This document shows positions 1 to 27,780 of a stretch of DNA of 27,780 nucleotides, one piece after another (position 1 is the first letter of the stretch; each line of letters opens with the position of its first letter). Under the pieces are notes generated by a model. It was not told the DNA's origin, searched no databases, and saw nothing but the letters and a program-made list of their open reading frames with translations. The stretch comes from Tolypothrix carrinoi HA7290-LM1. Lineage in GTDB: Bacteria > Cyanobacteriota > Cyanobacteriia > Cyanobacteriales > Nostocaceae. Location: positions 1-27,780 of the forward strand of contig JAHHIK010000108.1 of the NCBI GenBank assembly GCA_019358935.1. The letters are read 5' to 3'. The position numbers and the translations under genes were made by a program.

Positions 1-93
1 CGTTTAAGTAAGGATTATGAACGTCTACCAGAAACTTCGGAAACTTTTATTTATATTGCGATGATACGTATTATGATTCGACGACTCGCATGA
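1..93 (+). CDS. IS5-family (IS1031-like) transposase, C-terminal end only (runs in from the window edge)
   Basis: Frame 1 translates as RLSKDYERLPETSETFIYIAMIRIMIRRLA*, the characteristic RLxKDYE C-terminus of IS5/IS1031 transposases. It is not in the ORF track because it has no start in the window. Confidence 0.9.
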   Translation, partial: RLSKDYERLPETSETFIYIAMIRIMIRRLA

Positions 94-126
94 TTTTTGA
101 CCTGCTTCGACTTTTCAAACATCCTC
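1..126 (+). mobile_element. Right end of an IS5-family insertion sequence
   Basis: The transposase stop at 91-93 is followed by CTTTTCAAACATCCTC (111-126; reverse complement GAGGATGTTTGAAAAG), which resembles an IS1031-group terminal inverted repeat. TGA (127-129) fits a TNA target duplication. Confidence 0.8.
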
Positions 127-512
127 TGAGACACTTCGTGACTTTGGATAAAGCTGGAAATGCACCCAAGAGCGAGAAGGTTGTACCCGATGGACCTGTA
201 GGATACTGGAGTTCTCTCCCGGAGCAAGAGAGTTTAGTCTCTTTGTTGGAAACTAATAATATTCCAGCCAGGATCTCAAATGATTGTGGAACTCATCTTT
301 GCAATCAAATTTTCTATTCCTTTCTTCACTGGAAGGAAATTCATAAATATGATATGAAAGTTGGCTTTGTCCACATTCCCATATTGCCAGAACAGGTAAT
401 CAAGTTTTGGTCAGAGTCACCATTTATGCCAATGGACATGACCCGTAAAGCTCTATTGCTAATTATCAGCAGGCAGATTCAAGTACTTGATTCAAACGCG
501 CTTTCGGTCTAA
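127..512 (+). pseudogene. pcp: Pyroglutamyl-peptidase I (peptidase C15), 3' portion, interrupted by the IS5 element
   Basis: Motifs DKAGNAP..PDGPVGYWSSLP, ISNDCGTHLCN (catalytic Cys region) and GFVHIP (catalytic His) are present. The N-terminal part is missing, and the first ~12 codons of ORF 90..512 are IS sequence. Confidence 0.85.
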
Positions 513-636
513 CACCACGCTACAGCACGTTGCACTGAACGTGTGATACGCTCTTGTTGCTTACGGGTATGAAATATTGTTGCTAGGCTATGAATAGCTG
601 ATTCAATACAGCTATGAGCGATCCAAGAGGGGAATT

Positions 637-861
637 ATGCCGCATACAATTGTTACTAATGTCTGTGAAGGTGTCGCAGATTGCGTAGATGCCTGTCCAG
701 TAGCTTGCATTCATCCAGGACCTGGGAAAAATACCAAGGGAACAGATTGGTATTGGATTGACTTTGCTACCTGCATTGATTGTGGTATATGTCTTCAAGT
801 ATGCCCGGTAGAAGGAGCGATCGTTCCCGAAGAAAGACCGGATTTGCAAAAAACACCATAA
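637..861 (+). CDS. Bacterial-type dicluster (3Fe-4S/4Fe-4S) ferredoxin
   Basis: 74 aa with CEGVADCVDACP and CIDCGICLQVCP cysteine motifs; a GAGGGG RBS lies upstream. Confidence 0.92.
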   Translation: MPHTIVTNVCEGVADCVDACPVACIHPGPGKNTKGTDWYWIDFATCIDCGICLQVCPVEGAIVPEERPDLQKTP

Positions 862-926
862 TAGTTATTAGTCCAGAGTCCATAGTCAATAGTTATTTTT
901 ATTTGACTAATGACTCTTGACTAATG

Positions 927-1016
927 ACGGCAGGTGCTTCAAGCCGGGAAACCCTTTCAGCAGTCGCTCATGGGGGAAACCCCCAAGACCGCGCTGCTTC
1001 ACCAACGCACTGCCTC
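927..1016 (+). repeat. Nested small dispersed repeats (SDR-like): type B inside type A
   Basis: Outer ACGGCAGGTGCTTCAAGCCGGGAAACCC...CCAACGCACTGCC encloses CAGTCGCTCATGGGGGAAACCCCCAAGACCGCGCTGCTTCA. Both pieces recur, reverse-complemented, at 19561-19656. Confidence 0.75.
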
Positions 1017-1060
1017 CCCAATGCCCAATGCCCAATGCCCAATGACCAATGACTAATGAC
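1017..1060 (+). repeat. STRR heptamer tandem repeat (CCCAATG/ACTAATG)
   Basis: About six degenerate heptamers running into the start of the next ORF. Confidence 0.85.
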
Positions 1061-1777
1061 TATTTATTAGAAGTTAACGATGTCCGCGCTGGATATATTA
1101 AAGACGTGGATATTTTGCAAGGCGTAAATTTTCGCGTGGAAGCGGGGGAATTAGTTACAGTAATTGGTCCCAACGGTGCTGGTAAATCCACCTTGGCAAA
1201 AACGATTTTTGGACTTTTGACACCTCATACAGGTACAATTACCTTCAAAGGTGAAAATATTGCCGGACTAAAGTCTAATCAAATTGTGCAGCGGGGAATG
1301 TGCTACGTACCGCAAATCGCCAACGTTTTCCCCTCCCTCAGCGTGGAAGAGAACCTAGAAATGGGTGCTTTTGTCCGCAACGTTGCTTTAAAGCCGTTGA
1401 AAGACAAAATATTTAGCATGTTTCCTAGATTAAGCGATCGCCGTCGTCAACGTGCCGGCACCCTTTCTGGTGGGGAACGTCAAATGTTAGCAATGGGCAA
1501 AGCTTTGATGTTAGAACCGAGTTTGCTGCTATTAGATGAACCTTCAGCAGCTTTATCTCCTATTTTGGTAACGCAAGTATTTGACCAGATTAAACAAATA
1601 AATCAAAGCGGTACAGCGATCGTATTAGTAGAACAAAACGCTCGTAAGGCACTAGAAATGGCTCATCGGGGTTGCGTGCTAGAATCTGGACGCGATGCTA
1701 TCACAGGCGCCGGTCAAGACTTGTTGAACGATCCTAAAGTCGGTGAATTGTATTTGGGTGCAGGGAAGAGGCATTAG
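1049..1777 (+). CDS. livF: Branched-chain/neutral amino acid ABC transporter ATP-binding subunit (LivF/NatE type)
   Basis: Walker A GPNGAGKST, signature AGTLSGGERQMLA, LLLLDEPS, LVEQNA. Confidence 0.9.
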   Translation: MTNDYLLEVNDVRAGYIKDVDILQGVNFRVEAGELVTVIGPNGAGKSTLAKTIFGLLTPHTGTITFKGENIAGLKSNQIVQRGMCYVPQIANVFPSLSVEENLEMGAFVRNVALKPLKDKIFSMFPRLSDRRRQRAGTLSGGERQMLAMGKALMLEPSLLLLDEPSAALSPILVTQVFDQIKQINQSGTAIVLVEQNARKALEMAHRGCVLESGRDAITGAGQDLLNDPKVGELYLGAGKRH

Positions 1778-1940
1778 GGAGATGGGGGAGCCAGTTGATT
1801 AAGTTTTGTAAAGAAAAAGCAGCTTTGGCATAAAACTCGCACTTCTAAAGCTGAGAAGTATACAGAAGTTACTTTGACTTTCAGCAATTGTGGTTTACTG
1901 AAAACTGGTGCAACTGTTACAAAGTGGTGAGGGGAGTGCA

Positions 1941-4900
1941 ATGTTTAAGATGAGTATTCGTTTGGGCTGGTTTTTAGGAATTGCGAACTTGTGTGCGATC
2001 GCTTCCTCTTTTAATTGTGCTTCTGCCCAAATTACCCCAGATAGCACTCTCCCGAATAATTCCATCGTTACACCAAATGGCAGCACCCTCAATATCACAG
2101 GAGGAACCCAAGCTGGTGGTAACTTGTTTCACAGCTTTAGCGAGTTTTCTGTTCGCAATGGTGGCACTGCTTTCTTTAATAATGGTGTAGATATTCAGAA
2201 TATCATCAGCCGGGTAACGGGTAGGTCAGTCTCTGAAATTGATGGTTTGATTCGTGCTAATGGCAATGCTAACCTTTTTCTGATTAATCCCAATGGAATT
2301 ATTTTTGGGCGTAATGCCAGCTTAAATGTTGGTGGTTCGTTTGTGGCGAGTACAGCGAATGCATTGCAATTTGGAAACCTCGGATTTTTTAGCGCTACTG
2401 ATAAAAATATCCCTTCACCGTTGTTGACTATTAATCCTTCAGCATTGCTATTTAATCAGATTAATCAAAACGCAGCGATTCAAAATAACTCAGTTGCACC
2501 CCCAAGAAGAGATCCACCAAGCTTAAACGCATTTGGTTTACAAGTACCAGATGGTAAGAGCTTACTACTGGTGGGTGGTAACGTCAGCATGGATAGGGGA
2601 CGATTAAATGCTAATGGTGGACGAGTTGAGTTAGGAGGATTGACGGAAGCTGGTACTCTAACGCTGGGTGTAGATGGCGATAATCTCAGCTTGATATTTC
2701 CTGATAATGTTGCGCGAGGTTCGGTATCCCTTACTAATCAAGCAGGTATATATGTAAGTGGGGCTGGTGGCGGTAATATTGCAGTTAATGCCAGGAATCT
2801 AGAGATTTTAGGAGGAAGTGTCCTAAGTGCTGGTATTAGTCGAGGTTTGGGGACACCTGAAACTGTTGCAGGAGATATTACGCTTAATGCTACCGGGGAA
2901 ATCAAAGTTGCTGATGGGAGCATAGTTGCCAATCAAGTGCGTTTGGGGTCAAAAGGCAATGGGGGTAACATTACTATCGATTCTGGTTCATTCTCGTTAC
3001 GCGATCGCGCTGTACTTGTTGCCTCAACTTTTGGACAAGGGAATGCGGGGAATGTGACAGTGCGGACACTCGATGCTGTTTCCCTCGCAGATGCTTACAT
3101 CCTCAGCACGGTGGAATCACGGGGTGTAGGTAAGGGAGGCAATATCGATATCAATGCTGCAAAAGTGTCACTAATTGATGGCGCTCAACTTCAAGCCTTA
3201 ACCCGTGGACAAGGGAATGCGGGAAATGTGACAGTGCGGGCACGAGATGCTGTTTCTCTTGCAGATAATGCTTACATCTTCAGCACGGTGGAACCAGGGG
3301 GTGTAGGTAAGGGAGGTAATATCGACATCAATGCTGCAACCCTCTCGCTAAAAGATGGCGCTCAACTGCAAACCCTTACTCGTGAAGCATCTGATACCGG
3401 TCCAGCAGGACGGGGCGATGCGGGGAATGTCAATGTGAAAGTTACTGGCGCTGTTGATATTGCTGGGAAGAAAAATGGTATTAGTGCGATTTTCAGCCGG
3501 GTGGAACCGGGGACAGTTGGCAATGGGGGTAACATTACTATCGATTCTGGTTCCTTCTCGTTACGCGATCGCGCTCAACTTGAAGCCTCAACTTATGGAC
3601 AAGGGAATGCCGGGAATGTGACAGTGCGGGCACGAGATGCTGTTGATCTTGCAGATGCTTCCATCTTCAGTACAGTGGAATCAGGGGGTGTAGGTAAGGG
3701 AGGTAATATCGACATCAATGCTGCAACCCTCTCGCTAAAAGATGGCGCTCGACTGCTAACTATTACTCGTAAAGCATTTGATACCGGTCCTGCAGGACGG
3801 GGCGATGCGGGGAATGTCAATGTTAATGTTACAGGCATTGTTGATATTGCTGGGGAAAAAAACGGTTTATTTAGTGGGATTCGCAGCTTGGTGGAAACGG
3901 GGACAGTTGGCAATGGGGGTAACATTACTATCGATTCTGGTTCATTCTTGTTACGCGATCGCGCTCAACTTGAAGCCTCAACTTATGGACAAGGGAATGC
4001 GGGGAATGTGACAGTGCGGGCACGAGATGTTTCTGTTGCAGATGCTGCCATCCTCAGCACGGTGGAACGAGGGGGCGTAGGTAAAGCTGGCAATATCGAC
4101 ATCAATGCTGCAACACTATCACTAATTGATGGCGCTCAACTGCTAACTATTACTCGTCGTGCATCTGATACCGGTCCAGCAGGACGGGGGGATGGGGGGA
4201 ATGTCAATGTGAATGTTACTGGCGCTGTTGACATTGCTGGGAAGAAAAACGATATTGCCAGTGGGATTCGCAGCAGTGTGGCAACTGGGACAGTTGGCAA
4301 TGGGGGTAACGTTACTATCAATTCTGGTTCCTTCTCATTACGCGATGGCGCTAGACTTCAAGCCTCAACCCTTGGACAAGGGAATGCGGGGAATGTGACA
4401 GTGCGGGCACTTGATGCTGTTTCCCTTGCAGATGCTGCCATCCTCAGCACGGTGGAACGAGGGGGCGTAGGTAAGGGAGGTAATATCGACATCAATGCTG
4501 CAACCCTCTCGCTAAAAGATGGCGCTCAACTGCAAACCCTTACTCGTGGTGCATCTGATACCGGTCCAGCAGGACGGGGGGATGCGGGGAATGTCAATGT
4601 TAATGTTACTGGCGCTGTTTATATTGCTGGGCAGAAAAACGATTCTGCCAGTGGGATTTTTAGCTTGGTGCAAACTGGGACAGTTGGCAATGGGGGCAAC
4701 ATTGCTATCGATTCTGGTTCCTTCTCCTTACAAGATCGCGCTCAACTTTCTGCTGAAACCCTTGGACAAGGGAATGCAGGTGCAATCAAAGTTAATGCTG
4801 CTGATTTTTTCACCATTTCTAGCAAGAGTTCAAACATTAACACTGGCTTGTTTGTGAACTCCCAAAGTACGACGGGTACTGCTGGAGATATTATTGTCAC

Positions 4901-5726
4901 CTCACCCAAAGTTACCCTAGACAACGGTGGCAGACTCAACGCCGAATCTGCATTGGGTCAAGGTGGAAACATCAACTTACAAACTGATTTACTTGTTCTC
5001 CGTCGTGGCAGTCAAATCTCTACCACCGCAGGCACGGCACTAGCTGGTGGTAATGGTGGCAATATTAATATTGATGCTCCCAATGGCTTCATCGTTGCCG
5101 GAGCAAGGGAAAATAACGACATCACCGCTAATGCGTTTAGTGGCAGTGGAGGGAGAGTCACAATTAACGCTACTGGCATTTATGGTATGACAGTGCGTAC
5201 TCGTGAAGACTTGGTGAGGCTGCTAGGAACTAACTTAGACCCTCAACTACTACCAACGAATGACATCACAGCAATTTCCCAGACAAGTCCGACTTTAAAC
5301 GGTACTGTAACAGTCAACACCCCAGATGTAGACCCGAACAGTGGATTAGTCAACTTGCCAACCGTAGCACTTGACACCGAAGTGTCCCAAGTCTGTCAAC
5401 CACGTTCAGCAGAAAATCAAAGCAGTTTTGTCATTACTGGACGCGGTGGCTTACCCCCCAATCCTAGAACCGATCTTCTCAGCGGTGACGCAGTTGAAGT
5501 AGATTGGGTAACGCTTAAGCCAAATAGTAACAACCGCTCTACTCCAACTGTTATAAAAAATCCCACTGCGACTCCACCACAACCTATTATTGAGGCTACT
5601 GGGTGGGTGCGAAACGAAAAGGGAGAGGTTGTTTTAACAGCGAATCCGTCCACAGTTACACCTCATAGTCCTTGGATAACCCCTGCATCTTGCAATACTA
5701 AAACGTCAGTCTCAGAATCTAGGTAA
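1941..5726 (+). CDS. Filamentous haemagglutinin-family (TpsA-like) beta-helical exoprotein
   Basis: Signal peptide ending ASA-QITPD; haemagglutination-activity domain (NLFHSFSEFSV, NLFLINPNGIIFG); GNAGNVTV/GKGGNIDI repeats; cyanobacterial C-terminus SSFVITGRGGLPPNP...EATGW. ATG 1941 follows a GGGGAG RBS (the ORF track starts at 1908). Confidence 0.92.
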   Translation: MFKMSIRLGWFLGIANLCAIASSFNCASAQITPDSTLPNNSIVTPNGSTLNITGGTQAGGNLFHSFSEFSVRNGGTAFFNNGVDIQNIISRVTGRSVSEIDGLIRANGNANLFLINPNGIIFGRNASLNVGGSFVASTANALQFGNLGFFSATDKNIPSPLLTINPSALLFNQINQNAAIQNNSVAPPRRDPPSLNAFGLQVPDGKSLLLVGGNVSMDRGRLNANGGRVELGGLTEAGTLTLGVDGDNLSLIFPDNVARGSVSLTNQAGIYVSGAGGGNIAVNARNLEILGGSVLSAGISRGLGTPETVAGDITLNATGEIKVADGSIVANQVRLGSKGNGGNITIDSGSFSLRDRAVLVASTFGQGNAGNVTVRTLDAVSLADAYILSTVESRGVGKGGNIDINAAKVSLIDGAQLQALTRGQGNAGNVTVRARDAVSLADNAYIFSTVEPGGVGKGGNIDINAATLSLKDGAQLQTLTREASDTGPAGRGDAGNVNVKVTGAVDIAGKKNGISAIFSRVEPGTVGNGGNITIDSGSFSLRDRAQLEASTYGQGNAGNVTVRARDAVDLADASIFSTVESGGVGKGGNIDINAATLSLKDGARLLTITRKAFDTGPAGRGDAGNVNVNVTGIVDIAGEKNGLFSGIRSLVETGTVGNGGNITIDSGSFLLRDRAQLEASTYGQGNAGNVTVRARDVSVADAAILSTVERGGVGKAGNIDINAATLSLIDGAQLLTITRRASDTGPAGRGDGGNVNVNVTGAVDIAGKKNDIASGIRSSVATGTVGNGGNVTINSGSFSLRDGARLQASTLGQGNAGNVTVRALDAVSLADAAILSTVERGGVGKGGNIDINAATLSLKDGAQLQTLTRGASDTGPAGRGDAGNVNVNVTGAVYIAGQKNDSASGIFSLVQTGTVGNGGNIAIDSGSFSLQDRAQLSAETLGQGNAGAIKVNAADFFTISSKSSNINTGLFVNSQSTTGTAGDIIVTSPKVTLDNGGRLNAESALGQGGNINLQTDLLVLRRGSQISTTAGTALAGGNGGNINIDAPNGFIVAGARENNDITANAFSGSGGRVTINATGIYGMTVRTREDLVRLLGTNLDPQLLPTNDITAISQTSPTLNGTVTVNTPDVDPNSGLVNLPTVALDTEVSQVCQPRSAENQSSFVITGRGGLPPNPRTDLLSGDAVEVDWVTLKPNSNNRSTPTVIKNPTATPPQPIIEATGWVRNEKGEVVLTANPSTVTPHSPWITPASCNTKTSVSESR
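2955..4785 (+). repeat. Intragenic ~390-bp (~130 aa) tandem repeats
   Basis: A GGCAATGGGGG.AAC.TT.CTATC.ATTCTGGTTC anchor occurs near 2955, 3519, 3909, 4296 and 4686. The first unit is longer because of an extra sub-repeat. Confidence 0.9.
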
Positions 5727-5863
5727 TATCTTGCTCAACGCAGGTACGACCGGACAACATAGCTGCAAGGGCATTAACTCTAACCGCAGCGTTACAAATT
5801 ATTTCCGCTGGCGTGGACAGGGGGAGGGGGAGAGGGGGGGAAGGGGAGAGGAATTTTCCCCTA

Positions 5864-5920
5864 TGCCCATTGCCCATTGCCCAATGCCCATTGCCCAATG
5901 CCCATTGCCCATTGCCCAAT
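5864..5920 (+). repeat. STRR heptamer tandem repeat (TGCCCAT/TGCCCAA)
   Basis: About eight tandem heptamers preceded by a G-rich tract. Confidence 0.9.
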
Positions 5921-6024
5921 TTCCAAAAATTAAATGACTCTTAAACCGTGTAAGAAGGTACTCTCACATCCCTCTTAAGTCTGATATGTTCCTGGCAACA
6001 ACTAAACTGTTGTCAGGTAAATCA

Positions 6025-6756
6025 ATGAGTCGAATTAATGGATTTGTCGGGCGTCGTCATTTCTTAAAGCTGGCTAGTATGGCTGGCTTTGGTATTGCTA
6101 CTTATAGCATACTTTGGGGCACACAGCAAGCTGTTAATTCACAAACCATACTTGCTGATGCTCATCCAGTCAACCCCAATCCAGTTAGTTCTGATGCAGC
6201 TTTAAAAAGATTATTGGATGGTAATAAACGGTTTGTACAGCAAAAACGTCAATATCCAGACGAATCGCGAGAACGTTTGCGATTCGTTTCTAAAACACAG
6301 TATCCTTTTGCCGCGATATTGGGCTGTGCAGATTCTAGAGTACCAGCAGAAATTATCTTCGATCAAGGACTTGGAAATTTATTTGTGGTGCGAGTCGCTG
6401 GTAATGTCGTCAATGATTTGGTTACAGGCAGCCTAGAATATTCTACAACAGTATTGGGTTCTCAGTTAATCCTGATTTTAGGTCATAGAAGATGCGGTGC
6501 AGTCGCCCAAGCAATCAAAAACGAGCTAGTTCCGGGGAAAATTGGCTTTGTTGTTGAGGGCATTAAACCTGCCGTAGAAAGGGTAAAATTAACAACCGGC
6601 GACATCACCGAAGATGCGGTTCTTGCCAATATTCAATATCAGGTTGAAGAATTGGCGAAATCAAGGATTTTGGCGAAATTGGTTAGCGTTGGCAAACTAA
6701 AAATAGTTGGCGGTTGTTACGATCTTGATACTGGCAAGGTAACTGTAATTACTTAA
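6025..6756 (+). CDS. Beta-class carbonic anhydrase with Tat signal peptide (EcaB-like), copy 1
   Basis: GCADSRV and GHRRCGAV Zn ligands; N-terminus MSRINGFVGRRHFLK. Start 6025 was chosen by identity to the paralogue's N-terminus and an upstream AGGT. Confidence 0.92.
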   Translation: MSRINGFVGRRHFLKLASMAGFGIATYSILWGTQQAVNSQTILADAHPVNPNPVSSDAALKRLLDGNKRFVQQKRQYPDESRERLRFVSKTQYPFAAILGCADSRVPAEIIFDQGLGNLFVVRVAGNVVNDLVTGSLEYSTTVLGSQLILILGHRRCGAVAQAIKNELVPGKIGFVVEGIKPAVERVKLTTGDITEDAVLANIQYQVEELAKSRILAKLVSVGKLKIVGGCYDLDTGKVTVIT

Positions 6757-6812
6757 TATAATTGAGTTCAAGTGCGTAAATACGACAAAAAATGTCGTTT
6801 TCTATGGTTTTA

Positions 6813-6904
6813 GCGATGTCTGACGACAAGCCCTTCGGGTTCGGGAGTTCGCAATCGACGGGAACCGCCAAGACTGCGACTCCCTCACCGCTTTGCGTCT
6901 ACGC
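6813..6904 (+). mobile_element. SDR5-like small element inside a split HIP1 site, itself carrying a nested element
   Basis: GCGAT(6813-17)-GTCTGACGACAAGCC[...]GCTTTGCGTCTA-CGC(6902-04). The inner segment ends ...CAAGACTGCGACTCCCTCA-CC, like the type B repeat at 955-1001. Confidence 0.7.
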
Positions 6905-7168
6905 CAACCATAGACAAACACCACACTCAAGCCAAATATTCTTCTATAGCTAAAAAGTTCAATTGTTATACCGAATTTTGGTATATTCGGTGCAAATAAG
7001 AAAAGATTTTTTGATTACTCAGTTGCAGTAATACTTTAGATTGTCCTGACTCATAGCGTCTTTGCTTTCTCTGTATATATAGGGATGCTTTCGTTGCGGA
7101 TGAGGATGGAATTTATTTGTATAGCAACTTGGTATCTGCTTTTTTGTGTATCAAATTAAGGTGAATTA

Positions 7169-7903
7169 ATGAGCCGAATTAATGGATTTGTTGGGCATCG
7201 TAATTTATTAAAGTTAGTAGGTGTGGGAGGTGCTGGTATTGCTGCTACTGCTGCTGGCAGTGTACTTTTAAGTGGAGAGAAAGCTGTTGCTCAACAACAA
7301 TCTACTCCTGTACAAAAACCTCAACCAGTTAGTCCTGATGCAGCTATAAAAAGATTGGTGGAAGGAAATCAACGGTTTGTTGACGGAAAGCGTCTCAACC
7401 CCAACCAATCACGGTTGCGTTTGCAAGAAACTTCCGTAGCTCAGTATCCGTTTGCAGCTATACTAGGTTGTGCCGATTCTAGAGTGCCTGCGGAAATTGT
7501 TTTCGATCAGGGACTAGGAGATTTATTTGTCGTGCGAGTTGCTGGTAATGTAGCTGCTCAAGAGGCTATAGGTAGTCTAGAATTTGCTACAGCCGTATTA
7601 GGTGCCCAAACTATCATGGTTTTAGGTCATGCGAGATGCGGTGCAGTATCAGCTGCTATAAAAGGCGATCCTCTACCAGGTAGAATTGGCATTTTTGTTG
7701 AAGAAATCAAGCCAGCTGTAGAAAGGGTAAGAAACAAAACTGGCAATATAGAAGAAAATGCCATTATTGCTAATGTACAATATCAGGTGGGAAGGTTGGC
7801 AGAAAGCTCAACGATTTTAGGAAAGTTGATTAAAGAAGGCAAACTGAAAATAGTTGGTGGTCATTACGACCTCGCTAAAGGAAAAATCACCATGTTAAGC
7901 TGA
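7169..7903 (+). CDS. Beta-class carbonic anhydrase (EcaB-like), copy 2
   Basis: GCADSRV and GHARCGAV. The Tat-like leader has HR instead of RR. Confidence 0.93.
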   Translation: MSRINGFVGHRNLLKLVGVGGAGIAATAAGSVLLSGEKAVAQQQSTPVQKPQPVSPDAAIKRLVEGNQRFVDGKRLNPNQSRLRLQETSVAQYPFAAILGCADSRVPAEIVFDQGLGDLFVVRVAGNVAAQEAIGSLEFATAVLGAQTIMVLGHARCGAVSAAIKGDPLPGRIGIFVEEIKPAVERVRNKTGNIEENAIIANVQYQVGRLAESSTILGKLIKEGKLKIVGGHYDLAKGKITMLS

Positions 7904-7934
7904 TTTTGGCAAGCTTTCTTTGTTTATAATTTTC

Positions 7935-8366
7935 GTGCTTAAAGTCAGTTCACAACACTTGCAAATAATCCGCACCCATGCCGCAAGCACTTATCCGGAA
8001 GAGTGCTGCGGTATAATATTGGGTTATCTGGCTAATGAGAGCAAAACTGTGGTAGAAGTAATACCAACAGAAAATGCTTGGAGTGGAGAGACAGTACTGG
8101 ATAATAAAAGGCGGCGATATGCGATCGCACCCGAAATCATGCTAAAAATACAAAAAGAAGCACGCTCTTGCTCTTTAAATATTATTGGTATATACCACTC
8201 GCATCCCGACAATCCAGCGATTCCCTCAGAAAGCGATCGCATACTCGCTTGGCAAGAATATTCATATATCATAGTTTCTGTCCCCAATGGCAAAGCAGGT
8301 GAACTCAAAAGCTGGCATCTTGATGACACTCACCAATTTCAAGAAGAAGCAATTGAAATTGCATAA
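7935..8366 (+). CDS. JAB/Mov34/MPN (M67) metallopeptidase
   Basis: YPEECCG and YHSHPDNPAIPSESD JAMM motif. GTG 7935 is preferred over TTG 7920. Confidence 0.88.
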   Translation: MLKVSSQHLQIIRTHAASTYPEECCGIILGYLANESKTVVEVIPTENAWSGETVLDNKRRRYAIAPEIMLKIQKEARSCSLNIIGIYHSHPDNPAIPSESDRILAWQEYSYIIVSVPNGKAGELKSWHLDDTHQFQEEAIEIA

Positions 8367-8400
8367 AAAAAATTAACAATTCAAAATTTTATATTTTCTT

Positions 8401-8438
8401 CCCCCACTCCCCCACTCCCCCACTCCCCCACCTCCCCA
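8401..8438 (+). repeat. STRR heptamer repeat (CCCCACT)x5
   Basis: Tandem heptamers visible directly. Confidence 0.9.
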
Positions 8439-8492
8439 CAGCGTCACATTTTTCGGTAGGATTAATATTCCGCGCTTCCACATCAAACTGTT

Positions 8493-9665
8493 ATGCTCAA
8501 TCCCAATCTGGATGAAGTCCAGTTAACAAAAGACGATTACGAACGCTATTCCCGACATCTGATTTTGCCAGAAGTCGGATTAGAGGGACAAAAACGTTTA
8601 AAAGCCGCTAGTGTACTGTGTATCGGTACAGGTGGACTCGGTGCGCCGTTGCTATTGTATCTCGCAGCAGCGGGTATCGGACGCATTGGTATTGTTGATT
8701 TCGATATTGTCGATACCTCCAACTTGCAACGCCAAGTAATTCACGGTACATCTTGGGTGGGTAAACCGAAGATAGAATCGGCAAAAAACCGGATTCACGA
8801 AATTAACCCTCATTGTCAAGTTGATTTGTACGAAACTCGCTTGAGTTCTGAAAACGCGCTTGATATAATTAAGCCTTACGATATCGTCGTGGATGGAACT
8901 GATAACTTCCCCACACGTTATCTAGTAAACGACGCTTGCGTTTTGTTAGACAAGCCTAACGTTTACGGTTCAATTTTCCGCTTTGAAGGGCAAGCTACGG
9001 TATTTAATTACGAAGGTGGACCGAATTACCGTGATTTGTATCCAGAACCACCACCACCAGGAATGGTTCCCTCTTGTGCCGAAGGTGGCGTACTCGGAAT
9101 TTTACCAGGAATTATTGGTTTAATTCAAGCAACGGAAACTGTTAAAATCATTTTGGGCAAGGGTGAAACTTTAAGCGGACGCTTAATGCTGTATGATGCC
9201 CTTAACATGAAATTCCGGGAATTAAAGCTGCGTCCAAATCCAGTGCGCCCAGTAATTGAAAAGTTGATAGACTACGAACAATTCTGCGGTATCCCACAAG
9301 CAAAAGCAGAGGAAGCGAAACAGCAGATGGAAATTCAAGAAATGACGGTGCAGGAATTAAAGCAGTTGCTAGATAGCGATGCAAATGATTTCGTCCTGCT
9401 GGATGTCCGCAACCCCCATGAGTATGAAATTGCCAAAATACCCGGTTCAGTTTTAGTACCATTACCGGATATTGAAAGTGGGCAAGGTGTTACAAAAGTT
9501 AAAGAATTACTCAACGGACACCGCTTAATTGCTCATTGTAAAATGGGTGGGCGATCGGCAAAAGCTTTGGGCATCCTCAAAGAAGCCGGAATCGAGGGTA
9601 CAAACGTCAAAGGTGGTATCACCGCTTGGAGTAAAGAGGTAGATCCATCAGTTCCAACGTATTAA
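8493..9665 (+). CDS. moeB: MoeB/MoeZ adenylyltransferase with C-terminal rhodanese domain
   Basis: RYSRHLIL, GTGGLG, SNLQRQ, DGTDNF, SCAEGGVLG; rhodanese motifs LLDVR and HCKMGGRS. Confidence 0.95.
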   Translation: MLNPNLDEVQLTKDDYERYSRHLILPEVGLEGQKRLKAASVLCIGTGGLGAPLLLYLAAAGIGRIGIVDFDIVDTSNLQRQVIHGTSWVGKPKIESAKNRIHEINPHCQVDLYETRLSSENALDIIKPYDIVVDGTDNFPTRYLVNDACVLLDKPNVYGSIFRFEGQATVFNYEGGPNYRDLYPEPPPPGMVPSCAEGGVLGILPGIIGLIQATETVKIILGKGETLSGRLMLYDALNMKFRELKLRPNPVRPVIEKLIDYEQFCGIPQAKAEEAKQQMEIQEMTVQELKQLLDSDANDFVLLDVRNPHEYEIAKIPGSVLVPLPDIESGQGVTKVKELLNGHRLIAHCKMGGRSAKALGILKEAGIEGTNVKGGITAWSKEVDPSVPTY

Positions 9666-9670
9666 TTTTT

Positions 9671-9758
9671 AAACGCAGAGGGACACAGAGGTTTAACGCA
9701 GAGGGACGCGGAGTTATTTATATTTCTCTGCGAACCTCTGCGATGACTTTGCGTTTAA
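9671..9758. repeat. CGCAGAG-type inverted repeat element between convergent genes (possible terminator or MITE remnant)
   Basis: AAACGCAGAG...CGCAGAG arms pair with CTCTGCG...TTTGCGTTT. Related half-copies lie at ~14488-14515 and ~25537-25566. Confidence 0.6.
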
Positions 9759-9762
9759 ATTC

Positions 9763-11669
9763 TTACTTCTGGGCAAACCACTGCCGAATCAACTCTACTT
9801 GAAAGCCGTATCCCTCCCCAACCTCCTCAATTAACTCTCTTTGCAACAGCAAATTGATAGTACTTTCCACAACATCAGGAAACTGTTGGAATAAAGCTTT
9901 GCGGCTAACTATTGCCCCTTCCCCAAGTGCAGCGATAAAGCGTAAAATAGTAAGTCCGGCTGCATCGACTTGGTTATTTTGAATATCTGCGAAGAAAAAA
10001 CCGCCACTACTGAAAGCTGCTGGTATCCCCGCTTCTACATCCGCTAAATTTGCCAGTCGGCGCACAGAAGGGTTTTGCTCATTTTTGAGGGCAACAATTT
10101 CTGCACACAGCAATTGTACCAAGAAAGGGTGACAGCGGGTAAGTTGCAATACTCGCTCAACTGCATCGGGTTCATAACGTAGGGTAAAATCTTTGACAGG
10201 ATGCTCTATAAGTTGACGCGCTTCGTCTTCTTTCAGGTACGAGATATGCACAACTTGCACGTTGATGAGATAACTAGCCCAACGCTGATATTCTTGGATA
10301 GTATGAGAGCCAGCAATTAATATCTTAAACTTGGGACGATGTTGGATTAAGTTACGCAGCATTCCTAAAACATCTTCCTCATCAAAGCGTCCTTTAGTTA
10401 TGGCACTGTCAAGTACCTCAAACTCATCTAGAGAAAGCAGTGCGGTGTTATCTTGTAACGCTTGTTCTACTTTATCTAACCATTCATCAAAGCTGGTGAA
10501 GGGGTCTTTTTCTAAATCTTCCCGTGTCAAGGATGGTAGAGTTAAGGCGCTTTGCCGTTTAGCTGAGGTTATCATCCCTCTGGCTAGGTTGTAGAGAAAA
10601 CCTGCATAATCACTCGCTGATGAGGGTGCGCCTTGCAAGTCTACAAACAAGGGGATGATGGTATTGGGTAGCAAGCGTCCTAAGTTGTTGAGGAGGGAAG
10701 TTTTGCCCATGCGTCGCTGTCCGTAGAGTAGCAGAGGTGGGCGGCGCCGGTCTAGAAGTAGTTGCTCGATGCGCGTACCGATGTCATTGCGTCCGGTGAA
10801 GATTTCTTGCTGTTGTGTGAGGGGTACGCCGATGATGTAAGGTGAGTCAATTTCTTGGCGAAGTTCTGTTTCTTTGGCGAGTTCTTCTATATATTTGGTA
10901 ATTATCTCACACCAATTTTTGGCAATGAGGTAGAAGCGAGAAGCGTATTTATCGTTGCTTCGGTTAAATTCCTGTAAATGTAAATCTATTCGGTCTGCAA
11001 CATCTGTGAGTACTAAACGTTGATTATAAGCACTTTCTTGATTTAAAGCAGCGTCTACATCTTCGCTAATCCGACTGAGAAGACGTAATCTAGGGCTTAT
11101 TAGGGTTTCTATTTCCCCAATTTCTAGTTGACGCTGAACTTGACGGATGGCTTTGACATCTTTACAGCGTTCTAAAGAGCGTATATCAAGTTCAATTTGT
11201 ACAGCTTGAACTGCCCAACGTTGGCGACTGGTAGTTAGGTATTCTAGGGCGGCTTTTCCCTCAACTGGATTATGTTCTATTACAAACAGAAGATACTTGT
11301 CTAACCCAACTAGAGGTATGCGCTGCCATTCATCCCAAAAAGCGCAATGGTAGCGCAATAAACAAGGGCTTCTAGTATTACGTGCTTTATCTAATCTATA
11401 AAGCAGATAATTCCAGGCTGTGAGAAATGGAAAGAATAGAATAGGTCGGCATAGGTTAATAGTTACTCCCATGCCGGATGCCATGCCAGTCAGCACGCCT
11501 AGCGCCATGCCAAACCCCACACCTAGCGCCACGCCGGATGCCACGCCGGATGCCACGCTGAGGGACGGAAGATAAGCCAGAATAGCAGTTGCAGGCTACC
11601 CAGTATCAAGTTGGTGTGCTGTTTGGGTGCATCGGTGTAGGCGTTGCGGGGTATGTCTGGTGAGGTCAT
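9763..11669 (-). pseudogene. Membrane-anchored STAND/AAA-type P-loop ATPase, frameshifted near its 5' end
   Basis: SPYIIGVP..FTGR, Walker A GQRRMGKTS, Walker B LLSLDEFE, HPFLVQLLC. The apparent N-terminus (MTSPD...LQLLFWLIFRPSAW, ATG 11669) is in a different frame from the GVAxG repeats and the ATPase (9763..11556). Confidence 0.75.
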
Positions 11670-11716
11670 GTTCGGTTTGGGATTTTTTTGAGTTCCTCTG
11701 TCTGAGTTCACACCCA

Positions 11717-11840
11717 CCAGGGAATTAATTCCCTGGCTGATAGCGAAAGTCCTCTAAAGAGGACTGCAAAACTCAATCTTTCAAGGTTTCAGTCGGTTTT
11801 AACCGACTTTAGTTATTAGCCCGGAAATTGATTTCCGGGC
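11717..11840. repeat. REPIN/BIME-like element of four palindromes in mirror order
   Basis: CCAGGGAATTAATTCCCTGG (11717-36), AGTCCTCTAAAGAGGACT (11748-65), AGTCGGTTTTAACCGACT (11791-808), GCCCGGAAATTGATTTCCGGGC (11819-40). Confidence 0.75.
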
Positions 11841-11887
11841 GGATGTGAGCGCTTACCAGTAAATCCGGATAAGCGTATCCAATATAA

Positions 11888-12226
11888 TCATTGCAGCACT
11901 TCCCAATCTTCTGGAGGCACAGCTGGCTCAAATGGTTCATCATAGCGATAAACCTTCTCACGTAAAGGATTGAGCAAAATATTTCTCATCGTTCGGTTAA
12001 CTAAACTAAGATAATCGTCTAATTCTTCATATACAGTCAATTCTGTTTCTTCTTCGGAAGTGAGAGCAGATTCTTTTTGTTTATTTATTAATTTTTCAAT
12101 TCGCTCCTGTACCTGACTAGAAGCGCGAAATATTGGTACTCCTTCTACTAACTCGATGCGAACAGCACCCTCTAAAGGTAAACTGTTGGGTAAGTGATGC
12201 AGCTTTAGGGGAAAATTAATTGTCAT
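11888..12226 (-). CDS. Small hypothetical protein, antitoxin-like
   Basis: 112 aa. The QERIEKL..KQKESALTSEEETEL and YDEPFEPAVPPEDWE segments resemble small cyanobacterial TA-associated proteins (from recollection, not searched). Confidence 0.6.
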   Translation of the reverse strand: MTINFPLKLHHLPNSLPLEGAVRIELVEGVPIFRASSQVQERIEKLINKQKESALTSEEETELTVYEELDDYLSLVNRTMRNILLNPLREKVYRYDEPFEPAVPPEDWEVLQ

Positions 12227-12262
12227 GGCATTTGTCTAAAAACATAGGGTAAATATTTACCT

Positions 12263-12874
12263 CTACTTATCCAATTGCAAATCGCACTGTTGAAACACAT
12301 AGTTAACAGCCGCAAATAGCCGCTCCAAATCCTGAATTGTATAGAAAGTTTTATTTTGTGTAAATATATCTAAATTTAACTTGCCAAACTGCCATACTGC
12401 TCCATTAGAAACAATGCCAAATATAGTTTTTTCTGGTTCGTTATTAATCCGCTGCACTGCTAACATTTCTGCCAAGCACTGACCCCAACCTTCGGTAAAA
12501 TCGCTTTCTTTCTTTGCTTCAACTAAGACAAAATATGGCTTGTCAAACACTACTGTACCAAGAGGCGATCGCTTTGCCAATATATAATCAGGAACACCGC
12601 ACAACTTCTCATCATAAATCAACGTTTGGTGACTCCAAAGTAAAAACTTACTTCTATAAGCTTTCCATACTTCTTTTAATACTGGATAAATAATATTCTC
12701 ACAAATCGCAATTTCTGAATTATCAAAAACTCCTTCATTAAAAATCAAATCTAATTCCTGTCTAAAAGTGGCACTAATTTCAAAAGGTGTTTCTCTAATG
12801 AAATTATCCCGAACATACTTAATCTGAAATTCTTTGGCAACAACGCTAATACTCTTGTAACTACTAAAAGGCAT
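12263..12874 (-). CDS. Hypothetical protein with PD-(D/E)XK nuclease-like fold (HsdR-N-like)
   Basis: SEIAICE...GVPDYIL...VLVEAKK...GWGQCLAEM...GIVSNG pattern. Confidence 0.7.
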   Translation of the reverse strand: MPFSSYKSISVVAKEFQIKYVRDNFIRETPFEISATFRQELDLIFNEGVFDNSEIAICENIIYPVLKEVWKAYRSKFLLWSHQTLIYDEKLCGVPDYILAKRSPLGTVVFDKPYFVLVEAKKESDFTEGWGQCLAEMLAVQRINNEPEKTIFGIVSNGAVWQFGKLNLDIFTQNKTFYTIQDLERLFAAVNYVFQQCDLQLDK

Positions 12875-12878
12875 TTTT

Positions 12879-14388
12879 TCAGTCCTCCTTTTGTGTATCT
12901 AACAAATGAGCAAATGGTTTTATCTGTCTTAACCCTTCTTCTTGCCAATTTTCATCATCCTCCCCATCTTCTAAAGTAAACAATCTTTCCATACAAAGAA
13001 TTTGTAATAAAAGTGGAAAACAGCGACTTTGTGTTAAAATCCACTCTACATCTTCTTCAGGAAATGGAATAGGAGAACTTGCTATCAATTCCCGCGCTTC
13101 TGCTTCTGTCAGCGCTCCCAATGTGGCAGTATAGCCGAAAATATTGAAGAAGGGTGAACTATGTCCGGTATTATGTGCTAGTTCAACTGGTGAAGAGTGG
13201 GTTGCTAAAACAAACGCTAAATTACCATCTGTAGAGTTTGTAGCTAAAGAACGCAAACATTCCCAAAATCCATCATCTAACTCTGGACAGCGTTGCAATC
13301 CTACGCCAATTTCATCTAGTAAAATAACTGTGGGATTATGCAAATTTTCACTCACCAAATCCATGAAGTAATCAAGATTAATCGATTTTGGATTTTGGAT
13401 TTTAGATTTTGGATTTGATTCGGTCGATACTTGTATATTCAAAGATTCTAAAATGTAACTTAGTAGTCTTTCTCTGTTTGCCATGCGTTGGTCTTGAAAG
13501 TCTACGAATATCCACTTGTAATTTTCTGGATGCGGTAGCCAATCAGACTTTTGATTGAGGCGTAAATTTTCTGTTGGGGTTGTGGTGATGTTTTTCAGGT
13601 AGTGCAGCAGGGAGGTTTTACCGCTGCGCTTTTTACCGATAATGGCGGCGTTTTGTAGGGGATAGCGTTTAAGTAAGTTGAAAAGGCGTTTAAGTTCTTT
13701 CTCACGTCCGAAAAAGTAGCGAGGATCGGTGATTGGGGTTCCGGTGATGAAAGGCGTTCGCGAAGCGTTGCCGTACTCGGCATCGCTCTTCTTTTTTTCT
13801 TCCTACTACAAGCTTATTATGTTCTTTTCTATACAAAACAGGTTTTAGATGTTCTGGCAGACTATATAGTTGAATTTCTACACAACCAAACTGATAAGCG
13901 TCTTCTATTGAACGATTTGCGACTAATGCTTTATAAAAACCAACTGCGAAAGCGATCGCAGCTTTATCACCGATAGCGTCATTCATCCCAATTACAAAGG
14001 GGATGTGTTGAGCGATCGCAACAGCCTGTATTTCAGAATAGCAGGCATTCAACACCACACAATTAACTTGCAATGAGAATAACTTGAACATTGCAGCTAA
14101 AGCATCAGGCTTGACAGGCTGAACTTTGCCGACTTCATTTTCAAAGCACAGTTCACCACTACTCTTACCATGTCCAGAAAAGTGTATAATCTGCGGTTGA
14201 ATATCAAATATCGCTTGTGTGATATCCCCGACGCGGACTGACTCTTGCTGTTCTAGTTGATACTTTCCTGATTTGGCTATTTGCAGTCTTGCTTTGATAT
14301 CTCGCAACTCTTGAAATAATCTTAGTCGAGATTCATCACTCGGATCGGCTGCTAAAAACAGGATTTTTACCGGGATATCACTGTTCAT
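12879..14388 (-). pseudogene. CHAT (caspase-like protease)-STAND ATPase fusion, frameshifted by a 25-nt insertion
   Basis: CHAT motifs ILFLAADP, IIHFSGHG, LNACYS. The downstream frame reads PFITGTPITDPRYFFGRE..IIGKKRSGKTSLL and continues into ORF 12879..13484 (VILLDE). 1510-25 = 1485 nt = 494 aa + stop. Confidence 0.88.
13754..13786 (-). mobile_element. 25-nt SDR5-like insert (13757-13781) inside a split HIP1 site
   Basis: Minus strand GCGAT|GCCGAGTACGGCAACGCTTCGCGAA|CGC, containing two mini-hairpins, GCCG-AGTA-CGGC and CGC-TTC-GCG. Confidence 0.85.
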
Positions 14389-14615
14389 TCATGAAACAAT
14401 GAAAGTCACATTGTTTATCAATTTTTATAAGTATATCCCTTTAATCCCGTTTAAAGATAGGACTTAGGCTTTTAGGACTGAATAACGAACCGCAGAGAAC
14501 ACAGAGAACACAGAGTTTGAGAGAGTTTTTGCGCTCATTCCTGAAAGAGTAAAGCTACTGCTATAAACTCAAGAATGAGGAGTCAGAAGTCAATAACTCC
14601 TAACTCCTCACTCCC

Positions 14616-14644
14616 GTACAGACGTTCCACTGAAACGTCTCTAC
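14616..14644. repeat. GTAG-type REP-like palindrome embedded in a TAACTCC repeat
   Basis: Imperfect palindrome GTACAGACGTT-CCACTGA-AACGTCTCTAC just downstream of the decarboxylase gene. Confidence 0.6.
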
Positions 14645-14653
14645 CTAACTTTT

Positions 14654-16297
14654 TTACACTCCGCAACTCAACTCGCCGGCTTTTTGACTAAAGCGGCTGT
14701 TTTCGCGATAATCCACAGGACAATCTATCACTGCTGGTACATCTTGTGCTAAAGCTTCTTTGAGAATCGGAACTAAATCAGTAGCAGATTCAACGCGATA
14801 ACCTTTTAAACCCATACTTTCGGCAAATTTGACAAAATCAGGATTGCCAAAATGCACAAAAGACGATCTACCTTTGCCAAAATGATTTTCTTGTTTCCAC
14901 TCAATTAAACCGTAGCCACCATCATTAAAGATTAAGGTAACAAAAGGTGTACCAACTCGCAAAGCTGTTTCTAATTCTTGGCAATTCATCATAAATCCGC
15001 CATCACCAGTTGCAGCTACAACTTTACGGTTCGGATAAACGAGTTTTGCTGCTAAAGCACCAGGAATCGCAATTCCCATTGCGGCAAAGCCATTAGAAAT
15101 CAGACAAGTATTCGGACTATGACAATGATAATGACGGGCAATCCACATTTTATGGGCACCGACATCAGATATTACAATATCTTCTGGTCCCATCACTTGC
15201 CGCAAGTCATAAATTAACTTTTGTGGCTTTATCGGAAATCCATCATCATTGGCATATTGTTCGTAATCGGCACGAATACTTGAGCGTAAGCTGATGGCAA
15301 ATGGGTTATGTTTACCTTGTCTATCTGCTAACTTTAAAATTTCATTCAGAGAATCAGAAATATCCCCAACTACTTCAGTACGAGGAACATAACTACTATC
15401 AATTTCTGCCGGATTTGCCCCAATATGAACAATGGGAATTTTACCGCTTGGATTCCATTTTTTCGGAGAAAACTCAATTAAATCATAGCCGATCGCTATC
15501 ACTAAATCTGCATTATCAAAGGCACAAGTGATAAAATCTCGCTGTTGCAATCCCACTGACCACAATGCCAAAGGATGAGTATAAGGAATTACGCCTTTAC
15601 CCATAAATGTATTGGCAACAGGAATATTCATCTGCGTAGCAAATTGCGTCACAGCGTCACTAGCTTGAGCGCGAATCGCTCCATTTCCGACTAATATTAA
15701 CGGATTAACTGCCTGAGAAATTGCCGCTGCTGCTGCGCGAATACTCGCAAAAGAAGCATAGGTTTTTTCGATATTATGCTTCTGCAAAGGTTGCCCTTCT
15801 ACAGGCATGGCGGCAATATTTTCGGGCAAATCGATGTGAACTGCACCGGGTTTTTCAGTTTGCGCTACTTTAAAGCCTTTTCGCACAACTTCTGGTGTAA
15901 TACTCGGTCGCACAATTTGCTTAGTCCACTTTGTCACCGGGGCAAACATCGCCACCAAATCTAAATATTGATGCGATTCGATGTGCATTCTATCTGTTCC
16001 GACTTGCCCGGTAATCGCTACCAAAGGCGCACCATCCAGGTTAGCATCCGCAACTCCAGTCATCAAGTTTGTCGCCCCAGGACCGAGTGTAGAAAGACAC
16101 ACCCCAGCTTTTCCGGTCAGGCGTCCGTAGACATCTGCCATGAATGCCGCACCCTGTTCGTGACGGGTGGTGATAAATTGAATGGAAGAATTTTTCAACG
16201 CTTCCAAAACGTGCAAATTTTCTTCTCCAGGGAGTCCGAAAACGTATTGCACTCCTTCATTTTCCAAACACTGTACCAGTAGATCCGCTGTATTCAT
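14654..16297 (-). CDS. ogdA: ThDP-dependent 2-oxoglutarate decarboxylase (acetolactate synthase large-subunit family)
   Basis: FGLPGEENL, RHEQGAAFMAD and the GDGGF..N ThDP motif. It lies directly downstream of SSADH, the established cyanobacterial TCA-shunt gene pair. Confidence 0.85.
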   Translation of the reverse strand: MNTADLLVQCLENEGVQYVFGLPGEENLHVLEALKNSSIQFITTRHEQGAAFMADVYGRLTGKAGVCLSTLGPGATNLMTGVADANLDGAPLVAITGQVGTDRMHIESHQYLDLVAMFAPVTKWTKQIVRPSITPEVVRKGFKVAQTEKPGAVHIDLPENIAAMPVEGQPLQKHNIEKTYASFASIRAAAAAISQAVNPLILVGNGAIRAQASDAVTQFATQMNIPVANTFMGKGVIPYTHPLALWSVGLQQRDFITCAFDNADLVIAIGYDLIEFSPKKWNPSGKIPIVHIGANPAEIDSSYVPRTEVVGDISDSLNEILKLADRQGKHNPFAISLRSSIRADYEQYANDDGFPIKPQKLIYDLRQVMGPEDIVISDVGAHKMWIARHYHCHSPNTCLISNGFAAMGIAIPGALAAKLVYPNRKVVAATGDGGFMMNCQELETALRVGTPFVTLIFNDGGYGLIEWKQENHFGKGRSSFVHFGNPDFVKFAESMGLKGYRVESATDLVPILKEALAQDVPAVIDCPVDYRENSRFSQKAGELSCGV

Positions 16298-16413
16298 TTA
16301 ATTAATTCCGTAACTAAGATTTAGGGGCTAGGGGTTAGAGGTTAGGGAGAGTTCTTGAGAGGGGGGGATGGGGAGAGGGGGGGAGTGGGAGAAAAAAGAA
16401 TTACTATTTGTCT

Positions 16414-16500
16414 CCTTGTCCCCCTTGTCCCCCTTGTCCCCCACTCCTCCACTCCTCCACTCCTCCACTCCCCCACTCCTCCACTCCCTACTCCCCAATC
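16414..16500 (+). repeat. Low-complexity tandem repeats (CCTTGTCCC; CCACTCC(T))
   Basis: 9-mer and 7/8-mer tandem units visible directly between gabD and ogdA. Confidence 0.8.
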
Positions 16501-17866
16501 ACTTAACCCACACTGTTTTAACATTGACAAACTCATGTATGCCTTGAATACTCAATTCTCGTCCATATCCTGAACGTTTAATGCCGCCAAAGGGCATCCG
16601 GGGGTCGGATTTTACCATACTGTTGATAAATACGGCACCGGCTTCGATTTCGGAAATTAAGCGATCGCTTTCCTCTTCATTTTGCGTCCAAGCACTGGCA
16701 CCTAAGCCAAAGGGTGTACCATTTGCGATCTTTATCGCCGCATCGATATCCGCAACCCGAAATAACATCGCCACGGGTCCAAAAAATTCCTCTTGTGCGG
16801 TAGGGCTATCTGTGGGAATATTAGTAAGAATCGTGGGCGGATAGTAGTTACCAGGGCGATCGCTATCAGGTTGTCCACCGATAAGGATTTTTGCCCCACT
16901 TTTGAGACTTGCTTGCACTTGTTCGTCTAAATCCTGGAGAATACCGGGAGTTGCCAAAGGTCCTAAATCTATGTCTGGTGACATGGGATCGCCAACTTTT
17001 AGCGCTTGGAATTTTTCTAGAAGTAGTTTTTCAAATTTATCGGCGATCGCTTCCACCACAATAAAACGTTTCGCTGCAATACATGATTGCCCGTTATTCA
17101 ACATCCGCGCTGTAGTCGCTGTTGCAACTGCTGTTTCTAAGTCAGCGCTTTCTAACACGATAAACGGATCGCTTCCCCCTAATTCTAAGACGACTTTTTT
17201 AATTTGTTTCCCCGCAGCAGCAGCGAGTGATGCACCTGCGGGTTCGCTTCCTGTCAAGGTGGCAGCTTTTACTCTGTTGTCAGCCATTAGGTCTGCTACC
17301 TTGGCAGCACCAATTAATAGTGTTTGAAATGCACCTTTGGGAAAACCAGCTCTTTGCATGATATCTTCAATTGCCAAGGCACACTGCGGCACATTAGAAG
17401 CGTGTTTCAGCAAGCCGACATTACCCGCCATCAGTGCCGGTGCAGCAAAGCGGAATACTTGCCAAAAGGGAAAATTCCACGGCATGACAGCGAGAATTAT
17501 ACCTAATGGTTGATAGCGGACAAAACTACGACTGGCATCGGTTTTCACTTCCACATCGGCGAGAAATTCAGCCGCGTGTTCGGCGTAGTAGCGACATACT
17601 AAGGCGCATTTTTCGACTTCAGCGATCGCAGCTTTGTAAGGTTTGCCCATTTCTAGGGTCATTATCTTAGCAAAGTCAGCTTTTTCTTTGTCTAAGATAT
17701 CAGCCGCTTGTTGCAGCCAGTGCGATCGCACGCTAAAGTCAGTTTTGCGATACTCATCAAAAGTCAAACCTGCCAAATCCAACTTAGTGGCAATTTCCGC
17801 ATCAGTTAGCGGCTCAAAAGTTTTTAGTGTTTCCCCTGTAGCGGGATTAATGGTGGCGATCGCCAT
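16499..17866 (-). CDS. gabD: NAD(P)-dependent succinate-semialdehyde dehydrogenase (SsaD)
   Basis: MPWNFP, LTGS, LELGGSDP, NNGQSCIA, EEFFGP, PFGGIKRSGYGRE; GGAGG RBS upstream. Confidence 0.93.
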   Translation of the reverse strand: MAIATINPATGETLKTFEPLTDAEIATKLDLAGLTFDEYRKTDFSVRSHWLQQAADILDKEKADFAKIMTLEMGKPYKAAIAEVEKCALVCRYYAEHAAEFLADVEVKTDASRSFVRYQPLGIILAVMPWNFPFWQVFRFAAPALMAGNVGLLKHASNVPQCALAIEDIMQRAGFPKGAFQTLLIGAAKVADLMADNRVKAATLTGSEPAGASLAAAAGKQIKKVVLELGGSDPFIVLESADLETAVATATTARMLNNGQSCIAAKRFIVVEAIADKFEKLLLEKFQALKVGDPMSPDIDLGPLATPGILQDLDEQVQASLKSGAKILIGGQPDSDRPGNYYPPTILTNIPTDSPTAQEEFFGPVAMLFRVADIDAAIKIANGTPFGLGASAWTQNEEESDRLISEIEAGAVFINSMVKSDPRMPFGGIKRSGYGRELSIQGIHEFVNVKTVWVK

Positions 17867-18040
17867 TACCTGACCTCCCGTTGAAAATAACTTACAGTAG
17901 CTTTATAGTCTTACACATAGTAATTGCGGCAGCTACCACCCAAATTCTAGTCTGTTAAACAAGATTTGGTTTCTCAATGTTAAAGTTTCGCAACTTAAAC
18001 CTAAATAAAATATACAAACTATATCTGTATTTATATTGAT
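17831..18040. repeat. 210-bp direct repeat, copy 1 (gabD 5' end + upstream region)
   Basis: Aligns without gaps to 19731-19940; 8 mismatches counted by eye. Confidence 0.95.
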
Positions 18041-18115
18041 TTTTTGTGGGAGGATGTCACTTCTCCATCGCCCCCAAGCTTTCAACGATGCTATATGAGA
18101 TTGAGAAATCGTGCA

Positions 18116-18173
18116 CAGGACTTACGCAAGATTGGCAAAAGTAATAGTTCTGGTTAATTTTGTGTGAGTCTTG
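18116..18173. mobile_element. Small degenerate MITE with CAGGACTTACGCA-type termini
   Basis: CAGGACTTACGCAA (18116-29) ... TTGTGTGAGTCTTG (18160-73) form an inverted pair with 3 mismatches. Confidence 0.55.
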
Positions 18174-18176
18174 ATT

Positions 18177-18752
18177 TCAATTTCTCAGGTTGGCATCAAT
18201 GAGAACTGAAAGTGCAGTTTGAGCAAAAGTGGCGCCATCAGGTGATTGTTCAATGGTTGCCATTAAACTTGCGCCGCCAATGAGAAGCAAATACTGCTGC
18301 GAAAAAAAGTCTGGATTTTTAATACCCGCTTCTGCTGCTAATCGCATGATAATTTGGCGAATCGATTCCCGTAGATTGATTGAAACCTGATGCGCTTTAT
18401 GGGAAGCATCAGCAATTTCCAAAACCGCGTTGATGAACGGGCAACCTCGAAAGTTCGGACTGGCGTACCATTCCCGCAGCACATCAAAGGTCGCTAATAA
18501 CCGTTCTTTAGGCGTATTGCCCCGCTCTGATACTGCTGTCTCAAACCAGCATATCCACTGAGATGCCCGATACTTCATCACTTCTTCAATTAACAGGTCT
18601 TTCGACGGAAACCATCGGTACAGCGTTCGTTTGGCAACGCCTGATTCTGCGATAACTTCATTGATGCCCACATGCTGAATGCCCTTCTGGTAGAACAGTT
18701 CAGATGCGGTTTCCAGGATTTGCTGTCGAGCGTGACTAAATTCAGCGGTCAT
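18177..18752 (-). CDS. TetR/AcrR-family transcriptional regulator
   Basis: ARQQILETASELFYQKG...GVAKRTLYRWFPSKD HTH and FRGCPFIN. ATG 18752 is preferred because the longer ORF overlaps the operator palindromes. Confidence 0.92.
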   Translation of the reverse strand: MTAEFSHARQQILETASELFYQKGIQHVGINEVIAESGVAKRTLYRWFPSKDLLIEEVMKYRASQWICWFETAVSERGNTPKERLLATFDVLREWYASPNFRGCPFINAVLEIADASHKAHQVSINLRESIRQIIMRLAAEAGIKNPDFFSQQYLLLIGGASLMATIEQSPDGATFAQTALSVLIDANLRN

Positions 18753-18762
18753 AATCAGATGA

Positions 18763-18828
18763 GTAGACAAACTTGTCTCCTTTGCCATACAATAACATCT
18801 CAACTAGGTAGACAAGCTTGTCTACCTA
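18763..18828. promoter_or_regulatory. Two TetR-type operator palindromes in a divergent promoter
   Basis: Perfect 24-bp TAGGTAGACAAGCTTGTCTACCTA (18805-28) and imperfect GTAGACAAACTTGTCTCC (18763-80). Confidence 0.8.
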
Positions 18829-18853
18829 CACACCAATTCAAAGGCAATTACCA

Positions 18854-19414
18854 GTGGATTTTCCCATTTACACAATCGACACTGCCCCGGAAGCATCCAA
18901 AACAGCCTTAGTTCATGCAAAGGAAACGTTTGGGTTTATTCCGAATTTAGAAGGGATTTTTGCCCAAGCCCCTGCATTGCTCAAAGGTTCGATGGCGCTG
19001 TGGGATTTATTTGAAGCTACCAGTTTCAGTCCTGTCGAACAGCAAGTGATTTACCTGACGGCAAATTATGAACACGAGTGTCACTACTGCATGGCAGCCC
19101 ATTCTGGTCTAGCAAAAATGATTGGCATGTCTGCTAATGATATTCAAGCGCTCCGCAACGGCACAGCCTTGAGCGATCCGAAATTACAAGCTTTGCGTCA
19201 TTTTACCCAACGCATGATTCAGATGCGGGGTTCAGTTGACGATAAAGAGATTGAGGAATTTTTAGCGGCAGGTTATACCCAACAGCAAGTGCTGGAAGTA
19301 ATTCTTGGAATTGCAATCAAGATCGTGCACAATTATACAAATCACATTGCTAAAACACCCCTCGACAGACCGTTTCAACCCTACGTTTGGTCAAAGCCTG
19401 CGGTAACAGCGTAA
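18854..19414 (+). CDS. Carboxymuconolactone decarboxylase/AhpD-like protein
   Basis: TIDTAPEASK..FGFIPNL, ECHYCMAAH (CxxC), NYTNH. The GTG start at 18854 follows AAAGG. Confidence 0.88.
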   Translation: MDFPIYTIDTAPEASKTALVHAKETFGFIPNLEGIFAQAPALLKGSMALWDLFEATSFSPVEQQVIYLTANYEHECHYCMAAHSGLAKMIGMSANDIQALRNGTALSDPKLQALRHFTQRMIQMRGSVDDKEIEEFLAAGYTQQQVLEVILGIAIKIVHNYTNHIAKTPLDRPFQPYVWSKPAVTA

Positions 19415-19522
19415 ATCACTTTTTAGCAAACTGGAGAGACAATCGCGTTGCGGTCATAGTATGCAATTGTCTCTCAACTGCGTATTTATTTTCAGAGCAT
19501 AATTCAGCAATAATGTCTAACC

Positions 19523-19713
19523 CAACGGGAGAGGCAACAGCGAGTGGTCCGCCACTGCGGTGGTGAAGCAGCGCGGTCAAGGTCCTGCAGTGCGTTGGGC
19601 GGGGATGCCGACTTAAAGCACCTGCCGTGGTTTCCCCCATGAGCGACTGCACCAAAGGGTTCCACAGGCTACAGCAAGTGGCGTGGTAACGAACATGACC
19701 GCGCTACCTCACC
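19523..19713. repeat. Four-level nested array of small dispersed repeats
   Basis: GC-rich block made of split copies of the type A and type B repeats also seen at 927-1016. Confidence 0.7.
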
Positions 19714-19730
19714 ACGCTCCTCCTAACAAC

Positions 19731-19940
19731 TTCCCATGTAGCGGGATTAATGGTGGCGATCGCCATTACCTGACCTCCCGTTTAAAATAACTTACAGTAG
19801 CTTTATAGTCTTACACATAGTAATTGCGGCAGCTACCACCCAAATTCTAGTCTCTTAAACAAGATTTGGTTTCTTAATGTTAAAGTTTCGCAACTTAAAC
19901 CTAAACAAAAGATACAAACTGCATCTGTATTTATATTGAT
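19731..19940. repeat. 210-bp direct repeat, copy 2 (orphan gabD start MAIATINPAT + RBS + upstream region)
   Basis: Offset exactly 1900 bp from copy 1. The frame from ATG 19766 (minus strand) stops after 20 codons. Confidence 0.95.
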
Positions 19941-19998
19941 GGGATGTATATTGCTTGGGCTGATAGCACCATCTTGGCAACACCTGCTATCTAGTTTG

Positions 19999-21138
19999 TT
20001 AAACCCTGTAAGCTTGAAGGGCATTAACTTTGTTCTTCAAGACTGGTGTAGGTAGCAACTTCATGAATATTTCCCGTAATGCCACAGCAGCAGGATTTTC
20101 CCATTGAGCAAGTTTCGCTGCTTGTAAAGACTCTTCAACAATCATTTTGGTGCGAGCAAACCTCTGTGATTCGTACTGTTCAAAAGCGGCTTTCGTGTCA
20201 GATGCAAGCAAACATTTGGTAACAACAATCGCATCTTCAAGTGCCATGCACGCACCCTGTCCCAAGGTTGGCAGTGTTGGATGTGCAGCATCACCCAGCA
20301 AGGTGATATTTTGCTGACTCCAAGGTTGAGTAGGCACGCGGTCATAAAGATCGTTCCTGAGGATGTTTGCTTCATCTGTAGCTGCAATCAATTCAGGAAT
20401 AGGCTGACACCAATCTTGAAACATCAACTGAAGCTCTTTTTTGCGTCCGATCGCTGCGTCAGGTTGTCCCTCGGTTGCTTTGGCTGCTACATACCAGTAC
20501 ATACGTTTTTTGCCAATCGTCACAAAGCCAAAGCCTCTGCCATAGCCTAAAAATTCGCGGATGCAATCATGACGGTGTGCGCTGGGGATGTAATCAGTAA
20601 GACCGCGCCACGCCGTAAAACCACGATATATCGGTTTGCCATCACCTAAAAGTTGCCATCGCACACGCGAATTAAGACCATCCGCTCCAATCAAAGCATC
20701 GCTCTCGACGATTAAGCCGGAAGCAAAATGAATGCGAACTTTGTTTCCTACTTGCTCAAATCGCTCAAATGCTTGACCGAAAACAAAGCGATCGCGTGGT
20801 AAGTTACGCCACAGTATAGCGTGCAAATCGGCACGATGGATGCATATAGCTGGAACCTCGAAATGGTCAACCGGCAAGGACATCAACTCCTCACCGCTTT
20901 GCGAGTTAAATTGATAACGTGTGATAAGTTGACTTGCAGATAATGTGTCTTGCAACACACCTAAATTTTTCAAAACATGCGTAGCGTTAGCCCAAAGAGC
21001 CACTCCAGCCCCTACTTCCCGCAATTCGGGGGTTCGCTCGTAAACGATAACATCAAATCCGGCATGGTGGAGTGCAAGCGCGGTTGCTGCACCGCCAATT
21101 CCTCCGCCAACAATGACAATTTTCTTCGCTGTTTGCAT
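19999..21138 (-). CDS. FAD-dependent monooxygenase (aromatic-ring hydroxylase family)
   Basis: IVGGGIGG, IGADGLNSRVR, LLGDAAH..PTLGQGACMALED. Confidence 0.92.
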   Translation of the reverse strand: MQTAKKIVIVGGGIGGAATALALHHAGFDVIVYERTPELREVGAGVALWANATHVLKNLGVLQDTLSASQLITRYQFNSQSGEELMSLPVDHFEVPAICIHRADLHAILWRNLPRDRFVFGQAFERFEQVGNKVRIHFASGLIVESDALIGADGLNSRVRWQLLGDGKPIYRGFTAWRGLTDYIPSAHRHDCIREFLGYGRGFGFVTIGKKRMYWYVAAKATEGQPDAAIGRKKELQLMFQDWCQPIPELIAATDEANILRNDLYDRVPTQPWSQQNITLLGDAAHPTLPTLGQGACMALEDAIVVTKCLLASDTKAAFEQYESQRFARTKMIVEESLQAAKLAQWENPAAVALREIFMKLLPTPVLKNKVNALQAYRV

Positions 21139-21190
21139 CTGCTTAATTTTCTACAAGATAAGCTTTTATAAGCATTTTGCGATTTTAACC

Positions 21191-21206
21191 GACTTACTTG
21201 TCAGTC
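21191..21206. promoter_or_regulatory. Putative TetR operator upstream of the monooxygenase
   Basis: GACTTAC-TT-GTCAGTC near-palindrome, matching the site at 21337-52. Confidence 0.65.
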
Positions 21207-21306
21207 TATTAAAACATATTGTGCATGACAATGTAGATAAAGATTTTTAAAGTCTATTAACCCAATACCTTCTCTCTCCGTGTCAGCGATGCACTGACTC
21301 TTAAAC

Positions 21307-21352
21307 TTGACAGCAAGCGTTTCCAGAATCTAAGCTGACTGACAAGTCTGTT
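21307..21352 (+). promoter_or_regulatory. Putative sigma70-type promoter and operator of tetR
   Basis: TTGACA (21307-12), 18 bp, TAAGCT (21331-36), immediately followed by GACTGAC-AA-GTCTGTT. Confidence 0.6.
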
Positions 21353-21367
21353 GAGGATTGTAATTGC

Positions 21368-22018
21368 GTGGCACGTATTGTCAAAACAAGTCGATCGTAT
21401 GGTACTAAGCTTCGTGATGCTTCAGCAACCCAAGCTATTATTTTAGAGGCAGCTGAAGAAGAGTTTGCCAAGCATGGTTTAGTAGCAGCTCGAACAGAAG
21501 CGATCGCTGCAAAGACAGGGGTTGCCAAGTCAATGATTTACTACTACTTCAAAGATAAAGAGGGTTTGTATCGAGCTGTTTTAGAGCGATCGCACTCAGA
21601 ACTGATCCAAACGAATCAACAATTAGACTTGGATCAACTTTCACCCGAAACAGCATTAAAGCAGTTCCTCACTGCATTGCTCGATTGTGTATCACGCAAC
21701 CCCAAACTACCGCTGATAATGCTTCATGAAGCCGTGCAGAATCAGGGACGGTACTATAAAAATTCTAGCTCTTTAACCATTGATACCACCCTCATGGCAA
21801 TTTTAGAGCGAGGTGTCGCTACTGGAGTATTTCGCGCTCTCGATCCATTTCAAGCAGCAATCAATATTATGGGAAGTTGCTTGTTCTACTACATTGGTCA
21901 TGAAAATATTAAGCATCATGCACAAAGCAAACGTCTACTGAGCAAAGCAATGCTCGAACAACATACTCAGGAAGTGATTTCATTTACCTTAGCTGGTGTA
22001 CAATCCCAAAAGCAATAA
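21368..22018 (+). CDS. TetR/AcrR-family transcriptional regulator
   Basis: ILEAAEEEFAKHG..EAIAAKTGVAKSMIYYYFKDKEGLY HTH; GAGGA RBS upstream. Confidence 0.92.
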   Translation: MARIVKTSRSYGTKLRDASATQAIILEAAEEEFAKHGLVAARTEAIAAKTGVAKSMIYYYFKDKEGLYRAVLERSHSELIQTNQQLDLDQLSPETALKQFLTALLDCVSRNPKLPLIMLHEAVQNQGRYYKNSSSLTIDTTLMAILERGVATGVFRALDPFQAAINIMGSCLFYYIGHENIKHHAQSKRLLSKAMLEQHTQEVISFTLAGVQSQKQ

Positions 22019-22059
22019 CTCAAAGCGAATTGTTAGTTGTTATAAGTTAGAAGTTAGTA

Positions 22060-22187
22060 GGAGCGTTGGAGCGTTGGAGCGTTGGAGCGTTGCTGGTTGC
22101 TAATAGTCAAAATGTACCACAACCACTAACTCCTAACTCCTAACTCCTAACTCCTAACTCCTAACTCCTAACTCCTAACTCCTAACT
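22060..22187. repeat. Tandem repeats (GGAGCGTT)x4 and (CTAACTC)x~9 between convergent genes
   Basis: Visible directly in the sequence. Confidence 0.9.
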
Positions 22188-22188
22188 T

Positions 22189-23814
22189 TTAACAACTTCC
22201 CAAATGATGCATTTTCGTCTGATAAACTTTGACTAACCGATTAATCCCTTTAAAACGATAATGTCCCATCTCTTGAAAATCACACGATTGCGAAAGCATT
22301 TTATAAGTAACTTCACTGATGACACATTCACTAGGAGGGCAAACTGCTTCCATCCGCGCCGCCAGATTAATAGTTGCGCCTAAAGCAGTATAATCAACTC
22401 TTTGGGAACTGCCGACATCGCCAACGACAGCCTTACCGCTGTTAATCGCAACACGTAATTGTAGCGATTCTTGCCAAAAACCATTCGCGTTAAGCTGTTC
22501 GAGACGAGTTAACATACCCTTGGCAGCAGCGACGGCTCTATCTGCATGATCTGATTGCGGTTCTGGTGCGCCAAAAAATGCCATAATACAATCGCCAATA
22601 TATTTATCTAAAGTGCCGCCCCAGCCAAACACTTCTTGTAACATTTCTTCAAATAAATTATTTAGTAATTGAGCAACTTCTGTTGGTGTAACTCGTTCGG
22701 AAATTGCTGTAAAGCCGACTAAATCCGCAAATAAAATGCTGATTTCAGTTTCTACGGGTGCTAAACGACCATTAGGCAATCCTCCCACAGATATCAACTG
22801 TTGCACAACTGCGGGAGAATGATAACGTTCTAATCTTTGGCGAATCACTTCTTCAGTTTTGAGTTTTTCTACTAACAACCAACGTTGGACGCTAGAAGCG
22901 ACAAGATTTGCTAAAGCTGAAAAAAAGCTCAATTCTTCTTCGCCTTCATTTCCCCAATGATAAGAAGAAAGGGTAGCATCGGCATAGAGAACGCCGACAA
23001 CTTTATTTTCATCCCATAAAGGTACAGCCATTGCGCTGCGAATACCTTTGACTAAAATGCTGTGTTCTCCAGCAAATCGTTCATCTTTTTGAGCGTCAGC
23101 AGTTTGAATCGCGACTTTTTCTGCAAATACCTTTTGGCAGATACTACGACTAATCCAACTGCCATCGGCTGCTAAATTTCGTTGTTGGGAAGCTTTTCTA
23201 GTAGCAGAATTCATTAACTCTAGTTTACCGCTTCCATGCACATCAATTAACAATGCCAAGCGATCGATACTGTCGAGGTAACGAAAAATAACTTGCTGCA
23301 CCTGTGAGAAAATTTCTTCAATAGATGCGGCTGCACACAGATTCTTGGCTATATCTACCAAGTCTTTGAGTCGGGCAATGGTTTTGTCTTTATTAGTTGT
23401 CTCGCCGTCCTGACCGTTGGGTTGTATCCATTTTTCTTGCAATTGTTGGACATTGCGAAGAATTGTTCTTTGTTCAGCAACTTCCTGTTGCCTGGGGCTG
23501 AGTGGCGGTTCAGTATAATCTGCATACAGCACTAGTAAACTAACATCGCCTAACCATACAATATCGCCGTGCTGCAACTTTTGAGGAGAGGTAACAAGAC
23601 GTTCATTTAATTGCGTGCCGTTTTTGCTGCCCAAGTCTTCAATAGTCCACAAATCGGCGGCAATTTTCACTAAGCGAGCATGGCAACGAGAAACTCCCCC
23701 AAAAGGTAAGTAAAAGTCACATTCGGGCAAACGTCCGATGGTGAATACATCTTGATTCACCGTCACCGTTGTGTCGTTATCTCCCTCTTGTAGGCGTAGT
23801 TTGAGTTCAGTCAT
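22189..23814 (-). CDS. cyaD: FHA-GAF-class III adenylate cyclase (CyaD type)
   Basis: FHA motifs IGR..VSR.H..DLGSKNGT; GAF motif RSAMAVPL; cyclase motifs LFADLVGFT, DKYIGDCIMA and DYTALGATINLAARME (ATP-specifying K and D). Confidence 0.88.
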   Translation of the reverse strand: MTELKLRLQEGDNDTTVTVNQDVFTIGRLPECDFYLPFGGVSRCHARLVKIAADLWTIEDLGSKNGTQLNERLVTSPQKLQHGDIVWLGDVSLLVLYADYTEPPLSPRQQEVAEQRTILRNVQQLQEKWIQPNGQDGETTNKDKTIARLKDLVDIAKNLCAAASIEEIFSQVQQVIFRYLDSIDRLALLIDVHGSGKLELMNSATRKASQQRNLAADGSWISRSICQKVFAEKVAIQTADAQKDERFAGEHSILVKGIRSAMAVPLWDENKVVGVLYADATLSSYHWGNEGEEELSFFSALANLVASSVQRWLLVEKLKTEEVIRQRLERYHSPAVVQQLISVGGLPNGRLAPVETEISILFADLVGFTAISERVTPTEVAQLLNNLFEEMLQEVFGWGGTLDKYIGDCIMAFFGAPEPQSDHADRAVAAAKGMLTRLEQLNANGFWQESLQLRVAINSGKAVVGDVGSSQRVDYTALGATINLAARMEAVCPPSECVISEVTYKMLSQSCDFQEMGHYRFKGINRLVKVYQTKMHHLGSC

Positions 23815-24021
23815 GACAATGATAGATTAATCCACTCCCAGCTGGGGTGCTAGCAACCAATACGGTAAAGGATACGCCAAGGGTTAGCCCTTCACTATTT
23901 CTTTATGACACTGTTAAGGGCTTTCGACAACTATATGTAGTAAATGTGACAGCAATATGTAGTAGGCGTGGATAGCGCCTATTTGACAGCATTGAAATGC
24001 TGACTACGAAAGAAAAATTAT

Positions 24022-24903
24022 TTAATTTGGTGGTAATTCTAAGGGAATTGTACCAAGAAATCCTTTGCGAAAATCGGTTAAAAGTTGTCTTGCGGTACGC
24101 TCGACATCTCCTTTGAAGCGATGTTCTGCTAAAGCGTGTAAATATGCTTCTCCGGTGTCGGTTGTGGGGTCGAGGTCGTAACGAGTCTCTAAGGGTTTTT
24201 TCGGTAATACATTAGTCGCTACGGCTTCTAAGTACATGATTAAATCTGCGAGTGCTGATGCTACTAGTTGATTATCATAAGATGCTTCGCCAATATCGTC
24301 ACAAATCGCTAACTTTAATGCTGCTTCTTGGTCTTCTAATTTGACGGGGATGACACCTGGAGCATCGAGCAATTCTAATTGCTCAGAAATTCGCACCCAG
24401 CGCAAGGAACGAGTTACACCAGGACGAGCTGCACTTTCGACTACTCGCTTTCCCAGCAAGCGGTTAATCAAAGCTGATTTACCGACGTTGGGAAAACCAA
24501 TGACTACAGCGCGAACGGGACGGGGTAACATTCCACGATCGCTTCTTCTTTTATTTATCTCTACTCCCGCTGCTTGTGCTGCTTTTGATACCGCACTCAC
24601 ACCTTGACCTTGTTGGGCATTGGTAAAATAAGGCACTTCGCCTTGACGCTTAAACCAATCTGTCCAAAGCGATCGCGCTATTGGTGTAATCATATCTACT
24701 CGGTTTAGCACCAACACCCGCTCTTTACTCCCCACCCACTCAGTCATTTGCGGGTGATTTGTCGCTAAAGGTATGCGTGCATCTCTTACTTCCAGCACCA
24801 CATCTACACGCTTAAGCTGTTCTTTAAGCTTCTTTTCAGCTTTGGCAATGTGACCGGGATACCATTGAATCAGGTTTAATTTATAGTTTTGAGTTATTGA
24901 CAT
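24022..24903 (-). CDS. ylqF: Ribosome biogenesis GTPase YlqF/RbgA
   Basis: IQWYPGHIAKA, DARIP, GFPNVGKSALIN, PGVT, LLDAPG. Confidence 0.95.
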   Translation of the reverse strand: MSITQNYKLNLIQWYPGHIAKAEKKLKEQLKRVDVVLEVRDARIPLATNHPQMTEWVGSKERVLVLNRVDMITPIARSLWTDWFKRQGEVPYFTNAQQGQGVSAVSKAAQAAGVEINKRRSDRGMLPRPVRAVVIGFPNVGKSALINRLLGKRVVESAARPGVTRSLRWVRISEQLELLDAPGVIPVKLEDQEAALKLAICDDIGEASYDNQLVASALADLIMYLEAVATNVLPKKPLETRYDLDPTTDTGEAYLHALAEHRFKGDVERTARQLLTDFRKGFLGTIPLELPPN

Positions 24904-24904
24904 T

Positions 24905-25100
24905 TGGTTGTTGGTTGTTTGTTAGTTGTTGGTTGTTGTTTGTTAGTTGTTAGTTGTTGTTTGTTAGTTGTTGGTTGTTGTTTGTTAGTTGTTGGTTGTT
25001 AGTTGTTAGTTGTTGGTTGTTAATTATTTTATGAACTATTATCCACTATCAACTATCAACTATCAACTATCAACTATCCACTATCCACTATCCACTATCC
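24905..25100. repeat. STRR arrays (TTGTTAG/TTGTTGG/TTGTTTG and ACTATCA/ACTATCC)
   Basis: Long degenerate heptamer arrays; the last units overlap the VOC gene stop. Confidence 0.9.
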
Positions 25101-25471
25101 ATTTGAGATTGATGCAAAATTATTCTATTACCATCAGGATCGTAAGCGTAAATTTCTCTACCGTGAGAAGCGGTTGTGATTTCTCCTGGTGGGGGATAAC
25201 CTAAAGCAGTAAGGTGAGCGATCGCATCTTCCAAATTACTCACCTCTAAACACAAACTCATCTTACTTTTAACTGAATTAATAAATTCAGATTCATTAGT
25301 CTTTTTTGGTTTGAAAATACCTAATTTTACACCTGATAATTGAAACTCAGCATAAATATTTGGAATCAGTTTTACTGGTTCTTTTCTCAAAAATTTAGTA
25401 TAAAATTTTACTAAAATATCCAGATTAATCGTGGCTATGGTGACGAAAGCATCAGTATATTGGAAAACCAT
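25088..25471 (-). CDS. VOC/glyoxalase-bleomycin resistance family protein
   Basis: SLCLEVSNLE..SHGREIYAYDPDGNRIILH. Confidence 0.85.
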   Translation of the reverse strand: MVFQYTDAFVTIATINLDILVKFYTKFLRKEPVKLIPNIYAEFQLSGVKLGIFKPKKTNESEFINSVKSKMSLCLEVSNLEDAIAHLTALGYPPPGEITTASHGREIYAYDPDGNRIILHQSQMDSG

Positions 25472-25674
25472 ATTTATTAATAATAGCTACTCCCTTCCCG
25501 TTTGAAAATTACCTATCTCCATTCTTCCTCCTCTTCCTCTGTGTACTCTGCGTTCTCTGCGGTTCGATAAAAAATTAGGTACTTTTAGACCAAGACAGAA
25601 GTAAGAAAAATTAGATAAATTAACTCGAAAAAAATATAGTTTTCCAGACGAATCATCACCATAGCACGAATAAA

Positions 25675-26223
25675 TTAGTTTACTTGACTTAAGATTTTAG
25701 CAGGTTGATGTTGAATATCTCTTTCTGGGTCGCCTAATTCGCGTAAATTTGCGGCAAACTCAAGCAATATTCCATCAGGATCGAAGAAGTAAATTGAGGA
25801 AATAAATGTAGTTTCATCAACTTCGGGGGAAAACCCAGAGGGAACATCTGCATGATGTAAAACAGGTGTTACTTGCACACCCTTGCTAACTAGTTTTTTT
25901 CGATATTCCTCAATTTTTTCGAGTGGTACTTTAAATGCCAAATGGTTCATTGAGCCATGTGCGCTGGTTAAATTGCCAGTCTGTAAGGCATCAGGTCTTG
26001 CAGAAGCAATTCCGGGTGCTGCAAGTGGAGCTTGGGGAAACCAGAAAAAAGCCAAAGCATCTCCATTACCAATATCAAAAAAGAAGTGCTGTCCACCATC
26101 TGGTAAGGCAATAGTTTTAATTAAATTCAGCCCAAGCATATTGGTATAAAAGTCAACCGTGCGTGCCAGATCTTTACATACTAACGCGATATGGTTGATT
26201 CCTTGGATTTGAAAGTCTTTCAT
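25675..26223 (-). CDS. VOC family protein (glyoxalase/dioxygenase-like)
   Basis: GINHIALVCKD, MNHLAF, SIYFFDPDGILLE metal ligands. ATG 26223 avoids overlap with fdhD. Confidence 0.88.
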   Translation of the reverse strand: MKDFQIQGINHIALVCKDLARTVDFYTNMLGLNLIKTIALPDGGQHFFFDIGNGDALAFFWFPQAPLAAPGIASARPDALQTGNLTSAHGSMNHLAFKVPLEKIEEYRKKLVSKGVQVTPVLHHADVPSGFSPEVDETTFISSIYFFDPDGILLEFAANLRELGDPERDIQHQPAKILSQVN

Positions 26224-26260
26224 ATCAATTGCCTGCTTGTGATATTTGCTTTTACTATTA

Positions 26261-27085
26261 TTACTTTTTGCTGGTAGTACATATTCGCTCCAAACCAGAG
26301 TACACGTTGAAGCGATCGCCACGCAAAAATCCAATTAAGGTAATTCCAAATTCAAGCGCCACGGATACTGCTAAACTGCTAGGAGCAGAAACTGCACAGA
26401 CAATAGGAATCCCTGCAACTGTAGATTTTTGTAAAATCTCAAAGCTAGAGCGTCCGCTCACCATGAGAATATGATTATTTAAGGGCAACTCGTCAGCCAG
26501 CAATGCCGAACCAATCAATTTATCCAAAGCATTGTGACGCCCAATATCTTCCCGCAACTTCAACAGATTTCCTTCAGCATCAAATAAAGCCGCAGCGTGC
26601 AAACTTCCAGTAGCGGTGAAAATAGCTTGAGCAGATCGCAGTTTTTCTGGTAAGCTATAAATAATCTCAGGCGTGATTGTGGGAACTGGAAGAATTACTG
26701 GGCAATCTCGCAGGCGTAAAGCTTCAAGGCTAGCCTTACCGCAAACTCCACAAGCGCTGGTAGTGTAGAAGTGTCTTTCCAAAGGCTGTAAATCTGGAAT
26801 TAATCCTTCTGTTAAAGCGACATTGACGATGTTGTAACGCTGTTCGCCATCAACACAATAGCTGATGCGTTGGATATCTTTTCTAGAAGAAATTACGCCT
26901 TCGTTGTAGAGAAAACCGGCAGCTAGTTCAAAATCGGCTCCAGGCGATCGCATTGTCACAGCAATTGTCTTTTCAGGAGAAACTAACCGAATTTCTAAAG
27001 GTTCCTCCGTAGTCAGTTGATCTAGTTTAGGACGTACTTTACCATTTTCCACTACCCAGACAGTAGCTTTAGTTTTGCTCATCAT
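26261..27085 (-). CDS. fdhD: Formate dehydrogenase accessory sulfurtransferase FdhD
   Basis: EEPLEI, MRSPG, SACGVCG, EDIGRHNALDKLIG, SGRSSFEI, SAPSSLAV. Confidence 0.93.
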   Translation of the reverse strand: MMSKTKATVWVVENGKVRPKLDQLTTEEPLEIRLVSPEKTIAVTMRSPGADFELAAGFLYNEGVISSRKDIQRISYCVDGEQRYNIVNVALTEGLIPDLQPLERHFYTTSACGVCGKASLEALRLRDCPVILPVPTITPEIIYSLPEKLRSAQAIFTATGSLHAAALFDAEGNLLKLREDIGRHNALDKLIGSALLADELPLNNHILMVSGRSSFEILQKSTVAGIPIVCAVSAPSSLAVSVALEFGITLIGFLRGDRFNVYSGLERICTTSKK

Positions 27086-27103
27086 AAAAATTATAAATTC
27101 TTT

Positions 27104-27557
27104 ATGACAGCATATCGCTCAACAACGTATATTCCCCCTTTGGTTGAGCAAGCACTTAAGCTAGCAGAACAAATAAACTTTAGTGCTAGTAGCAGCATCG
27201 AGGTGGGACGGCTTTTGTATGTTTTAACCGGTCACATCCAAGACGGGTTGATTGGTGAGATTGGAACCGATTGCGGTGTTGGTGCTGCTTGGATAGCCAG
27301 TGCGCTTGCACCCACAGCGTCTTTTGTGACCATTGAGTTGGACGAACAAAGGTCAGAGATCGTCCGAAAGCTCTTTGAACTTGTTCCAAATATTCGTGTT
27401 ATGACTGGTGACTGGCACGCACTTTTAAATGAAGGTTCTTTTGCTATGCTCTTTGCTGACGGTGGCAAAGCTAAACAGCATGAACCGGAAACTTTGTTGC
27501 AAGCGCTGCGACCAGGAGGTATTATTGTTTTGGATGATTTGACACCTCTTTCCTTAC
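27104..27557 (+). pseudogene. Class I SAM-dependent O-methyltransferase, interrupted by an IS200/IS605 element
   Basis: Manual translation: MTAYRSTTYIPPLVEQAL..GEIGTDCGVGAAWI..VTIELD..GDW..LFADGG..LRPGGIIVLDDLTP. It is absent from the ORF track because the frame has no stop before the window ends. Confidence 0.8.
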
Positions 27558-27780
27558 AAAAAGGTAGGTTGAAAGCCCCGCGCATTCATGCCGGGGATGA
27601 AAACCACGTCGTGGGGTTTACCCCACAGTGGTGCTTTTTGTGCTATTATTACACTATAGAGTTGAGCGTAAAGATGCTGGTATTTGAGGCAAAACTGGAA
27701 GGAACAAACGAGCAATACGGAAAGCTGGATGAGGCTATCCGCACAGCTCGTTTTGTTCGGAACAGATGTCTCAGATACTG
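27558..27780 (+). mobile_element. IS200/IS605-family (tnpB-only, IS1341-like) element, left end
   Basis: TTAC target (27554-57); AAAG (27572-75) at the foot of the hairpin CCCCGCGCATTCATGCCGGGG (27576-96); second hairpin GTGGGGTTTACCCCAC (27611-26); then tnpB. Confidence 0.85.
27674..27780 (+). CDS. tnpB: RNA-guided endonuclease TnpB, N-terminal fragment (truncated by the window)
   Basis: MLVFEAKLEGTNEQYGKLDEAIRTARFVRNRCLRY is a typical cyanobacterial TnpB N-terminus. Confidence 0.85.
   Translation, partial: MLVFEAKLEGTNEQYGKLDEAIRTARFVRNRCLRY

Follow-up and report, generated by a model that had tools for sequence, protein, structure and literature searches.

A 25-nucleotide SDR5-family mini-element in a HIP1 site, probably a recent insertion that inactivated a dispensable CHAT protease-STAND ATPase gene

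The window analyzed here is a stretch of 27,780 nt on contig C108 of the host genome (G000), which has a size of 7.96 Mb and contains 7,884 HIP1 octamers. On the minus strand of the window lies a gene for a CHAT protease fused to a STAND ATPase, which is interrupted by a short insert (Table 1). Read on the minus strand from 13786 to 13754, the interrupted site consists of GCGAT, the 25-mer, and CGC, and on the plus strand the insert is placed after base 3 of GCGATCGC without duplication. An earlier interpretation made from the letters alone (hereafter the sequence-only reading) had described a 25-nt insert that splits HIP1, which is confirmed with the break after the third base of the octamer, and had called it a variant whose length is not a multiple of 3, which is likewise correct; the insert breaks the reading frame. 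When positions 13757-13781 are omitted, a single frame of 494 codons with one terminal stop extends from 14388 to 12879, as that reading had predicted, and this is the sole removal register that gives a 494-codon product. The restored frame contains the motifs HFSGHG (residue 69), LNAC (residue 113), GKKRSGKTS (residue 243), and LLDE (residue 348), and the CHAT His/Cys and Walker A/B motifs are intact, as had been claimed. Pfam places CHAT in the upstream ORF and AAA_16/nSTAND1 in the downstream part, and PADLOC matched the gene with generic CHAT models only.

Table 1. Positions of the interrupted gene, the insert and its parts, and further features in the window (an empty strand cell means that no strand is assigned)
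Feature	Position	Strand	Remark
CHAT protease-STAND ATPase gene, interrupted	12879..14388	-	494 codons without the insert
Upstream ORF as it stands, 228 aa	13702..14388	-	CHAT domain (202 native residues) plus 26 off-frame residues
ATPase part	12879..13756	-	open frame begins just past the stop at 13805
Heptamer tandem-repeat insertion, in-frame, net 36 nt, ATPase domain	13384..13427		36 nt at about 13392-13427; older; also in P0133
HIP1 left part GCG	13754..13756	+	insert comes after octamer base 3
25-nt two-hairpin mobile insert, SDR5-family length variant	13757..13781		missing from orthologues
Hairpin 2, 3-bp stem, GAA loop	13759..13767	+	GCGAAGC mini-hairpin motif at 13760-13766
Hairpin 1, 4-bp stem	13770..13781	+	loop enlarged, off the GNA/GNNA rule of the family
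HIP1 right part ATCGC	13782..13786	+	no target duplication
Seven-A run	13792..13798	-	just upstream of the insert, both frames open there; slippage-prone
Second family member in the window, intergenic, 84 nt	6818..6901	+	split HIP1 (6813-6817, 6902-6904)

In its present state, the gene had been read as yielding a stand-alone CHAT domain without its ATPase. This stands as far as the ORF is concerned, and such a protein, if made, would consist of 202 native and 26 off-frame residues. In the ATPase part, the first ATG, GTG, or TTG occurs at 13484, and the Walker A and B motifs are located at 13637-13611 and 13322-13311, respectively; synthesis of the whole ATPase through an internal restart was rejected since the earliest start lies beyond Walker A. 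Downstream on the minus strand, the gene is followed by a PD-(D/E)xK nuclease-like ORF (window 12263-12874; PADLOC PD_DExK, E 2.7e-45), a 112-aa ORF (11888-12226), and a second STAND ATPase (9763-11556). These downstream neighbors vary among relatives, and the region looks like a variable cassette.

The HIP1 site is empty in all three CHAT-bearing orthologues of the same genus (G009, G006, and G001), whose ORFs are intact (480, 482, and 479 aa, respectively), and an insert at the junction was found in none of the 14 other proteins of alignment A2. A comparison with orthologues at this site had been recommended by the sequence-only reading, along with the view that the gene was ancestrally a single CHAT-ATPase unit. 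The latter is upheld by the fused ORF in relatives, on which ground separate CHAT and ATPase genes were rejected. Four of the 23 listed sequencing runs (X1-X4) were also compared, all in the form of contigs, which drop rare variants; in the RNA runs, the share of matching words did not exceed 0.07. In X1, which may be the source of the assembly (depth about 510-540), two contigs span the insert with no differing letter, and in X3 and X4 exactly 25 letters are missing at 13757. The insertion is not due to chance, because HIP1 is empty in the three orthologues and the 25 letters are absent from X3 and X4. An assembly error is unlikely as its origin, and an artefact was rejected as the X1 contigs span the 25-mer without alternative letters. 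The filled allele was not seen in exact-pattern scans of genomes (10 matches, of which 3 were cyanobacterial and all empty) or of metagenomes (12 matches with one recognizable allele, L037, which was empty).

Two of the runs carry further changes at the locus. X3 has an empty HIP1 and lacks one letter at 13792 in the A-run, which is apparently an independent frameshift of the CHAT-STAND gene. In X2, from a strain about 96% alike, one contig spans 13428-14125 with 697 letters and a single gap; the gap is unlisted, which is consistent with a position that falls under the 1% filter within a high-depth repeat, and by calculation the bin depths of 384.4 and 519.2 fit a cover of 53/54 and 54/54 places. 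Judging from these tables, the same HIP1 apparently contains a net 24-nt, in-frame insert in X2, with hairpin 2 one base shorter. The heptamer insertion listed in Table 1 is missing from X2, and an independent insertion or a recombined patch is therefore as likely as shared descent. A 71-letter contig of X2 corresponds to the filled site with one mismatch (window 13754-13786) and has a depth of 1387, compared to 14 for the gene's contig; this suggests a large expansion of that variant in the sample, depth not being equal to copy number.

The 25-mer had initially been regarded as the only visible lesion of the gene, which is true in the sense that it is the only frame-breaking one and not true with respect to a second indel, the in-frame heptamer insertion in the ATPase domain. 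An identical heptamer insertion is carried by the intact 494-aa orthologue P0133, from which it follows that this insertion is older and tolerated, and that the 25-mer is the later and sole inactivating change; as a second lesion the heptamer insertion was rejected for the same reason. In comparison with four close orthologues, 10 synonymous and 14 non-synonymous changes are private to the host genome (site ratio 3.6). Of the latter, nine fall next to the heptamer insert (alignment codons 310-329) and another is E41G; P0133 has the nine as well as E41G. After removal of the P0133-common changes, 4 non-synonymous changes remain versus about 36 under neutral decay (the synonymous changes were not split by region), and the knockout can thus be considered recent, in agreement with the sequence-only reading. 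Of 61 genomes, 16 were found to contain the ATPase part, among them 4 of 10 congeners, from which we infer that the CHAT-STAND gene is patchily distributed and dispensable.

The insert belongs to a family that is dispersed over the host genome. A second exact copy is located at C27:74961, two copies with one or two mismatches lie on C102 and C98, and all four sit between GCG and ATCGC. Copies of the 25-mer were detected in 4 of 10 same-genus genomes. The complete 33-nt filled site (up to two mismatches) was present in 5 of 61 genomes, all of one genus, with none among the 50 other genera searched, and a scan with one genome per species gave six matches, all in Tolypothrix or Plectonema radiosum. 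Filled and empty orthologous sites could be paired in both directions: from nine relatives' copies that were compared with the host genome, two (L049 and L058) align to an empty HIP1 on contigs C4 and C147, the remaining alignments being partial or confounded by repeats, and the site of the C27 copy is empty in G001 and G009. No clean orthologous site was obtained for the C102 copy. In two variants of the 25-mer (C98:24850 and L058), the sequence ends in AT and a complete HIP1 is rebuilt at one end.

The family was delimited with a strict grammar (GCGAT, hairpin 1, two purines, hairpin 2, and CGC), which was set after seeing looser lists and replaced earlier censuses with high control counts. 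This strict census returned 71 elements in the host genome versus 0-7 in 19 altered-flank controls, with lengths from 17 to 30 nt and peaks at 21 nt (17 elements), 24 nt (8), and 27 nt (18). The genome search for the 25-mer and for GCGAT-N-CGC inserts, which had been suggested as a check, therefore yielded both further copies and a family of at least 71 members. Across the 61 genomes, the general pattern occurs in 37 (0-1 per genome in the reversed control), with family sizes between 0 and 141. For the 21-nt form there were more than 125 matches, and the 80 of them listed are mostly from Nostoc and include an N. punctiforme record. A 24-nt in-frame sister with an identical hairpin 1 is common to contig C128 of the host genome and G003, and it is absent in 4 of 5 congeners tested. 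The second member in the window is apparently of the 27-nt type with another repeat nested in its hairpin 2; it stands between two carbonic anhydrase genes, and related nested inserts are found elsewhere in the genome.

With regard to the fold of the insert, the sequence-only reading of a two-hairpin element can be maintained for the 25-mer alone, for which this fold is predicted (z -1.7; 9 of 200 shuffles fold equally well), and not for the 25-mer together with its HIP1 flanks, for which the lowest-energy predicted fold is one long hairpin. The presumed two-hairpin plan rests on the covariation within the family and not on the energy of this copy. At stem pair 2 of hairpin 1 (n=70), 37 T-A, 28 C-G, and 4 G-C pairs occur with 1 mismatch. 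Compensatory changes in a conserved secondary structure are also reported for SDR5, a repeat of Nostoc punctiforme and relatives (Elhai et al. 2008, Genome Res 18:1484).

The sequence-only reading had likened the insert to SDR5-type elements within HIP1. In passages of the literature, SDR5 is described as a 21-nt repeat (PMC13756078) that inserts between HIP1 bases 3 and 4 (PMC4390886) and occurs in heterocystous cyanobacteria, its function being given there as unknown (PMC4390886, PMC5861425, PMC13756078). The 25-mer shares the position between bases 3 and 4, a heterocystous (Nostocaceae-type) host, and dispersed copies with filled and empty orthologous sites that are polymorphic between relatives; moreover, the host genome has the 17 members of 21 nt with the same grammar, a form that recurs in Nostoc punctiforme. 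It differs in that it has 25 instead of 21 nt, an enlarged hairpin 1, and a broken reading frame, and was found in one genus only among those searched. Since site, host, and mobility agree and length does not, we regard it as an SDR5-family length variant and not as a strict SDR5, the likeness in sequence being indirect and one of grammar. Our literature search returned no paper on length variants, frame effects, or loop rules of SDR5, which the 2008 primary paper or its supplements may cover. Taken together, the segment 13757-13781 is very probably a non-autonomous mini-element of the SDR5 family that was inserted recently and caused a plain knockout of a dispensable gene. A point against this explanation is the apparently filled site of X2 (net 24 nt), which would fit more than one order of events. 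Taken singly, the event is ordinary, one more SDR5-type insertion that inactivates a dispensable gene.

A more far-reaching proposal of the sequence-only reading was that the element might act as a reversible switch, being precisely excised from the DNA in some cells, or from the RNA, to give a conditional full-length CHAT-ATPase. Scarless removal, the intact catalytic and Walker motifs with little decay of the gene, and the seemingly filled site of the related strain X2 fit this idea, yet a recent insertion accounts equally well for the little decay. It was tested genome-wide through the reading frames around the strict-census elements. Elements with a length divisible by 3 (3n) were found in restored frames of at least 150 codons in 21 of 48 cases, compared to 1 of 23 for the non-3n elements, the one case being the copy at 13757-13781 (Fisher p=0.0007). 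Upon dropping four mis-parsed rows, the comparison was 21/48 versus 1/19 (p=0.003), and with one row per distinct sequence, where this copy drops out as a duplicate, it was 17/39 versus 0/17 (p=0.001); these p-values overstate the significance because the family copies are kin. As background, 1830 of 2628 sampled HIP1 sites (70%) lie within frames of at least 150 codons. Nineteen of the 21 in-gene 3n elements keep the frame open, and the nine relatives' copies of the 25-mer restore no 150-codon frame. The in-frame host genes are real, given that Pfam recognizes 10 of the 15 that were tested (E 1e-8), including kinases, an Omp85 protein, and IGPD. Within genes, 12 elements are in sense and 10 in antisense orientation, that is, without bias. 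Efficient removal would make frame-breaking lengths tolerated in genes, which is not what was found, and the switch is thus unsupported. No linked recombinase was found, and no excised form was seen among the X1 contigs, a weak point as contigs drop rare variants. A reversible switch is accordingly judged extremely unlikely.

The knockout reading accommodates these frame data if selection would purge non-3n copies from needed genes and retain 3n copies in protein loops and linkers. The same skew may nevertheless arise when post-insertion indels in intergenic DNA produce the non-3n forms. In a wider census of 92 sites, the frame is intact at 29 and broken at 7 (three of them borderline), and 56 lie outside frames. 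One of the frame-breaking cases is a 27-nt member (L227, C21:12173-12199 of the host genome), which adds an in-frame stop to a gene that was judged galE-like by inspection of its translation. This gene has a paralogue on C17 with 79% identity, and a search of 5 congeners failed to find it in 3, which indicates that knockouts of spare genes by the family are normal in this genome. Two more frame-breaking candidates are an 85-nt nested member (L228, C105, about 7216-7300) and a 27-nt member (L229, C147:1834-1860). The genome-wide frame test represents a clear negative on the idea of gene rescue through removal of such inserts at the RNA or DNA level.

Another possibility is that the gene is leaky and still delivers full-length protein through a +1 ribosomal shift, transcript slippage on the A7 run, or a heritable 1-nt loss, in the manner of a contingency-type locus. 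No stop interrupts the ATPase frame in the A7 run or anywhere in the insert, and the loss of 1 nt would restore the full-length protein with eight extra linker residues. Furthermore, the missing letter at 13792 in X3 shows that the run slips, and both the apparent net 24-nt insert of X2 and the 24-nt in-frame sister on C128 and in G003 would be in line with such a locus. On the other hand, the same A7 run is present in intact, empty alleles and is therefore not tied to the insert. For transcript slippage, seven A residues are also few, and the shift that is usually promoted by a hairpin following an A-run is -1, which would not restore the ATPase frame. We consider a leaky gene very unlikely. 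If function returned at all, a 1-nt loss nearby (in the A7 run or the insert) would be a likelier route than programmed excision.

How the family moves may be approached through its loops. On the strand that begins with GCG, the triloops of hairpin 1 read GNA in 32 of 33 cases (all four forms), and the tetraloops read GNNA in 29 of 32 (seven forms, with GNRA in only 4 copies), so that 61 of 65 short loops obey the rule; six further loops are longer, including that of the copy at 13757-13781. On the opposite strand no GNA/GNNA loop was counted, and background stems elsewhere have such loops in 299 of 3634 (8%) and 133 of 2913 (5%) cases. In hairpin 2, the rule holds for 33 of 68 parsed members, and the copy at 13757-13781 has GCGAAGC. 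Folding energies separated neither DNA from RNA nor one strand from the other. According to passages of PMC13037366, GCGNAGC and GCGNNAGC form extraordinarily stable, nuclease-resistant DNA mini-hairpins with poor SSB binding, and the RNA counterpart is far weaker (Tm 39 C versus 76.5 C). The family resembles this mini-hairpin DNA (PMC13037366) in its C-G-closed GNA/GNNA loops on short stems, with an exact GCGAAGC in the 25-mer, and differs in that mini-hairpin DNA is a structural motif and not a mobile element; our literature search found no link between mini-hairpin DNA and SDR5. Because GNA/GNNA is the rule for extra-stable DNA mini-hairpins, the loop rule points to a single-stranded DNA intermediate.

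Copy-in movement at the DNA level, taken alone, has in our estimation a little under an even chance of being correct. One strand of a filled site would fold into two mini-hairpins capped by GNA/GNNA, and a closing stem could form between the HIP1 ends. In a recipient HIP1, a host enzyme unlinked to the element might then make a nick behind GCGAT, whereupon the free end might copy or take up the folded donor and rejoin at CGC. A directed cutting of HIP1 has been suggested as a partial cause of precise SDR5 insertion in a passage of PMC4390886. Several points weaken this DNA-donor model. The loop bases might be a sequence read by a protein and not needed for folding, the family copies share ancestry, hairpin 1 of the copy at 13757-13781 is off the loop rule, and hairpin 2 follows it in only 33 of 68 cases. 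Moreover, no mobilizing enzyme was found. Family members were absent from the flanks of the 7 Y1_Tnp matches, the 8 motif-scan ORFs, and the RAYT-like gene on C1, and no census member lies within 1 kb of the HUH genes of the host genome. A small Ssn-type GIY-YIG gene was not found in the host genome, where one GIY-YIG match lies in a 630-codon frame and lacks flanking family members, and tblastn with a relative's small GIY-YIG protein gave no match; the family thereby differs from Ssn/SRM, as described in part of PMC11893778, in that the host genome has no small GIY-YIG Ssn gene flanked by the motif. Inspection by eye of the ORFs between 7 close element pairs gave no enzyme candidate.

The same knockout may have been caused by a family whose movement involves an RNA copy that is reverse-transcribed, as is reportedly the proposal of Elhai et al. 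(2008). Compensatory stem changes fit any folded single strand and hence this route as well. The loops are nonetheless GNA/GNNA and rarely GNRA (4 of 32 tetraloops), an orientation bias relative to host genes is missing, and the RNA counterpart of the mini-hairpin is far less stable (PMC13037366, in part). Altogether, we find the RNA route unlikely.

Alternatively, the family behind the knockout could be mobilized in trans by an HUH tyrosine transposase (IS200/IS605 TnpA or RAYT) in a peel-and-paste manner. This would agree with the lack of target duplication, the fixed short target, the hairpins, and the strand asymmetry, and several such enzymes are encoded by the host genome. REP/REPIN sequences with RAYT and the IS200/IS605 elements are likewise short hairpin repeats thought to be mobile as single-stranded DNA (passages of PMC3116915, PMC3733652, and PMC6006769). 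In the present family, 44 of 71 members begin with TAG after the HIP1 G and have a GTAG foot like that of REPs, but the copy at 13757-13781 has GTTC. Unlike REP/RAYT systems, the HIP1 family comes without a cognate transposase gene flanked by its repeats, enters coding sequence, and has a fixed HIP1 target. On either side of the RAYT-like genes lie palindromes of another kind, specific to them, and the distance of the HUH genes from census members counts against this route too, which we rate as rather improbable.

Returning to the DNA-donor model, one may tentatively go further, to an idea that we hold to be possible and yet not probable, namely that SDR5-family elements are minimal single-stranded DNA donors, in which two nuclease-resistant GNA/GNNA mini-hairpins would form a three-way junction closed by the HIP1 ends; they would be written scarlessly into a single bond of HIP1 by an unlinked host enzyme and could carry any cargo that keeps the fold (18 to over 80 nt). 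If true, this would constitute site-specific micro-insertion without an element-encoded protein, and HIP1 would gain a biochemical partner. The same HIP1 could then be filled with in-frame or out-of-frame versions across strains, as the CHAT-STAND gene seems to show. The one-strand GNA/GNNA rule is a testable handle on how elements of 21-27 nt move and on the factor that acts at HIP1; should the DNA-donor model be right, the enzyme could be found with no more than a synthetic oligonucleotide and a HIP1 reporter on a plasmid.

Further observations concern the surroundings of the orthologous ATPases. In relatives (L005-L016), the same ATPase is combined with different N-terminal domains, being found behind CHAT, helix-turn-helix-type, or TIR-bearing N-termini, as in other cyanobacterial STAND ATPases; we know of no tested function for those with variable N-terminal domains. 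In L006 and L014, whose N-terminus is not CHAT, a HIP1 likewise lies at this junction, and the junction HIP1 may therefore be a point of domain swapping as well. Small GIY-YIG (Ssn-like) and RAYT-like genes adjoin the orthologous ATPase in some relatives (L006:3022-3315, L012, and L007:2684-3223; also listed is C1:32410-32940 of the host genome), and each of these genes is flanked by its own palindromic repeats, which are unlike the HIP1 family.
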